Shown: positions 1-64,000, counted from the first letter of the stretch. The stretch is DNA of 64,000 nt from Candidatus Latescibacterota bacterium (GCA_964291625.2 OZ220089.1:2400001-2464000); one strand, 5' to 3'. Notes: generated by a model not told the origin, from the letters alone. Numbers and translations: made by a program.

Positions 1-250
1 TGATGCTAAGGGCTTGGCGGATCGTGAAGATCCTCACCGTAGCTGAAGTGTCCCCGTCCGATAGAACTGGTCGCAACCCCGGTGCCGTTCGACGTGCGCC
101 TATTATGGACGCGGTCCCCCCGTTGAACGAGTTGAGGATCCAGGTGCATCCTCGAGACCGGCTGCGAAAGCAGATGGAGGGGGTTGACCGCGGACCTGTC
201 CGAAGACCGGGACGCAGTTCCGGGCGCGCTGCGCCAGCATGGTCCATGAC

Positions 251-3079
251 ATGACACCGGGCGACTTCATCGCCAAGTGGCGGGCCTCGGAGCTGAAGGA
301 GCGCTCGGCTTCGCAGGAGCACTTCATCGACTTGTGCCGGCTCCTGGACGAGCCGACGCCGGCCGAGGCCGATCCGACCGGCGAAACCTACTGCTTCGAG
401 AAGGGCGCCCGCAGGGAGACCGGCGGCGACGGCTGGGCGGACGTGTGGAAGCGGCACTGCTTCGCCTGGGAGTACAAGGGTCTGCGCGCCAACCTCGACG
501 CCGCCTTCGACCAGCTCCGGCAGTACGCTCTCGCCCTTGAGAACCCGCCGCTCCTGATCGTCTCCGACATGCGGCGGTTCCGCATCCGCACCAACTGGAC
601 CAACAGCGTCAGCGAGATCCACGACTTCGACATCGAGGACCTCGCCGATGCCTCCGTGCGCGACAAGCTCAAGTGGGCGGTCTCCGACCCCGAACGGCTG
701 CGGCCCGGTGAAACCCGCCAAGCCCTCACCGAGCGCGCCGCCAAGGCCTTCGCTTCGCTGGCACAGTTTCTGCGCGAACGCGGCAACGATCCGCGGCCGG
801 TGGCCCACTTCGTCAACCGCCTCGTGTTCTGCATGTTCGCCGAAGATGTGGGCCTGCTGCCGAACGACATGTTCACGCGGATGCTGCAGCAGGCGCGCGG
901 TCGGCCGGACGAGTTCGCCAACATGGCCCGCGACCTGTTCGGGGCAATGTGCCAGGGCGGCCGGGTCGGCTTCGAGACCGTGGAGTGGTTCAACGGTGGC
1001 CTCTTCGACGACGACACCTCACTGTCCCTCGAGAAGCCCGAGATCGACATCGTGCTGGAGGCGGCGGACCTCGACTGGTCAGAGATCGATCCCTCGATCC
1101 TTGGGACCCTGTTCGAGCGCGGCCTCGACCCGGACAAGCGCTCCCAGCTCGGGGCGCACTATACCGACCGCGACAAGATCATGCGCATCGTTGAGCCCGT
1201 GGTCGTCCGTCCCCTCCTCGCCGAATGGCAGAAGGTGAAGGGAGAGATCGCAGCGGCTCTGGAGCGCGCCGACCAGGCCCGGTCGAGGGCGGCGGCCACA
1301 CGGCAGCGGGGACAGGCGAACCGGCTATTGCGCACCTTCCTCGAAGGTCTGCGGGGCTTCACGGTCCTCGACCCCGCCTGCGGCTCAGGCAACTTCCTCT
1401 ACCTGGCGCTGCAGTCGCTCAAGGACCTGGAGCACCGCGTGCAGCTGGAGGCGGACGCCATGGGCCTTCAGCGGGAGTTCCCAGGGGTCGGGCCCGCCAA
1501 CGTCCAGGGGATCGAGATCAACCCCTACGCCGCCGAGCTTGCCCGCGTGTCGGTGTGGGTCGGCGAGATCCAGTGGATGCGGCGCAACGGATTCGGCGAG
1601 CTGCGCGATCCGATCCTCAAGCCTCTCGACACCATCGAATGCCGGGACGCGATCCTGACGCCGGAGAACGGTGAGCCGGATTGGCCGCAGGCTGACGTGG
1701 TGATCGGTAACCCGCCCTTTCTCGGGGGGAAGCTCCTGAACGCCCACCTCGGGGAGGAGTACGTCTCGCGAATGTTCCAGGTGTATGAAGGCCGCGTGCC
1801 GGCCGAGGCCGATCTCGTCTGCTACTGGTTCGTGAAGGCCGGACAGCACCTCGCCGCCGGTCAGGCGAAGCGGGCCGGACTCGTCTCGACCAATTCCATT
1901 CGCGGAGGCGCCAACAGACGGGCTTTGCAGGCCGCCGTCGAGGGCCGGCCGATCTTCGATGCCTGGAGCGACGAACCGTGGGTGATCGATGGCGCGGCCG
2001 TACGGGTTTCCATGGTCTGCTTCTCGCGGCCGGAGGACGGATCGGTGTCGGAACGGCGGCTCGATGGCGAGCCCGTCGATGCGATCCATGCCGACCTGAC
2101 CGCGACCCGAGGAGACTCTGGCATCGATCTGACAGCTACGCGGCGCCTACCTCGGAACATGGGCGTCGCCTTCATGGGGGACACGAAGGGCGGACCCTTC
2201 GACGTCCCGGGTGCAGTCGCCCGCGAATGGCTACAGGAGCCCACCAACCCGAACGGACGACCCAACTCCGACGTCTTGGAACCATGGATGAACGGCAGGG
2301 ACGTGACCCGGCGTCCGGCGGACAAGTGGATCGTCGATTTCGGCTGCAGCATGGTGCGGGAAGAGGCTGCGCTCTACGAGGCGCCGTTCCAGCACGCCAT
2401 GGAGCACGTCTATCCGATGCGCCAGCGCAACCGCCGGGAAGCCTACCGCACCTATTGGTGGCGGCATGTCGAGCCGAGGCGTGGCATGTGGGATGCGCTC
2501 GACGGCCTAACGCGCTACATCGCCACACCTACGGTGGCTAAACACAGGCTGTTCACCTGGCTTGACGTGCGCGTCTGTCCTGACCACCAACTCATCGTCA
2601 TCGCCCGCGACGACGATACCACCTTCGGCATCCTCCACAGCCGCTTCCACGAGGCGTGGTCCCTTCGCCTCGGCACTTGGCTCGGCAAGGGAAACGACCC
2701 CCGATACACGCCCACCACCACCTTCGAGACCTTCCCCTTCCCCGAGGGGCTGTCGCCCGACGTTCCCGCCGCCGACTATGCGAACGATCCGCGCCCGGTC
2801 GCCATTGCTGAGGCATCCCGCCGGCTCGTCGAACTGCGGGACCGCTGGCTGAACCCGCCTGAATTGGTAGAATGGGTGGACGAGCCTGTGACAGGCTATC
2901 CCCCGCGGGCGGTACCGCGCAACGAAGAGGCGGAGAAGGAGCTGAAGAAGCGTACGCTGACCAACCTCTACAACACCCGCCCGCAGTGGCTCGTAGACAC
3001 ACACGCGGTACTCGATGCGGCCGTGGCCGAGGCCTACGGGGTGGGAGGTGGGAATCTCCGTAGACCGGGCACTGAATGA
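251..3079 (+). CDS. MmeI-like type IIG/IIL restriction-modification fusion (nuclease + N6-adenine DNA methyltransferase + target recognition domain); last ~30 codons appear frameshifted (true stop probably 3134)
   Basis: N-terminal PD-(D/E)xK-like 'WADVWKRHCFAWEYK', SAM motif 'VLDPACGSGNFL', catalytic 'GNPPF', MmeI-type C-terminal 'RYTPTTTFETFPFP...RTLTNLYN'. ATG at 251 (MTPGDFIAKW) is preferred over 239. Confidence 0.9.
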   Translation: MTPGDFIAKWRASELKERSASQEHFIDLCRLLDEPTPAEADPTGETYCFEKGARRETGGDGWADVWKRHCFAWEYKGLRANLDAAFDQLRQYALALENPPLLIVSDMRRFRIRTNWTNSVSEIHDFDIEDLADASVRDKLKWAVSDPERLRPGETRQALTERAAKAFASLAQFLRERGNDPRPVAHFVNRLVFCMFAEDVGLLPNDMFTRMLQQARGRPDEFANMARDLFGAMCQGGRVGFETVEWFNGGLFDDDTSLSLEKPEIDIVLEAADLDWSEIDPSILGTLFERGLDPDKRSQLGAHYTDRDKIMRIVEPVVVRPLLAEWQKVKGEIAAALERADQARSRAAATRQRGQANRLLRTFLEGLRGFTVLDPACGSGNFLYLALQSLKDLEHRVQLEADAMGLQREFPGVGPANVQGIEINPYAAELARVSVWVGEIQWMRRNGFGELRDPILKPLDTIECRDAILTPENGEPDWPQADVVIGNPPFLGGKLLNAHLGEEYVSRMFQVYEGRVPAEADLVCYWFVKAGQHLAAGQAKRAGLVSTNSIRGGANRRALQAAVEGRPIFDAWSDEPWVIDGAAVRVSMVCFSRPEDGSVSERRLDGEPVDAIHADLTATRGDSGIDLTATRRLPRNMGVAFMGDTKGGPFDVPGAVAREWLQEPTNPNGRPNSDVLEPWMNGRDVTRRPADKWIVDFGCSMVREEAALYEAPFQHAMEHVYPMRQRNRREAYRTYWWRHVEPRRGMWDALDGLTRYIATPTVAKHRLFTWLDVRVCPDHQLIVIARDDDTTFGILHSRFHEAWSLRLGTWLGKGNDPRYTPTTTFETFPFPEGLSPDVPAADYANDPRPVAIAEASRRLVELRDRWLNPPELVEWVDEPVTGYPPRAVPRNEEAEKELKKRTLTNLYNTRPQWLVDTHAVLDAAVAEAYGVGGGNLRRPGTE

Positions 3080-3143
3080 ACTGCTGTCCATGAACTATGC
3101 CAGAGGGGAAGCGTCCTTCCCGGCATCTCACTGAAGGGAATGC

Positions 3144-4139
3144 ATGAAAGAGTCTGCGAAGTGTCCTATCTGTCAGAACAAAGATGGTGGCCAGTGCTTG
3201 CGTTACCCCGAGGACGGCACAGACGCCCTCAAGTTCAACTGCGCTACGTGTGGCCAGTACGCAATAGCCAGGACGGCATTCTGCGGCATGTTGAGTCAAG
3301 AGGCTGATGCGCTGACAGTAGTTCAGCGCGCGACTCTAAGTCATCTATTGCGAACGAAGCATGAGAACAACGAGCGCTTCATGGTAGACACCATCTGGCT
3401 TGGAAAATTCCTATCGAATTGTCGACTTCCCACCCCGCATGAACGAACTGCCAATCTGATCCGGTATGTCGGCGACCACGTTTCCCAAACCGGCGATAGC
3501 ATATCCGTTCCTCCAGATCATATCCATGCGATCATCGGGGCGCCGAACCGCGAGGCTGTCATTCGGCTGATGAAGGAGTTGGTCGAGCGTGGAACACTTA
3601 TCGCCGACCCACCTGGTACCGCCGTCCGTGTGGATCCGACTAATGGACCCCCTCTCCGCTTGTTTACCAACATCGATCTCAGTCTGGAAGGGTGGGAACG
3701 CTACGACGAAGAGAAACGTGGGAAGTTCCAAGGAAGCTATGGATTCATGGCCATGAAGTTTGGAGATCCCGATCTCGATCCTTTCGTAAGGGACGTTGTG
3801 AAACCTGCTCTGAGTGATGACCTCGGCTACGATCTTGTGGATATGCGCGATGTATCTCGTGCCGGGGTAGTCGACGACATCATGCGGACCCAGATTCGGG
3901 ATGCAGCCTTTGTCATTGCCGATCTAACACACGATAACCCTGGCGCTTACTGGGAAGCCGGCTATGCAGAGGGTTTGGGAAAGCCCGTCATTTATATTTG
4001 CGAGAAGGAGAAGTTCAAAGAAGAGAGCACTCACTTTGATACGAACCATTGCATGACTGTCCCTTGGTGCCAAGATGATCCCGGTGACTTCCGCGAGAAG
4101 CTGATCGCGACCCTTCGCCGGTCGCTTGAGCCGGTCTGA
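3144..4139 (+). CDS. Zn-ribbon + putative winged helix + nucleoside 2-deoxyribosyltransferase-like (NDT/TIR-like Rossmann) domain protein; candidate defence effector
   Basis: CPIC...CATC at the N-terminus. C-terminal 'GFMAMKFG...IRDAAFVIADLTHDNPGAYWEAGYAEGLGKPVIYIC...HFD' is typical of NDT-like domains. Visibly less GC-rich than flanking genes. Confidence 0.75.
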   Translation: MKESAKCPICQNKDGGQCLRYPEDGTDALKFNCATCGQYAIARTAFCGMLSQEADALTVVQRATLSHLLRTKHENNERFMVDTIWLGKFLSNCRLPTPHERTANLIRYVGDHVSQTGDSISVPPDHIHAIIGAPNREAVIRLMKELVERGTLIADPPGTAVRVDPTNGPPLRLFTNIDLSLEGWERYDEEKRGKFQGSYGFMAMKFGDPDLDPFVRDVVKPALSDDLGYDLVDMRDVSRAGVVDDIMRTQIRDAAFVIADLTHDNPGAYWEAGYAEGLGKPVIYICEKEKFKEESTHFDTNHCMTVPWCQDDPGDFREKLIATLRRSLEPV

Positions 4140-4168
4140 ATCGGCTACATCCCGGGTTGCACTCCGCA

Positions 4169-4459
4169 TCAGCTCGCTGGCCACACCCGCTCAACCTCAG
4201 TTTCCTCAGCATGCTTCATCGCCTGCGCCAAGTCGTAGGCAGCCTGGAGCCGCAGCCACGTTCCGGCTCCACCCCCAAAGGCCTTGTCGAGCCGGATCGC
4301 CATCTCGGGCGAGATGCCCGCCCTGCAGTTCACGATGTCGGAAAGCCGCTTGCGGCTGACCCCCAGGTGCCTGGCCGCTTCCGTGACGTTCAGCCCCAAA
4401 GGCTCCAGGCAATCGTTCCGCACCGAAAGCCCTGGATGGGGCGGGTTCTTCATCGGCAT
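4169..4459 (-). CDS. higA: HigA family antitoxin (XRE HTH), no adjacent higB
   Basis: 'MKNPPHPG...[37 protein letters not shown]...[10 protein letters not shown]'. Confidence 0.9.
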
Positions 4460-4511
4460 AGCTCATCCCTTCCATTGATGGTCGATCAGGTACACCTCGC
4501 TCGGGATCGTC

Positions 4512-5267
4512 TCAACCGGCACGCAGCACAAAGAACTCGTAGCCGTAGTACTCCGAGTAGGCATACCAGATGTCGATTTCCCTCTGGCACTGGTCCGCCA
4601 GCTCCAGCGCGTCCGGCGCGTCGTGGTGGCGCTTGCGGAATGTGGTCACATTGTCCTGCAGTGGCCGGTAGTAGTCGTCCCACCATGCGGACGCGGGGAG
4701 CGGAAAGTGCCCGACCGTCTCGTAGCCGCACGCCTCGATGGCCTCCAGAAGCGCGGAGGTGTCGCGGATGGCCGGGTACTCCCGGTTCCAGAACGCGGCG
4801 CATGCGGCCGGAGGGTTGGGCTTCTGCCAGCACACCTCCGTAAGCGCGATGTGCCCATTGCGCCGCAGCAGGCGGCGCCAGTCGCGCAGGCCCGCTTCGA
4901 CCCCCATGATGTAGATGGCGCCTTCGCACCAGATCAGGTCGAAGGAACCGTCGGCGAAGTCGAGTCGGCGCATGTCGGCCACGCGGGCTTCCAGTCGATC
5001 CGCGATGCCCAGTTCCTGCGCCTTGCCGTTCAGCGCGTCGATGAACGGGGAATGGTTGTCGATGGCGACGATGCGCGACGGTGAGCTTTCCGCCAGGACC
5101 AGTGTCTGGGCGCCGGGTCCACAGCCGATGTCGAGCACGCGGGTCCCCGGCCCGAGGTCCGGCACGAGCCCGAGGGCGCGACGCGTGCTGGCTGCGCTCC
5201 CGGGTCCCTGCCGGGGCAGCCCACTGTGCAGCTCCCAGAACAGCGACATTGCTCGATCCTCCGGCAT
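4512..5267 (-). CDS. Class I SAM-dependent methyltransferase
   Basis: 'RQGPGS', 'VLDIGCGPG', 'FDLIWCEGAIY'. ATG at 5267 with a GGAGGAG RBS. Confidence 0.85.
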   Translation of the reverse strand: MPEDRAMSLFWELHSGLPRQGPGSAASTRRALGLVPDLGPGTRVLDIGCGPGAQTLVLAESSPSRIVAIDNHSPFIDALNGKAQELGIADRLEARVADMRRLDFADGSFDLIWCEGAIYIMGVEAGLRDWRRLLRRNGHIALTEVCWQKPNPPAACAAFWNREYPAIRDTSALLEAIEACGYETVGHFPLPASAWWDDYYRPLQDNVTTFRKRHHDAPDALELADQCQREIDIWYAYSEYYGYEFFVLRAG

Positions 5268-5373
5268 GACTCCTCCTGTCGATGGTCTTCGAGACGTGCG
5301 GCCCGGGCCGCCCCGGCCGAGCCCCACAGAGATTACCAGGCGTTCTGCACCGGTGCACGAGTGGGGCCGGTTC

Positions 5374-5401
5374 TTGACAGAGGGTTCCCAGAAGGTATGC
5401 T
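5374..5401 (+). promoter_or_regulatory. sigma70-type promoter of the MNT-HEPN pair
   Basis: TTGACA (5374-5379), 16-bp spacer, TATGCT (5396-5401), then a GGAGGGAG RBS before ATG 5426. Confidence 0.55.
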
Positions 5402-5425
5402 GGTCCTCTTCACTCGGGAGGGAGC

Positions 5426-5809
5426 ATGGCTGTCGATCCTGCCGCCGCCGCCCGCTGGATTGTCAGCCGGCACGAGCGGCGGCGTAAGGCCCTTCGCCGG
5501 CGGTTGCAGTCGGCCCAGGAGGACGCGGCCCGGATCATTTCCGCAATTGCCGCGCAGTACCGGCCCCTGCGCATCTACCAGTGGGGATCCCTCGTCCGTA
5601 CCGAACGCTTCACCGAGATCTCCGATATCGACATCGCCGTCGAGGGGATGGACTGCGACGAGCCGACCCTGGCGGCCATCCGCACGCAGGCGGATTCGAT
5701 GACCGACTTCCACGTCGACCTGGTGGCCATGGAGCGCCTCGAGCCCGGGAGGGCCGACCTCATCCGGCGGTTCGGCACAGTGGCATGGGAAGATGGAGAC
5801 CGGGGCTGA
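5426..5809 (+). CDS. Minimal nucleotidyltransferase (MNT) antitoxin
   Basis: 'YQWGSLV...SDIDIAVEG...VDLV' GS...DxD motif, 127 aa, overlaps the start of a HEPN-like gene. Confidence 0.85.
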   Translation: MAVDPAAAARWIVSRHERRRKALRRRLQSAQEDAARIISAIAAQYRPLRIYQWGSLVRTERFTEISDIDIAVEGMDCDEPTLAAIRTQADSMTDFHVDLVAMERLEPGRADLIRRFGTVAWEDGDRG

Positions 5810-7574
5810 ACGCGCCATCGACGAGCTGACCGCGGAGCTCGAACGGGCGCGAGAGCGAGTGGAGGCAATCTACTCGAAGCTCGGCCAGGCCCGGGCCACG
5901 ACGCTTCCGCGCATCGGCCGCACCGATGACGGCGCTCTGGTCGTGGCCGGCTACCTCGAAACCTACTACACCGCCCTCGAGACTTTCTTCGTCCGGGTCT
6001 CGGGTTACTTCGAGAGCGACCTGCCGCGGGGGTGTGGCATGCCACCCTGCTGGAGAAGATGAACCTCGAGATCGAAGGGGTACGGGCGAAGGTGGTGGGG
6101 GACCGCAGCCTCGTCCGCCTCCGCGAGTTGCTCCGATGGAGTACGACTGGGCTCGCATCGACTTCCTGCTGGCGACCCTGGACGAGGCCCATCCGGCGGT
6201 GCTGAGCGATCTCGGGGCGTTTGGTGCATTCCTCCGCGAGGTTCGCGACCGCACGGGCCGCGGATAGTAAGCCCCCTCGGGCAACCGTCGCACCCACACC
6301 TTCACCTGGCCCCGCGTCGGCACCCGGCCCTGCGAGTCCTCGGCTCGCAGCCTCTCCCACAGCTCCCCGGCGCTCCAGCCGCGCAGGCTCTCCAGGGAGG
6401 TGAACCCCGCCGCGGCCAGGCGGTTGCCGTACTCCGTCCCGATCCCCTGATGCAGGTACAGCGCCACCACCTGCCGCAGATCCGTTGCGCTCGAATGGTC
6501 CAGCTTCGCCTCGACCTCGGCCCAGCGGCGCTCGCTTCTCCATCCCGTCAGCTGCGTCAGGTGTGACACGCCGGCCGCCTGCAGGGCCTGCCGCTGCTCC
6601 GGACTGATGGCCGCGGCATCGGCCACCCTCGGCGTGCGCGAGGTGACGACCACGCGGTCGACGGCGAGATAGCCAGTCACCGATACGATCACGGCCACGG
6701 CGATGGCGGCCGTCCGCGCCAGCCATCCCGCGGCGGGACCCTGCTGAGCGAAGCAGCCGAAGGGGGGCGCCAGCCGGTGCCAGACGAGCAGCCGGTACAC
6801 GGTGGCGCATCCCAGGGCGAAGGGCGGGAAGCCGAGGAATCCCAGCAGGGGCATCTCGAAGAGCTTGAGCTCGTCGAAGAAGGGGACCGTGTAGATCCAC
6901 TTGGCCCGGGCCCAGTAGTTGAAGAACTCCCAGAAGCCGCCGGCGATGGCGCCGGCCAGCAGCATGCGCAGGGTGGGGCCGTACTCGCCGCGCTCCCACT
7001 GGCGCAGCCAGCCGTCCGCTCCACGGCGGTAGACCGTCGGCGCGAGGATCAGGGGCGCGACACCCCAGATCAGCGGGTAGAACCGCGTCGGATCGAGCAG
7101 GCACAGCGCCAGGCTGGCGGCGCCGGCGGCCTGCAGGGCGAGCAGGGATCGCGAACCGAAGCGCAGGGGACGGAGGCGCACCGACGCGGCGACGCCTCGG
7201 GCGCTGAGCCAGTGGTCGATCCAGAACACGCCCGGAAGTACCGTGCCGAAGGCGAGGATGGTCCCCGCCAGGCGCGCGGCGTCCACATCGGTGACCATGA
7301 CGTAGTGCCAGTTCTGCAGCCGCAGGTTGGCCAGCTCGCAGGCGAACCAGAGCACGGCGGACCACGCCATCAGCATGGCGAAGGATCGCGCGCCGAGGCG
7401 GGCGATCAGCGAACGGCCCTCGGCCCGGGCGATGAGCTGGTCGAAGGTGAAGAGGAGGCCGGCCCAGGCGAAGAGGAAGAAGAAGGTGGCCACCGGCTCC
7501 ACGCCGAGGGCGGCGAGCCCGTAGAAGCCGGCCATCCAGGCCACGCCCAGGGACACCGGAACGGGGGATCTCAT
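5760..7574 (-). CDS. Integral membrane protein with C-terminal DUF4332-like HhH domain; 3' ~170 codons are probably read-through antisense to the HEPN pseudogene
   Basis: Many hydrophobic helices, 'GFWEFFNYWARAKWIYTVPF...FEMPLLGFLGFPPF', C-terminal 'HQGIGTEYGNRLAAAGFTSLESL...VPTRGQVKVWVR'. ATG at 7574. Confidence 0.7.
   Translation of the reverse strand: MRSPVPVSLGVAWMAGFYGLAALGVEPVATFFFLFAWAGLLFTFDQLIARAEGRSLIARLGARSFAMLMAWSAVLWFACELANLRLQNWHYVMVTDVDAARLAGTILAFGTVLPGVFWIDHWLSARGVAASVRLRPLRFGSRSLLALQAAGAASLALCLLDPTRFYPLIWGVAPLILAPTVYRRGADGWLRQWERGEYGPTLRMLLAGAIAGGFWEFFNYWARAKWIYTVPFFDELKLFEMPLLGFLGFPPFALGCATVYRLLVWHRLAPPFGCFAQQGPAAGWLARTAAIAVAVIVSVTGYLAVDRVVVTSRTPRVADAAAISPEQRQALQAAGVSHLTQLTGWRSERRWAEVEAKLDHSSATDLRQVVALYLHQGIGTEYGNRLAAAGFTSLESLRGWSAGELWERLRAEDSQGRVPTRGQVKVWVRRLPEGAYYPRPVRSRTSRRNAPNAPRSLSTAGWASSRVASRKSMRAQSYSIGATRGGGRGCGPPPPSPVPLRSRGSSSPAGWHATPPRQVALEVTRDPDEESLEGGVVGFEVAGHDQSAVIGAADARKRRGPGLAELRVDCLHSLSRPFELRGQLVDGAFSPGLHLPMPLCRTAG
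5793..6267 (+). pseudogene. HepT/HEPN-like ribonuclease toxin, disrupted (frameshift at ~6030 and deletion/frameshift at ~6135)
   Basis: Three frames join into 'AGYLETYYTALETFFVRVSGYFESDLPRG / WHATLLEKMNLEIEGVRAKVV...LRELLR / MEYDWARIDFL'. The HEPN R-x4-6-H segment expected between LRELLR and YDW is missing. Confidence 0.75.
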
Positions 7575-7590
7575 CCCATCAGAGATCGGT

Positions 7591-7851
7591 TCACTGCCAC
7601 AGTTCGGGATCGACTCGCCGCCCGGAGTCGATCTTCCGCTGAATCCGGGAGAACTCCTCCTCGTCCCAGCGTCCGAAGAGGTGATCCATGTCTCTGTGGA
7701 CCTCGGTGAAGCGGCGGGACTTGGCCAGTCCGAAGTGCCTTCGCAGGGCATCCAGCGCTACCTGGTTCACGCTCTTGCCTTCCCGCTCGGCTACCTCATT
7801 CAACTTGGCGGCGAGTTGGGGATCCAGACCACGCAGAGTCATGCTCTTCAC
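7591..7851 (-). CDS. Ribbon-helix-helix antitoxin (FitA/VapB-like), cognate PIN toxin absent
   Basis: 'MTLRGLDPQLAAKLNEVAEREGKSVNQVALDAL...LFGRW...VDPELW'. GTG start with AAGGAG-like RBS. Confidence 0.75.
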   Translation of the reverse strand: MKSMTLRGLDPQLAAKLNEVAEREGKSVNQVALDALRRHFGLAKSRRFTEVHRDMDHLFGRWDEEEFSRIQRKIDSGRRVDPELWQ

Positions 7852-7943
7852 TCGGTCCGCGAAGGAGTGCCTCCTTTGAGTGCCATGAGTGTGTAGTATC
7901 GGTATGATCTCGTCAGATGAAATCCTACAGGGAGCATCGACCG

Positions 7944-8252
7944 ATGAGCAACGACGATGGCCGTGCGCGCCCCATGCTGAACCCCCCGCATCTGGGCGAA
8001 CTGATCCGTGAGAGCATGGATGAGACCGGATGGAACGTCACGGAGACGGCCGTCCATCTCGGCTGCGAACGCGGAACCCTGTCGCGCGTGCTGAACGGCA
8101 AGGCGGGCGTCTCTGCGAACATGGCGCTGGCCCTCGAAGCCATCGGCTGGGGCACCGCCGAGCACTGGATGCGGATGCAGGCGAGCTACGAAGTCGCACA
8201 GGCACGGCGGAACCAGGCGGCGACCGCCCCGGCGGCGGCAGACTACAAGTAG
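7944..8252 (+). CDS. higA: HigA family antitoxin (second copy), no adjacent higB
   Basis: 'PMLNPPHLGELIRESM...GWNVTETAVHLGCERGTLSRVLNGKAGVSANMALALE...EHWMRMQASY'. Confidence 0.85.
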   Translation: MSNDDGRARPMLNPPHLGELIRESMDETGWNVTETAVHLGCERGTLSRVLNGKAGVSANMALALEAIGWGTAEHWMRMQASYEVAQARRNQAATAPAAADYK

Positions 8253-8261
8253 TAGACCACC

Positions 8262-8555
8262 GTGAAGCGAACCTACATCGGGTTGGTACACAAGGAGCAA
8301 CAGAGCGACTACGGGGTGAGCTTCCCCGACTTGCCCGGATGTGTCACCGCCGGCCGCACCCTTGAGGAGGCCAAGGAAGTGGCCGCCGAAGCTCTGGCAC
8401 TCCATCTCGAAGGCCTGGCCTGCTCGGACAACGAGATCCCCGAGCCCAGTTCCGCCGATGCCGTTGTTGCGCACCCCGATGCCGGCAGCGCCGTCGCTCT
8501 GCTCCTTGTCGATGCTCTTCCAGAGCAAGCCGGGGTGCAGGTTCCGAGCAGTTAG
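8262..8555 (+). CDS. hicB: HicB family antitoxin lacking the C-terminal DNA-binding domain; no hicA
   Basis: 'YIGLVHKE...DYGVSFPDLPGCVTAGRTLEEAKEVAAEALALHLEG...IPEPS'. Confidence 0.85.
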   Translation: MKRTYIGLVHKEQQSDYGVSFPDLPGCVTAGRTLEEAKEVAAEALALHLEGLACSDNEIPEPSSADAVVAHPDAGSAVALLLVDALPEQAGVQVPSS

Positions 8556-8589
8556 GGGGGCATCCAGCGCCGTCTGGTTCACCCTCCCC

Positions 8590-10428
8590 TCAGCGCAGCG
8601 GCCCCCGGCTCGAATCCGCCAGCGGCACGGGCGCCGACAGCCTCACCAGGTCGGGCAGGTCGATCTCCTGCAGCAGTCCGAAGCAGAGCAGTGGCGCGTC
8701 GGCCGCGTAGGACGAGGGCCACTCCACCAGCCGGTCCAGCGAGTCGATCAGACCGGCGGTGACGATCCCGGCGAAGCGCCGGGGCTGCAGGGCCGCCGCC
8801 AGCAGGCAGAGGACCGGCGAGGTCCGGCCCCCGGCGCGCAGGTACAGGTCGCCGGGGTAGTGCCGGGACGCCCAGTCGGCCACGGCCAGCAGCTGGCCGG
8901 CCATGATGCCCAGGGACCGCTCCCCGGCGCTGGCCAGGAGCATGTGGAACTGGAAGGCGCAGGCGTTCTCCCCGGCGCCGAAGAGGTCGAAGGCCAGCAC
9001 CCGGCGCCTCTCCTCCAGGGCCTGCCGCGCCAGGGCCGCCGCCCCGCGGCGCCCGCCGTCGTTGACCACGATCTCCGTGCCCTTCGCCCTTCCCCCCGGC
9101 TCCAGGACCGTGACCGGCACCGACCAAGGGCCGACGCGCAGGGCCCCGTCGCTCAGGGCCAGGCCGCCCCTCGGGGCCCGCCTCGCCAGGGCGCCCTCCG
9201 CCTCGTAGCGGCCCAGGTGCAGGACCCGCTCCAGTCTCCGGCGGGTCACCGCCGCCGCCGGCCGGGCCTTCTCGCGCCGGCGGCGGATCCGCCGCAGGTG
9301 GTCCTGCGCCAGCGAGTAGAGGGTGGCGTTGTCGGCGGGCAGCCCCACGTTCAGCTCGCTCTCCGGGAGCAGCTCCTCCTCGTACGGCAGGTCGTCGTCC
9401 GGCGTGTCCAGGCCCCAGTGCTTGTTCAGGAAGCGGTAGAGCTGGCCGCGGTTGTCGCTCTCGTAGTTGTGGGTCCCGGGGTCGACGTTGTCGTGCAGCT
9501 CGATGTCGCCGCCGGCGCCCAGGCTCTCGAAGACGGCGCGGGCCGGCCGGTACACGGAGAGCCGCGTGCGCCGGGTCTGGAAGCAGCAGTCGTCCTCGCG
9601 GTTGTAGATCAGCAGCGTCGGCCGCGGCGCGAACATGGCGGTGAGCACGTCGTAGTCGGCGGCCGTGCACAGGTCGGCGGGGCACTGCTCCAGGTCGCCC
9701 ATGTCCGCGGCGCACCGGCACCGCTGCCACACCGGCGAGTGGCCGGCCACGGGCACGGGCACGGTGACCCGCTCGTCGAGGGCGGCCAGGACCGCGGTCT
9801 GCCAGCCGCCGCCGGAGAGCCCGGTCATGGCCACCCGCTCCGGGTCGGCGTGGCGGTGGGCGAGGAGCACGTCGAGGCCGCGCTTCATCAGCAGGTAGAA
9901 CACGCCGACGCCTTCGACGCCGCAGAAGTCGAGGAGGCTGATTCGCATGTGGTCGCTGTCGGAGCGCAGCTCCCCCATGCCGATGAACTCGGTGTTCAGG
10001 GCCAGCATGCCGCGCCTGGCCAGGTTGATGCAGCGCGCCTGCTTGTAGTCCATCGCCTTGCCGCCGGCGTGGTGCCCGTTCGGGTTGAGCACGGCGGGCA
10101 CCTTGCCGCGCAGGCCCGTGGGCTCGTAGAGCAGGGCCGGCACCCACAAGCCGGGGTAGCCCTCGTAGCGCAGCTTGCGGATGCGGTACCCCGGGCCGGC
10201 CTCGATGACGCCGCGCTGCTCGACGCGGGGCTGCTCCTCCAGGATGCCGGCGGGATGGCCGCGCAGGAACAACTCGAGGACGGCGGCGCGGGCCTTGGCG
10301 GCGCGTCGCTTCCAGGCCGCGGGGGAGGAGGGTTTCTCCAGGCGGGGAAGGCGCTCGTCGAGGAAGGCGAGCAGCTCCCGGCTGGCGGTGCGCTGGCCGA
10401 GGAGGCGGCGGGACAGGTGGCGTTCCAT
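8590..10428 (-). CDS. Alpha/beta hydrolase (acetylxylan esterase / dienelactone hydrolase-like, two domains)
   Basis: 'PAVLNPNGH', nucleophile elbow 'MTGLSGGGWQT', 'FAPRP', 'GTHNY'. Confidence 0.8.
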   Translation of the reverse strand: MERHLSRRLLGQRTASRELLAFLDERLPRLEKPSSPAAWKRRAAKARAAVLELFLRGHPAGILEEQPRVEQRGVIEAGPGYRIRKLRYEGYPGLWVPALLYEPTGLRGKVPAVLNPNGHHAGGKAMDYKQARCINLARRGMLALNTEFIGMGELRSDSDHMRISLLDFCGVEGVGVFYLLMKRGLDVLLAHRHADPERVAMTGLSGGGWQTAVLAALDERVTVPVPVAGHSPVWQRCRCAADMGDLEQCPADLCTAADYDVLTAMFAPRPTLLIYNREDDCCFQTRRTRLSVYRPARAVFESLGAGGDIELHDNVDPGTHNYESDNRGQLYRFLNKHWGLDTPDDDLPYEEELLPESELNVGLPADNATLYSLAQDHLRRIRRRREKARPAAAVTRRRLERVLHLGRYEAEGALARRAPRGGLALSDGALRVGPWSVPVTVLEPGGRAKGTEIVVNDGGRRGAAALARQALEERRRVLAFDLFGAGENACAFQFHMLLASAGERSLGIMAGQLLAVADWASRHYPGDLYLRAGGRTSPVLCLLAAALQPRRFAGIVTAGLIDSLDRLVEWPSSYAADAPLLCFGLLQEIDLPDLVRLSAPVPLADSSRGPLR

Positions 10429-10507
10429 CTGCATTCTCCGGTGGCAGGTCCGCCGAAGGCTAGGCCGCGGGAGGCCCGGGGCAAAGCCGCCGAGACCCCG
10501 GCCTGGC

Positions 10508-10545
10508 AAAGAGAAAGGCGCCGGCGGGAAGGACCCGCCGGCGCC
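10508..10545 (-). terminator. Rho-independent terminator
   Basis: Stem ggcgccggcggg / cccgccggcgcc (10517-10545) followed on the minus strand by TTTCTCTTT, just downstream of the small ORF. Confidence 0.75.
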
Positions 10546-10578
10546 GGAAATGCCTGGTCTCTCTTCCGAGAGTGGGGA

Positions 10579-10776
10579 CTAGCTGTTGCGCTTGAGCACC
10601 GGAAGGCCGTTGCGGCTCTCGGCCACCTGGTAGCCGTCGGGCACCGCGTCGAGGGCGCCCTCGCGCGCCTCCTTGGCGAAGAAGAAGATGTTCTGGGTGT
10701 TCCCGTTCTTCAGGGTCGTGGTCTTCTGGTGGAGGATGTAGGACGTTCCCTTCGAGTTCGTGAACGAAAACGGCAT
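10579..10776 (-). CDS. Small basic hypothetical protein (65 aa)
   Basis: 'MPFSFTNSKGTSYILHQK...NIFFFAKE...VPDGYQVAESRNGLPVLKR'. GAGGAG RBS, GC3-rich codons, own terminator. Confidence 0.8.
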   Translation of the reverse strand: MPFSFTNSKGTSYILHQKTTTLKNGNTQNIFFFAKEAREGALDAVPDGYQVAESRNGLPVLKRNS

Positions 10777-10913
10777 GGGCGAGAGCTCCTCTCGTCGGTT
10801 GAGTGTGGATCGATGGGCCAAAAGTACCCAAGTTCGCCGAAATCTGCCACGTCCCCGGCGTCCTTGACATGCCTTGAGCCGCCGGGCTACATCTACCGCC
10901 CCAAAGGTCCCCC

Positions 10914-11690
10914 GTGACAGACGAACCGAACGTCATCCCCGCCGGCGAGAATCCCTTCGGGGGCGTCATCCCCGAACCGGGCGCCCTCGACCCCGACCCG
11001 GCGCGCTTCGCCGCCCAACTCGAGGCCTCCATGGCCCGCTGGCGCGACCAGGAATACCGCGTCGTCTGGCTCGAGATCTCCCTCGACCGGGCGGCGCTGA
11101 TCCCCGTGGCCGCGGCGGCCGGGTTCACCTTCCACCACTCCAACGACGACAGCCTGATGATGACGGCGCGCCTCGAAGAGGACGCCTTCATCCCCGCCCA
11201 CGCCTCGCACTACATCGGCGTCGGCGGCGTGGCCATCAACGACCGCGACGAGCTGCTCGTGGTCAGCGAGAGGTACCACCGCACCCCCCGCCGGCGCGGG
11301 AGCTACAAGCTGCCCGGCGGCGCCCTGCACGAAGGGGAGCACCTGGTGGAAGGCATCGTCCGCGAGGTCTTCGAGGAGACGGGGGTACGCACCGAGTTCG
11401 ACGCCCTCGTCTGCTTCCGCCACTGGCACGGCTACCGCTACGGCAAGTCGGACATCTACTTCGTCTGCCGCCTGCGGCCCCTCGACGAGCGCATCACCAT
11501 CCAGGAGGAGGAGATCGCCGAGAGCCGCTGGATGCCGGTGCAGGAGTACTACGAGGCCGAGGGCGTGAGCGACTTCAACAAGAAGATCGTGCGCGCCGCC
11601 CGCGACAGCGCCGGCATCCGCCCCACCGAGCTGGAGGGCTACGGCGACCCGGCGCGGTTCGAGTTCTTCATGCCCCACCCCGGCCAGTAG
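10914..11690 (+). CDS. Nudix hydrolase with N-terminal pre-Nudix domain (NUDT6-like)
   Basis: Nudix box 'GGALHEGEHLVEGIVREVFEETGV', 'GFTFHH', 'FRHWHGYRYGKSDIYFVC'. Confidence 0.85.
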   Translation: MTDEPNVIPAGENPFGGVIPEPGALDPDPARFAAQLEASMARWRDQEYRVVWLEISLDRAALIPVAAAAGFTFHHSNDDSLMMTARLEEDAFIPAHASHYIGVGGVAINDRDELLVVSERYHRTPRRRGSYKLPGGALHEGEHLVEGIVREVFEETGVRTEFDALVCFRHWHGYRYGKSDIYFVCRLRPLDERITIQEEEIAESRWMPVQEYYEAEGVSDFNKKIVRAARDSAGIRPTELEGYGDPARFEFFMPHPGQ

Positions 11691-11702
11691 GGACCGCCCC
11701 TG

Positions 11703-12848
11703 ATGCGCCTCGACGTCGTGCAGCTCACCGGCGCCGAATTCGACGAGGCGATCGGGTTCCTCGACGGCGTCTTCGGCGAGCACCGGCCCCACGACTTCGC
11801 CACCCTCCTGCCGTCGATCTACCAGCCCTGCGACGAGTTGATGTCCTGCAACCACGCCCTGCGCGTGGACGGGCGGATCCGCGCCATCGTCGGCCTCTTC
11901 CCCATCGACTGGCAGGTGGGCGGCCGCCTGCTGAAGGTCGGCGGCATCGGCGGCGTCTCCACCCACCCCGGCGACCGCGGCAAGGGCTACATGGGGGTTC
12001 TCATGCGCCACTGCGTGGAGCGCATGAAGGCCGAGGGATTCCACCTCTCCTGGCTCGGCGGACAGCGCCAGCGCTACGGCTACTTCGGGTACGAGAAGTG
12101 CGGCCAGACGGTCTCCTTCGACCTGGGGCCGGCCAACCTGCGCCACGCCGGCCCGGAGACGGCGGGTCTGCGCTTCGAAGCTCTGGAGCCGGGCCACTCC
12201 GAGCGACTGGAGCAGGCCTGGGTGATGCACCGGGCCCAGCGGGTCCACTGCCGGCGCCGCAAGCCCTGGTTCCACCGCTACCTGCGCGCCTGGTACAACC
12301 GCCCCCACGCGGCCCTCGACGGTTCCGGCGAGATGGCCGGTTACCTGGTGGCCGGCGGAGAGGGCGGCCAGGTGGTCGAGCTGGTCGGCCGCGACCAGGA
12401 GACGGCCCTGGCCATGGCCCCGGCGTGGGTGCAGGCGCGAGACGCCGGCTCCGTGCGCTTCACCCTGCCGCCGGAGCGGCGGGGCCTGGTGCGAGGGCTG
12501 GGCGCGGTGGCCGAGTCGGTGAGCGTGGCCTCCTCCGGGAACTGGCAGGTCTTCGACTGGGCGGCCACGGTGGAGGCCCTGATGGGGGTCTGCGACGGTC
12601 TGCCGGAGGGCGAGGCCGACCTCGGCATCGAGGGCTACGGGAAGCTGAGAGTCCGCGTGCGGGACGGAAGGGTCGAGTGCCGGCGGGAGGATGCCGGCGG
12701 CGGCGTCACCTGGGACCCGCGAACGGCGATGCGCGTCCTCTTCGGACCGCTGGCGCCGGAGCTTGTGACCGACGTGCCCCCGGCCCTGGACGCGCTCCGG
12801 GCCTGGTGCCCGCTGCCCCTCGGCTGGCTGCGTCCGGACGGAGTCTGA
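11703..12848 (+). CDS. GNAT acetyltransferase (Eis-like, multi-domain)
   Basis: 'GIGGVSTHPGDRGKGYMG', 'LGGQRQRYGYFGYE'. Confidence 0.8.
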   Translation: MRLDVVQLTGAEFDEAIGFLDGVFGEHRPHDFATLLPSIYQPCDELMSCNHALRVDGRIRAIVGLFPIDWQVGGRLLKVGGIGGVSTHPGDRGKGYMGVLMRHCVERMKAEGFHLSWLGGQRQRYGYFGYEKCGQTVSFDLGPANLRHAGPETAGLRFEALEPGHSERLEQAWVMHRAQRVHCRRRKPWFHRYLRAWYNRPHAALDGSGEMAGYLVAGGEGGQVVELVGRDQETALAMAPAWVQARDAGSVRFTLPPERRGLVRGLGAVAESVSVASSGNWQVFDWAATVEALMGVCDGLPEGEADLGIEGYGKLRVRVRDGRVECRREDAGGGVTWDPRTAMRVLFGPLAPELVTDVPPALDALRAWCPLPLGWLRPDGV

Positions 12849-12942
12849 GGGAGCCCCGGCCCCGCCCGGGCCACCCGGCCCTGGAAGCCCTGCGGGCCTG
12901 GTGCCCGCTGCCCCTCGCTGGCTGCTCCCCGACGGGGTCTAG
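12779..12942 (+). repeat. Imperfect direct duplication of the GNAT gene 3' end (~12779-12848 and ~12874-12942)
   Basis: cccggccctggacgcgctccgggcctggtgcccgctgcccctcggctggctgcgtccggacggagtctga vs cccggccctggaagccctgcgggcctggtgcccgctgcccctc-gctggctgctccccgacggggtctag. Confidence 0.9.
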
Positions 12943-13931
12943 GCCAGCCCCGCCTTCTCCAGCACCTCCGGGTTGACCACGTTGCGGGGCCTGCGCCCTT
13001 CGAGGACGGCGACGATCTCCCGCGCCCCGAGCTCGGCCATGCGGGTCCGGGCGGTGACCGTGTTCGAGCCGCTGTGGGGCGTCGCGACAACCTGCTCGAG
13101 GGCGACGAGCCGCGACGAGTCGCCGGCGGGCGGTTCCGTGGCCTGGCAGTCGAGGCCGGCTCCGGCCAGATGGCCGTCCTCCAGGGCCGCGACCAAGGCC
13201 GGCTCGTCGACGAGGCCGCCGCGGGCGGTGTTGATCAGCCAGCCCCCCCGCTTCATGCGGCGCAGGAAGCCGGCGTCGACGATGCCGGCGTTCTCCGGCG
13301 ACATGGGCAGGTGCAGGCTGACGGCGTCGGAGCCGGCCAGCAGGCCGTCGAGGTCGACCGGCTCGGCGCCGATCTCGCGCAGCCTCTCCGGATCGACCCA
13401 GGGATCGTGGACCAGGACCCGCATGCGGAAGCCGAGGGCCCGCCGGACCACCTCGGCGCCGATGCGCCCGCAGCCGAGCAGGCCCAGGGTCATCGATGCC
13501 AGGTCCTCGCCCATGAAGGCCTCGTAGCCCCCGGCCTTCACGTGCCGGTCCTGCGCGGAGAGGCCGCGCACCACGGCCAGCAGCAGGCCCATGGCGAGGT
13601 CGGCCACGGCGTCGGCCATGACGCCCGGGGTGTAGCAGACCACGATCCCCCGCCGCGTGCAGTAGTCGACGTCGACCCGGTCGTAGCCGACGCCGTTGCG
13701 GCAGACGACCTTCAGGCGCTCGGCGGCGGCCATGGTCGACTCGTCCAGGCGCTCGGCGCCGGCGAGGATGGCGTCGGCGCCGCTCAGCGATTCGCGGGTG
13801 TCGTCGTCGAGCCAGTCGGGTCCGCCGTAGCGGTGCTCCCAGTCGATGCCGGCGGCGTCGAAGATCTCCGCCGAGGGCCGGCGGCCGGCGATGTCGAGGT
13901 TGACGGTGATGACGGCCCGTGGCCTGCCCAT
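12939..13931 (-). CDS. D-2-hydroxyacid dehydrogenase (phosphoglycerate dehydrogenase-like)
   Basis: 'GVGYDRVD', 'GLLGCGRIG', 'LINTARGGLVDE', 'ATPHSG'. Confidence 0.9.
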   Translation of the reverse strand: MGRPRAVITVNLDIAGRRPSAEIFDAAGIDWEHRYGGPDWLDDDTRESLSGADAILAGAERLDESTMAAAERLKVVCRNGVGYDRVDVDYCTRRGIVVCYTPGVMADAVADLAMGLLLAVVRGLSAQDRHVKAGGYEAFMGEDLASMTLGLLGCGRIGAEVVRRALGFRMRVLVHDPWVDPERLREIGAEPVDLDGLLAGSDAVSLHLPMSPENAGIVDAGFLRRMKRGGWLINTARGGLVDEPALVAALEDGHLAGAGLDCQATEPPAGDSSRLVALEQVVATPHSGSNTVTARTRMAELGAREIVAVLEGRRPRNVVNPEVLEKAGLA

Positions 13932-14023
13932 GGACGCTCCTATATTTGGTCGTGGAAATCGAGCGCCTGAATAAGGCCCGCCCGCCAGCTCCGCGCCATG
14001 GCCCGCCATCCCGGAGGAGACCG

Positions 14024-15091
14024 ATGCTGCACCCGACGGACGACCTGCGCATTGCCGGGATCAAGCCGCTGATCCCGCCGGCGATCCTGATGGAGGAACT
14101 GCCGATCTCGGAGCCGGCCTCGGCCACGGTGAGCCACCGCCGCGACGAGGTCCGCGCCGCCCTCGAAGGGCGCGACGACCGACTGGTGGTGATCGCCGGT
14201 CCGTGCTCCATCCACGAGCCGGAGTCGGCCCACGAGTACGCGGAGCGCCTGACCGGGGCCGCCGGCCCCTACGCCGGCGACCTGATCGTCCTCATGCGCG
14301 TCTACTTCGAGAAGCCTCGCACCACGGTGGGGTGGAAGGGGCTGATCAACGACCCCGGTCTCGACGACACCTTCCGCATCAACGAGGGCCTGCGCACCGC
14401 CCGCAGGCTGCTCCTCGACCTGGCCGACCGAGGCCTTGGCGCCGGCACCGAGTTCCTCGACACGATCACCCCCCAGTTCATCGCCGACCTCGTCTCCTGG
14501 GGGGCGATCGGCGCCCGCACCACCGAGAGCCAGGTCCACCGCGAGCTGGCCTCGGGTCTGTCCATGCCGGTGGGCTTCAAGAACGGCACCGGCGGCAGCA
14601 CCCAGCTGGCCATCGACGCCATCAAGGCCGCCCGGGGCGCCCACCACTTCCTCTCGGTCACCAAGCAGGGGATCTCGGCGATCGTGGCCACCACCGGCAA
14701 CGACGCCTGCCACGTGATCCTGCGCGGCGCCGGCTCCGGCCCGAACTACGACCGCGCCACCGTCGACGCCCTGGCCGCGCGCCTCGACGAGGAAGATCTG
14801 CCGCACCGGGTGGTGATCGACTGCAGCCACGGCAACAGCGACAAGGACCACCTCCGGCAGGCCGCCGTCGCCGAGGAGGTGGCGGCCCAGGTCGCCGGCG
14901 GGTCGGACCACCTCTTCGGCGTCATGATGGAGAGCCACCTCGTCGAGGGCCGTCAGGACCTGGTGCCGGGGCGGACCCCGGCCTACGGACAGAGCATCAC
15001 CGACGCCTGCATGTCCTGGGAGCAGACGACGCAGATCCTGGAGCTGCTGGCCGGGGCGGTCCGCCAGCGCCGCGCCGGCCGGACCGGTTGA
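14024..15091 (+). CDS. aroG: 3-deoxy-7-phosphoheptulonate (DAHP) synthase, class I alpha (AroF/G/H type)
   Basis: 'GPCSIH', 'MRVYFEKPRTTVGWKGLINDP', 'IGARTTESQVHRELASG', 'IDCSHGNS', 'YGQSITDAC'. Isozyme identity is not resolvable. Confidence 0.95.
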   Translation: MLHPTDDLRIAGIKPLIPPAILMEELPISEPASATVSHRRDEVRAALEGRDDRLVVIAGPCSIHEPESAHEYAERLTGAAGPYAGDLIVLMRVYFEKPRTTVGWKGLINDPGLDDTFRINEGLRTARRLLLDLADRGLGAGTEFLDTITPQFIADLVSWGAIGARTTESQVHRELASGLSMPVGFKNGTGGSTQLAIDAIKAARGAHHFLSVTKQGISAIVATTGNDACHVILRGAGSGPNYDRATVDALAARLDEEDLPHRVVIDCSHGNSDKDHLRQAAVAEEVAAQVAGGSDHLFGVMMESHLVEGRQDLVPGRTPAYGQSITDACMSWEQTTQILELLAGAVRQRRAGRTG

Positions 15092-16326
15092 CCGGCCCTC
15101 CGGCCGAAGGGCCGTCCAGCCCCTACCTGCAAGTGGGGCTGCTGTTCGTCTGCGAGGCCCTGACCCGCACCTCCGCCGTCATCCTGCTGACCACCATGGG
15201 CCTGGCGGGGAGCCGCCTGACGCCGGACCCCTCGCTGACGACCCTGCCCCTGGCGCTGGTGCCGGTGGCCACCACCCTGACCACGATCCCGGCCGCCCAC
15301 TGGATGCGCCGCCACGGCCGCCGGGCCGGCTTCCTCACCGGCGGCGCCCTCGGCGTGGCCGGGGCCCTGGTGGCCGCGGCGGCGGCCTGGCGCGGGGAGT
15401 TCCTGCTGCTCTGCGCCGGCGCCCTGCTCATCGGCACGGTGAACGGCTTCGCCACCTACTACCGGTTCGCCGCGGCCGAGGTCTCGCCGCCGGCCTTCCG
15501 CAGCCGCGCCATCTCGCTGGTCATGGCCGGCGGCGTAATCGCCGCCGTGGCCGGAGCGACGATGGCCGCCGAGACCCGCTTCCTCTGGGAGGGCCGCGAG
15601 TTCGCCGGCTCCTTCGGCTGCATCGTCGTCCTCCAGGCCCTGATCCTGCTGGTCATGTCCTTCACCCGCCTGCCGCCGCCGACGCCGCGCTCCGAGGCCG
15701 GAGGCGGCCGGCCCCTGACCCGCATCGCCGCCCACCCCACCTTCCGCATGGCCCTCCTCGGCGCCGTGGCCAGTTGGGGCCTCATGTCCCTGCTGATGAA
15801 CGCCACGCCCCTGTCGATGGAGCGCCACCACCACGCCTTCCACGACACGGCGCGGGTGATCCAGTGGCACGTCCTCGGCATGTACGTGCCTTCCTTCTTC
15901 ACCGGGAGCATCGTGCAGCGGCTCGGCGAGCGGCCCGTCATGTTCGCCGGCATCCTGCTCATCGGCGTCTCCGCCCTCGTCAACCTCGGCGGCACCGAGG
16001 TGGTCTGGTACATGGCCGGCCTGACCCTGCTCGGCGTCGGCTGGAACTTCCTCTTCGTCTCGTGCACCAGCCTGCTCACCGGCACCTACTCCGGCGAAGG
16101 CGAGAAGACGCGGGTGCAGTCGGCCAACGATTTCCTGATCTTTGCCACCATGATCCTGTCGTCGTTCTCGTCCGGGGCCCTGGAGGCGCGCATCGGCTGG
16201 TACCAGCTGAACCTGGCCGCCCTGGTGGCGACTGCCCTGGTGGCGGCCACCCTCGCGGGGCTGGCCTGGCGGGAGCGGCGGCTGGCCGGAGAGGAGGCGC
16301 GTCATGCGGCACCGGAACCTCGGTAA
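15088..16326 (+). CDS. MFS transporter
   Basis: About 12 hydrophobic segments, 'YRFAAAE', 'RAISLVMAGG', 'IQWHVLGMYVPSFFTG'. TTG start overlaps the aroG stop (start uncertain). Confidence 0.85.
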   Translation: MTGPPAEGPSSPYLQVGLLFVCEALTRTSAVILLTTMGLAGSRLTPDPSLTTLPLALVPVATTLTTIPAAHWMRRHGRRAGFLTGGALGVAGALVAAAAAWRGEFLLLCAGALLIGTVNGFATYYRFAAAEVSPPAFRSRAISLVMAGGVIAAVAGATMAAETRFLWEGREFAGSFGCIVVLQALILLVMSFTRLPPPTPRSEAGGGRPLTRIAAHPTFRMALLGAVASWGLMSLLMNATPLSMERHHHAFHDTARVIQWHVLGMYVPSFFTGSIVQRLGERPVMFAGILLIGVSALVNLGGTEVVWYMAGLTLLGVGWNFLFVSCTSLLTGTYSGEGEKTRVQSANDFLIFATMILSSFSSGALEARIGWYQLNLAALVATALVAATLAGLAWRERRLAGEEARHAAPEPR

Positions 16327-17209
16327 GGGCGGACCCCGCATCCCGGTGATCGGCCTGGGCGCCTGGCCGATCGGCGGCGGCATGGGAGGCGTGGACGAGG
16401 CGGAGGCGGTCCGCACGGTGCGCGGCGCCATCGACGCCGGCGTCACCCTCGTGGACACGGCCCAGGCCTACGGCCCCAGCGAGTCGATCGTCGGCCGGGC
16501 CCTGCGCGACGGCTACCGCGAGCGCTGCTTCCTGGCCACCAAGGTCAGCGGCGACTACTCCCCGGCCGGGGTGCGCGCCGCCATGGACGACTCCCTGCGC
16601 GCCCTCGGCGTCGACCACGTCGACCTCTACCAGGTGCACTCCTGGCGCGGCGAGCGGGACCCGATCGAGGAAACGATGGCCGCCATGGCCCGCCTCCAGG
16701 AGGAGGGCAAGACCCGGCACCTGGGAGTCTCCAACTTCGACGCCGCCCAGATGGAGGCCGCCCGCGCGGCCGCCCCCTTCGTCTCCTCCCAGCCGCGCTA
16801 CAGCATGCTCCACCGGGAGATCGAGGCGGCCGACCTGCCGTGGTGCGAGGCCAACGGCGTCGGCAACCTGGCCCACAGCCCCTTGGCCAAGGGTCTGCTC
16901 ACCGGCCGCTACGCCCCCGGCCACGTCTTCCCCGACGATGACGAGCGGTCGAAGTCCCCCCGCTTCCAGGGGGAGAGCTTCGCCCGCAGCTGCGCCGTGG
17001 CCGCGCGCCTGGGCGAGGTCGCCGCCGACAAGCGAATCACCCTCGTGCAGATGGCCATCGCCTGGTGCCTGCGGCAGCCGGCGGTCAGCTGCGTCCTCGT
17101 CGGCGCCAAGAGCCTCGAGCAGGTTCAGGAGCACGTGGGCGCGGCGGAGGTCTCCTTCGACGCCGGCGAGCTCGCCCGCATCGACGCGATCCTGCGGGAG
17201 GCACCCTGA
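16304..17209 (+). CDS. Aldo/keto reductase
   Basis: 'IGLGAW', 'DTAQAYG', 'LATKV', 'DLYQVH', 'GVSNF', 'SPLAKGLLTG'. Confidence 0.92.
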   Translation: MRHRNLGKGGPRIPVIGLGAWPIGGGMGGVDEAEAVRTVRGAIDAGVTLVDTAQAYGPSESIVGRALRDGYRERCFLATKVSGDYSPAGVRAAMDDSLRALGVDHVDLYQVHSWRGERDPIEETMAAMARLQEEGKTRHLGVSNFDAAQMEAARAAAPFVSSQPRYSMLHREIEAADLPWCEANGVGNLAHSPLAKGLLTGRYAPGHVFPDDDERSKSPRFQGESFARSCAVAARLGEVAADKRITLVQMAIAWCLRQPAVSCVLVGAKSLEQVQEHVGAAEVSFDAGELARIDAILREAP

Positions 17210-17235
17210 CCTCTCCCCCCGCCAGCGACGGATCC

Positions 17236-17685
17236 GTGCGCGTCCGGTCCGCCCGCCCCGGGGACCTGGAGTCCCTGGTCGACTTCAACTGCCGCCTGGC
17301 GCGGGAGACCGAGGACCACGAGCTGGACCCGGCGACCGTGCGCCGCGGCCTCTCCAGGCTCTTCGACAACCCCGCGGCCGGGTTCTACACCGTGGCCGAG
17401 CTGGAGGGCCGCGTCGTCGGCTGCCTGCTGATCACCTTCGAGTGGTCGGACTGGCGCGACGGCTGGCTGTGGTGGATCCAGAGCGTCTACGTCGAGGCGG
17501 CCGCCCGGCGCCGGGGCGTGTTCCGGCAGCTCTTCGAGCACGTCCGCGCCAAGGCCGAGACCGACGGCGACGTGCGCGGCCTGCGGCTCTACGTGGAGCG
17601 CGAGAACGGCCGGGCCCAGGCGACCTACGCCTCCATGGGCCTCGAGGAGGCGCCCTACAAGCTCTACGAGCGGTTCTTCCCCTGA
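17236..17685 (+). CDS. GNAT family N-acetyltransferase
   Basis: 'ITFEWSDWRDGWLWWIQSVYVEAAARRRGVF...LRLYVERENGRAQATY'. Start uncertain (17206-17236). Confidence 0.85.
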   Translation: MRVRSARPGDLESLVDFNCRLARETEDHELDPATVRRGLSRLFDNPAAGFYTVAELEGRVVGCLLITFEWSDWRDGWLWWIQSVYVEAAARRRGVFRQLFEHVRAKAETDGDVRGLRLYVERENGRAQATYASMGLEEAPYKLYERFFP

Positions 17686-17744
17686 GCCCTTGCCCCCATT
17701 CAGCCCCGTCCGCTTATTCGAGAAGCTGTTCCTGCAACACAGAT

Positions 17745-17821
17745 GGCGGCGTAGCTCAGCTGGTTAGAGCATCGGAATCATAATCCGAGTGTCCGGGGTT
17801 CGAGTCCCTGCGCCGCTACCA
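17745..17821 (+). tRNA. tRNA-Met (CAT), elongator-type
   Basis: GGCGGCG acceptor stem, D-arm TAGCTCAGCTGGTTAGAGC, anticodon arm TCGGA-ATCATAA-TCCGA, T-loop GGTTCGAGTCC, encoded CCA. Initiator hallmarks are absent. Confidence 0.95.
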
Positions 17822-17835
17822 GATGCCCTGCACCG

Positions 17836-17876
17836 ACAGGCCCCCGACGATCGACCGCCGGGGGCTTGTTGCGTTT
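17836..17876 (+). terminator. Terminator after tRNA
   Basis: acaggcccccg...cgggggcttgt stem followed by TGCGTTT. Confidence 0.6.
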
Positions 17877-17890
17877 CTGGCCCTGAGCCC

Positions 17891-19432
17891 ATGACCCCGC
17901 GTATACAGCGGCAGGTGGATCACCCCGGGGGCGGGGTCCGCGGCAAGGTGGCGGGCGGGGCGCTCCTGGCCCTGGCCCTTGCCGGCTGCGCCTCGGAGCC
18001 GAAACTCCCGAGCGGTCCGGACCCGGATGGGACCGGTGATCCCGTCACCCTGGCCTTCGCCGATTCGGCACTGCAGGCGGCCGTGGACGAGGCCGGGGCC
18101 GGCGCCGAGGTGGTCTCCCTGACCGCCGAGGACCGGGGCATCGCCGACCTCGGCGGGATCGAGCAGCTCACCCGGCTCGAGGCCCTGGACCTGTCCCACA
18201 ACGAAATCACCGACATCTCCCCCCTGGCCGGCCTTCGCCGCCTGCGCTTCCTCGACCTGGAGAGCAACCGCATCGAGGACGTGTCGCCGCTGGCCTCCCT
18301 GAAGCGGTTGCAGGTCCTGCTCCTGGCGGACAACGCGGTGCGGGATGTGTCGGCCCTCGCGGGTCTGGACAGCCTGCAGAGCCTGTCCTTGACCGGCAAT
18401 CCCCTGAGTGACACGGAGATGGAGGAGTTCCTAGCCGGCCTGCGCGAGCGGGGGGTGACCGTCGACTTCGAGGCTCCTGGGGCACCCGGCGCGAGCGAAG
18501 ACGGCGTCGCGCCTTTGAAGGAGACACAGTTGCTGTTCTCCTCGACGCGGGGCACGGGGTACCAGGCCCACCCCGAGCTGTTCTCCCTGGACCTGGAGAC
18601 TGGGCAGGTCGTGAACCTGTCCGCCGAGCTGGCCCTGGCACCTCTTGCAGACGGCTCGCTGCCGGAAACCGTGACGGTCCAGCTGAGCGATGGCGAGCAG
18701 CCGGCCCGGTCCCCCGACGGGTCGAGGGTGGCCTTTTCTTCGTACAGGGACCGAAACAACGAGATCTACGTAATGCGAGCCGATGGCAGCCGGCCGGAGA
18801 ACCTCACTCGGCACGAGGCACAGGACTGGGGACCTTGCTGGTCCCCCGACGGGCGCCGAATCGCCTTCACCTCGGATCGCCACGGTGAACGGGAGAGGCC
18901 CCCCGGAAGCGGCCACTACAACAGCGATGTCTTCATCATGGACGCCGACGGATCGGGCGTTCAGCAACTGACCTTCGATCCCGTGGAAGCCCGGGACCCG
19001 GCCTGGTCCCCCGACGGTCTGTCCATCGTCTACATCAGCTACCGGGATATTCCCGCCGGCCCCCCGGCGATCTACCGCATCGACCTGGCCAGCGGCGTCG
19101 ACCAGCGCCTCTCCAGCGACCATTGGGTGTCGGACCCATCCTGGTCCCCCGACGGCGCCCGAATCGCCTTTGTCAGGCAATCGGGTCTCACGAGCCACGT
19201 TTGGGTGATGGCTGCCGACGGCAGCGACGCCCGGAAGGTGACCTCCGTCGAGGCCTGGGTTTGGGGCCTCACCTGGTCCCCCGACGGCACCCGCATCGCT
19301 TACGGACGCGAGGACGACTGGGGTGACGACGTGGGATCCGACATCTACATAGTCTCGGTAGACTCCGGTGCCGAAGAGCGGATCACCGATCACCCAGGCT
19401 GGGACAACGACCCGAACTGGACACCCTTCTGA
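17891..19432 (+). CDS. Lipoprotein with internalin-like leucine-rich repeats fused to a TolB-like (PD40) beta-propeller
   Basis: Lipobox 'LALAGC', LRRs 'LEALDLSHNEITDISPLAGLRRLRFLDLESNRIEDVSPL', repeated 'P.WSPDG.RIAF'. Confidence 0.85.
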   Translation: MTPRIQRQVDHPGGGVRGKVAGGALLALALAGCASEPKLPSGPDPDGTGDPVTLAFADSALQAAVDEAGAGAEVVSLTAEDRGIADLGGIEQLTRLEALDLSHNEITDISPLAGLRRLRFLDLESNRIEDVSPLASLKRLQVLLLADNAVRDVSALAGLDSLQSLSLTGNPLSDTEMEEFLAGLRERGVTVDFEAPGAPGASEDGVAPLKETQLLFSSTRGTGYQAHPELFSLDLETGQVVNLSAELALAPLADGSLPETVTVQLSDGEQPARSPDGSRVAFSSYRDRNNEIYVMRADGSRPENLTRHEAQDWGPCWSPDGRRIAFTSDRHGERERPPGSGHYNSDVFIMDADGSGVQQLTFDPVEARDPAWSPDGLSIVYISYRDIPAGPPAIYRIDLASGVDQRLSSDHWVSDPSWSPDGARIAFVRQSGLTSHVWVMAADGSDARKVTSVEAWVWGLTWSPDGTRIAYGREDDWGDDVGSDIYIVSVDSGAEERITDHPGWDNDPNWTPF

Positions 19433-19442
19433 GAGGGATGCG

Positions 19443-20582
19443 ATGAAGATCACGAGAATCAAGTCGATGCGGATCCAGGGGGTGCCCTGGACCTGGACCC
19501 TGGTCAAGGTGGAGACCGACGAGGGGATCCACGGCATCGGCGAGGCGCAACTGCCCATCGGCGTGGCCGACGTCCTGCAACGAATCGAGCAGATCATCGC
19601 CGGCGAGGACCCGCGCCAGGTGGTCCCGCTGGCGCAGAAGATCTACCGGTCCCTCTCCGGCGCCGGGTCAACCGGCGGCAGCATCGTCCTCGCGCTGTCC
19701 GGCGTGGAGCTGGCCCTGTGGGATCTGCACGGCAAGATCACCGGGCTGCCCCTGTGGCAGCTGCTCGGCGGCAAGTACCGCGACCGGGTGCGGATCTACG
19801 CCGACACCGGCCGCCCCGGCGACCGGTCGCCCGAGGCCTACGGGGACGCCGTCCGCGAGCGGGTGGAGGCGGGCTACTCGGTGGTCAAAGTGGACATCGA
19901 CAACAGCGCCCCCGCGGAGTACCGGACCGATGCCCACAACCGCGCCCTCTCCCGGCGGGAGGTCGACTACATGAGCGCCGTGAGCCACGCCGCCTACGAG
20001 GCCCTGCCCGCCCACGCCGAGCTGTGCCTCGACCTGCACTGGTGCTACCAGACGGCCGACGCCCTGAGGGTGGCCCGCCGGCTGGAGGAGATCGACATCC
20101 TCTGGCTCGAGGACCCGACCCCGCCCGAGGACCTGGACGCCCTGAAGTACGTCACCGACCACACGTCGGTGCCGATCGCCTGCGGCGAGAACCACTGGAT
20201 GAGCCACGGACTGCGGCCGATGATCGAGCGCCGGGCCGCCGACATCATCACCCCCGACATCCCACGCTTCGGCGGCATCCAGGAGGCCCGCAAGGTGGCC
20301 GAGCTGTGCGAGCAGCACTACCTCGGCTTCGCCCCCCACAACATCTGCACCCCCGTGGGCACGGTCGCCTCCGCCCACGTCTGCGCCAACGCCCCCAACT
20401 TCCTCGCCCTCGAGCACCACGGCCTCGACTGCCCCTGGTGGGACGACATCGCCGCCGACTGGGGCGGACCCGTCGTCGTCGACGGCCACATCACCCTGCC
20501 GGACCGTCCGGGGATCGGGGTGGAGCTGAACGAGGAGCTGCTGCGGGCCCACCTCGCCGAGGGCGAGAGCTGGTGGGACTGA
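19443..20582 (+). CDS. Mandelate racemase/muconate lactonizing enzyme family (sugar-acid dehydratase-like)
   Basis: 'TLVKVETDEGIHGIGE', 'ELALWDLHGK', 'KVD', 'DLH', 'WLEDP', 'GEN', 'APHN'. Confidence 0.9.
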   Translation: MKITRIKSMRIQGVPWTWTLVKVETDEGIHGIGEAQLPIGVADVLQRIEQIIAGEDPRQVVPLAQKIYRSLSGAGSTGGSIVLALSGVELALWDLHGKITGLPLWQLLGGKYRDRVRIYADTGRPGDRSPEAYGDAVRERVEAGYSVVKVDIDNSAPAEYRTDAHNRALSRREVDYMSAVSHAAYEALPAHAELCLDLHWCYQTADALRVARRLEEIDILWLEDPTPPEDLDALKYVTDHTSVPIACGENHWMSHGLRPMIERRAADIITPDIPRFGGIQEARKVAELCEQHYLGFAPHNICTPVGTVASAHVCANAPNFLALEHHGLDCPWWDDIAADWGGPVVVDGHITLPDRPGIGVELNEELLRAHLAEGESWWD

Positions 20583-20603
20583 GGGGCTGAGGCCGCCCGG
20601 CCT

Positions 20604-21401
20604 CTACGAGTCGTCCACCCAGTGGCGGAAGAGGGGCTTCACCTTTTCCGGCAGGCCGGCGAAGACCCCGGCCGGCACCAGGGGCACCTCGTTCTCCGAC
20701 ATGCCCCCCGCGGTGAGCCGCTCGCGCTCGTCCGATGCCGGCCTCAGGGAGTCCAGGTTCAGCCACCAGGGGGCGAAGCGGATCGGCATGGCCACCCGCG
20801 GCTCACGCGTCTCGTTGGGGCTGATGGCGTGCCACAGGCGGCTGTCCATGACCAGCACCGATCCCGCCGCACCCTCCACCGGGATCTCCTCCGGATGGGG
20901 CCGGTCCGCATCGACGTCGACGCCCCCCGTGGGGTTGTCGTCCCTCCGGTGCGACCCGGGCACCACTCGGGTGCCGGTCTCGGCCGTGAAGGGGGTGAGC
21001 ATCCAGATCGTCGTCAGGTGCATCACGGCGTCGGGGTAGGGGGCCGGCACGTGGCCGGCGTTGTTCTGATTGAAGGGCCAGTCGGCGTGCCAGCCGCCGC
21101 GCGGGTTGCCCGGCCAGGTGACCATGCAGGTCGTGTAGGAGACGCGTACGTGCTCGCCCAGGAGCGCCTTGCACACCCCCATCAGGCGGGGCTCGGCCAA
21201 GTAGGGGGCGAAGGACTGATCGACGTTGATCGTGCCCGAGACCTTGTCCACGTAGCTGCGCGGATCGTCGATCTTGTGCTCCGCCACCGAGGCCCGCAGG
21301 CTGGCGCAGACCCCGCCCACGGCGCCGGCGGGGATCACCCCTTCGAGCACGCAGAACCCGTCTTCGGCGATGCGTTCCAGGTACGGCTGGATCTCTGACA
21401 T
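20604..21401 (-). CDS. Phytanoyl-CoA dioxygenase (PhyH) family Fe(II)/2OG oxygenase
   Basis: 'DGFCVLEGVI', HxD 'WHADWP', 'VVPGSH', distal His 'RLWHA'. Confidence 0.9.
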   Translation of the reverse strand: MSEIQPYLERIAEDGFCVLEGVIPAGAVGGVCASLRASVAEHKIDDPRSYVDKVSGTINVDQSFAPYLAEPRLMGVCKALLGEHVRVSYTTCMVTWPGNPRGGWHADWPFNQNNAGHVPAPYPDAVMHLTTIWMLTPFTAETGTRVVPGSHRRDDNPTGGVDVDADRPHPEEIPVEGAAGSVLVMDSRLWHAISPNETREPRVAMPIRFAPWWLNLDSLRPASDERERLTAGGMSENEVPLVPAGVFAGLPEKVKPLFRHWVDDS

Positions 21402-21641
21402 GGGGATCTCCGGGAAGCTGAACGGCCGGGGCGGGTCAGCCTGACAGGATAGAAGCCCACCCGGCCGCCGGCAACGCCAGGGAAGACCGATGGCGTCCCC
21501 GTGTCGCCACGAGGCCACAAGGCCGTCACCCAGGGCACCCAACCCGGCCTTCCGCGCACACGGCCCCGGCCCGGCCTCCCGGCTGCCGATCCTCCGCCGC
21601 CGCAGGAGGTTGCGGCAACCCCACCGGGATCCCGGCGGGCA

Positions 21642-21657
21642 TGGCACGACCCCTGCT
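21642..21657 (+). promoter_or_regulatory. sigma54 (-24/-12) promoter
   Basis: TGGCACGACCCCTGCT: GG and GC at the canonical spacing, ~45 nt before ATG 21701. TGT-N12-ACA at 21502-21519 may be an enhancer site. Confidence 0.6.
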
Positions 21658-21700
21658 ACGGCCTGCCTCCACCACCTTTCGCGGCCAGGAGGACCGTGCC

Positions 21701-24397
21701 ATGACACGCTCCCATCTCCACCGGATCGACTCCAGCGGATGGTCCCGCCGCCGTCCCCGCTGCCAGGGGCCGCCGACGCGGCGGCGGCCTTCGAACCGCC
21801 GGACCCGCCGCCCTCCGGGAGCGGCCGGTGTGGTCGTCACCGCGGCGGTGGCCGCCGCCGCGCTCCTCGCCGCCGCTCCCGCGGCCGCCCAGGTGCGGAT
21901 CCAGGAGGTCCTCTACGACGGCGCCGGCTCCGACGTCGTCGATGTCTTCACCGAGTTGTCCGGCCCGCCCGGCACGTCGCTGGACGGCTGGTCCCTCGTC
22001 GGGGTCAACGGCGGCGACGGGGAACCGTACCGCACCGTCGATCTCAGCGGCGCCGCCATACCCGCCGACGGCATCCTGGTCGTGGCCGCCAGCAAGGCCA
22101 ACCCCGGGCTGGCCGCGATCCGGGATCTCACCGGCTCCGTGGACTGGCAGAACGGTCCGGACGCGGTGCAGCTGCGCGACTCCAACGACCAGATCGTGGA
22201 CGCCCTGCAGTTCGGCGACGCCGGTGCCTTCAACGCCGGGGAGGGCACCCCCGCGCCCCTGACCCCGGCCGGCCACAGCCTGTCCCGGGACGTGGCCGGC
22301 ACCGACACCGGCGACAACGCCGCCGACTTCTCCATTCTCCAGGTGCCCACCCCCGGAACCGCGGCGACGGAGGGCTTCACCATCTCCCTGCCCGACACCA
22401 CCGCCGGCGGGGGCGACACCCTGGCCGTACCCGTGCGCTTCACCGACTCCAGCGCCGGCGACGTGCTGGCGGCCGAGCTGTTCGTGGCCTACGACGGCGG
22501 CCTGCTCTCTCCGCTCGGGGTGAAGCCGGCGGGGCTCTTCGACGCCCGGCAGTGGCAGCTGGCCAGCAACACCCTGGAGGGAGACGGCGCCGACGCCGAC
22601 ACCCTGCGCATCGCCATGGCCACCGACACCAACCCCCTCTCGGGCGACGGCACCCTCGTGCGGGCGCGCTTCGTGGTCGCCGACCTGCGCCGCCCCGCGG
22701 CCACGGGACTCACCATCGAGCACCTCTCCCTCAACGACGGCAGCCTGCCCGCCGGGGGCCGCGACGGCGCCGTGACCCTCCTGGGCTCCGACGCGAGCCT
22801 GGTCCACACCCCCGCCCGGGTGGTGATGCACGACTCCCTGAGCATCGCCGTCACCGATCCCGATGTGGACCGGGATCCGCAGAAGCCGGACACCCTGGCG
22901 ATCTACCTCCGTCAGAGAACCTCCAGGAGTGCCGTCGGCAAGCCGGACACCCTCGCGGCTGTCGAGACCGGGATCTCCTCGGGGATCTTCGCCAGCCGCC
23001 TGGCCGTCCTCCACCAGGGCGGGGCCGCGAAAGGGGAGACCGTCTCCGCCGATGCGGTCCGGACCTGGCCCGGCCGCCGGCTCCAGCTCTGCTTCGACGA
23101 CTCCCTCGACGCGGGCGGCGCAACGACCCGGCGCTGCACGGTGCTGGCCGTGCCCGCCCACGACGCCCGGCTGGACGCCACCGTCGTCGCCGAGCCGGGC
23201 GACACCCTGTGGATGCGCCTGATCGACGCCGACGCCAACGAGCGGCCGAAGGCCGTCGACACGGCCTCCATCAGACTCATCAACGGAGAGGACACGCGTA
23301 CCGTGTCCCTCGAGGAGACCGGCCTGAGCGACAGCGTGTTCTTCGGCCACCTCGTGACCGGCGACCGTCTGTCGGTGGCCGGCGGCGACACCCTGCGTCC
23401 GACCTACCGGGACCTGCACAACACCGGCGGCACGGAGAGACTGGTCTCCGACACCACTCACGTCCTCGGCCTCTTCGGCGACGCCGACGCCAACGCCCGG
23501 CTGCAGGCCTACGACGCCTCCCGGATCCTCAACCACGTGCTGGGGCCCCTGCTGACCGAGCGCGACTCCCTCGCCGCCAACGTCGACTCCCTCGCTCCCT
23601 TCGGCGCCATCACCCCCTACGACGCAGCCCTCGTGCTGCAACAGCGAGTCGGCCTGCTGGGGCGGTTTCCCGTCCAGGAACCGGTGGCCGTCAACCATCC
23701 CCCGTCCACCCCGGACCCCCCCGCCGAATCCAGCTCGGAAGCCGGGCGGCCCCTGGCGGCGACTCGCCGCCTGGAGCTGCGGGACCGGGGCGACCACCTC
23801 GCCCTGTGGCTGGACGAGCGCTCCGGGATCGTCGCCGGGGACGTGCTGCTCCAGTGGCCGGAGGGGCTGGAGACGCGCTTCGAGCCGGCCCCCGACCTGC
23901 AGGGTTTCCTGCTCGCCTCGGCCCCGGCGGCGGGGGATTCCCACGGTCTGCGCGTCGTCCTGGCCGGCGCCACGCCGGCGACCGGTCCCGGCGAGCTCTT
24001 CCGCATCCACGCGCCGGGCGGCGACGGGCTCTCCGGCGGGGCGGTGACGGGTGCCCGCTTCAACGACGGCCGCATCCCGGCGCGGGTAGCCGCACCAGCT
24101 CCGGGCCCGCCCGTGCCCACCAGGTTCGCCCTGCACGCCAACCACCCGAACCCCTTCAACGCCGGCACCGTGATCCCCTTCGAGCTGGCCGATGCGGGAC
24201 AGGTCCGGCTGTCGGTGGTCAACCTGGTGGGCCAGGAGGTGCGCAAGCTGGTGCGGGAGAGCCGGCGGGCGGGCGCCCACCGGGTCCGCTGGGACGGACG
24301 CGACGAGGGGGGCCGGGCGGCGGCGACCGGGGTCTACCTCGTGCGGCTGCAGGCCGGGGACCGGGAGCGCACGCGGCGGATGCTGTTGCTGCGGTAG
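21701..24397 (+). CDS. Secreted lamin-tail + cohesin + dockerin-like + FlgD/T9SS-like C-terminal domain protein
   Basis: Signal peptide, LTD 'VRIQEVLYDGAGSD...FTELSG', cohesin-like 'SLPDTTAGGGDTLAVPV...AAELFVAYD', duplicated dockerin-like 'GDADANARLQAYDASRIL' / 'ANVD...AITPYDAALVL', CTD 'NHPNPFN...WDGRDEGG...GVY'. Confidence 0.8.
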   Translation: MTRSHLHRIDSSGWSRRRPRCQGPPTRRRPSNRRTRRPPGAAGVVVTAAVAAAALLAAAPAAAQVRIQEVLYDGAGSDVVDVFTELSGPPGTSLDGWSLVGVNGGDGEPYRTVDLSGAAIPADGILVVAASKANPGLAAIRDLTGSVDWQNGPDAVQLRDSNDQIVDALQFGDAGAFNAGEGTPAPLTPAGHSLSRDVAGTDTGDNAADFSILQVPTPGTAATEGFTISLPDTTAGGGDTLAVPVRFTDSSAGDVLAAELFVAYDGGLLSPLGVKPAGLFDARQWQLASNTLEGDGADADTLRIAMATDTNPLSGDGTLVRARFVVADLRRPAATGLTIEHLSLNDGSLPAGGRDGAVTLLGSDASLVHTPARVVMHDSLSIAVTDPDVDRDPQKPDTLAIYLRQRTSRSAVGKPDTLAAVETGISSGIFASRLAVLHQGGAAKGETVSADAVRTWPGRRLQLCFDDSLDAGGATTRRCTVLAVPAHDARLDATVVAEPGDTLWMRLIDADANERPKAVDTASIRLINGEDTRTVSLEETGLSDSVFFGHLVTGDRLSVAGGDTLRPTYRDLHNTGGTERLVSDTTHVLGLFGDADANARLQAYDASRILNHVLGPLLTERDSLAANVDSLAPFGAITPYDAALVLQQRVGLLGRFPVQEPVAVNHPPSTPDPPAESSSEAGRPLAATRRLELRDRGDHLALWLDERSGIVAGDVLLQWPEGLETRFEPAPDLQGFLLASAPAAGDSHGLRVVLAGATPATGPGELFRIHAPGGDGLSGGAVTGARFNDGRIPARVAAPAPGPPVPTRFALHANHPNPFNAGTVIPFELADAGQVRLSVVNLVGQEVRKLVRESRRAGAHRVRWDGRDEGGRAAATGVYLVRLQAGDRERTRRMLLLR

Positions 24398-24421
24398 TGC
24401 CGCGCCCGGGTACCCAGGCCC

Positions 24422-25195
24422 TCAGCCCTTGGGCACCACCAGGGCGCGGTCGCCGTACGGGATCGAGTCCATGCCGGTGTCGTAGATGCGCTCGAGAAAG
24501 TCCCGGTCCCAGGGCCGCTCGGCTGCCGGCAGACGCTCCACCGCGCCGTCCTTCAGAAAGATGAAGTGGTCGCCGTAGAGGAAGGCGCTGTTGGGGTCGT
24601 GGAGGACGGCGAGGACGGTGAGGTCGGCGTCCACCAGCTCGCGGATCAGGCGCAGGAGGTGGGCCGAGTTGAGGAAGTCGAGGTGGGAGGTCGGCTCGTC
24701 GAGGAGGATGAGGCGGGGCTGCTGCGCCAGGACCCGGGCGATGCGCACCATCTGCTGCTCGCCCCCCGACAGCTCGGTGTAGGGGCGCTCCCTCAGGTGC
24801 AGGATGCCGACCCGCCGCAGGGCGTCGACGGCGATCTCCAGGTCCTCCTTCTTGGGCGCGTAGCTCACGTAGCTGGCGCGCCCGGTGAGCACCACGTCCT
24901 CCACGGCGAAGGGGAAGACCGCGCGGTGGTGCTGCGGCAGGTAGCCGAGGACCTTGGCCCGCCCCCGGGTGGAGAAGGAGAGCAGCTCCTCGCCCATGAT
25001 GCGCACCTCGCCGCGCTCGAACTCCAGCATGCCGCCGAGGATGCGCATGAGGGTCGACTTGCCGCTGCCGTTCTTGCCCAGCAGGACCGTGAACTGCCCC
25101 TGCGGGATCTCCAGGGAGATGTCGTCGAGGATCGGCCTCCCCTCGTAGGCGAAGGAGAGTCCGTCGACCTGGATCGCGGGCCCTAGTTCTCCCAT
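24422..25195 (-). CDS. Iron-chelate/cobalamin ABC transporter ATP-binding protein
   Basis: Walker A GKNGSGKS, LSGGE, 'LLDEPTSHLD', 'VLHD'. Confidence 0.92.
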   Translation of the reverse strand: MGELGPAIQVDGLSFAYEGRPILDDISLEIPQGQFTVLLGKNGSGKSTLMRILGGMLEFERGEVRIMGEELLSFSTRGRAKVLGYLPQHHRAVFPFAVEDVVLTGRASYVSYAPKKEDLEIAVDALRRVGILHLRERPYTELSGGEQQMVRIARVLAQQPRLILLDEPTSHLDFLNSAHLLRLIRELVDADLTVLAVLHDPNSAFLYGDHFIFLKDGAVERLPAAERPWDRDFLERIYDTGMDSIPYGDRALVVPKG

Positions 25196-26184
25196 CCGAT
25201 CCGCGCCTTCTTGAGGAGGAAGATGAAGAACGGCCCGCCGAGGAGGGTGGTGAAGACCCCCACGGGGATCTCGAAGGCGGCCAGTGTCCGCGAGCAGGTG
25301 TCGACCAGCAGCAGGAAGGCCCCGCCGAAGGCGAAGGAGGCCGGCAGGGTGTGGCGGTTGTCCGGCCCCAGCAGCATGCGCACCATGTGCGGGACCGCCA
25401 GCCCGATCATGCCGATGACGCCGGCCACGGCGATCGCCGCCGACGCGGCCAGGGTCGCCGGAATGAGCACCAGGACCCGCTCGCGCTCCGGGTTGAGACC
25501 CACGGCCCGGGCCTCTTCGTCGCCCTGGGCGAGCACGTTCATGCGCCAGCGGAACAGGAACAGCCAGACCACCCCGACCCCCACGCCCGGGGCCGCCGAG
25601 CGCAGCTTGGACCAGCTCGAGTTGTGCAGGTTGCCCATGGTCCAGTGGACGATCGTCTGCAGCTTGTAGGGGTCGGTGAGGAACTGCACGATCGTCAGCA
25701 GGGCGGTGAAGATGCCGGTGACGATCACCCCCGAGAGGATGAGGGAGACGACCGACACGGTCTTGCGGGTGCGGGCCAGGAAGTAGGCGAGGCCGACGGC
25801 GAGGAGGGCGAAGGCGAAAGCCGACGGCTGCACCGGCAGCAACGGCAGGGTCAGGGCCAGGGCGGCGCCGAAGGCGGCCCCCGAGGAGAGGCCGAGGATG
25901 TAGGGGGCCACGAGGGGGTTGCGGAACAGCGCCTGCAGGGCGTTGCCGGCCGCGGCCAGGGACCCTCCCACGAGGAAGGTGAGGAGGATGCGCGGCATCC
26001 GCACCTCCCAGACGATGGTGCCCACCAGCGACTCCTCGCCGCCGGCCTCGCCGAAGACCAGGCCCCAGAGCCAGGCGAGGATCTTCCCCGCCTCGGCGCT
26101 CGCCGAGGGGCCCAGGAGCAGGGACCCGAAGAGGACGGGCAGGGGGAAGAAGTAGATGATGCGGCGCCGCAGGGTGACGTTCAC
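25183..26184 (-). CDS. FecCD/BtuC family ABC permease
   Basis: 'VRMPRIL', 'LQALFRNPLV', 'GLAVPHMVR', 'EIPVGVFTTLLGGPFFIFLL'. GTG start with GGAAGG RBS. Confidence 0.92.
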   Translation of the reverse strand: MNVTLRRRIIYFFPLPVLFGSLLLGPSASAEAGKILAWLWGLVFGEAGGEESLVGTIVWEVRMPRILLTFLVGGSLAAAGNALQALFRNPLVAPYILGLSSGAAFGAALALTLPLLPVQPSAFAFALLAVGLAYFLARTRKTVSVVSLILSGVIVTGIFTALLTIVQFLTDPYKLQTIVHWTMGNLHNSSWSKLRSAAPGVGVGVVWLFLFRWRMNVLAQGDEEARAVGLNPERERVLVLIPATLAASAAIAVAGVIGMIGLAVPHMVRMLLGPDNRHTLPASFAFGGAFLLLVDTCSRTLAAFEIPVGVFTTLLGGPFFIFLLKKARIGWEN

Positions 26185-26353
26185 GGGCCGCCTTCCGGTG
26201 AGTACATTCCTACCTGAGAACCGTAATGCGGTGGGATCACGGAGGCCCAAGAATAACGCCGTCAGTCTCTCCGGGCGACCCCATGCAAGAAGCGCAGCAC
26301 GAGCCGGCACTGCTCAGTCCAGCACCATCTAGTGCAGAGAAGGAATCAATCCC

Positions 26354-27904
26354 ATGATTGAGAAACGACTCAGGGACCTCTGGGAGCAGTTGCAGGGCAA
26401 GAAACCCCACTTCCCGCACTTCCTCGCAGAGATCCACCTGGCGGGCCTTAGAGGTATCAATGGCCTACGAGTAGTGTTCGACTACCCGGTTAGTGTCATC
26501 GCCGGGGGCAACGCCAGCGGGAAGTCGACCGTGCTTTTCGCGGCCGCCTGCGCCTACAAGGTGCCAGGTGCGGGAGTCAAGGACTTCGTACCCTCCACGC
26601 TCTTTCCCGACTATCGCCCCAAGCTCGGGGGACGCGCGGACGAGAAAAGCGAAGTCCTCATCGACTTCGACTTTTCGACTCCCGACGGCCGGAGCTCAAT
26701 GCGGTGGAGGCGGTCCAAAGGATGGAATCGCAGTTTCCTCGGCCGCAAGAACGCCAGCCAGCCCGAGCGGCCGGTCTATCTCAGGACGCTCAGCAATCTC
26801 AGCAATCCGTCCGAGGTGCGAGGCGTTCTAAGCATGTCGCGCCTGAGTTCCGCGCCGCAGGAAACTCCCTTGTCCGCCTCCCAAATCGAACTCGCCCAGC
26901 AAATCCTGCCCTTCACGTACTCAGAGGTCGTCACCTTGTCCAGCGGCAGCAAGAACCTCCTCTTCGCCGCCCAAGAGAGCGGCGCAGAGTACTCTGAACT
27001 GCACATGGCCGCCGGCGAACGGGCAATCTTCCGCTTGTCGCAGGAGATCGCTCAGTTGAAACGTGCGCTGATCCTCATCGATGAAGTGGAAGCAGGGCTA
27101 CATCCTTGGGTGCAGCAGCTTCTCATGCTACAGCTACAACAGCTCGCCCTTCGCAACGACCTTCAGGTCATTGTCACCACTCATAGCGCAACGGTTCTCG
27201 ATTCGGTGCCACCCCACGGCCGCATCTTCCTGGAGCGCGAGGAAACAGGTCGGGTTGCGGTGCGCCCAGCCTATCGGGATGTGGTTCAAGATGCGCTCTA
27301 TGGCCGCTCAGGCGATGCCCTCAATCTCCTTTGCGAGGACGAGGCGGCAGAAGGCATTCTGCAGGGCGTGTTCGATGTCCTCCTGCCCCGGCAGAGAATC
27401 AAGCGAGAGTCGGTGCGCGTAGGCCGGAACACAGGGGTTGACGAATTTCCCGCCCACGCCACTGCTTTCAGGAAATTCGGCCAGATACAGAACTTCGCTT
27501 TCATACTCGACGGGGACGGGCGGGACAGTGACATGGAACGGAAAATCCAGGAGAAAGCGGGAAGCGACGTTCCGGTCTTTTATCTTCCCGGCCGCGCTGC
27601 ACCTGAACTCTGGGTGTGGGATGGGCTGCGCGAGAACCTCGGGGACGCGGCCAAGGAAATCGGTATCGAGATGGGCGATCTGTCTGGACGGATGAACCGG
27701 CTTGATTCAGTGTACGATTCAGCCTCTGATTCTCCGGCACAGATCGCCAAGACAAAGCTCCACGGTCTCGCCGAACCTCTGAATTGGAATCCACAGGACA
27801 TTTGTAGAGTCCTCGCCCGGTTGGAAACCAACCGACAGGAGAGTGCCATCCAGCCCCTTGTGGAAGGACTGGAGAGCACTCTGCTGCAATGGCGAGCAAG
27901 CTGA
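26354..27904 (+). CDS. ABC/AAA ATPase fused to a TOPRIM-like domain (OLD/PARIS-like nuclease), candidate defence gene
   Basis: Walker A GGNASGKS, 'HMAAGE', Walker B 'LIDEVEAGLHP', 'VTTHS', TOPRIM 'LLCEDEAAE...ILDGDG'. Lower GC than neighbours. Confidence 0.8.
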   Translation: MIEKRLRDLWEQLQGKKPHFPHFLAEIHLAGLRGINGLRVVFDYPVSVIAGGNASGKSTVLFAAACAYKVPGAGVKDFVPSTLFPDYRPKLGGRADEKSEVLIDFDFSTPDGRSSMRWRRSKGWNRSFLGRKNASQPERPVYLRTLSNLSNPSEVRGVLSMSRLSSAPQETPLSASQIELAQQILPFTYSEVVTLSSGSKNLLFAAQESGAEYSELHMAAGERAIFRLSQEIAQLKRALILIDEVEAGLHPWVQQLLMLQLQQLALRNDLQVIVTTHSATVLDSVPPHGRIFLEREETGRVAVRPAYRDVVQDALYGRSGDALNLLCEDEAAEGILQGVFDVLLPRQRIKRESVRVGRNTGVDEFPAHATAFRKFGQIQNFAFILDGDGRDSDMERKIQEKAGSDVPVFYLPGRAAPELWVWDGLRENLGDAAKEIGIEMGDLSGRMNRLDSVYDSASDSPAQIAKTKLHGLAEPLNWNPQDICRVLARLETNRQESAIQPLVEGLESTLLQWRAS

Positions 27905-27922
27905 ACAGGCTGGTTCGGGCCC

Positions 27923-29425
27923 TCAGGCAATCCCCAACTCTGCCAGGCGGTCCGGCTCGCCCAGGTAGTAGCCGGCCTCCGCCAGGGCCCGCTGCAGGGA
28001 GCGGATGTCCACCTCGCGCGGCGCAACGCCGGCGGCGGCGGCCTCGGCCGCGGCCATGCCGGCCACGCCCCCGGTGACCTTGGCGATCCAGCGCCAGCGC
28101 AGGCTGGCGGTGCGCTCCCGGCCGATCGACCGGCCGGCGGCCAGCAGGCCCTCCACCCCCCGGGGCAGGAACTGCCTCAGGGGCATGTCGAAGTAGTGGC
28201 CCTCCTCGCGGTTCTTCAGATCGATCAGCCGCCGCTTGCTCCCCCCGCGCCGGGCCTCGTCGTCGTACTTGTAGAGGGTGGTGAGCACGTGGACCACGTC
28301 GTCGAACCGGCGCTCGTCGACGATGTCCCTCTCGGTCAGGGTGTAGTCGGGGACGATGGTGCGGCTCCAGCGGTTGCCCATGTAGGGCGCCGTCTGGCTC
28401 ACCCGGGCGTCGCCGAAGCCGGGCACGTGGCGGCTGTAGAAGTCGATCGTGTCGTAGGCGTGCTGGCGGGCGGCCGCCTCGATGGTGGAGCGGTCCAGGG
28501 CGTTGAGGACCGACAGCTTGCCCGGCGGCCAGCGCACCTCGACGGTGGTCACGTCCTGGTCGTGGGTCCCGAAGGGGATCTTGTAGGCGTAGGCCCCGCC
28601 CGGTACCGGCGCCACGTACCGGAAGGCACCCGACTCCCAGTCCGCCATGATGAAGGGCAGCAGCTCCCGGGGGTAGTTCTTCCAGACCATCTGCATCGCC
28701 TCGACCAGGACCTCGTCGACCCAGCGCTGCTCGCCGGCGGACAGGGGCCTGTCCCGCTCGCGGGCCCGGAACGCCTCGTACTCCTCCCAGTCCACGCCCT
28801 CGACGCGGAAGAACAGCCCCATGCCGGACTCGTCGCTGGCGTGGCGCTCGTCGGTCTCGGCGCCGGCGGCGGCGGCCACGTCGGCCTCCCCCGTGGTGTC
28901 GACCACGACCCGGGCGAGCACCGCACGCCGGCCCTCGGGGGTCTCCACGAAGACGCCGCGGACGGTGCCGTCCTCGACGATCGCCCCCGCCACCGTGGTG
29001 GACAGCAGCAGGGCGACGCCCCGCTCCCGCAGGCGCTGCAGGGCCAGCCGCTGGAACTCGTTGCGGTCGATCACCGGGATCGGCGCCATGCCGTTCCAGC
29101 GCCAGGGCACGTTGTCGCCGCCGCTGATGAAGTCGAAGGTGCGGATGCCGCCGCGGCGGTCCAGCTCGGCCAGGAAGTCGCCCACCTGGCCGCCCAGGCC
29201 GCGGTCGTGAAGCCTCGGGCTCTGCCAGAGGTCGTGGCGTGACCCCAGGCCCGGGCCGTAGTTGCCGCCCACGGCGGAGTACTCGTCGACCAGGGTCGTG
29301 CGGGCCCCGTGGGCGGCGGATTCCAGGGCCGCGTAGAGTCCGGCGATCCCGGCTCCCGCCACCAGTACCTCGGTCTCGTGAAGAACCGGCACCTCCCGCG
29401 CCGGCTCGTGTACCGCTCTGCTCAC
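27923..29425 (-). CDS. FAD-dependent oxidoreductase
   Basis: 'VLVAGAGIAG', 'VVVDTTGEADVAAAAGA', 'GLLAAGRSI'. GTG start with GGGAGG RBS. Confidence 0.85.
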   Translation of the reverse strand: MSRAVHEPAREVPVLHETEVLVAGAGIAGLYAALESAAHGARTTLVDEYSAVGGNYGPGLGSRHDLWQSPRLHDRGLGGQVGDFLAELDRRGGIRTFDFISGGDNVPWRWNGMAPIPVIDRNEFQRLALQRLRERGVALLLSTTVAGAIVEDGTVRGVFVETPEGRRAVLARVVVDTTGEADVAAAAGAETDERHASDESGMGLFFRVEGVDWEEYEAFRARERDRPLSAGEQRWVDEVLVEAMQMVWKNYPRELLPFIMADWESGAFRYVAPVPGGAYAYKIPFGTHDQDVTTVEVRWPPGKLSVLNALDRSTIEAAARQHAYDTIDFYSRHVPGFGDARVSQTAPYMGNRWSRTIVPDYTLTERDIVDERRFDDVVHVLTTLYKYDDEARRGGSKRRLIDLKNREEGHYFDMPLRQFLPRGVEGLLAAGRSIGRERTASLRWRWIAKVTGGVAGMAAAEAAAAGVAPREVDIRSLQRALAEAGYYLGEPDRLAELGIA

Positions 29426-29566
29426 TCCGACCTCCCTTTCGACCGGCGGCGTCCCTGCCGCGGGCGGGGGTAACAAAGGCGATCGCCGGACCGACGGCGA
29501 GAGCGGGGCCGCCAGGTTGCCCGCCTCTCCGCCGCCGATAGATTGGCGGCAAGGAGGATCTCGCGA

Positions 29567-30934
29567 ATGCCGATGCCGACGGGCTGGCCCGACCCCCACC
29601 TGCACCTCTTCCTGGGCGACGAGGAGATCGACTCCCTCGCCGGGGTGACGCGGCTGATCAACCCGATGCGCCGCGAGTCGCTCGAGCCGGTGCTGCGCCC
29701 CGACCAGCCCTGGGAGATGGGACAGATCGTGCCCCGCCGCGTCCTCCACGACCCGGCGGACGGGCTCTACAAGTGCTGGTACCTGGGGGCGACCACCAAC
29801 GAGCCCTCGCCCTGCCGCTACGGGACCGGCTACGCCACCTCCCCCGACGGCATCGCCTGGGAGAAGCCCGCCCTCGACGTGATGCGCGACGGGGACGGGT
29901 CGCCCACCAACATCGTCGACCTGCCGCGGGACTCGAACGCGCGGCTGCTCTTCCCCTGGCTCGACGCGCCGGGCGCCGCCCCCGGCGAGCGCTTTGTCGC
30001 CACCCTCTATCAGAGCGGGAACTTGCGGCGCCGGGGCATCTACCGGGCCGCCTCCCCGGACGGGATCCACTGGTCCGTAGGCGAGGAGCCGGTGATCCGC
30101 GCCGGCGACCGCTACTCCATCTCCCGCGATCCGGTGCGCGAGATGTGGATGCTTACAACCCGCAGGGCCACCGCCGCCGGGGTCCTGCGCCAGCGGGAGG
30201 TCTCCCTCTGGGAGAGCGAGGACCTGGATACCTGGTCCTTCCAGGGGCACCTGCTGAGGGCCGACGAGCACGACCGCCCCGGCACCGAGTTCTACAGCAT
30301 GTTCCCCCTGCGCTACGGTCCCGGGATGATCGGCTTCCTGGAGGTCTACCACCGCGCCGTGGAGCGCCTGGACACGCAGCTCTGCTGGAGCCGCGACGGC
30401 CGCCGCTGGCAGCGCGTGGGACACCGCGACCCGGTGCTCCCCCGCGGCGGCGAGGGCAGCTGGGACTCCCATTGGGTGGTCCCCACCAACAACGCCCCGG
30501 AGGCCGTGGGCGGCCGCCTGCGCTTCTGGTACTCGGGGGGCGGCACCCACCACGGCTCCAAGGGCGGGCACCAGCGGGCCATGGGGCTGGCCTCGATCCG
30601 GCGGGATGGCTTCGTCTCCATCGAGGGCCGGATGGACCCAGGCTTCCTGCTCACCGCGGCCCTCGACGCCACCGTGCCGCGGCGGCTCACGGTGAACCTG
30701 AACGCCGGCACCGGCGACGCCGGCGTCGAGGTCCTGCGCCCCGACGGCGGGGCGATCGACGGATACGGCGCCGAGGAGGGACGGCTCTCGGGACGGGACG
30801 GGACCGCCCTGACCCCGGGCTGGGCCGCCGGCGGCGTCGTCCCGCCCCAGGCCGGGGGGCGCGTGCACCTGAAGTTCACCCTCCGCAACGCCAGCCTCTA
30901 CTCCTACCGCTGGGCGCCCGCGGGGGAGGAATGA
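29567..30934 (+). CDS. Hypothetical five-bladed beta-propeller (glycoside hydrolase clan J/F-like) protein
   Basis: Repeated 'S.DG..W' motifs ('YATSPDGIAWEKP', 'ASPDGIHW', 'SRDGRRW'), 'RRDGFVS'. AAGGAGG RBS. Confidence 0.7.
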   Translation: MPMPTGWPDPHLHLFLGDEEIDSLAGVTRLINPMRRESLEPVLRPDQPWEMGQIVPRRVLHDPADGLYKCWYLGATTNEPSPCRYGTGYATSPDGIAWEKPALDVMRDGDGSPTNIVDLPRDSNARLLFPWLDAPGAAPGERFVATLYQSGNLRRRGIYRAASPDGIHWSVGEEPVIRAGDRYSISRDPVREMWMLTTRRATAAGVLRQREVSLWESEDLDTWSFQGHLLRADEHDRPGTEFYSMFPLRYGPGMIGFLEVYHRAVERLDTQLCWSRDGRRWQRVGHRDPVLPRGGEGSWDSHWVVPTNNAPEAVGGRLRFWYSGGGTHHGSKGGHQRAMGLASIRRDGFVSIEGRMDPGFLLTAALDATVPRRLTVNLNAGTGDAGVEVLRPDGGAIDGYGAEEGRLSGRDGTALTPGWAAGGVVPPQAGGRVHLKFTLRNASLYSYRWAPAGEE

Positions 30935-30956
30935 CGCCATCCACGGGAGGACAGCG

Positions 30957-32732
30957 ATGCAGCGGATTCCCTTGCTCCTCGCCGGCGGCATCGCCGCCGC
31001 CGTGACGGCCCATGCCGCCGGGCTGACCGGCGTGGACCTCACCCTGCTCGACGCCGAGGCCGGGGGGTACGCCACCTTCCAGTCCCACAACCAGAAGGTG
31101 ACCGCCAACGCCCGGGGCATCTTCACCACCCACCTCCGCTCCCGCAACGAGGCCTTCACCGCCCAGCAGTGGCGCCTCTCCCGCAGCGTCGACGGCGGGG
31201 CCACCTTCGAGACCGTGTACGAGTCGGTGGACGCCACCAACCCCCCGGCCATCGAGACCGACGCCGCCGGCAACCTCTACCTCGTGCGCTCCGACTTCGT
31301 CGACGGCAGCGCCAGCCTTTACCGCTTCCAGGCCGGCGACGGCTACGCTCAACCCGGCGTGACCCGCATCCCCGGCGCCAGCGCCGGCAAGTACTGCATG
31401 AACCTCGACGAGGCCCGGGGCCGGCTCTACTACTTCGCCTGGGGCCGTTCCCTCTTCGTCCTCGACCTCGAAGGCGGTCTCCTGGAGCGCCAGGAGCTGA
31501 CCGTGGACGGCGACAACGCGGTTCCCCAGTACCCGCTTTCCTTCCTCGACCCTTCCGGCGTGCTGCACGCCGCCTGGACCACGCTCCAGCACGGCGTCTA
31601 CATGTACTGGGACATCCACTACATGGCCTCCGACGACGGCGCCCGAAGCTGGCGCGGCATGGACGGCACCCCGCTGCAGATCCCGCTTCCGGTAGACGAC
31701 ACCGGCCCCACGGACCGCATCACCCTCGACGACGAGTTCGAGGTCCACACCTGGCTGTCGAACCTGCTGGTGAAGGACGGCAAGGCCCACTTCGCCTACG
31801 CCGCCCAGGCCGAGTCCTGGCGGCAGCACTACGTGCGCTACGACCTGGCCACGGCGGCGCGTGACGTCGACCTCTACCCCACCTTCGAGGGCGAGGAGAT
31901 CCGCCTCGCCAGCCTGGACGGATTCTTCGCCAGCCGGGCCACCCTGCCCGAGGCCCCCCTCTACTACGTGTCGAGCGCCGGCGGTCGCCTGGGCTGCCTG
32001 GCCAGCGACGACAACGGCGAGACCTGGTACGACTACGCGGTCTCCGACGGGAGCTTCAATCCCTACTCCATCGGCGGGGCCCGCGAGCTGACCGCCGACG
32101 GCGCCATCGTCGGCACCTTCACCGACTACCGGACGGCCGAGGGCCGCGACGTCTCCCAGGTCCACTTCTTCCGCATCCAGGGCGGCCTGTCGAGGGCCCG
32201 CCTCGAGATCGAGATGGACGCCGACGGAGGCCGGTCCCTGCGCTTCCACGAGGTGCGGGGGAACCCGGCGACCGTGCGCTTCCGCGACCGGTCGGGGGAC
32301 TGGGGGGACTGGCGAGCCTTCGCGGGGACCATGCAGCCGGACCCCGGAGGGCCCCCGTCCCACTTCCAGCTGCGCAGCCACCTCGGCGTCGACTCGCGGG
32401 TCTTCCCGGTGGAGGAGGGCACCGCCGTGGGACAGGGCCCCGTCACCCCCGGCGCCTTCGGCCTCGCCCAGAACTACCCCAACCCCTTCAACGCCTGGAC
32501 GACCATCGGCTTCAGCCTGCCGTCCCGCGCCGCTTGCCTGCTCTCCATCCTCGACCTGCAGGGCCGCCGGGTGCGGGACCTGCTCCCCCGGGAAGACCTG
32601 CCCTCGGGCTTGCACCGGATCGCCTGGGACGGCACCGACGACACCGGCGGCGAGGTGGCCTCCGGCGTCTACCTCTACCGGCTGCGGGCCGGATCCGAGA
32701 TCCGCACGCGGCGGCTGGTGCTGGCGAAGTGA
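30957..32732 (+). CDS. Secreted BNR/Asp-box repeat protein with FlgD/T9SS-like C-terminal domain
   Basis: Signal peptide, Asp-boxes 'SVDGGATF', 'SDDGARSW', 'SDDNGETW', CTD 'QNYPNPFN...WDGTDDTGGEVASGVYLYRL'. Confidence 0.8.
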   Translation: MQRIPLLLAGGIAAAVTAHAAGLTGVDLTLLDAEAGGYATFQSHNQKVTANARGIFTTHLRSRNEAFTAQQWRLSRSVDGGATFETVYESVDATNPPAIETDAAGNLYLVRSDFVDGSASLYRFQAGDGYAQPGVTRIPGASAGKYCMNLDEARGRLYYFAWGRSLFVLDLEGGLLERQELTVDGDNAVPQYPLSFLDPSGVLHAAWTTLQHGVYMYWDIHYMASDDGARSWRGMDGTPLQIPLPVDDTGPTDRITLDDEFEVHTWLSNLLVKDGKAHFAYAAQAESWRQHYVRYDLATAARDVDLYPTFEGEEIRLASLDGFFASRATLPEAPLYYVSSAGGRLGCLASDDNGETWYDYAVSDGSFNPYSIGGARELTADGAIVGTFTDYRTAEGRDVSQVHFFRIQGGLSRARLEIEMDADGGRSLRFHEVRGNPATVRFRDRSGDWGDWRAFAGTMQPDPGGPPSHFQLRSHLGVDSRVFPVEEGTAVGQGPVTPGAFGLAQNYPNPFNAWTTIGFSLPSRAACLLSILDLQGRRVRDLLPREDLPSGLHRIAWDGTDDTGGEVASGVYLYRLRAGSEIRTRRLVLAK

Positions 32733-32811
32733 GCCCTGGCGCCGGGCAGCCGCGCCCGGCCGCCTTGACAGATTCTCCCCTGCCGGGTAGGGTCCCGCCG
32801 GGAGGTATCCG

Positions 32812-33957
32812 ATGAGCAGAGCGAACGCCTGTTGGCGAACCATGCTGATGGCCGGCCTGGCGGCCGCGCCGGGGGTGCACGCCGGCGAAGAGGGGGAGCT
32901 GCGCTTCAACCGCGTCGAGGGGATCTACCTGGGCGCCCGCAAGGACCTCGCCTACCCCGCCGCCACCGGTCGGGGGTCGGCCAGCTACGGCCACCTGGGC
33001 TATGCCTTCGGCGCCCGCCAGTGGCAGTACCAGGTGGGCATCGAGGAGTTCTTCCTCCGGGGCTCGCCCCGGAGTCGGGAGAGTCTCGGCGTCGAGCTGC
33101 ACGACCGGATCGAGTCCCAGGACACCTGGCTGCTGACCCCCGAGGAGAACTCGGTCTACGCCGCCCTCTTCCGGCGGGACTATTTCGACTACTACCAGCG
33201 CCGGGGATGGAGCGTCTACTCCCGCTACGACCATGACGGCCGGGTGCGGGTGACGGGCCGCTGGAGCCGGGACGAGCTCTCCTCCCTCGAGTCCCGGTCG
33301 AACTGGAGCCCCGTGGACTGGCACCTGGGGCGCTGGCACCCGCTGCGCACGCGGCTGGCGCGCGACACCTTCAACGACAACCCGGCCGCCGACGAAGGCC
33401 GGGCCTACAGCCTGCGCCTCGACGTCCAGGCGAAGGGCCCGGAGTTCCCGTGGTGGTCGGGCCGCAAGTGGCGGGTCGACGGCCTGGTCGAGCACGGCGG
33501 CGGCCGCCTCGGCGGCGACTTCGCCTTTCGCCGGTTCCTGCTGGACGCCAGGCGATACCTGCGCCACGGGGGCAACGACCTGGACCTGCGTCTGCGCCTG
33601 GGGCGGGGCTCCGGCGAGCTTCCCCGCCAGTATCTCTACCACCTCGGGGGGTTCGCCACCCTGCGCGGCTACCCGCACAAGGCGTTCTCCGGCGACCGGA
33701 TGGTGCTGCTGAACGTCGAGTACTGGCACGGTGACGCCGGCGTCCTGCTCGACACCGGCGCCGCCTGGTACTCCCCCGAAGGCGCCCGGCGTGCCCTCGA
33801 ACGGGAAGACCCGGGGCCGGAGGAGGAGGCGCGGTTCCGGAGGAGCCTGGGCTTCGCCGTTCGGCTCGACGAGGACTTCCGCGTCGGCATGGCCCGCCCC
33901 CTGGACGGACCGCAGCGCGGCTGGCGCTACTTCGCCCGCTTCAGCCGGGCCTTCTGA
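32812..33957 (+). CDS. Outer-membrane beta-barrel protein (BamA/TamA-like C-terminus)
   Basis: 'RFNRVEG', 'LGGFATLRGY', 'GDRMVLLNVEY', terminal Phe. Confidence 0.75.
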   Translation: MSRANACWRTMLMAGLAAAPGVHAGEEGELRFNRVEGIYLGARKDLAYPAATGRGSASYGHLGYAFGARQWQYQVGIEEFFLRGSPRSRESLGVELHDRIESQDTWLLTPEENSVYAALFRRDYFDYYQRRGWSVYSRYDHDGRVRVTGRWSRDELSSLESRSNWSPVDWHLGRWHPLRTRLARDTFNDNPAADEGRAYSLRLDVQAKGPEFPWWSGRKWRVDGLVEHGGGRLGGDFAFRRFLLDARRYLRHGGNDLDLRLRLGRGSGELPRQYLYHLGGFATLRGYPHKAFSGDRMVLLNVEYWHGDAGVLLDTGAAWYSPEGARRALEREDPGPEEEARFRRSLGFAVRLDEDFRVGMARPLDGPQRGWRYFARFSRAF

Positions 33958-33958
33958 G

Positions 33959-35113
33959 GTGGCCTACCACACCATCTGGTCCTACCTGTGGGACCTGGTC
34001 GACGACGGCATCGAGGACTCCGTCCGCTACCTCGGAGAGGAGCTCGGCCTCGACGCCATCAGCGTCGCCACCGCGTATCACACCTTTCAGCAGTTGCGCC
34101 CCCAGCGCCCCGGCGCCAAGCTGCTCACGGCCAACACCGCGGCCGTGTACTTCCAGCCCGACCCCGCCCTCTACCACGACACCGTGCTGCGGCCCCAGGT
34201 TGCGCCCCTGGCCCGCCGCGCCAATCCCCTGGCCCGCCTGGCCGGGGCCTGCCAGCGCCAAGGGCTCGACCTGATCTCGTGGACCGTGGGCCTGCACAAC
34301 ACCCACTTGGCCGTGAACTACCCCCGCTGCGCCGAGCGCAACGCCTACGGCGACAACCTCGGCTGGTCCCTGTGCCCGGGAGAGCCGGACGTGCGCGCCT
34401 ACCTGATCGCCCTGTGCCAGGACCTGGTCCTCAACTACCGGGTCCGGCGCCTGGAGCTGGAGTCCTGCGCCTTTGGCGGGTACGGCCACGCCCACTACCA
34501 CGTCAAGGACGGGGTGAACCTGGGCCCGGCGGGGCGCTACCTGTTCGGTCTGAGCTTCTCCCCCGGCTGCCTGGACCGAGCGCGCGAGCGGGGGATCGAC
34601 GGCGAGGGCCTGCAGCGGTGGGTGCGCGGCCGGCTCGACCAGGTCTTCGCCGGCGGCCCTCCCCTGGAAGGCAGCCTCGAGGAGCTCGTCGTCGCCCATG
34701 CCGAGCTGCAGGCCTACCAGACCCTGCGCGAGGACCTGGTCGTCTCGCTGGTGGAGGAGATCCGCCAGGCCACCGGCGTCGAGGTCTCCTTCCTGCTCAT
34801 GGGCGACCGCTGGGGCGCGGGCATCGACGCGGCGCGCATGGCCGCCACCGCGGACCTGGTGGAGATCCTGGCCTACGTCGATGCCCCGGAGAAGATCACC
34901 CAGCGGCTGGCGGCCATGAGAGAGACCGTGGCCGATCTGCGGCGCCTGGTGGTGGGCCTGCAGGCCTACTATCCCTGCGCGGTCGACGCCGACGGGCTGC
35001 TGGCCCAGGTGGAGGCGGCCCGGCGCGAAGGTGTGGAGCAGTTCTCCTACTACAACTACGGCATCATGCCCCGCCCCAACCTGGGGTGGCTGAGACGCTG
35101 CATCCTCGCCTGA
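33959..35113 (+). CDS. Hypothetical glycoside-hydrolase-like TIM barrel protein
   Basis: 'WSYLWDL', 'VATAYH', 'WTVGLHN', 'LCP...VRAY', 'FSYYNYG'. GTG start next to the previous stop. Confidence 0.7.
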   Translation: MAYHTIWSYLWDLVDDGIEDSVRYLGEELGLDAISVATAYHTFQQLRPQRPGAKLLTANTAAVYFQPDPALYHDTVLRPQVAPLARRANPLARLAGACQRQGLDLISWTVGLHNTHLAVNYPRCAERNAYGDNLGWSLCPGEPDVRAYLIALCQDLVLNYRVRRLELESCAFGGYGHAHYHVKDGVNLGPAGRYLFGLSFSPGCLDRARERGIDGEGLQRWVRGRLDQVFAGGPPLEGSLEELVVAHAELQAYQTLREDLVVSLVEEIRQATGVEVSFLLMGDRWGAGIDAARMAATADLVEILAYVDAPEKITQRLAAMRETVADLRRLVVGLQAYYPCAVDADGLLAQVEAARREGVEQFSYYNYGIMPRPNLGWLRRCILA

Positions 35114-35191
35114 CGCTCCAGGCGAAGCACCCCCGGCAGGCGCCCCTCGACGTGCATCCCTAAATTGACACCGATGCGCAACGAATCGGCG

Positions 35192-35503
35192 ATGACCGAG
35201 AGGCTTCTCGGATGCCGGCGGTACGGCTTGAGCGGCGGCATCGTGGCTCTCGCCGCCCTCGTGCTCGCCCTGTCCCTCTCCCTGCCTCTGCTGCACCACC
35301 TGCACCACGGCGGGCAGCTCGAGATCGAGGAGTGCCCGGTATCGGCTCTCTCCACGGTCCTGTCCCTCGCCGTCCTTGCCGTCTTCGGCCTGCTGCCGCT
35401 GGCGGCGCCGCCCCGCGATACCCCTCTCTGCCATCCCGAGGTCGTCGCGCCCTGCGCCATCCACCTGGCCACGCAGGGCCCCCGCGCACCTCCCCGCTCC
35501 TGA
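35192..35503 (+). CDS. DUF2946/CruR-like leader protein with His cluster and C-terminal RAPP arrest motif
   Basis: Hydrophobic signal-like segment, 'HHLHH...ECPVS', C-terminal 'GPRAPPRS*', directly upstream of metal-uptake genes. Start may be 35174. Confidence 0.7.
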   Translation: MTERLLGCRRYGLSGGIVALAALVLALSLSLPLLHHLHHGGQLEIEECPVSALSTVLSLAVLAVFGLLPLAAPPRDTPLCHPEVVAPCAIHLATQGPRAPPRS

Positions 35504-35560
35504 GCATCCGCACCTGATCGACTGAAGTCGCCTCGGCGGTCCACCGCCGGGTGCGGATGC
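35504..35560 (+). promoter_or_regulatory. Structured RNA element (three-way junction) right after the leader stop codon
   Basis: Outer stem gcatccgcacc (35504-35514) / ggtgcggatgc (35550-35560) enclosing hairpins cgact-ga-agtcg and cggcggt-cc-accgccg. Confidence 0.55.
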
Positions 35561-35641
35561 GTTCTCCTGCCGTACCTCCGGGATCAGACCGGCAAGGGGC
35601 CGGCTGTCCCCTTCCCTCAACTCAGACGGAGAACCCAGGAA

Positions 35642-36199
35642 ATGCTCAGGAAATTCACCACCTTCAGCACCGCTCTCCTCTTCCTCATCCTGACGGGATG
35701 CGGCGACGACGACAACCCCGTCGATCCCGACCACGGTGAGGAAGATCACGCCGAAGCCGTCGGTCTGATCATCCGCAGCAGCGGCGAGGAGCTCGTCCGC
35801 TACGAGAACGGCGAGGTCGACGGCGTCATCGAGGTCGGACACGACCGGGAGACGCCCCTGCTCACGGTGCGCTTCATCGCCGAGGACGGCGACCTCTTCG
35901 TCCCTGACGCGGACGACGACTTCTCCCTGGGCTGGGAGATCGGCGACGAGGAGATCGCCGAGGTGGAGCAGCACGAGATGGACGGCCCCTGGGCCTTCCA
36001 CATCGTCGGCCTCGGAGAGGGTGAGACCACCCTCGTCCTCAAGCTCAACCACGCCGGACACGCCGACTTCGTCTCCAAGGAGATCGAGATCCACGTCGAG
36101 GAGGGCGGTCCGGGAGAGGACCCCGACCAGGACCACGACCACGACGACGAGGACGAGGATGAGGAAGGCCACGACGACGAAGGCGACGACGACGGCTAG
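35642..36199 (+). CDS. His/Asp/Glu-rich lipoprotein (putative metal-binding)
   Basis: Lipobox 'ILTGC', 'DHGEEDHAEA', 'LNHAGHADF', tail 'DHDHDDEDEDEEGHDDEGDDDG'. Confidence 0.8.
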   Translation: MLRKFTTFSTALLFLILTGCGDDDNPVDPDHGEEDHAEAVGLIIRSSGEELVRYENGEVDGVIEVGHDRETPLLTVRFIAEDGDLFVPDADDDFSLGWEIGDEEIAEVEQHEMDGPWAFHIVGLGEGETTLVLKLNHAGHADFVSKEIEIHVEEGGPGEDPDQDHDHDDEDEDEEGHDDEGDDDG

Positions 36200-36202
36200 A
36201 CC

Positions 36203-38407
36203 TTGCGTCTCGTCCCTCTCTCCCTTCTCCTCCTGGGTCTGGCCGCGGTCCCCGCCCGCGGCCGGACCGGCGCCCTGGCCGGCCACGTGGTCGACAACGA
36301 GAGCGGCCAGGCCGTGGGCTGGACCACCGTGGTCCTCGAGGGCCTCGACCGGGCGCGGACCAGCGACGCCGGGGGGTACTTCTTCTTCGCCAACGTACCC
36401 CCCGGCGTCCATGTCCTGCGCAGCCTGCGCATGGGCTACCACGAGGCCCGCTTCGAGGTCGAGGTAACCGCCGGGGACACGACCCACGTCGATCTGCAGA
36501 TCGGCCACGAGACGATCGCCGTGAGGGCCGTGGTCGTCGAGGGCGAACGGGTCCACCTCTCCCCGCTCCAGGAACCGGAGGTGGTCTTCAGCAGCAGCAA
36601 GCTGCGCCAGAACCTGAGCCGCACCATCGCCGAGACGATCGACTACGAGCCGGGCATCGCCCAGCGCTCCATGGGGCCGGCGCCGTCGCGGCCGGTGCTG
36701 CGCGGCCTGGGAGGCGACCGCCTGCTGGTGCTCGAGGACGGGGAGCGCACCGGCGATCTCTCGGCCACCTCCTCGGACCACGCCGTGGCCATCGAGCCGA
36801 TGACCACCGAGCGCATCGAGGTCGTGCGCGGGCCCCGGACCCTGCTCCACGGCTCCAACGCCTTGGCCGGGGTGGTCAACGTGGTCCGGGGATACGTGCC
36901 CTCCGAGCTGCCCGAGGGCCTGAGGGGCTCCTTCACCTGGCAGGGGGAGAGCGTCAACCGGGGCCTGGCCGGCGGCCTGGCCCTGGAGCATGCTCTCGGG
37001 CCGGTGGCGGTGCGGGCCGACGGCAGTCTGCGCGACGCCGACGCCATCGGCACCCCGCGCGGGGAGCTGCCCAACACCGAGATCCGCACGGGCAACACCT
37101 CCGTCGGCGTCGGGCTGGTGCGGCCCTGGGGGCACGCGGGCGTCTCCGGCAGCCTCTACGACTCCGACTACGGCATCCCCCCCGACCCCGAGGGCGGCCA
37201 CCCCCACGGCGTCTCCGTCGAGCTGTTGCGCCAGCATCTCGAGGGGCGGGGCGAGATCCTCACCGGCCCGGCTTGGCTCCAGCGCCTGGAGCTGCACCAC
37301 TCCTTCTCGCGCTACCAGCACGGCGAGTTCGAGGCGGACGGCTCCCTCGGCATGGAGTTCGGCGTCCTCTCCCATCACCTCGGCGCCCTGGCCCACCTCG
37401 AGCCCCTGGGGCCCGTGGCCGACGGCGCCGCCGGCGTGTGGTACGAGTACCGGAACTACGCCGCCGCCGGGCTCAACTTCACCCCCGCCGCCGATGAGTA
37501 CGCCGGGGCCCTCTACACCTACCAGGAGACGGAGGCCGGGCCGTGGTCCGCCAGCGCCGCCCTGCGCTTCGACGCCCGCCGCGTCGAGCCCCGTGAGGAG
37601 CGGGAATCCCGGACGGTGGGCCGCATCCGCAGCCGCGACTTTGGCGGCTTCTCCGCCGGCCTGTCCGGCCACTACCGGGCCACCTCGAGCCTGACCCTGG
37701 GCTCGACCCTGATGCGCACCTTCCGGGCCCCCGGCATCGAGGAGCTGTTTTCCGAGGGGCCCCACCTGGCCGCCTATTCCTACGAGGTCGGCAACGGGAA
37801 CCTGGACAGCGAGCGCGGCCGGGGGCTGGAGGTCTTCGCCGAGTACCGGCGCCAGGACGGCCAGATCCACCTGGCCTTCTTCCGCAACGCCATCGACGGC
37901 TACATCTTCCCCAAGAACACGGGCGAGCGCAGCCTGCGCCGGGCCGATCTCTTCCTCTACAGGATGGTGGGGGAGCCGGTCCTCATGCACGGTGCCGAGG
38001 TCGCCTTCGACTGGTTCCTCGCCCGTCACTGGAAGGGGGCCGGAACCCTCAGCTACGTGCAAGGCCACCTCACCGACCTCGACGACGAGCCCCTGCCGCG
38101 CCTCCCCCCCCTGCAGGGGCGGGTCACCCTCAGCTGGGAGCCGTCCGAGGCCCTGAAGGCGGCGGCCGCCCTGCGCCTGGCCGCCGACCAGGACCGCCCC
38201 GGGGAGTTCGAGGAACCCACCGAGGGCTACGCGGTCCTCGACCTCTCGGGCGAGCACCACGTGCACTGGGGAGGGCGCCTGCACACCCTCTCCCTGACCC
38301 TGGAGAACGCCACCGACGCGGTCTACCGCAACCACCTCAACCGCGTCAAGGAGATCCTGCCCGAGCCGGGCCGCAACCTCCGTCTGCTCTACAAGATGTT
38401 CTTCTGA
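36203..38407 (+). CDS. TonB-dependent receptor (ZnuD-like, probable Zn/Ni/Co uptake)
   Basis: Carboxypeptidase-regulatory-like N-domain, plug 'SRPVLRGLGGDR...SSDHAV...RIEVVRGP', 'ELFSEGPHLA', 'YRNHL...PGRN', terminal Phe. Confidence 0.9.
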   Translation: MRLVPLSLLLLGLAAVPARGRTGALAGHVVDNESGQAVGWTTVVLEGLDRARTSDAGGYFFFANVPPGVHVLRSLRMGYHEARFEVEVTAGDTTHVDLQIGHETIAVRAVVVEGERVHLSPLQEPEVVFSSSKLRQNLSRTIAETIDYEPGIAQRSMGPAPSRPVLRGLGGDRLLVLEDGERTGDLSATSSDHAVAIEPMTTERIEVVRGPRTLLHGSNALAGVVNVVRGYVPSELPEGLRGSFTWQGESVNRGLAGGLALEHALGPVAVRADGSLRDADAIGTPRGELPNTEIRTGNTSVGVGLVRPWGHAGVSGSLYDSDYGIPPDPEGGHPHGVSVELLRQHLEGRGEILTGPAWLQRLELHHSFSRYQHGEFEADGSLGMEFGVLSHHLGALAHLEPLGPVADGAAGVWYEYRNYAAAGLNFTPAADEYAGALYTYQETEAGPWSASAALRFDARRVEPREERESRTVGRIRSRDFGGFSAGLSGHYRATSSLTLGSTLMRTFRAPGIEELFSEGPHLAAYSYEVGNGNLDSERGRGLEVFAEYRRQDGQIHLAFFRNAIDGYIFPKNTGERSLRRADLFLYRMVGEPVLMHGAEVAFDWFLARHWKGAGTLSYVQGHLTDLDDEPLPRLPPLQGRVTLSWEPSEALKAAAALRLAADQDRPGEFEEPTEGYAVLDLSGEHHVHWGGRLHTLSLTLENATDAVYRNHLNRVKEILPEPGRNLRLLYKMFF

Positions 38408-38496
38408 AGCATCGGCGATCTCCCTCGCCCGAAACGGGCCCGCCGGCCTACATTTGCCGTCGAGGTTCGGCCCCCAAACGTCACCCGGAGGATCCC

Positions 38497-39504
38497 ATGC
38501 CCGCCCTCAGCCGCGAGCAGGTCGAGCACTTCGAAGAGCAGGGCTACGTCGTCGTCGACAACGTCATCGACCCGGAGAAGACCCTCGATCCCGTGATCGA
38601 GGAGTACGCCGAGGTCCTCGACCGGCTCGCCGGCGAGCTCCACGAGCGCGGCGAGATCCCCTCGCGCTACGAGGACCTCGAGTTCGGCGACCGCTACATC
38701 CGGATCTGCATCGAGACCGGGGCCGTCCACAGCCAGTACTTCGACTTCTCCCTGCCCTTCCAGAACGTCAGGCCCGACACCCCCTTCTGGGCCGGCCCCG
38801 CCGTCTTCCGGGCCCTCACCGACGAGGACCTGCTCGACGCGGTGGAGTCCCTCATCGGCCCCGAGATCTACTCCAATCCCGTGCAGCACGTACGCATCAA
38901 GCCGCCCGAGCGCCACCTGCCCACCAATGCCCACGGCAACGCCATCCTCGGGGCCACCCACTGGCACCAGGACCACGGCGTGGTCACCGAGGAAGCCGAC
39001 GAGACCCGCATGCTCACGGTCTGGTTCTCGCTCGAGGACACGCCCATGGAGAAGGGGCCCCTCCACCTCGTGCCGGGCTCGCACCGCACCGGCCTGCTGC
39101 CCCACTGCCCCAACTACATGGGCAACGGCCCCAAGTCCGCCGGCAGCACCCAGATCCCCGAGAAGCTCTTCGACGCCGAGCACTCGCGGGCCCTCCCGGT
39201 GGCTCCGGGCGCGGTCATCTTCATGCACAAGCAGACCGTCCACGGCTCGCTCTCCAACGTCAGCGACGAGGTCCGCTTCAGCTTCGACCTGCGCTACAAC
39301 CCCACCCACGAGCCCACCGGCCGCACCGCCTTCCCCGGCTTCGTGGCCCGCAGCCGCGCCAACCCTTCGACCGAGCTCCGCGATCCCGAAGCCTGGCACA
39401 GCTCCTGGCTCGAGGCGCGCGCCAACATGTCGATGATCAACCAGGGCGGCAAGATCGACATCCCCTTCCGCCGCCCCAAGACCGAGCACCCCCTCTGCGC
39501 CTGA
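38497..39504 (+). CDS. Phytanoyl-CoA dioxygenase family protein
   Basis: 'FEEQGYVVV', 'WHQD', 'LVPGSH', 'TVHGS', 'RFSFDLRY'. Confidence 0.9.
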   Translation: MPALSREQVEHFEEQGYVVVDNVIDPEKTLDPVIEEYAEVLDRLAGELHERGEIPSRYEDLEFGDRYIRICIETGAVHSQYFDFSLPFQNVRPDTPFWAGPAVFRALTDEDLLDAVESLIGPEIYSNPVQHVRIKPPERHLPTNAHGNAILGATHWHQDHGVVTEEADETRMLTVWFSLEDTPMEKGPLHLVPGSHRTGLLPHCPNYMGNGPKSAGSTQIPEKLFDAEHSRALPVAPGAVIFMHKQTVHGSLSNVSDEVRFSFDLRYNPTHEPTGRTAFPGFVARSRANPSTELRDPEAWHSSWLEARANMSMINQGGKIDIPFRRPKTEHPLCA

Positions 39505-40838
39505 TGGAGGATCTGGGCGGTCTCCACGCCGACCCCGGCGCGCTGCTGCAGCACCTCCTTCGCTTCGACACGACGAATCCCCCGGGGCGCGAGCGCCCCT
39601 GCATCGAGTGGGCGGCCGGCCTGCTCGACGCCTACGGCATCGACTCCCGTCTCTTCGCCCTCGACCCCGAACGCCCGAACTTGGTGGCCCGCGTCCGCGG
39701 CGGCTCCGAGCCGCCGCTGCTGCTCTACGGACATGTGGACGTCGTCACCACCGCCGGTCAGCCCTGGAGCCGCGATCCCTTCGGCGGCGAACGCTCCGGC
39801 GGCGTGATCTGGGGCCGGGGCTCCCTCGACATGAAGGGAGGCGACGCGATGATGATCGCCGCCTTCCTGCGCGCCGCCCACGATGGGGACGAGCTGCCGG
39901 GAGACGTCATCCTCTGCCTGCTCTCCGACGAGGAGGCCGGGGCCGAGCACGGCGCCCGCTTCATGGTCGAGCAGCATCCGGAGCAGTTCGCGGGGGTGCG
40001 CTTCGCCCTCGGGGAGTTCGGCGGCTACCGGGAACGGGTCCTGGGCAGGTCCTTCTATCCGATCCAGGTCTCGGAGAAGACGGTGGTCCGCCTCACCGGC
40101 CGCCTGCGCGGTCCCGGCGGTCACGGGGCCATGGTCCACCGCGGCGGCATCATGGCCCGGCTGGGCCGGGTGCTCACGGCCCTGGACCGCAACCGGCTCC
40201 CGGTGAACGTGACCCCTGCGGCGTCGGCGATGATCGAGGCCGTGGCCGCCGGCCTGCCGGAGCCGGAAGCGGCGACCGTCCTCGGCCTGCTCGACCCCGC
40301 CCGCACGGATGCCACCCTCGACGGCATGGGGCCCGAGGGCGACGCCTTCGACTGCATCCTCCACGACACGGTCAACGTGACCGTGATCGACGCCGGGGAG
40401 AAGTTCAACGTCGTCCCCAGCACCGTGGAGCTGGGCTTCGACGCCCGCATCCTTCCCGCCTCCAGCCCGGAGAAGCTCCTCTCCGACCTGAAGGCGCTGG
40501 TGGGCGACGACGTCGAGTTCGACCCGCCCCAGGCATTGGGCGAGCCCATGGGGGAGCCCGACCTGGGGCTGCTGCCCCTCCTGGAGCGGGTGCTGAAGGA
40601 CCGGGACCCCGAGGCGCGGCCCATGCCCATGCTCATGGTGGGCGCCACCGACGGGCGCGAGTTCCGCCGCCTCGGGATCCAGACCTACGGGTTCCTCCCC
40701 CTCGACCTGCCCGTGGAGATCGAGGTCTTCCGGCTGATTCACGCCGCCGACGAGAGGGTCCCGGCCCGCTGCCTCGAGTTCGGCACCCGGTGCATCCACG
40801 AGGTCCTCCGGCGCTTCGACGAGGTGGACGGCCCATGA
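39504..40838 (+). CDS. M20/M25/M40 family metallopeptidase/deacylase
   Basis: 'GHVDVV', 'GRGSLDMKG', 'SDEEAG', 'GATD', 'IHAADERV'. ATG overlaps the previous stop. Confidence 0.9.
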   Translation: MEDLGGLHADPGALLQHLLRFDTTNPPGRERPCIEWAAGLLDAYGIDSRLFALDPERPNLVARVRGGSEPPLLLYGHVDVVTTAGQPWSRDPFGGERSGGVIWGRGSLDMKGGDAMMIAAFLRAAHDGDELPGDVILCLLSDEEAGAEHGARFMVEQHPEQFAGVRFALGEFGGYRERVLGRSFYPIQVSEKTVVRLTGRLRGPGGHGAMVHRGGIMARLGRVLTALDRNRLPVNVTPAASAMIEAVAAGLPEPEAATVLGLLDPARTDATLDGMGPEGDAFDCILHDTVNVTVIDAGEKFNVVPSTVELGFDARILPASSPEKLLSDLKALVGDDVEFDPPQALGEPMGEPDLGLLPLLERVLKDRDPEARPMPMLMVGATDGREFRRLGIQTYGFLPLDLPVEIEVFRLIHAADERVPARCLEFGTRCIHEVLRRFDEVDGP

Positions 40839-40913
40839 GCCGCGCGCCGGGGGCCGAGGGTCCCGACACCTCGGTGCGGCCGAGGCCTGACGACGGATCC
40901 TGCTGAGCGCGGC

Positions 40914-41270
40914 TTGTCAGCGCGGCGAGTGCTTCTGGCGATCCTGTTGCTGGCAGGAGCCGGCTATCTCGGCCTCCGCGGCATGCGCTCCCCGGAGGAA
41001 GGGGCCTCGCCACCCGCTCCGGCCCCGGCCCGAAGCCACTACGCCCTCTACTGCGCCGACTGCCACGGCTCCGACATGGACGGCGGCATGGCCAGCAGCC
41101 TGGTGGACGGCCGCTGGGCCTTCGGGGACAGCACCGCCGCCATCTTCCGGGCCGTTGCCGACGGCCTCGAAGCCGACGGCATGCCCGCCTTCGGCGCGGT
41201 CCTGACGCCGGCCGATATCGACGCCCTCGTCGCCCTGATGCGGGCGGCCGAGGCTGAACCCGCTCCATAG
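40914..41270 (+). CDS. c-type cytochrome
   Basis: N-terminal membrane anchor, CADCH heme motif, 'GMPAF'. Confidence 0.85.
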   Translation: MSARRVLLAILLLAGAGYLGLRGMRSPEEGASPPAPAPARSHYALYCADCHGSDMDGGMASSLVDGRWAFGDSTAAIFRAVADGLEADGMPAFGAVLTPADIDALVALMRAAEAEPAP

Positions 41271-41282
41271 AGAGGATCCTTC

Positions 41283-42422
41283 ATGAGCAGCCTGGCGCGG
41301 CTGTCATCCTGCGCCCTGCTCGCCCTGGGCTGCGCCTCGGGCGATGTCACCGATCTCGTCGTCGAGTCGGAGGAGCATCCCTTCCGGGTCGAGACCTTTG
41401 CCACGGGGTTCGGGGTGCCCTGGGGCCTCGCCTTCCTTCCCGACGGCCGGCTGCTGGTGACCGAGCAGGAGGGGCTCCTGCGCATCGCTGCAGAGGATGG
41501 GTCGGTCTCCGAGCCGATAGAGGGAGTGCCCGCCGTCTTCGCCCGGGGACAGGGCGGCCTGATGGACGTGGCCCTGCACCCCCGGTACGCCGAGCAGGGC
41601 TGGATCTACCTGAGCTATTCGGAGCCTCTGCGGGGCCCGGAGGGTTCGACCGTGGGCCACACGGTCATCGCCCGGGCCCGCTTGCGGGAGCACCGTCTCG
41701 CCGACCTGGAGATCGTCTACCGGGTGCCGGAGCGGTTCTACACCCGGCGCGCCCACCACTACGGCTCGCGCATCCTCTTCGACCGCGCCGGCTTCCTCTA
41801 CTTCGCCATCGGCGACCGCGGCCAGCGCGACCTCGCCCAGAGCCTGGAGTGGCCCAACGGCAAGATCCACCGCCTCCTCGACGATGGCGCCCTGCCGGCA
41901 GACAACCCCTTCGCAGGACAGCCGGGAGCCATCGAGTCGATCTGGTCCTACGGGCACCGCAATCCGCAGGGTCTGGCCCTGCATCCCGTCACCGGTCAGC
42001 TGTGGTCCGCCGAGCACGGCCCCAAGGGCGGCGACGAGCTCAACCACATCCGCCGCGGCCTCAATTACGGCTGGCCGGCGATCACCTACGGCATCAACTA
42101 CGACGGCACCCCCATCACCGATGTCACCCACGCCGAAGGCATGGAACAGCCGGAGACGTACTGGGTGCCCTCCATCGCCGTCTGCGGCATCGACTTCTAC
42201 ACGGGCGACCGCTTCCCCCGGTGGCGGCACGACCTGCTGGTGACCTCCCTGCGCTTCAACCGCCTGCACCGCCTGCGGCTGGAGGGCCGCGAGGTGGTCC
42301 ACGAGGAGATCGTCTACCAGGGGGATTCGCGCGTGCGCGACGTGCAGACCGGCCCCGACGGGGCCGTCTACCTGGCGGTGGAAAAGCCGGGGCGGATCCT
42401 GCGGCTGGTCAGCCTGGAGTGA
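41283..42422 (+). CDS. PQQ-dependent sugar dehydrogenase (GSDH family)
   Basis: 'PWGLAFLPDG', 'GQGGLMDV', 'YGHRNPQG', 'EHGPKGGDELN', 'NYGWP', 'RVRDV'. Confidence 0.92.
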   Translation: MSSLARLSSCALLALGCASGDVTDLVVESEEHPFRVETFATGFGVPWGLAFLPDGRLLVTEQEGLLRIAAEDGSVSEPIEGVPAVFARGQGGLMDVALHPRYAEQGWIYLSYSEPLRGPEGSTVGHTVIARARLREHRLADLEIVYRVPERFYTRRAHHYGSRILFDRAGFLYFAIGDRGQRDLAQSLEWPNGKIHRLLDDGALPADNPFAGQPGAIESIWSYGHRNPQGLALHPVTGQLWSAEHGPKGGDELNHIRRGLNYGWPAITYGINYDGTPITDVTHAEGMEQPETYWVPSIAVCGIDFYTGDRFPRWRHDLLVTSLRFNRLHRLRLEGREVVHEEIVYQGDSRVRDVQTGPDGAVYLAVEKPGRILRLVSLE

Positions 42423-43617
42423 CCGGGGGCCGCCGCGATCGGAAGGAAAGCCCCAGGTAGGAGTGGCCCTCCGCCGGCCAGTCCGGGTTGTTGGCGAACC
42501 GCGACCAGCTGATGGACAGGTGCCTGGCGACGAACAGGAGCGCGTCCCGGGAGGTGCCGGGGGGTGCTCTCTCCAGGTGGTGCGCCATGTACCTGAAGAG
42601 ACCATTGGACCGCACGGTCTCTCCCGACGTCCTGAAGTGGACCTCCCCATCGTAGTCGTCGTACTCGCCTCGGCGGAAGGAGATCGTCTCGAGGATCGAG
42701 ACCTCGTATCCCCTCTTGTCGTCCTCGGCAAGGCTCGTGACCTGGACGCCCTCTATCTGGGGGCGGTAGGTCTCCGTTGCCAAGGTCACTTTCCCGATCG
42801 TGATCCGGAGGGCGTCGGAATGCCAGTCCATGGCAAGGCTGCCCGACCATCCGTGGCGTCTGTTCGCCGGCAGAGGGTCGTCTTCCGCCGCGATCCTGGA
42901 GCCGCGATTGTGCCAGGCGATGCCGTATCCGATGTCGAGCCTGGGCTGGAGATGAGGACCCAGGGCAAGCTCGCGGCCGGTCAGACGCTTCAGGAGACCG
43001 TCCACGGGTGCCACCGCCATGATACCGTAATCCTGCGCCCTGGCTGACCCCTCCCAGCCACCGAGGTCGGAGGAGATCCACTTGGAGGTCGCACCGACCC
43101 CCACCTCCACGAAGGACCTCAGGGCGAGGCTTACGCCGATATTGTTGGACGCGTCCGCGCTGGGGGAGGTGCCGAGCTGCTCGCCGAGATCGATCCTGGT
43201 GCGGTAACCGTAGAATGCCGCTTCAACCCTTGCCGGGCCCTTCCAGGAGAGAGCCGGGACTACGCCTCCGGCCGAGGCCTGAACGGCGTGATAGTCGTAG
43301 CTCATGTCGTCGGCCAGGGCGCGAAGCCACGGCATCTCGCTCAGGTAGAGGCGGCTCTGGAACGTGTGCGCGGGGGAGGATAGGGCCGCCGCGCCGGGAT
43401 TGTAGTAGCCCGCCGGCTCGTCGGGCAGGGCGACCCCTGCCTGGCCCATCCCGTTGACCCGCACGGAGGGGGAGATCAGCAGGAACAGCGCTGCGGCGTT
43501 GCTCTCGGGAGTCGCTTCGGCCGGTCCACCCTTCACCACCAGAAGGGCCAGCGCCAGGACGACCGAGAGTCTGGCGGCCCCTGCGGGACGGTTCACGCCG
43601 GCCGTTTGTCTCTGCAT
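42409..43617 (-). CDS. PorV/PorQ-like outer-membrane protein
   Basis: 'AAALFLLISPSVRVNGMGQAGVAL...YYNPGA', beta-barrel pattern. AAAGGAGG RBS. Confidence 0.75.
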   Translation of the reverse strand: MQRQTAGVNRPAGAARLSVVLALALLVVKGGPAEATPESNAAALFLLISPSVRVNGMGQAGVALPDEPAGYYNPGAAALSSPAHTFQSRLYLSEMPWLRALADDMSYDYHAVQASAGGVVPALSWKGPARVEAAFYGYRTRIDLGEQLGTSPSADASNNIGVSLALRSFVEVGVGATSKWISSDLGGWEGSARAQDYGIMAVAPVDGLLKRLTGRELALGPHLQPRLDIGYGIAWHNRGSRIAAEDDPLPANRRHGWSGSLAMDWHSDALRITIGKVTLATETYRPQIEGVQVTSLAEDDKRGYEVSILETISFRRGEYDDYDGEVHFRTSGETVRSNGLFRYMAHHLERAPPGTSRDALLFVARHLSISWSRFANNPDWPAEGHSYLGLSFRSRRPPVTPG

Positions 43618-43692
43618 GGCACAGTCCCTCCTTTCGGGGTCATTCCCTTTTGAACTCTCGCGGGTGCCACAGGTTCCTCTCATTGCTCACGT

Positions 43693-43757
43693 CGCTCCAC
43701 GAAGATCGGGCTGCTCCAGGCGCGGTGCTGGTCGACCTGGGTCACCCGCACCCAGTA
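43693..43757. repeat. Direct repeat copy 1 (displaced 3' end of the DUF3604-like gene)
   Basis: 65 bp identical to 45393-45457 except one base. Minus strand reads YWVRVTQVDQHRAWSSPIFVER then REQ*. Confidence 0.95.
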
Positions 43758-43788
43758 GGGGTGTCTCCGACTAAGCGCAAGCCAACAG

Positions 43789-44127
43789 TCAGAACCGTCC
43801 CGCCAGAGACTCCAGTCGTTTGCAGATCTCGTCCCTTGGGAGGAAGACCGAGCCGTCGGATTTCCAAGCCCGCAGAGCCTCCACCAGCAGGGATATGTCG
43901 CAGGTTTCGGCACGTGCCAGCTCGTCAATTACCCAAAGCACGCCGTGGACCCGAAGCCCCCTGTCGGTTGCCACTTTCCGGAGGAAGGCGTCGCCGGTCA
44001 GCAAGATGCCCCGGTTCACATGTGCGGTAACGAGACAGAAGCAGTCGTTCGCAGACAGGGCACGGTGGCGGCCCTTGAGTGCGAATGCCTGCGCGACCTC
44101 GTCAGCTGTCAGATTGACACAGGTCAC
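43789..44127 (-). pseudogene. PIN-domain (VapC-like) protein, apparently with an internal N-terminal deletion
   Basis: 'LSANDCFCLV...ILLTGDAFLR...VHGVLWVIDEL'. GTG overlaps the ImmA stop. Only 112 aa and lacks the first beta-strand Asp motif. Confidence 0.65.
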
Positions 44128-45202
44128 TGAATGGGCGGACCGCTGATCTGCTGCTCGACCGCGTCGAGGGACTCGTCGAGAAGAGTGGCCGCACGCACCG
44201 GCGAGATCAGCTCTTCGCCGACGGCACGCCAGACAAGTCGCTCGAAGCGCTGGGGCTTCTCGAATGCCCCGAATCCTTGATCGGAGCCGATCGGTTCTGG
44301 TTCCGACTTTCGCCAGGAGCGGGCAAAGGTCCTGAAGGCGCGCTCGACGGCGGAAGGACGCAGGATGCCGACTTGACCGAGGCGGACCAACATTGCGGCT
44401 GCTGAGACGCCGTAGGTGTGCTTGAGGCGGATGATTTCGTAGTAGGTGACGCGGTGACGGCTTGTTCCGGCTTCCTCCAGGAGATGTTTGCGTGGGACGA
44501 GGAAGGCGCCTGCGAAGCGGTTCATTGCCGCCTCCAGCTTGATGGCAGGGTTTCCGGTGGAACGGATGATTCTGTGTGCGAGCTCGTGGGCCAAGGTGAG
44601 GCGTTTGCGCTCCACCGTCGTCCACTTCGATACCGCTACTGCATCGACGACCACCCTGCCGTCTCGCATGACGTGGCAAGCCAAACCGCTGATGCGCTCA
44701 GGGAGGTCTCCTTCGACCACCTTTATTCCCTTCTCCTCAAGGAGGGCGCACAGGCTGGGCACTGGATCGTTGCCAAGGTCCCACGCGTTGCGGACCTCAT
44801 CGGCCTGGTGTCGATCTCTTCTTCGGTGGCGACGCTGTCGCAGCGGCGATCCGCGAACGAGTCGCCTGGCGGCGATAGTTCGAGGACTTCCTCGATTGTC
44901 AGGTACCGCTCGAGGTTTTCGATGAGGACGGCTTCGGCCCTGGCGCGGTCGCTGGGGGAAGTCCTGGAGTGCTTGCGGAACTCAAGGCCGTCGACCGCCT
45001 CGACTTGGGTGCTCATCAGGAAGTCCAGCGAGACATCGAGCGCCTTGCCGAGGCCCACCAGAACCGCCGAAGAGGGCATCATCTTGCCCGCCTCGTACTT
45101 GCTGATGGCCTGCGCGGTGACTCTCGGCTCCGTCCGCTCCGCAAGTGACCGCATGGAAAGGCCTGCTCGCTTACGGGCGAGCCGAAGTCGTCTTCCAAAC
45201 AT
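44124..45202 (-). pseudogene. XRE HTH-ImmA/IrrE metallopeptidase fusion, frameshifted at ~44805
   Basis: HTH 'RLRLARKRAGLSMRSLA...AQAISKYEAGK' and HExxH 'TLAHELAH' lie in different frames. Adding one base gives 'EIDT(K)ADEVRNAWDLGNDPVPSL'. Confidence 0.85.
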
Positions 45203-45379
45203 GCCACCCTCTCCTTTCTCGCAACTGATGGTTGACAGCGCAAGCGTCACTGTCGACATCGTCAACCATGAGTTGATGTAGCGTGGTCCAGAGCGGACCG
45301 TCGATGCCCTGCGTGCTCGCTGACCATGGGATAGCTGCCGGCTCTGACCCCAGATGAGTCGATCTGGGAGTGACCGCGG

Positions 45380-47590
45380 TCAGCCGCGCCGGCGCTCCAC
45401 GTAGATCGGGCTGCTCCAGGCGCGGTGCTGGTCGACCTGGGTCACCCGCACCCAGTAAGGGCACAGGCCGCTGACGGCGCGGGTGTCCCGGAAGGAGAGC
45501 TCGACGCACGAGGCCAGTTCCGGGTCCGGCGCCGGCCCGGCGATGACGTGACGGCTGGCGCCGCCGGCATCCACCCGCATCGGTTGCTCCCGCACCCGGG
45601 ACAGGGCGAAGTCGAACGTGGCGTGGCCGGACTCGAAGCGGCATGACGTCGACGGCCCCCCTTCGATCTTCAGACACATGCCCATGCGGTTGCCGGCGGT
45701 GACCGTGTCGAACCGGACCGTGCGGGCGTCGGTCTGCTCTACCCGGTCGAAGGGGGTGACCAGGGCGACTGGCTCGACCCCGGCGATGCTTCCGTCGTCG
45801 ACGGTGAATCGCCCCTTCCACGGGGCCCGCTGCCGGGGCGCGCCACCGTGCCTCTCGGTCCCGCCCCAGAGGACCCGCACGGCGCCCTCGACTGGGGCCG
45901 CCGCCGGACGCCAGGTCCACAGCGGCTCGGTCCCGCACAGCAGATCGACCTGCTCGATCCCCGCCGTCCCCTCGGCCTCGATGGCCACCAGGGGACAGCG
46001 GTCCGTGGAGTATTCGCTCCCCATGGGATGGCCGTCGGCCGTGACCGCCAGCCGGATGCGGGGTCCGTCGGTGGCGTAACACCGCCTCTCCGCCATCGCC
46101 TCCCACAGCGCCTCCCGCGTGAGGTCGGCGGCCAGGAAGGCGGTGACCCCGCCGCGCACGTTGCGGATCAGCCGGCTGCCGGGATGGTCGCACCCCGGCC
46201 GGCCGGCGACGCCGTCAGTACCGCCGGTGATCCCGACCCGGTAGCCGCGTCTCAGGGCGTCGAGGACGAACCAGTCCGATGTCCCGTGGGTCGAGTGGAT
46301 CTCGGCCAGGGTCTCGATGCGCGGCTCGTGGAAGTCCAGATTCGTGGGCCGGCCGCCGGCGTGCATGTTGATGAGCACGTCCTCGTCTCGCATCACCTCG
46401 AGGAACTCGGCCGCCGTCTCCAGGTCGGGCTCCGGGTCCGGCACGTCCTCGGTGAAGAACCGTCCCGACCTCCGCAGGCGGGGCTCGTCGCGGCGGTAGA
46501 AGACGTTGCGGTCACCGCCCTCCGGCGTATTGGCGCTCCACTCGCACCCGAGGAAGGCGACGAACCGCCCCTCCTCGTCGGCGGCGGCCGTCTCGCGGCG
46601 CGTCCGTTCCCACAGGTCCAGGCTGACGTGGTGGTCGTTCCCCTGGTGCGAGCAGAGCTGCAGTCCGGCCACGTGGCGGGCCCAGTCGAAGTGGTGGCGG
46701 ACGGAGCCGACGCCGCAGCCGATCTCTCCCTGCCCGGCGTGCAGGTCGCCCCAGAAGACGCGCAGGGCCGGGTGCTCGCGCGCTACCCGCAACGGGTTGG
46801 TCACGGCCTTCAGTCCCCAGGCGGGGAGGGCCGCCTCGATGCGGTGGACGCCGGGGCTGTCGATCCGCACCCGGGCGCGGTAGGCGGGCATCTCCCCGGC
46901 CGGCTCGACGGACACGGCACTCACCCCGTTGGCAGGCACCACCTCCGGGCCGGAACCATCGACAAGCGCCGGGTTCCCCCACTCGTCCTCGACGCGCAGG
47001 GTCAGCTCCAGCTCTTCGCCGACCAGCCCGTCCGCGGGAGCCAGGGCGAACAGCCTCACGGGCTCACCCGCCACCACGGGGAATCCCTGCACCGGCGGCA
47101 GCTGGATCCAGCGGCGGCCCCCTTCGGGGTTGAGCAGGAAGAGCAGCTCCGCCTCCGCAGCGACGAAGGTCGGGGCCCGCCACTCCCGGCAGGCCAGCTC
47201 CACCCGGTCGCCCGGGGTCAGCTCGCCCGAGACCACCTCCACGTCGATCTGGTGATTCCACGGCACGAGGTCGCCCCGGAAGGCGCAGGTGACCCGCAGC
47301 TCGACGCCGCGCTTCGAGCAGGTCGCGTGCACGTGGTCCGGCGCCCCCGGATCGTCCGCCTGCGGCGTGGCCCAGTCGAAGGGCCACAGCCAGACGACGC
47401 GCAGGTGTCCTCCCGCCGGGACCGCGGTCTCGCCGAGCTCGAAAGCCAGGTTCAGCTCAAGGCGCTCTCCGGCCCGCACCGGGGCCGACCGGTCGATGCG
47501 GCCCCTGCCGTGCCGGCGGCGGCGCTCTTCGAGGTCGACGCCGGGGAAGTGATGGATGTGCGGGCCCCCGGGGAAACCGCTGGTCAGCAT
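45380..47590 (-). CDS. DUF3604-like PHP-fold protein
   Basis: 'FWGDLHAG', 'GNDH', 'GCEWS', 'EIHSTHG', 'RRCYAT', C-terminal 'YWVRVTQ..HRAWSSPI'. Confidence 0.8.
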   Translation of the reverse strand: MLTSGFPGGPHIHHFPGVDLEERRRRHGRGRIDRSAPVRAGERLELNLAFELGETAVPAGGHLRVVWLWPFDWATPQADDPGAPDHVHATCSKRGVELRVTCAFRGDLVPWNHQIDVEVVSGELTPGDRVELACREWRAPTFVAAEAELLFLLNPEGGRRWIQLPPVQGFPVVAGEPVRLFALAPADGLVGEELELTLRVEDEWGNPALVDGSGPEVVPANGVSAVSVEPAGEMPAYRARVRIDSPGVHRIEAALPAWGLKAVTNPLRVAREHPALRVFWGDLHAGQGEIGCGVGSVRHHFDWARHVAGLQLCSHQGNDHHVSLDLWERTRRETAAADEEGRFVAFLGCEWSANTPEGGDRNVFYRRDEPRLRRSGRFFTEDVPDPEPDLETAAEFLEVMRDEDVLINMHAGGRPTNLDFHEPRIETLAEIHSTHGTSDWFVLDALRRGYRVGITGGTDGVAGRPGCDHPGSRLIRNVRGGVTAFLAADLTREALWEAMAERRCYATDGPRIRLAVTADGHPMGSEYSTDRCPLVAIEAEGTAGIEQVDLLCGTEPLWTWRPAAAPVEGAVRVLWGGTERHGGAPRQRAPWKGRFTVDDGSIAGVEPVALVTPFDRVEQTDARTVRFDTVTAGNRMGMCLKIEGGPSTSCRFESGHATFDFALSRVREQPMRVDAGGASRHVIAGPAPDPELASCVELSFRDTRAVSGLCPYWVRVTQVDQHRAWSSPIYVERRRG
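45393..45457. repeat. Direct repeat copy 2 (current 3' end of the DUF3604-like gene)
   Basis: Exactly 1700 bp from copy 1. Confidence 0.95.
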
Positions 47591-47594
47591 GCCC

Positions 47595-48749
47595 TCACCC
47601 TCGCAGCGCCCCCACCGGGTCCCCCAGCGCCAGCGCCCGGATTCCCCCGGCCATGTCGAAGGTCCGGGTTCCCGCGTGGATCACGTCGAGCCGGTCCAGG
47701 CGCAGGTCTTCGCGGGCGATGTGCATGCTCCGGGTCAGGCGCGGGGCCGAGGTGAGCTGCACCTCGAAGCCAAGCCGCCGGCCGCCCCGATGGACGAGGA
47801 GATCCAGCTTCGCCCCGGCGTGGGTGGCCCAGAACCAGCACTCTTCCGGAGACGCGTCCAGAAGGCGGATCACCTGGTCGATCACGAAGCCCTCCCAGGA
47901 CGCGCCCACCTTGGGGTGGCCTTCCAGGTCCCGCTGCGACGGCAGGTTCAGCAGGGCGTGTAGCAGGCCGCTGTCCCTCAGGTAGACGCGCGGCGCCTTG
48001 ACCTGCCGCTTGGAGATGTTCTCGTGCCAGGGCTGCAGCTGCCTCACCACCAGGGCCGACTCGAGATGCTCGAGGTAGGACCGGACCGTGGTATCGGCCA
48101 CGCCGAAGGAGCGTGCGAACTCGGAGGCGTTCCACACCTGGCCGTGGTAGTGGGCGAGCATGGTCCAGAACCGGCGCATGGTGCGAGCGCTCACGTTGAC
48201 TCCGAGCTGGGGCAGGTCGCGTTCGAGGAAGGTGCGGAGGAACTGACGCCGCCACTCGAAGCTCTGACCCTCCCCCCGCGCCAGGTACGAGCGCGGGAAT
48301 CCGCCTCGCCGCCAGAGCCGCGCGGGGGTGTCGCGGCCGGTCTCGTCTAGGCAGAACCCGCCCAGCTCGCGGTAGGCGATGCGCCCCGCGAGGGTTTCCG
48401 ACGACTGCCGAAGCAGATCCGGCGAAGCGCTGCCCAGGATCAGGAACCTGGCGGGCGCGTCCGGACGGTCCGCCAACACCCGCAGGGCCGGAAAGAGCCC
48501 GGGCACGCGCTGGATCTCGTCGAGCACCACCAGTCCCGGCAGTGGCCGCAGGGCCCGCAGCGGATCGGCCAGCCGCGCCAGGTCGGCCTCGTCTTCCAGA
48601 TCGAAGCGCTCGACGGGTCCCTCCCAGGCCGACGCGATGAGCCCAGCCAGGGTGCTCTTGCCCACCTGGCGGGCACCGATGATGGCGGCCACCGGATGAT
48701 CCCGCAGCAGCGCGAGCAGTCTCTCTTGTTCTCGATCGCGGTTGTTCAC
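47595..48749 (-). CDS. AAA_14 ATPase with DUF4143 C-terminal domain
   Basis: 'GARQVGKST', 'LDEIQR', 'ILGSAS', 'ETLAGR', 'RGGFP', 'KAPRVYLRDSGL', 'GASWEG'. Confidence 0.9.
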   Translation of the reverse strand: MNNRDREQERLLALLRDHPVAAIIGARQVGKSTLAGLIASAWEGPVERFDLEDEADLARLADPLRALRPLPGLVVLDEIQRVPGLFPALRVLADRPDAPARFLILGSASPDLLRQSSETLAGRIAYRELGGFCLDETGRDTPARLWRRGGFPRSYLARGEGQSFEWRRQFLRTFLERDLPQLGVNVSARTMRRFWTMLAHYHGQVWNASEFARSFGVADTTVRSYLEHLESALVVRQLQPWHENISKRQVKAPRVYLRDSGLLHALLNLPSQRDLEGHPKVGASWEGFVIDQVIRLLDASPEECWFWATHAGAKLDLLVHRGGRRLGFEVQLTSAPRLTRSMHIAREDLRLDRLDVIHAGTRTFDMAGGIRALALGDPVGALRG

Positions 48750-48762
48750 AAACTCAATTTAC

Positions 48763-48797
48763 ATTGAAATCTCTGCGGCGACCACAGAAATTTCAAT
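48763..48797. promoter_or_regulatory. AT-rich imperfect palindrome upstream of the DUF4143 ATPase (operator-like)
   Basis: attgaaatctctg...cagaaatttcaat. Confidence 0.5.
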
Positions 48798-48809
48798 ATG
48801 TGCAGGGAT

Positions 48810-48846
48810 AAGAAAAGAGCCGGACCCCCGTCGGGAATCCGGCTCT
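48810..48846 (-). terminator. Rho-independent terminator of the sigma-factor operon
   Basis: Minus strand gagccggattccc-gac-gggggtccggctc followed by TTTTCTT. Confidence 0.8.
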
Positions 48847-48877
48847 CCTCAAAACAGGTTCGCGGGTCAGGCGCCGC

Positions 48878-49750
48878 TCAGAACACCTCCGTCTCGTCGC
48901 AGATCGCCATCAGCGCGTGGTAGCGCTGGGGGTGCCGCAACTTGCCCAGGGCGCGCTCCTTCAGTTGCCGGACGCGCTCGCGGGTCAGGTTCATCAGGCC
49001 GCCGATCTGCTCCAGGGTCATGGCCTCGGCGCCCTCGAGCCCGAAGTAGAGGCGGATGATCTTGAACTCCCGCTCGTCCAGGGCCTCCAGCACGTTCTCC
49101 AGCTGGCGCCGCGCCGTCTCCTCCATCACGTCGCCGTCGGGCGGTGCCTGGTCGTCGTCGCGCAGCACGTTCATCAGGCTGCGCTCGTCGTCCTCCTCGA
49201 AGCTCTCGTCGAGGGAGCGAACCGAGCGGGCGCTCAGGATCGTGTCCTGCACCTCCTGCGGAGAGACCTGCAGCTCGGCGGCGATCTCCTCGATCTCGGG
49301 CTCGGTGTCACGGCCCTGGCCGAGCTTGTGCGACGCCCGCGAGATGTCCTTGAGCAGGCTCAGCTTGTTCAGCGGCAGGCGCACGGTGCGGGCGTGGTCG
49401 GCGATCGTCTGCAGGATCGACTGCTTGATCCACCAGACGGCGTAGGAGATGAACTTGAAGCCCTTGGTGCCGTCGAACCGCTCGGCGGCCGTCATCAGGC
49501 CCACGTTCCCGGCGCTGATCAGGTCGGCCAGCGACAGGCCGCGGTTCTGGTAGTTCTTGGCCACGTCGATGACGAAGCGCAGGTTGGCCTGCACGAGCTC
49601 GTCGCGGGCCCCCATGTCGCCGGCGTGAATGCGAGCCGACAGCGCCACCTCCTCCTCCCGCGACAGGGGGGTGGAATCGGCGATGTCGTCGAAGTAGAGC
49701 CTGAGAGTGCTCTCTTCCTTGTTGAGGACCTCATGTAGAGGGTAAGCCAT
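48878..49750 (-). CDS. RNA polymerase sigma70-family factor, short RpoD/SigA type (no region 1.1)
   Basis: 'LVQANLRFVIDVAKNY', 'DLISAGNVGL', 'GFKFISYAVWWIKQSI', 'RTVRLP', region 4 'TLEQIG..MNLTRERVRQLKERAL'. Confidence 0.92.
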   Translation of the reverse strand: MAYPLHEVLNKEESTLRLYFDDIADSTPLSREEEVALSARIHAGDMGARDELVQANLRFVIDVAKNYQNRGLSLADLISAGNVGLMTAAERFDGTKGFKFISYAVWWIKQSILQTIADHARTVRLPLNKLSLLKDISRASHKLGQGRDTEPEIEEIAAELQVSPQEVQDTILSARSVRSLDESFEEDDERSLMNVLRDDDQAPPDGDVMEETARRQLENVLEALDEREFKIIRLYFGLEGAEAMTLEQIGGLMNLTRERVRQLKERALGKLRHPQRYHALMAICDETEVF

Positions 49751-49800
49751 CACAACTCCTTGAATCGGTTAGGGATATCTCTTCCGGTTCGGCGCCGCGC

Positions 49801-50340
49801 TCAGGACTCGATCCATCGCGCCCGGTCCACCAGCAGGAACTGCATCTCTTCGGCCGTCTCCGCGTGCTCCATGGCCGAGACGAAGTCCGCGTCTCCGAAG
49901 ACGCGGGCCAGCGCCCCCAGCAGCCTCAGGTAGAGGCCGGGGGCATCGAACGGCACGGCGATCAGGCAGATCATGCCCACCTCCTGGCGATCGTCGCCCG
50001 AGGGGAACTCGATCGGCGCCCTCGTGCGGGCCATGGCCAGGCCCAGGCGGCGCACCATGCGGCCCCGGGCGTGGGGCAGCGCGATGCGGCCCTCCGCCAG
50101 GACCGTGCTGCTCAGGTTCTCGCGCTCCAGGACCGCCTGCATGAAGGCGAGGCTGTCCTCGACCACCTCCTGCCCGCGGAGACGGTCGGCCAGCTCCTTG
50201 ATGGCAGCGATCTTGCTGTCCGCGGCCAGGTCCGGGACCATCAGGGCGGGGTGAGAGACGATGTCCGCCAACTCACCGGCAGCGGCGGGCGCATATTCTG
50301 CACCCACCCCCCGATCACTGGTCAAAGTGCCGTACATCAA
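49801..50340 (-). CDS. PTS IIA-like protein (EIIA Fru/Ntr family)
   Basis: 'AVLERENLSST', phospho-His 'IALPHAR', 'LIAVP...YLRLLGALAR'. Start uncertain. Confidence 0.85.
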   Translation of the reverse strand: MMYGTLTSDRGVGAEYAPAAAGELADIVSHPALMVPDLAADSKIAAIKELADRLRGQEVVEDSLAFMQAVLERENLSSTVLAEGRIALPHARGRMVRRLGLAMARTRAPIEFPSGDDRQEVGMICLIAVPFDAPGLYLRLLGALARVFGDADFVSAMEHAETAEEMQFLLVDRARWIES

Positions 50341-50526
50341 GCCGCAGGTCGTTGTTTTTCAACATCTTGCAGGACAGCTCGAGGGTGCCGGACGAGGGCT
50401 GCAATTCTTGCGCTCCGGGAAACGGGTGGAACTGCGGAACGTGTCGCATCGATGATCCCGACCCCGGTAGGGGTCCGGCGTCGCGGGCTGCCTTGGGGCG
50501 TCTGGTCTGCCGCCCGCAGTGTCATA

Positions 50527-50542
50527 TGCAAAGTCGGTGCCA
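50527..50542 (-). promoter_or_regulatory. sigma54 (-24/-12) promoter for the PTS-IIA/sigma operon
   Basis: Minus strand TGGCACCGACTTTGCA, near-consensus. Confidence 0.8.
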
Positions 50543-50660
50543 TAGACACCGAGAGCACATGTATCTGACGGTTATTACTGGAGTTATGGAATGAAGGCCG
50601 CGGCCCTGGCGGCCCTGGCCGGCGAGCGTTCCAGCGCTGGCGTGCAATTCCTGCAGCAGA

Positions 50661-52049
<1,389 letters not shown>

Positions 52050-52071
52050 GTGAGGATGAGGCGGCGAGGGC

Positions 52072-53160
52072 TCAGGAGGGGTTGGGAGAGCTGGTGGGCA
52101 GGAGAAGGGAGACGGTGGTTCCGCCTTGGGGGCGGCTGGTCAGATGCAGGCTGCCGCCGTGCTGCCGCAGGATGCCCTGGGCGATGGACAGTCCCAGGCC
52201 GGTGCCGCTGTCCTTGGTAGTATAGTAGTACTCGAAAACCCTCTCCAGATCCTCGGGGGACACCCCGCAGCCGTTGTCCTTCACCTGGATCCGCACCTCC
52301 GCCGGCTGCGCCTCCCCGAGAGTCAACTCCACGAGGGGATCCCCGCCCGCCTCCTCCACCGCCTGGAAGGCGTTGATCAGCACGTTCAGCAGCGCCTGGC
52401 TGAGCATGTTCTCGTCGGCGTGCACCGGGGGGATCTGCGGCGGCAGCTTCAGCTCGAGACGGATGCCCCGCTCCCGGGCCTCGGGAGCCACCAGATCGTG
52501 CATGCGCTGCACCACCAGGGCCGGGTCCGTCGGCGCCAGGCGCACCTCCGGCGGGCGCGAGAACCGGAGGAAGTTCTGCACGATGCCGTCGAGGCGGCGG
52601 ACCTCCGCCCGGGCCCGGCCGACGCGCTCGCGCACCCGGTCGGCGGTCTCCTCCCCGAGGGACTCGGCGTCGCGGGCCAGCAGCTGAAGCTGGATGTCCA
52701 CCGCGCCGAGGGGATTGCGCACCTCGTGGGCCACCGACCCGGCCAGCCGCCCGAGGGCGGCCATCCGCTCCGCCTGCCACAGGTGGCGGTCGGGGGGGTC
52801 CCCCGTGGACTCGCGCAGAATGAGCAGGCAGCCCCCGTCGAAGGGGGTCACCCAGGCCTGCAGGCGGCGGCCGTCGCAGGGCACGTGCACGGCCGTGCGC
52901 GGGTTGCGGCTGCGCCAGGCCTGGCTCACCAGGTCCGCCAGGGGGGCGGACCGCCGGAGAGCGGCGCTCCGGCTCGCCCCGGCCTGCGCGGCTTCCCCAA
53001 GCAACTCGGAAGCCGCCGAATTGGCCAGGCTGACGCCGCCGCCGCCATCGAAGATCACCACGGCGTCCGGCATGGCCCGCAGGGCCTCCCAGGCCAGGAG
53101 AGCCGGCCCCTCGTCCGATTGACACCGGTCCCGGGAACCGGTAGGCTCGCGCTCACTCAT
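52072..53160 (-). CDS. Cytoplasmic PAS sensor histidine kinase
   Basis: PAS-like N-terminus with no transmembrane segment, 'AHEVRNPL', 'NVLINAFQA', 'DNGCG', 'GTGLGL'. Confidence 0.92.
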   Translation of the reverse strand: MSEREPTGSRDRCQSDEGPALLAWEALRAMPDAVVIFDGGGGVSLANSAASELLGEAAQAGASRSAALRRSAPLADLVSQAWRSRNPRTAVHVPCDGRRLQAWVTPFDGGCLLILRESTGDPPDRHLWQAERMAALGRLAGSVAHEVRNPLGAVDIQLQLLARDAESLGEETADRVRERVGRARAEVRRLDGIVQNFLRFSRPPEVRLAPTDPALVVQRMHDLVAPEARERGIRLELKLPPQIPPVHADENMLSQALLNVLINAFQAVEEAGGDPLVELTLGEAQPAEVRIQVKDNGCGVSPEDLERVFEYYYTTKDSGTGLGLSIAQGILRQHGGSLHLTSRPQGGTTVSLLLPTSSPNPS

Positions 53161-53200
53161 GGCTACGTCCACGGAAAGGGCCGCGAAGGATCACCCCTAG

Positions 53201-53941
53201 ATGACCGGCAAAGAGGTGTATCGGCGCAAGCGGGCCGTCCGGGACATGTTCAACGCCATCGCCCGCCGCTACGACCTGCTCAACCACCTGCTGAGCGCCG
53301 GCGTCGACATCTACTGGAGGCGGCGGGCCCTGTCCCTCGTGCGCCACGAGGCCCCCCGGAGCCTGCTCGACGTGGCCACCGGCACGGGCGATCTCGCCAT
53401 CGCCGCCCGGCGGCTGGGCGCCGAGCGCATCGTGGCCGCCGACGTCGCACTGGAGATGGTCCGCCTGGGAGTCCCCAAGGCGGCGGCGAGGGGCATCCCC
53501 ATCCACTGGCTGGGGGGCGACGCCGAGCGCCTGCCCTTCGCCGGCGGCTCCTTCGACCTGGTCACGGCGGCCTTCGGCGTGCGCAACTTCGGCGAAATCC
53601 CCGCGGGTCTCGCCGAGGCCCGCCGCGTCCTGCGGCCCGGCGGTGAGCTGGTCGTCCTCGACTTCACCGAGCCCACCCTCTTCGGCTTCCGCCATCTCTA
53701 CCGGCTCTATTTCCGCCGCCTGCTCCCCGTTGTCGGGGGCCTGGTCTCCGGCAACCGCAAGGCCTACTCCTACCTGCCCCGCTCCGTGGGGGATTTCCCC
53801 CAGGGCCGGGCCTTCCTGGAGCTCATGGAGGAGGCCGGCTTCGAGGACAACCGGCATGTGCCGCTGACCCTCGGGATCTGCGCCGTCTACCAGGGGCGGG
53901 TGCCCCGGTCCGGGGTTGTCGCGCCCGGAGGGCAGGGGTAA
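53201..53941 (+). CDS. menG: Demethylmenaquinone methyltransferase (UbiE/MenG)
   Basis: 'MFNAIARRYDLLNHLLS', 'LDVATGTGD', 'AFGVRN', 'AYSYLPRSV'. Confidence 0.9.
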   Translation: MTGKEVYRRKRAVRDMFNAIARRYDLLNHLLSAGVDIYWRRRALSLVRHEAPRSLLDVATGTGDLAIAARRLGAERIVAADVALEMVRLGVPKAAARGIPIHWLGGDAERLPFAGGSFDLVTAAFGVRNFGEIPAGLAEARRVLRPGGELVVLDFTEPTLFGFRHLYRLYFRRLLPVVGGLVSGNRKAYSYLPRSVGDFPQGRAFLELMEEAGFEDNRHVPLTLGICAVYQGRVPRSGVVAPGGQG

Positions 53942-53983
53942 GTTGGGTACCACCATCCTCGTACGAGTTGCCGCGGAATCCCC

Positions 53984-55111
53984 ATGATCCTCGAACAGCA
54001 GATCGAGCGCGCCGGCCTGGCCGGCGTCCACGCCAAGGTCCTCGGCGGCGAGCGCCTGTCGGCCGACGACGGGCTGCTGCTCTACCAGTGCCCGGACCTG
54101 CCCGTCCTCGGGTACCTCGCCAACCTGGTGCGCGAGGCGAGGCACGGGGACACCACCTACTACGTGCGCAACCAGCACATCAACTACACCAACATCTGCA
54201 ACAAGCTGTGCAAGTTCTGCTCCTTCTACGTCAAGCCGAAGGACGACCGGGGTTACGTCCTCGATCCGGAGCAGGTGGCGCGGCGCATCCACGACTACGG
54301 CGATGCCCCGATCACCGAGATCCACATGGTGGGAGGCGTCAACCCCAAGCTGCCCTACCAGTACTACCTCGACCTGATGCGAGCGATGAAGGCGGCCCGG
54401 CCCGAGGCACACCTCAAGGCGTTCACCATGATCGAGATGGCCCAGATCCAGAGGGTGGCGCGCAAGCCGATGGAGGAGGTCTTCGCCGATCTCCGCGAGG
54501 CCGGGCTGGAGTCGCTGCCCGGCGGCGGCGCCGAGGTGTTCTCCGACCGGGTCCAGGAAGACCTGTTCTGGACCAAGGCCGACTCCGAGGACTGGCTGGA
54601 GATCGCCGCCGCCGCCCACCGCACCGGCCTGCCCTCCAACGCCACCATGCTCTACGGCCACGTGGAGAACACGGAGGAGAAGGTCTACCACCTGGCGAGA
54701 CTGCGGGAGGTCCAGGACGAGACGGGCGGCTTCCTGTGCTACATCCCCCTCTCCTTCCATCCCGAGCGTACCGAGATCGACCACCTGCCCGGCCCCACCG
54801 GGCAGCTCGACCTGCGCGAGATCGCCGTGGGCCGGCTCATGCTCGACAACTTCCCCCACATCAAGACCTTCTGGATCATGAACACCATCGAGATCTCCCA
54901 GGTCGCCCTGTGGTACGGCGCCAACGATCTCGACGGCACGGTGATGGACTACGAGATCACCCGCGAGAGCTTCGAGGCGACCCGCCAGCGGCTGACGCAG
55001 CGGGAGCTGCTGGGCCGGATCGTGGAGGCGGGGAGGAAGCCGGTCGAGCGCGACAGCCTCTACAACGTCGTGGCCGGCACCGAGGAGCTGCTGGGCGAGG
55101 CCGCGGGATGA
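53984..55111 (+). CDS. mqnE: Aminofutalosine synthase (radical SAM)
   Basis: 'NYTNICNKLCKFCSF', 'EIHMVGG', 'HLKAFT', 'PGGGAE', 'NATMLYGH', 'DNFPHIK'. Confidence 0.9.
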   Translation: MILEQQIERAGLAGVHAKVLGGERLSADDGLLLYQCPDLPVLGYLANLVREARHGDTTYYVRNQHINYTNICNKLCKFCSFYVKPKDDRGYVLDPEQVARRIHDYGDAPITEIHMVGGVNPKLPYQYYLDLMRAMKAARPEAHLKAFTMIEMAQIQRVARKPMEEVFADLREAGLESLPGGGAEVFSDRVQEDLFWTKADSEDWLEIAAAAHRTGLPSNATMLYGHVENTEEKVYHLARLREVQDETGGFLCYIPLSFHPERTEIDHLPGPTGQLDLREIAVGRLMLDNFPHIKTFWIMNTIEISQVALWYGANDLDGTVMDYEITRESFEATRQRLTQRELLGRIVEAGRKPVERDSLYNVVAGTEELLGEAAG

Positions 55112-56265
55112 ACGGGTCCCGGGGGATCGCCGACATCGGCGAGAAGGTCGGCCGGGAACAGCGGCTGACGTTGGACGACGCCCGCCGGCTCCTGGCCCAT
55201 CCCAACGTGGCGGAGTTGGGCCTGCTGGCCCACGCGGTGCGGATGCGGAAGCATCCCGACCCGGTGGTCACCTACAACGTGGGCCGCAACATCAACTACA
55301 CCAACGTCTGCTGGGTGCGGTGCGACTTCTGCGCCTTCTACCGGCCCCCGGGGTCCGACGAGGGCTACACCCTCCCCCACGAGGAGATCTTCGCGAAGAT
55401 CGACGAGCTCGTGGACTTCGGCGGCGACGAGCCCAAGTCGAACGAGATCCTCATGCAGGGAGGGCTCAACCCCAAGCTGCGCCTCGACTACTACGAGGAC
55501 CTGCTGAGCCAGATCCGCGACCGCTACCCCTCGGTGCAGCTCCACTGCCTGTCGGCCACCGAGATCATCTACATCGCCCACCTGTCGAAGCTCTCCCTGG
55601 AGGAGACGATCCGCCGGCTGCGCGACGCCGGCCTCGACTCGATCCCCGGCGCCGGCGCCGAGATCCTGGTGGACGAGGTGCGGGACGTCATCGGTTTCCG
55701 CAAGGACCGCACCGACGAGTGGCTCGACGTGCACCGCGTTGCCCACGGACTCGGCATGCGCACCACGGCGACGATGATGTACGGCCACGTGGAGAGTGTC
55801 GAGGACCGCCTCGAGCACCTCCGCCTGCTGCGCGACCTGCAGGACGAGACCGGCGGTTTCACCGCCTTCATCGCCTGGAACTTCCAGCCCGACGAGACCG
55901 ACCTCGGCGCCGACGCCTCCCGCTGGAACGGGGTCAAGGCCAGCGGCTACGACCACCTGCGGACGGTCGCGGTGAGCCGCCTCTTCCTCGACAACTTCGA
56001 CCACTTCCAGGCCTCGTGGGTCACCCAGGGGCCGCGGATCGCCCAGGTCAGCCTGCGCTGCGGGATCGACGATTTCGGTAGCACCATGCTCGAGGAGAAC
56101 GTGGTCAGCGCCGCCGGCACGAGCCACACCAACGAGATGGACCTGGCGAACATGGAACGGCTGATCCGCGACGCCGGGTTCGATCCTGTGCGGCGCAACA
56201 CCCGCTACGAAAAGGTGGCCGCCCGGCCCCGGTTGCAGGCCTTGGGGCACGCCGCCGCTTCATGA
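55108..56265 (+). CDS. mqnC: Cyclic dehypoxanthinyl futalosine synthase (radical SAM)
   Basis: 'RNINYTNVCWVRCDFCAFYR', 'ILMQGG', 'PGAGAEIL', 'QASWVTQG', 'GSTMLEENVV'. Confidence 0.92.
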   Translation: MNGSRGIADIGEKVGREQRLTLDDARRLLAHPNVAELGLLAHAVRMRKHPDPVVTYNVGRNINYTNVCWVRCDFCAFYRPPGSDEGYTLPHEEIFAKIDELVDFGGDEPKSNEILMQGGLNPKLRLDYYEDLLSQIRDRYPSVQLHCLSATEIIYIAHLSKLSLEETIRRLRDAGLDSIPGAGAEILVDEVRDVIGFRKDRTDEWLDVHRVAHGLGMRTTATMMYGHVESVEDRLEHLRLLRDLQDETGGFTAFIAWNFQPDETDLGADASRWNGVKASGYDHLRTVAVSRLFLDNFDHFQASWVTQGPRIAQVSLRCGIDDFGSTMLEENVVSAAGTSHTNEMDLANMERLIRDAGFDPVRRNTRYEKVAARPRLQALGHAAAS

Positions 56266-57071
56266 ACGCCCCCCGCCGCGTCCGCCTCGGCGCGGTGAGC
56301 TACCTCAACTCCCGGCCTCTCACCTACGGTCTCGACCAGGACGACCTCTTCGAAGTGCACTACGGAGTGCCCGCGGCCTGCGCCGAGGACCTGGCCGCCC
56401 GCCGCATCGACGTGGGCATGATCCCCATCGTGGAGTACGGACGCCGGGCCGCCGGCCTCCGGATCGTCCCCGGCCTGGCCATCGGCTCGCAGGGCGAGGT
56501 GCTCACCGTGCGCCTGTTCTGCCGGGGGCGGCTCGACCGTGTGCGCCGGGTCGCCGCCGACACCAGCTCCCGGACTTCGGTGGTGCTGCTTCAGCTCCTG
56601 CTTCGCGAGCGCTACGGCATCGACCCCGAGATCGCCGCGGCCCCCCCGGACCTCGATACCATGCTGCACCGCGCCGACGCCGCCCTGTTGATCGGGGACC
56701 CCGTGCTGCCCCTGGTCGGAACCGGCCGCGACACCGGCCTCTCCAGCCTGGACCTGGGCCGGGAGTGGCACGAGCTTACCGGCCGGCCCGGCGTCTTCGC
56801 CTTCTGGGCGGGACCGGAGGGGGCGGCCGGCGCCGAGCACGTGGCGCGCCTGCAGCGGGCCCACCGCGAAGGAGTTGCGCACATCGCCGAGATCGCCGCC
56901 GGCTTCCAGCGCGAGCACGCCGGCTCCGCCGTGCTCTACGAAGGCTATCTCCGCGATCGCATCTGCTACGACCTGGGGCCGGCCCAGATCGCCGGGCTCA
57001 CCGAGTTCTACCGCCTCGCCCACCGGCACGGTCTGATCGAGTCCGTCCCCGAGCTGCGCTTCTTCCCATGA
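56262..57071 (+). CDS. mqnA: Chorismate dehydratase
   Basis: 'VSYLNSRPL', 'SRTSV', 'ALLIGD', 'DLGREW...VFAFW'. Confidence 0.9.
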
Positions 57072-57955
57072 ACGCCCTCTCGCCGGTCCTCCTCTACGGC
57101 CGGCTGATCAGGTTCTCCCACAGCATCTTCGCCCTGCCCTTCGCCCTCAGCGGCGCCGCCCTGGCCGCCGCCGTCACCGGCTTTCACCCCCGGCAGCTGC
57201 TGTGGATCGTGGTCGCCATGGTGGCGGCGCGCTCGGCGGCGATGGGCTTCAACCGCATCGTCGACCGCCGCATCGACGCGGACAACCCGCGCACGGCGCA
57301 GCGGGAGCTGGTCACCGGCGCCCTGTCGGCGGGAGCCGCCGCCGCCTTCGTCGTCCTCTCCTCGGCGCTGTTCGTGGTGGCCGCGTGGCAGCTGAACCAG
57401 CTCTGCCTGGCCCTGTCGCCGGTGGCCCTCGCCGTGATCCTCGGCTACTCCTACACCAAGCGCTTCACCTGGACCTCCCACCTGTTTCTCGGGGCCAGCC
57501 TCGGCCTGGCGCCGCTGGGCGCCTGGATCGCGGTGACCGGCGGCTTCGCCCTGCCCCCGGTCCTCCTCGGCCTGGCGGTCCTGGCCTGGGTGGCCGGGTT
57601 CGACGTGCTCTACGCCTGCCAGGACCACGACTTCGACATCGGCGCCGGCCTGCACTCGATCCCCGCGCGCTTCGGCCTGGCCGGGGCCCTGCGCCTGGCG
57701 CGGCTCTTCCACCTGCTGGCGGTGCTGCTCATGGCCTGGGTCGGCGCGGCCGCCGGGCTGCACCTGGTCTACTTCGCCGGCGTCGCCGCCATCGCCGCCA
57801 TGCTCGCCTGGGAGCACCGCCTGGTGAAGGCCGACGACCTCACGAAGGTGAACACCGCCTTCATGACCATGAACAGCCTCGTCAGCGTCGCCTACTTCGC
57901 CTTCACCCTGGCCGACCTGTTGATCCTCGGCGACGCGCCCCGGCTGCTGCCATGA
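57068..57955 (+). CDS. ubiA: UbiA-like polyprenyltransferase (MqnP)
   Basis: 'HSIFALPFA', '[15 protein letters not shown]', 'YSYTKRF', 'FDVLYACQD'. Confidence 0.9.
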
Positions 57956-59943
57956 CCGCGGCCCTGGACCTGGACGGCCTCCTCGGGGGCGGGGGCGAGG
58001 AGCTCTACGAGGTGCGCACCCGCGCACCGGGCCCTCCCGGGCGCCTGAACCTCGACGAGGAGACGGTGATCGGGTCGCCGAGCGGCGACATCTTCGCCTA
58101 CAGCCAGAACGCCGGCATGGGCTGGAACCCCGCCCATCTCGGGCGCAAGGAGTTCCTCATCGTCAGCACCCTCGGCGGCATCCGCGCCCCCGACGGCACC
58201 CCCGTGGCCCTCGGCTACCACACCGGCCACTGGGAGGTGGGCCTGCTGATGGAGGAGGCCGCCCGGGAGATCACACGCCTCGGCGGCATCCCCTACGCCG
58301 CCTACTGCTCCGACCCGTGCGACGGCCGCTCCCAGGGCACCACGGGGATGTTCGACAGCCTGCCGTACCGCAACGACGCCGCCATCGTCATCCGGCGGCT
58401 GATCCGCTCCCTGCCCCGGCGCCGCGGGGTGATCGGCGTCGGCACCTGCGACAAGGGGCTGCCGGCGGTCCTGATCGCCCTGGCCGGGGCCCGCGGCCTG
58501 CCGGTGGTCGTCGTCCCCGGGGGGGTGACCCTGCCCCCGGAGCACGGCGAGGACGCCGGCAAGATCCAGTCCGTGGGCTCGCGCCTGGCCCGCGGGGAGA
58601 TCACCATCGACGAGGTCAACGACCTCGGCTGCCGCGCCTGCGCCACCCCCGGGGGCGGCTGCCAGTTTCTCGGCACAGCGGCCACCTCCCAGGTCGTGGC
58701 CGAGGCCCTGGGCCTCACCCTGCCCCATGCGGCCCTGGCCCCCTCGGGCGAGCCGGTCTGGCGCGACATGGCGCTGCGCTCCGGCCGGGCCATCGTCGGC
58801 CTCGAGGCCCTCGGCCTCACCTCGGCGGACGTGCTGACCCAGGCCGCCGTCGAGAACGCCATGGTCGTCCACGCCGCCGTCGGGGGCTCCACCAACCTGC
58901 TCCTGCACGTGCCCGCCATCGCCCACGCCGCCGGACTGCGGCGGCCGACCGTCGAGGACTGGGACCGCGTCAACCGGCAGGTCCCGAGGCTGGTCGACGT
59001 GCTGCCCAACGGGCCGCGGCACCACCCGACGGTGCGGCTCTTCCTGGCCGGCGGCGTGCCGGAGGTCATGCTGCACCTGCGGGGCATGGGGCTTCTCGAC
59101 CTCGACGCGTTGACCGCCACCGGCCGCAGCCTCGGCGACAACCTCGACTGGTGGGAGGACAGCGAGCGCCGTCGGCGGTTTCGCCACCGCCTGCAGGCGC
59201 TGGACGGCGTCGATCCGGCGGACGTGATCCACGACCCGGACGGCGCCCGGGCCAAGGGCATGACCAGCACCGTCTGCTTCCCCACGGGCAACCTGGCCCC
59301 CGAGGGCTCGGTCGTGAAGAGCACGGCCATCGAACCGTCCCTGCTGGACGAGGACGGCGTCTACCGCCTGCGGGGGCCGGCCAGGATGTTCACCACCGAG
59401 CGTGACGCCATGGCCGCGATCAAGGAGGGCCGCATCGCCGCGGGCGAGGTCATGGTGCTGCTCTCCTGCGGCCCCATGGGCACCGGCATGGAGGAGATCG
59501 CCCAGGTGACGATCGCGCTCAAGTACTGGGAGTCCGGCGGCCAGGTGGCCCTGCTCACCGACGCCCGGTTCTCCGGGTTCTCCAGCGGCCCCTGCATCGG
59601 CCACCTGGGCCCCGAGGCCCTCGCCGGCGGACCGGTGGGGCGGCTGATCGAAGGCGACGTGGTGGAGGTCCGGATCGACACGCGCAACCTGGGGGGCCGC
59701 GTCGATCTGGTTGGGCACGGAGAGGAGATCTTCGGTGCGGAAGAGGGAGCACGGGTGCTGGCCGGCCGCGATCCCCGGCCCGACCTGGCGCCCGAGGAGG
59801 AGCTGCCCGACGACACCCGCCTGTGGGCGGCCCTGCAGCAGGCCGGCGGCGGCACCTGGGGCGGCTGCGTCTACGACCCCGACGAGATCGTGAAGCTCCT
59901 CGACGCCGGCCGCCGGGCGCTGAACGGGGACGGTTCCCCGTGA
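57952..59943 (+). CDS. YjhG/YagF family D-xylonate dehydratase (IlvD/Edd superfamily)
   Basis: 'SQNAGMGW', '[10 protein letters not shown]', '[10 protein letters not shown]', 'TCDKGLPA', '[10 protein letters not shown]', 'GGSTN', 'TDARFSG'. Confidence 0.9.
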
Positions 59944-60551
59944 GGCAGCCGAAGTCCTTCGTCGTCGGGGTCACGGGGGCCAGCGGCGCCCTCTACGGAG
60001 CGCGCGCTCTGCGGGCGCTGCTGGCCTCCGGGCACCACGTGCACCTGGTGATGTCGCGGTACGGCCGCTACGTGATGCACGAGGAGCTCGGCTGGGAGCC
60101 GGACCGCGAGCCGGTCTTCGACTTCCTGGCGCGCACCACGGGGGAAGAGGTCCGCGAGGGGACTCTCGAGGAACACGGTGTCAACGACATGACCCGCGAG
60201 ATCTCCTCCGGGTCGGCGCCGATGGACGGCATGGTCGTCGTGCCGTGCTCGGTGAAGACCCTTTCCGGCATCGCCCGCGGCGCCTCGTCGAACCTCATCG
60301 AGCGCTCCGCCGACGTCTCCCTCAAGGAGAGGCGGCCGCTCGTGCTGGTGGTGCGCGAGACCCCCCTGAACCTGGTCCAGCTGCGCAACCTGGTAGCCGT
60401 CGCCGAGGCCGGAGCCTCGGTGGTCCCGGCCATGCCGGCCTTCTACCAGAAGCCGCGGACCTTCGAGGATCTGGGGGACTTCGTGGCCGGCCGCATCCTC
60501 GCCCTCCTGGGGCTGGAGCACGACCTGTTCCCGCGCTGGGAGGGGGGATAG
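59940..60551 (+). CDS. ubiX: UbiX family flavin prenyltransferase
   Basis: 'VGVTGASGA', 'SSGS', 'PCSVKTL', '[15 protein letters not shown]', 'PAFY'. Confidence 0.92.
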
Positions 60552-60673
60552 AACAGGTGCGCCGGACGGTCTCGGGGAGCGGACCGCCCGGCGCGGGACC
60601 CGGGGCCGGGGGACGGCCGCCGGGATCGTGAGCGGGCGGCGGGGAGGACGCAACGCCCGGTCACGAGGTGTTG
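60552..60673 (-). ncRNA. Candidate sigma54-dependent sRNA with three C-rich hairpin loops
   Basis: Three adjacent stems (60559-60594, 60599-60624, 60626-60666) directly downstream of a sigma54 motif, in an intergenic region between convergent genes. Confidence 0.5.
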
Positions 60674-60683
60674 GCCGTCTTCT

Positions 60684-60699
60684 GGCAAGGCTCGTGCCA
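60684..60699 (-). promoter_or_regulatory. sigma54 (-24/-12) promoter with no downstream ORF
   Basis: Minus strand TGGCACGAGCCTTGCC. Confidence 0.65.
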
Positions 60700-60815
60700 G
60701 AGCATGATGTGGGGTCGGGGGCTGCCTGGTTCCACCAGATATGGTGGTCCCCATCCCGCCCTCCGCGCACGCGTCCGGGAAAAGGCTGCCGCCGGAAGGA
60801 AGGGGTTTCCCGTTT

Positions 60816-61925
60816 CTAGCGAGGGGGGCGAACCGGGGTGGGGGGCACAGGCCGGAGACGCTGGTACCACTCGGTGAGGACCTTTTCGGCGGGCTTGCCG
60901 AGGGGCGTGAATCCGCCCTGCTCCTCACCACCACGCAGGTCGGAGTGCCACTTCCACCAGTACATGCCGTGGAACCATGGGCGCGGCCAGAACGCCTCCA
61001 GCACGGCTTGGTAGCACAGGGCCTGCTCCTCCATCGACAGGTCCGGCTCCGGCCGGCGCGTCCACTCCCAGGGCCGCAGGCTGGCGCCGCGCACCGACTT
61101 GTAGCCGATCTCCGTGAGCAGCACCGGGCGCCCGGTGAGCTGGTGGAGCGCCTCGATCTCGTCCGCGATCCTCACGGCGCCGGCGCGCAGCTGCTCGAGG
61201 GTGGGGTCCGGCTGCTCGAGGCCGGGATCCGGTGGCTCCGCGAGGGGGAAGAAGGCGTTGATGCCGATGTAGTCGAGAGCATCCCAGAACTCGACCCGGT
61301 CGTACTCCTCCCACCAGTTCGCCGCGTACGTCAGCGGCCCCGGGTAGGCCTCGCGCACTCGTGCGATCAGCCGCCGCCAGTCCTCCGGCCGCTCCCTGGC
61401 GACGCGGGTGAGCTCGACGCCGACGCAGAAGATCTCCACCCCCTCCTCCGCCGCGATGCGGGCGTAGTGGAGGACGAAGCTCTCGTAGTGGCTCCACCAC
61501 TGCTGCCAGGCCTCCTCCGTGGCCATGCCGATGGTGCCACGCCAGTGATCGCTGCTCTGCCGGCGCACCCAGACGTGGGGCTTGAGCATGACCTTGAAGC
61601 CGAGCCGGCGGGCCTCGCGGATGCCGTGGCGCAGGTGGTCGTCGGGCGGGTCTCTCCCGAAGCGCAGGTCCGCGTCGTCCACCGTGCGCTGGTAGGCGAA
61701 GGGATTGAGGGCGGCCCACTCGACGTTGACCCGGCGGAGATGCTCCAGCGCGGCCGTCGAGGTTCCGGACATCAGGTTGTCGTCGCTGCCGTAGCCATGG
61801 GTGAAGGTCATGCCCTTCTGAAAGACGGGCCGGTGCGCCGAGGGCTGGGCCCGGAGGGGCAGGGCCCAAACCAGGCAGACCCAGGCCAGGAAGAGCGCGA
61901 ACGCGGGACGGGCGGCGGCGCTCAC
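60816..61925 (-). CDS. Glycoside hydrolase family 113-like TIM barrel, secreted
   Basis: Signal peptide, 'KVMLKPHVW', 'CVGVEL', 'TYAANW', 'IGINAFFPL', 'LLTEIGY'. GTG overlaps the upstream stop. Confidence 0.8.
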   Translation of the reverse strand: MSAAARPAFALFLAWVCLVWALPLRAQPSAHRPVFQKGMTFTHGYGSDDNLMSGTSTAALEHLRRVNVEWAALNPFAYQRTVDDADLRFGRDPPDDHLRHGIREARRLGFKVMLKPHVWVRRQSSDHWRGTIGMATEEAWQQWWSHYESFVLHYARIAAEEGVEIFCVGVELTRVARERPEDWRRLIARVREAYPGPLTYAANWWEEYDRVEFWDALDYIGINAFFPLAEPPDPGLEQPDPTLEQLRAGAVRIADEIEALHQLTGRPVLLTEIGYKSVRGASLRPWEWTRRPEPDLSMEEQALCYQAVLEAFWPRPWFHGMYWWKWHSDLRGGEEQGGFTPLGKPAEKVLTEWYQRLRPVPPTPVRPPR

Positions 61926-63421
61926 CGAAACAGCCCCTGGAGACGGTCGGTACGCGAGACTTTGGGCAGGTACCCCCGCAAGCGGCCCTCGCCGACCGGC
62001 ACGGCCCGGCAGACGGGGTGGCTGCCGTAGAAGCAGATGACCTCTCCCGCCGGCGGCGAGGGCAGGGCCACCTCCTCCCCGCGGAAGAGCCCCGCCACCT
62101 GCGGCCAGGAGAGGTCCAGGCGCCGCTCCGGCACGAGGTGCCCCCAGAGAGCCACGGCCTGCTGCGACAGATGCAGGGCCCCCTTGTGCAGACCGGCCAC
62201 GCGCATCCCGGTACGCACGAACCACGGGAATTCCCCCTGGAGCCGGGCGGCCCCCGCGGGCCTCAGGTGGAGGTGCCGCCGGCCGGCGACCAGCTCCTGG
62301 CCGGCGGGGACCTCCGGCGCGAATCCCCAGCGCTCGACGATCCTGTCCGCCATGCCGGCGGGATCGGGGTCAGGGGGAGGCCCGGCCAGCCGTCGACCCG
62401 CGTCGCCCTCGACCGGCTCCCACTCGGTGGCCCCCCGCTTGCCCACGGCCGCGACGAAGGCCCCCTCGGTAGCGTGCTCGTGGGGCCACACGCGGACGCA
62501 CCCTCCGAAGGCGGGGGGATAGCGGGCGGCGGCATCCGCCGCCAGGCCGGATGCCGCCACCGCGGCTGCCGGCTCGATGTGGACGAGCTCCCCGTACCTC
62601 TTCACCAGCCCCAGGAGGACGTCCTCGTTCTCCTCCGTCGACAACGAACAGGTCGAGTAGACGAGACGGCCCCCCGGCCGCAGCATGTGGAATGCGGCCC
62701 TCAGGAGGCCGACCTGCTGCACGCTCTTGCGGCGGGCGTCCTCGGGCGACCACCAGGCGAGCATGTGCCGGTCCTTGCACAAGATGCCGTCGCCGGAGCA
62801 GGGAGCGTCCAGCAGGACGCGGTCGAAGACGTTGTGGAACCAGCGCGCCATCATCGACCCCGGGGCCCCGGTGATCAGAGTGTTGTGGGCTCCGCAACGC
62901 TCGAGGTGGCCCACGAGCGCCGGCCGGCGCCGGGCGCCGGGCTCGTTGGCGACCAGGAGCCCGCTGTTGCCGAGGGCCGCGGCGATCTGCGTCGCCTTGC
63001 CGCCGGGGGCCGCGGCCATGTCGAGGACGAGCTGGCCCGGGCGGGGATCGAGGACGACGACCGCGAGGGTGGTGGCCTTGGCCTGGACGTACAAGCCTCC
63101 GAGGCGGTACTCCAGGCTGTGGCCGACGGCGGCGGACATGTCCGCCGGCAGGGTGAAGGCGTCGGGGGACCAGGGCACTCCTTCGGCCTTCTCCACCAGC
63201 GATCCACGCAGGCCCTCCGCCATCGGCAGCAGGGAGTTGAGCCGTACGCACGTGGAGGGCTCGGCCACCATCGCGGCTCGGAAGGCCGATGACCGCCCCG
63301 GGTCGGGCAGGAGTCGCTGCAGATGGGCCAGCAGCGCCTCCTGACGTTCCTCCTCCGGGCGCTCCAGGCCCCGCCGGCCCGAGCCTTCTTTGCACCTGCC
63401 CTGTGTTGTCGCGTTATTCAT
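61922..63421 (-). CDS. RsmB/RsmF (NOL1/NOP2/Sun) RNA m5C methyltransferase
   Basis: 'LDMAAAPGGKAT', 'VLLDAPCSG', 'VYSTCS...ENE', 'RVWPH'. Confidence 0.9.
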   Translation of the reverse strand: MNNATTQGRCKEGSGRRGLERPEEERQEALLAHLQRLLPDPGRSSAFRAAMVAEPSTCVRLNSLLPMAEGLRGSLVEKAEGVPWSPDAFTLPADMSAAVGHSLEYRLGGLYVQAKATTLAVVVLDPRPGQLVLDMAAAPGGKATQIAAALGNSGLLVANEPGARRRPALVGHLERCGAHNTLITGAPGSMMARWFHNVFDRVLLDAPCSGDGILCKDRHMLAWWSPEDARRKSVQQVGLLRAAFHMLRPGGRLVYSTCSLSTEENEDVLLGLVKRYGELVHIEPAAAVAASGLAADAAARYPPAFGGCVRVWPHEHATEGAFVAAVGKRGATEWEPVEGDAGRRLAGPPPDPDPAGMADRIVERWGFAPEVPAGQELVAGRRHLHLRPAGAARLQGEFPWFVRTGMRVAGLHKGALHLSQQAVALWGHLVPERRLDLSWPQVAGLFRGEEVALPSPPAGEVICFYGSHPVCRAVPVGEGRLRGYLPKVSRTDRLQGLFR

Positions 63422-63487
63422 CGGTGACGCGCACCCCACGCGCGGGATGTTAATTTCCGCCCTCTCCCAGATTCAGCAAGGACCCCG

Positions 63488-64000
63488 TTGGCAGCCGGCG
63501 ATACCTACATCGTCAGCGACCTCCACCTGGGCAGCGCCTACTTCCGCCACGAGAGTTTCCTGCGCTTTCTCAGGGAGCTTCCGGAGGGGGTGCGGCTCGT
63601 CCTCAACGGCGACACCATCGACGACCCGGCCGATCCGCTGCCGCCCGAGCACGAGCAGGTGCTGCACCGCCTGGTGGAGGAGTCCTCCCGGCGCCCCGTG
63701 GTCTTCGTCTACGGGAACCACGACGAGGGCTTCGGCCTCGACGAGCCCGGCGGGATCGAGTTCGTGCACCGGCTGACGGTGGACGGGCGGCTTCTGGTCG
63801 TGCACGGCGACAAGCTCGACGGAGTGATGCCGCGCCATCCCTGGTTCATCGCGGCCTTCAGGCGCTTCCACCGGTTGCGGGTCCGCCTCGGGCTGGAGGA
63901 TGTCCACGTGGCCCACTACGCCAAGAGCTGGCGCCTCCTGTACCGGGTGCTCAACGACCACGTCGCCCACCGCGCCCTGGACACCGCCCGGGCCCAGGGG
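63488..64000 (+). CDS. Metallophosphoesterase (LpxH-like), runs off the window end
   Basis: Not in the ORF track. TTG start with AAGGA RBS, reading 'YIVSDLHLG...LNGDTID...YGNHD...VHGD'. Confidence 0.85.
   Translation, partial: MAAGDTYIVSDLHLGSAYFRHESFLRFLRELPEGVRLVLNGDTIDDPADPLPPEHEQVLHRLVEESSRRPVVFVYGNHDEGFGLDEPGGIEFVHRLTVDGRLLVVHGDKLDGVMPRHPWFIAAFRRFHRLRVRLGLEDVHVAHYAKSWRLLYRVLNDHVAHRALDTARAQG

Follow-up and report, generated by a model that had tools for sequence, protein, structure and literature searches.

A predicted sigma-54-dependent non-coding RNA with C-rich hairpin loops, the ORF-less form of a family-wide bacterial RNA locus

The GH113-like/ubiX locus and its features

The window, i.e. 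the whole stretch of 64,000 nucleotides analyzed here (G000:C1:2400001-2464000), belongs to a 5.9-Mb genome of 69.5% G+C with an estimated completeness of 95%; 22 of the 24 listed sequencing runs, mostly sponge metagenomes, contain part of it. Near one end of the window, ubiX and a gene for a GH113-like glycoside hydrolase converge on a spacer of 264 nt, in which an earlier note made from the sequence had placed a candidate small RNA. The position that it gave, between these two convergent genes, agrees with the domain matches and stop codons recovered here. The same gene order, namely an RsmF-like gene, the GH113-like gene, the unit under study, convergent ubiX, an ILVD/EDD-like gene and UbiA, is shared by the window and the related genomes G023 and G091 (in the following, labels with a capital G denote genomes and those with a lower-case g denote genera). 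The neighborhood in the window contains no activator gene adjacent to the RNA unit. The features of the spacer and its two flanking genes are as follows:

59943..60551, plus strand: ubiX, flavin prenyltransferase family (Pfam Flavoprotein, 7.2e-42), stop codon at 60549-60551; convergent neighbor
60550..60558, minus strand: 3' tail ACCUGUUCU, abutting the ubiX stop codon on the opposite strand
60559..60594, minus strand: hairpin 3 of the predicted fold, 13-bp stem, loop CGCUCCCCGA at 60581-60572; a CUCCYC module and probable terminator
60599..60624, minus strand: hairpin 2 of the predicted fold, loop UCCCC at 60613-60609
60626..60666, minus strand: hairpin 1 of the predicted fold, apical loop UCCUCCC at 60648-60642
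60667..60673, minus strand: 5' tail CAACACC, unpaired in the predicted fold and continuing into CUCGUGA
60673, minus strand: start of transcription as predicted from promoter geometry, 12 nt downstream of the -12 GC
60684..60700, minus strand: sigma-54 promoter CTGGCACGAGCCTTGCC, with -24 TGGCAC at 60699-60694 and -12 TTGC at 60688-60685
60732..60747, no strand assigned: perfect palindrome CCACCA-N4-TGGTGG between inverted repeat and promoter, candidate site for an activator or bending protein
60776..60812, minus strand: inverted repeat CGGGAAA ... TTTCCCG, arms 60776-60782 and 60806-60812, candidate enhancer (activator-binding) site
60816..62225, minus strand: GH113-like glycoside hydrolase gene (Pfam GH113, 1.8e-61), stop codon at 60816-60818; upstream neighbor on the strand of the RNA

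A conserved sigma-54 promoter and its upstream sites

The minus-strand sequence between 60699 and 60685 is an exact match to the TGGCAC-N5-TTGC consensus, which occurs twice in the window against 0.04 occurrences expected (none of 100 dinucleotide shuffles reached two) and 17 times in the entire genome. Since the -12 GC sits at 60686/60685, the transcript is predicted to begin at about 60673, and both the motif and this start point are those that had been proposed in the earlier note. The -24 and -12 boxes are invariant in all five genomes of the close clade described below, although three to five of the five spacer bases between them have changed in G006 and G007. The genome encodes RpoN, as indicated by one Sigma54_DBD match (209 bits), and contains 23 Sigma54_activat matches, 19 of which score at least 134 bits and represent strong activator genes. 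A scan of 59500-62000 recovered no sigma-70 promoter-like sites. These observations support the presence of a conserved sigma-54 promoter for the predicted RNA on the minus strand.

Two symmetric elements are present further upstream. The inverted pair CGGGAAA/TTTCCCG, which had been noticed before as a possible enhancer and is located where it was described, lies about 100-140 nt upstream of the predicted start, with both arms intact in G000, G002, G004 and G006 and changed in G007; no more than two sites in the genome fit the general pattern GGGAAA-N(0-30)-TTTCCC. The CCACCA-N4-TGGTGG palindrome, a single occurrence in the 5.9 Mb, is retained in four of the clade's five genomes, while G007 has part of it. 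Both elements might serve as binding sites, with the former potentially acting as an enhancer and the latter recruiting an activator or a DNA-bending protein. No further instance of these palindromes was found when the surroundings of the genome's 16 remaining sigma-54 motifs were searched, and sites that are all but unique do not allow an activator to be assigned. Their absence near other sigma-54 promoters also gives no support to the suggestion that the RNA is part of a sigma-54 circuit about 10 kb away, comprising an enhancer-binding protein gene (50661-52049) and a promoter at 50542.

A compact array of three hairpins

The predicted minus-strand RNA (60673-60550) folds into three adjacent stable hairpins with an energy of -76.7 kcal/mol and a z-score of -5.69, equaled by none of 200 shuffles; the plus strand of the same region gives a z-score of -3.79. 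The back-to-back arrangement described in the earlier note is recovered unchanged in this fold, the loops being UCCUCCC, UCCCC and CGCUCCCCGA and the 3' end reading ACCUGUUCU. Hairpin 3 approaches to within 8 nt of the ubiX stop codon and is followed by ACCUGUUCUAU. As a simple scan of 59500-62000 detected no terminator-like site with a canonical U tract, the 3' end given here is to be read as a predicted one. Clear U tracts follow the homologous last hairpin of the g16 relatives and the leader RNAs (see below) of g22, g4 and g13. In the window, hairpin 3 is the probable terminator of the transcript.

The region does not correspond to any catalogued element. An Rfam scan of 59500-62000 with E-values up to 10 produced five chance-level matches, none of them on the RNA, and a scan of 10 related loci yielded only sub-threshold hits to ar7 (32.2 against 60 bits) and BjrC68 (29.8 and 22.5 against 39). 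A known Rfam family could hence be rejected, and the check on Rfam membership suggested earlier leaves the RNA uncatalogued. Likewise, searches of the literature on sigma-54 sRNAs of Gemmatimonadetes, Latescibacteria and sponge symbionts, or on sigma-54-dependent C-rich sRNAs, turned up no description of it.

The concern that the hairpins might be dispersed REP-like repeats was also laid to rest: the genome has one full copy, all other BLAST matches being at 38 bits or less, and the covariance model of the hairpin module (R3, below) matches nothing in the genome other than hairpin 3. Furthermore, CTCCCC is not enriched in hairpin loops across the genome (4.3% as against 4.0-5.1% for control hexamers).

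A coding region was similarly rejected, with G007 carrying 1- and 2-nt indels inside the RNA and no conserved ORF spanning it, as expected from the earlier remark that no credible ORF lies downstream of the promoter. A search for the small protein of the relatives (see below) in G000, G002, G004, G006 and G007 did not find it. Together these comparisons support a non-coding RNA product at this locus.

Conservation in the close clade

BLAST searches and covariance model R1 recovered the unit once per genome in G000, G002, G004, G006 and G007, which make up five of the 10 genomes of the genus and five of the 76 of the family. Hairpins 2 and 3 are identical at 64-66 of 66 positions in all pairs of genomes with zero substitutions, the sole difference being a 2-nt deletion in the linker of G007; hairpin 2 itself is invariant in all five. 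In comparison, fourfold-degenerate sites of ubiX and the GH113-like gene show identities of 0.76-0.93 between clade genomes (0.76-0.79 with G007) and the spacer upstream of the promoter 0.66-0.93. By our own arithmetic, the chance of 64 bases remaining unsubstituted in hairpins 2 and 3 is about 0.79^64, i.e. near 3e-7, and purifying selection on these two hairpins is supported by the comparison.

Hairpin 1 and the 5' tail match G007 at 39 of 50 positions, which is approximately the neutral rate (fourfold sites 0.79), but the part of its loop reading CCUCCCCG is invariant in the five genomes despite the drifting stem. Conservation of promoter and loops together, which had been held out as a test of the proposal, is therefore seen throughout the clade in the two boxes, hairpins 2 and 3 and this loop segment.

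Compensatory changes are found in none of the 39 pairs within the clade, the sequences being too alike to covary. Covariation had been proposed as another check, and its outcome is divided, with none in the clade and compensatory changes in 9 of 12 pairs once the hairpin 3 module is compared across genera (see below).

Two short BLAST matches in G010 and G018 were discarded, as model R1 did not confirm them. A pattern scan of genome contigs for the three loop motifs gave 76 loci, of which R1 matches three (L039, L085 and L090), all of the same clade; the corresponding scan of metagenome contigs gave at least 118 stretches, and none of the 80 compared with R1 matches it.

A family-wide locus with a leader RNA and optional small ORFs

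The distant congeners G009, G008 and G005 bear in the same spacer a longer unit. Its sigma-54 promoter is followed by a structured leader, about 140 nt long and with C/U-rich loops, then by a pair of small ORFs and finally by two 3' hairpins with loops CCC(N)CUCCCCGGG. ORF1 codes for about 60-70 aa with a single hydrophobic helix and ORF2 for an arginine-rich protein of 51-68 aa. ORF2 relatives are found in 11 of the 76 family genomes and seven of its 18 genera, with none in the clade of the window; a profile search of the phylum recovered ORF2 in 12 of 168 genomes, with one weak match only outside the family. Searches with the small proteins of the relatives found no Pfam, NCBIfam or Atlas family, and a DUF1127 match for ORF2 at E-values up to 10 is absent in nine of nine members.

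The first reading of the window had overlooked this family-wide locus, in which a larger leader RNA is found elsewhere and two small protein genes in some genera.

An alignment of ten leaders from seven genera revealed a long helix enclosing an invariant loop, CUCCUCGC(G/A)CAGA, with compensatory changes in 12 of 22 pairs. The covariance model built from this alignment (R2) finds the leader in 38 of the 76 family genomes and 16 of the 18 genera, with one copy in 36 genomes; G041 and G087 have two each. When genomes were sampled across the phylum, R2 matched 35 of 63 from the family and none of 87 from 13 other families.

Of the 38 R2 loci 30 were examined (12 loci being read by eye), and every one of these has a -24/-12 motif upstream of the leader, exact in 26 and with one mismatch in four. 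The motif precedes the leader by 27-36 nt, or by 96-144 nt where extra RNA elements intervene. Convergent ubiX lies behind the unit in 28 of the 30 loci and a GH113-like gene lies upstream in 11. The distance from leader to ubiX is -4 to 54 nt in nine loci and 118-163 nt in four more, and as 163 nt or less (13 of 30 loci) leaves no room for the ORFs, these forms are small RNAs too. Several of the ORF-less forms finish in a clear U tract (g22, g4, g21 and g13), and g13 possesses two leader cores in tandem.

In the genomes G067, G069, G071 and G019, a convergent gene lies close to ubiX but the RNA unit is missing, having been lost altogether in these lineages. As read from the loci of the family, the conserved entity of the locus is a predicted sigma-54-driven RNA, the small ORFs being an addition in a subset of the genomes.

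Place of the window's RNA in the family locus

The unit in the window is positioned like the family locus, past the GH113-like gene, with the promoter about 27 nt ahead and convergent ubiX behind. A 5' start resembling that of the window's RNA, AACAC(N)CCUC, was recognized by eye in the transcripts predicted for relatives from g1, g12, g15 and g6. In a global alignment with G005, 17 of 21 promoter positions, 14 of 18 and 8 of 10 positions of hairpin 2, and 25 of 31 positions of hairpin 3 are identical; hairpins 2 and 3 thus correspond to the pair of 3' hairpins in G005, with hairpin 2 resembling the first. When G009 is considered as well, convincing matches are limited to the promoter and these two hairpins, the alignment of hairpin 1 being ambiguous. 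Model R2 run with filters off against the five clade loci reached at most 8.2 bits (E = 4) and 7.7 bits (E = 5.4), in each case at another position, and matched the unit in none of G000, G002, G004, G006 and G007. The window's RNA is accordingly left outside the leader family, and hairpin 1 is not supported as a homologue of the leader.

Fourteen hairpins from g1, g16 and g6 form a gapless alignment with hairpin 3. In this alignment nine of the 12 pairs show compensatory changes, and 96.8% of the cells pair as compared with 66% after shuffling (none of 500 shuffles reaching it) and 35-47% with slid partners. A G-C pair, a G.U pair and the loop core are invariant. The resulting CUCCYC module, which hairpin 3 fits, is defined by an 11-13-bp stem with the invariant G-C and G.U, closing C-G pairs and the loop N-CUCCYC. 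Covariance model R3 of this module includes hairpin 3 among its seeds, so that the 48.8 bits it gives hairpin 3 are not independent; hairpin 2 falls short of the required E = 0.01. The R3 module is found in 19 of the 76 genomes and four genera, always at the GH113/ubiX locus and in one to three copies, and a variant with a different stem reaches up to five copies in g14.

The form in the window can accordingly be described as a promoter followed by one short C-loop hairpin and two module-type hairpins. The simplest derivation would be from a G005-like ancestor whose coding part disappeared together with most of its leader. Judged by its position, promoter and hairpins, the unit is the local ORF-less form of an uncatalogued RNA locus present across the family.

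Comparison with known RNA systems

Among sigma-54- and activator-dependent sRNAs, Qrr1-5, GlmY, CrcZ and NrsZ combine a dedicated promoter with upstream activator sites and repeated hairpins and act through Hfq, RapZ or Crc partners. Unlike these, the present RNA has no such family in the Rfam scan, and a search for an Hfq gene in the genome, which is about 95% complete, did not find one.

The cuckoo/CcsR RNAs of Alphaproteobacteria include RSs0680a-d, NfeR and the Rfam ar14 group. They comprise two to four adjacent hairpins with CCUCCUCCC loops, variable stems and a species-dependent number of modules; they lie in the 3' or 5' UTR of the gene for CcaF1, a small arginine-rich RNA-binding protein, share a transcript with it that starts at an RpoHI/HII promoter, and have the terminator last (PMC4615179, PMC8034643). 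The parallel includes adjacent hairpin modules with variable stems and a C-rich anti-Shine-Dalgarno-like loop motif, their variable number, the use of an alternative sigma factor, and a place in the UTR of a gene for a small arginine-rich protein, with a terminator at the end. On the side of the present locus, the relatives have zero to five hairpins, C-rich loops in both the leader and the 3' part, and the small arginine-rich ORF2 in 11 of the 76 genomes.

In contrast to this system, the present locus is found in a different phylum, uses a sigma-54 rather than an RpoHI/HII promoter, and has CUCCYC/UCCUCCC loops of 5-10 nt in place of CCUCCUCCC, which none of the three window loops (UCCUCCC, UCCCC and CGCUCCCCGA) displays. 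It further differs in matching no Rfam family (59500-62000, E up to 10), in the absence of an ORF from the window's unit, in an ORF2 of the relatives that is not DUF1127, the type of gene adjoining the CIN1 subgroup of cuckoo/CcsR, and in the Hfq gene not being found.

Pxr of Myxococcus and relatives is an RNA of about 108 nt at a conserved intergenic site with a predicted sigma-54 promoter and three stem-loops (PMC5568312, PMC5684412). The promoter and the stem-loops are a resemblance only: the neighbors of Pxr are the activator gene nla19 and a gene for NADH dehydrogenase, unlike the GH113-like/ubiX setting, and it belongs to another lineage, the two being set apart here by neighborhood and description.

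RsaE/RoxS and RNAIII of Firmicutes have several unpaired UCCC loop motifs which pair with ribosome-binding sites without Hfq, and C-rich loops are described as a signature of sRNAs that act in this manner (PMC4615179). They are unlike the present RNA in promoter type, size and lineage, and no sequence or Rfam relation links them to it. The closest analogue is cuckoo/CcsR and the closest sigma-54 example Pxr, and the RNA is a member of neither.

Transcription, potential mechanism and alternatives

Four runs, three from RNA libraries and one from DNA, all as contigs, were compared with the region. RNA-library contigs over it come from two metatranscriptome runs and show no strand, ends or level. 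One of them, at 60568-60732, reaches 59 nt beyond the predicted start, where the DNA-run contig ends too, a shape that is compatible with DNA carry-over or with read-through from the GH113-like gene. The 3' end of ubiX (60472-60555) is uncovered in the RNA runs.

Taking the comparative evidence together, we consider it quite probable that the element is a sigma-54-dependent non-coding RNA. In terms of mechanism, an activator bound at the candidate sites 60732-60747 and 60776-60812 would switch the promoter on, and the minus-strand RNA would fold so that its three hairpin loops display CCUCC/UCCCC motifs. These anti-Shine-Dalgarno-like loops might then base-pair with other mRNAs at their G-rich ribosome-binding regions, reducing translation with no need for Hfq, with cuckoo/CcsR, RsaE/RoxS and RNAIII providing the model for the action of the loops. 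By this analogy, anti-Shine-Dalgarno translational repression would be the likeliest mechanism, albeit one to which we attach somewhat less than even weight; the transcript ends, the action in trans and the targets are likewise to be read as predictions.

In several of the ORF-bearing relatives the minimum-energy folds, inspected by eye, pair a 5' CCUC with the Shine-Dalgarno region of ORF1, which suggests a cis version of the same chemistry. A genome-wide search for exact complementarity (11-mers extended) gave as its longest results two 17-nt sites, neither at a start codon, and by our own estimate these are near chance level for a genome of 70% G+C. Of the earlier proposal of an undescribed translational regulator of about 120 nt, the uncatalogued non-coding RNA of that length stands, while the regulatory part is left with no convincing target.

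The invariance of the stem sequence and the conserved G.U fit recognition by a protein at least as well as pairing with mRNAs. Accordingly, the hairpins might be a decoy or sponge for a protein that reads the 7-nt NCUCCYC loop on its G.U stem, the RNA titrating or delivering it. This would account for a loop core and a G.U at fixed depth that are invariant over three genera while other pairs covary, for copy numbers of one to five hairpins per locus as in sponge RNAs, and for the failure of the complementarity search to yield a convincing mRNA target. The unit of some relatives also encodes a small arginine-rich protein, and the analogous cuckoo locus encodes the RNA-binding small protein CcaF1 (PMC8034643). 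However, the idea comes without a candidate protein: ORF2 matches no Pfam, NCBIfam or DUF1127 model, and its absence from five clade genomes and from g16 loci that retain three hairpins means that it cannot be the general partner, leaving this explanation unlikely.

A purely local role is conceivable too, in which the hairpins end and insulate the convergent transcripts and sigma-54 transcription into the 3' end of ubiX modulates the ubiX/menaquinone operon, either because the transcripts overlap in antisense or because the polymerases collide. The convergent ubiX in 28 of 30 loci, often at -4 to 54 nt, the mere 8 nt between hairpin 3 and its stop codon, and the good fold of the plus strand (z = -3.79) are in line with such a cis element. 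Nevertheless, plain terminators need no invariant loop, dedicated sigma-54 promoter or one to five repeated modules, and cis-antisense action leaves the sequence unconstrained, yet hairpins 2 and 3 are invariant. Moreover, G067, G069, G071 and G019, with ubiX and a close convergent gene but no unit, indicate that ubiX has no need of it, and we hold this role to be distinctly unlikely.

The presence of promoter, 140-nt leader, ORF1, ORF2 and two 3' hairpins in G005, G008 and G009 raises the further prospect that a sigma-54 operon for two small proteins has lost its coding part here, leaving a roleless promoter and terminator hairpins. The alignment of the promoter and hairpins 2 and 3 with those of G005 and the approximately neutral drift of the hairpin 1 stems would be expected of such a remnant. 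It is made very unlikely by the 64 aligned bases of hairpins 2 and 3 that are unsubstituted where fourfold sites have fallen to 0.76-0.79 against G007 (about 3e-7), by the retention of the -24/-12 boxes although their spacer changes, and by the ORF-less forms common in other genera.

Finally, the region could be read on the plus strand, as the earlier note had mentioned, with the hairpins in the ubiX 3' UTR sequestering CsrA by their GGA loops. GGA is indeed present in every plus-strand loop and the hairpins come directly after the ubiX stop, but a search for a CsrA gene (PF02599) in the genome, about 95% complete, did not find one while control genomes were positive. In addition, the conserved promoter points the other way in all 35 loci, and the U tracts of the relatives, where present, follow the hairpins on the strand of the RNA, so that the CsrA reading can hardly be entertained.

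Among all these explanations, the best for the locus as a whole is a minus-strand non-coding RNA of about 120 nt (~60673-60550) under sigma-54 control, and we give it roughly even chances in its full form.

A more general and doubtful scenario is that of a sigma-54-controlled RNA system built from C-rich hairpin modules, which arose independently of cuckoo/CcsR and in the course of evolution switches between the 5' and 3' UTRs of an operon for two small proteins and a free-standing sRNA, the clade of the window being a natural experiment that kept the RNA modules alone. In it the NCUCCYC loop with the invariant G.U would be a dock for an RNA-binding factor or a mimic of the anti-Shine-Dalgarno tail of 16S rRNA by which ribosome-binding sites are captured.

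Implications

Hardly any regulatory RNAs are known from uncultured lineages associated with sponges, and the uncultured state of the host sets a practical limit. Here, comparison alone defines a promoter, a covarying structured RNA and a series across lineages that has an mRNA bearing RNA modules at one end and an sRNA alone at the other. Models R1-R3 could help to annotate this locus in the genomes of relatives. The analogy with cuckoo/CcsR raises the question of whether arrays of anti-Shine-Dalgarno hairpins combined with small basic proteins represent a recurrent design. The series across lineages offers a clean case for how small RNAs arise from UTRs, and the predicted locus would give sigma-54 a dedicated RNA output in this bacterial group.

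Variant forms of the RNA locus in related genera

The structured leader RNA, which lies behind the sigma-54 promoter at the same spacer in relatives, is present as two tandem cores in two loci of genus g13 (L274 and L277). A single sigma-54 promoter is located about 140 nt upstream of both cores, and a U tract at their end directly precedes ubiX; this arrangement looks like a duplicated RNA module. In genus g14, ORF2, the second of two small ORFs found between the leader and the 3' hairpins in some relatives, is followed by arrays in which five or more hairpins share the stem GUGGCC(U/C) and the loop (G/U)CUCCCC, the array of L254 being interrupted by a masked N run.

L274, about 1380-1590: tandem leader cores (g13)
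L277, about 900-1110: tandem leader cores (g13)
L253, 813-1123, minus strand: hairpin array after ORF2 (g14)
L254, 2006-2380: hairpin array after ORF2 (g14)

A ubiX match was absent at two of the 30 related loci examined, one truncated by a contig end and the other L261 (G041, genus g7). At L261 the promoter lies 111 nt upstream of the leader; behind the leader come an ORF1-like gene, a single CUCCUC hairpin and finally a convergent gene other than ubiX.

Hairpin 1 of the minus-strand RNA in the window differs in its 3' arm (60630-60632) at three bases from the other four genomes of its clade, and a contig from RNA-library run X2 likewise differs from G000, the source genome, at these three bases. 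In G000 the change replaces a 4-bp outer stem and its GA/AG internal loop by a stem of 6 bp.

Small proteins under the sigma-54 promoter

In 11 of the 76 family genomes the sigma-54 promoter precedes genes for two conserved small proteins, neither of which received a family assignment from Pfam, NCBIfam or Atlas. The ORF1 product (about 57-71 aa) has a single hydrophobic helix, while that of ORF2 (51-68 aa) is arginine-rich and typified by the motif RWY..QL..LP..S+++L..QL+R..R.G.LPS+R.W. Examples, besides those at other loci, are:

L224, 1501-1653
L225, 1295-1662
L227, 1279-1668
L229, 1226-1689

Genomic surroundings and other sigma-54 elements

The window contains a second sigma-54 unit (48878-52049, minus strand):

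50661-52049, minus: NtrC-type activator gene (receiver, Sigma54_activat and HTH_8 domains)
50542-50528, minus: sigma-54 motif TGGCACCGACTTTGC, after the activator gene
49801-50340, minus: PTS EIIA-2 (PtsN-like) gene, after TGGCACCGACTTTGC
48878-49753, minus: sigma-70-family factor gene, in the same unit as the PtsN-like gene

Elsewhere in the genome, two perfect sigma-54 motifs diverge about 180 nt apart (G000:C1:3708256, minus strand, and 3708434, plus strand), and are probably a divergent promoter pair with a common enhancer region.

In the window, ubiX is the last member of a plus-strand run of futalosine-type menaquinone genes (53968-60551), which also includes a radical SAM protein with a CofH/MqnC C-terminal region, VitK2_biosynth, a UbiA prenyltransferase and an ILVD/EDD-like dehydratase. 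The order ubiX, ILVD/EDD, UbiA is the same in the family genomes G023 and G091.
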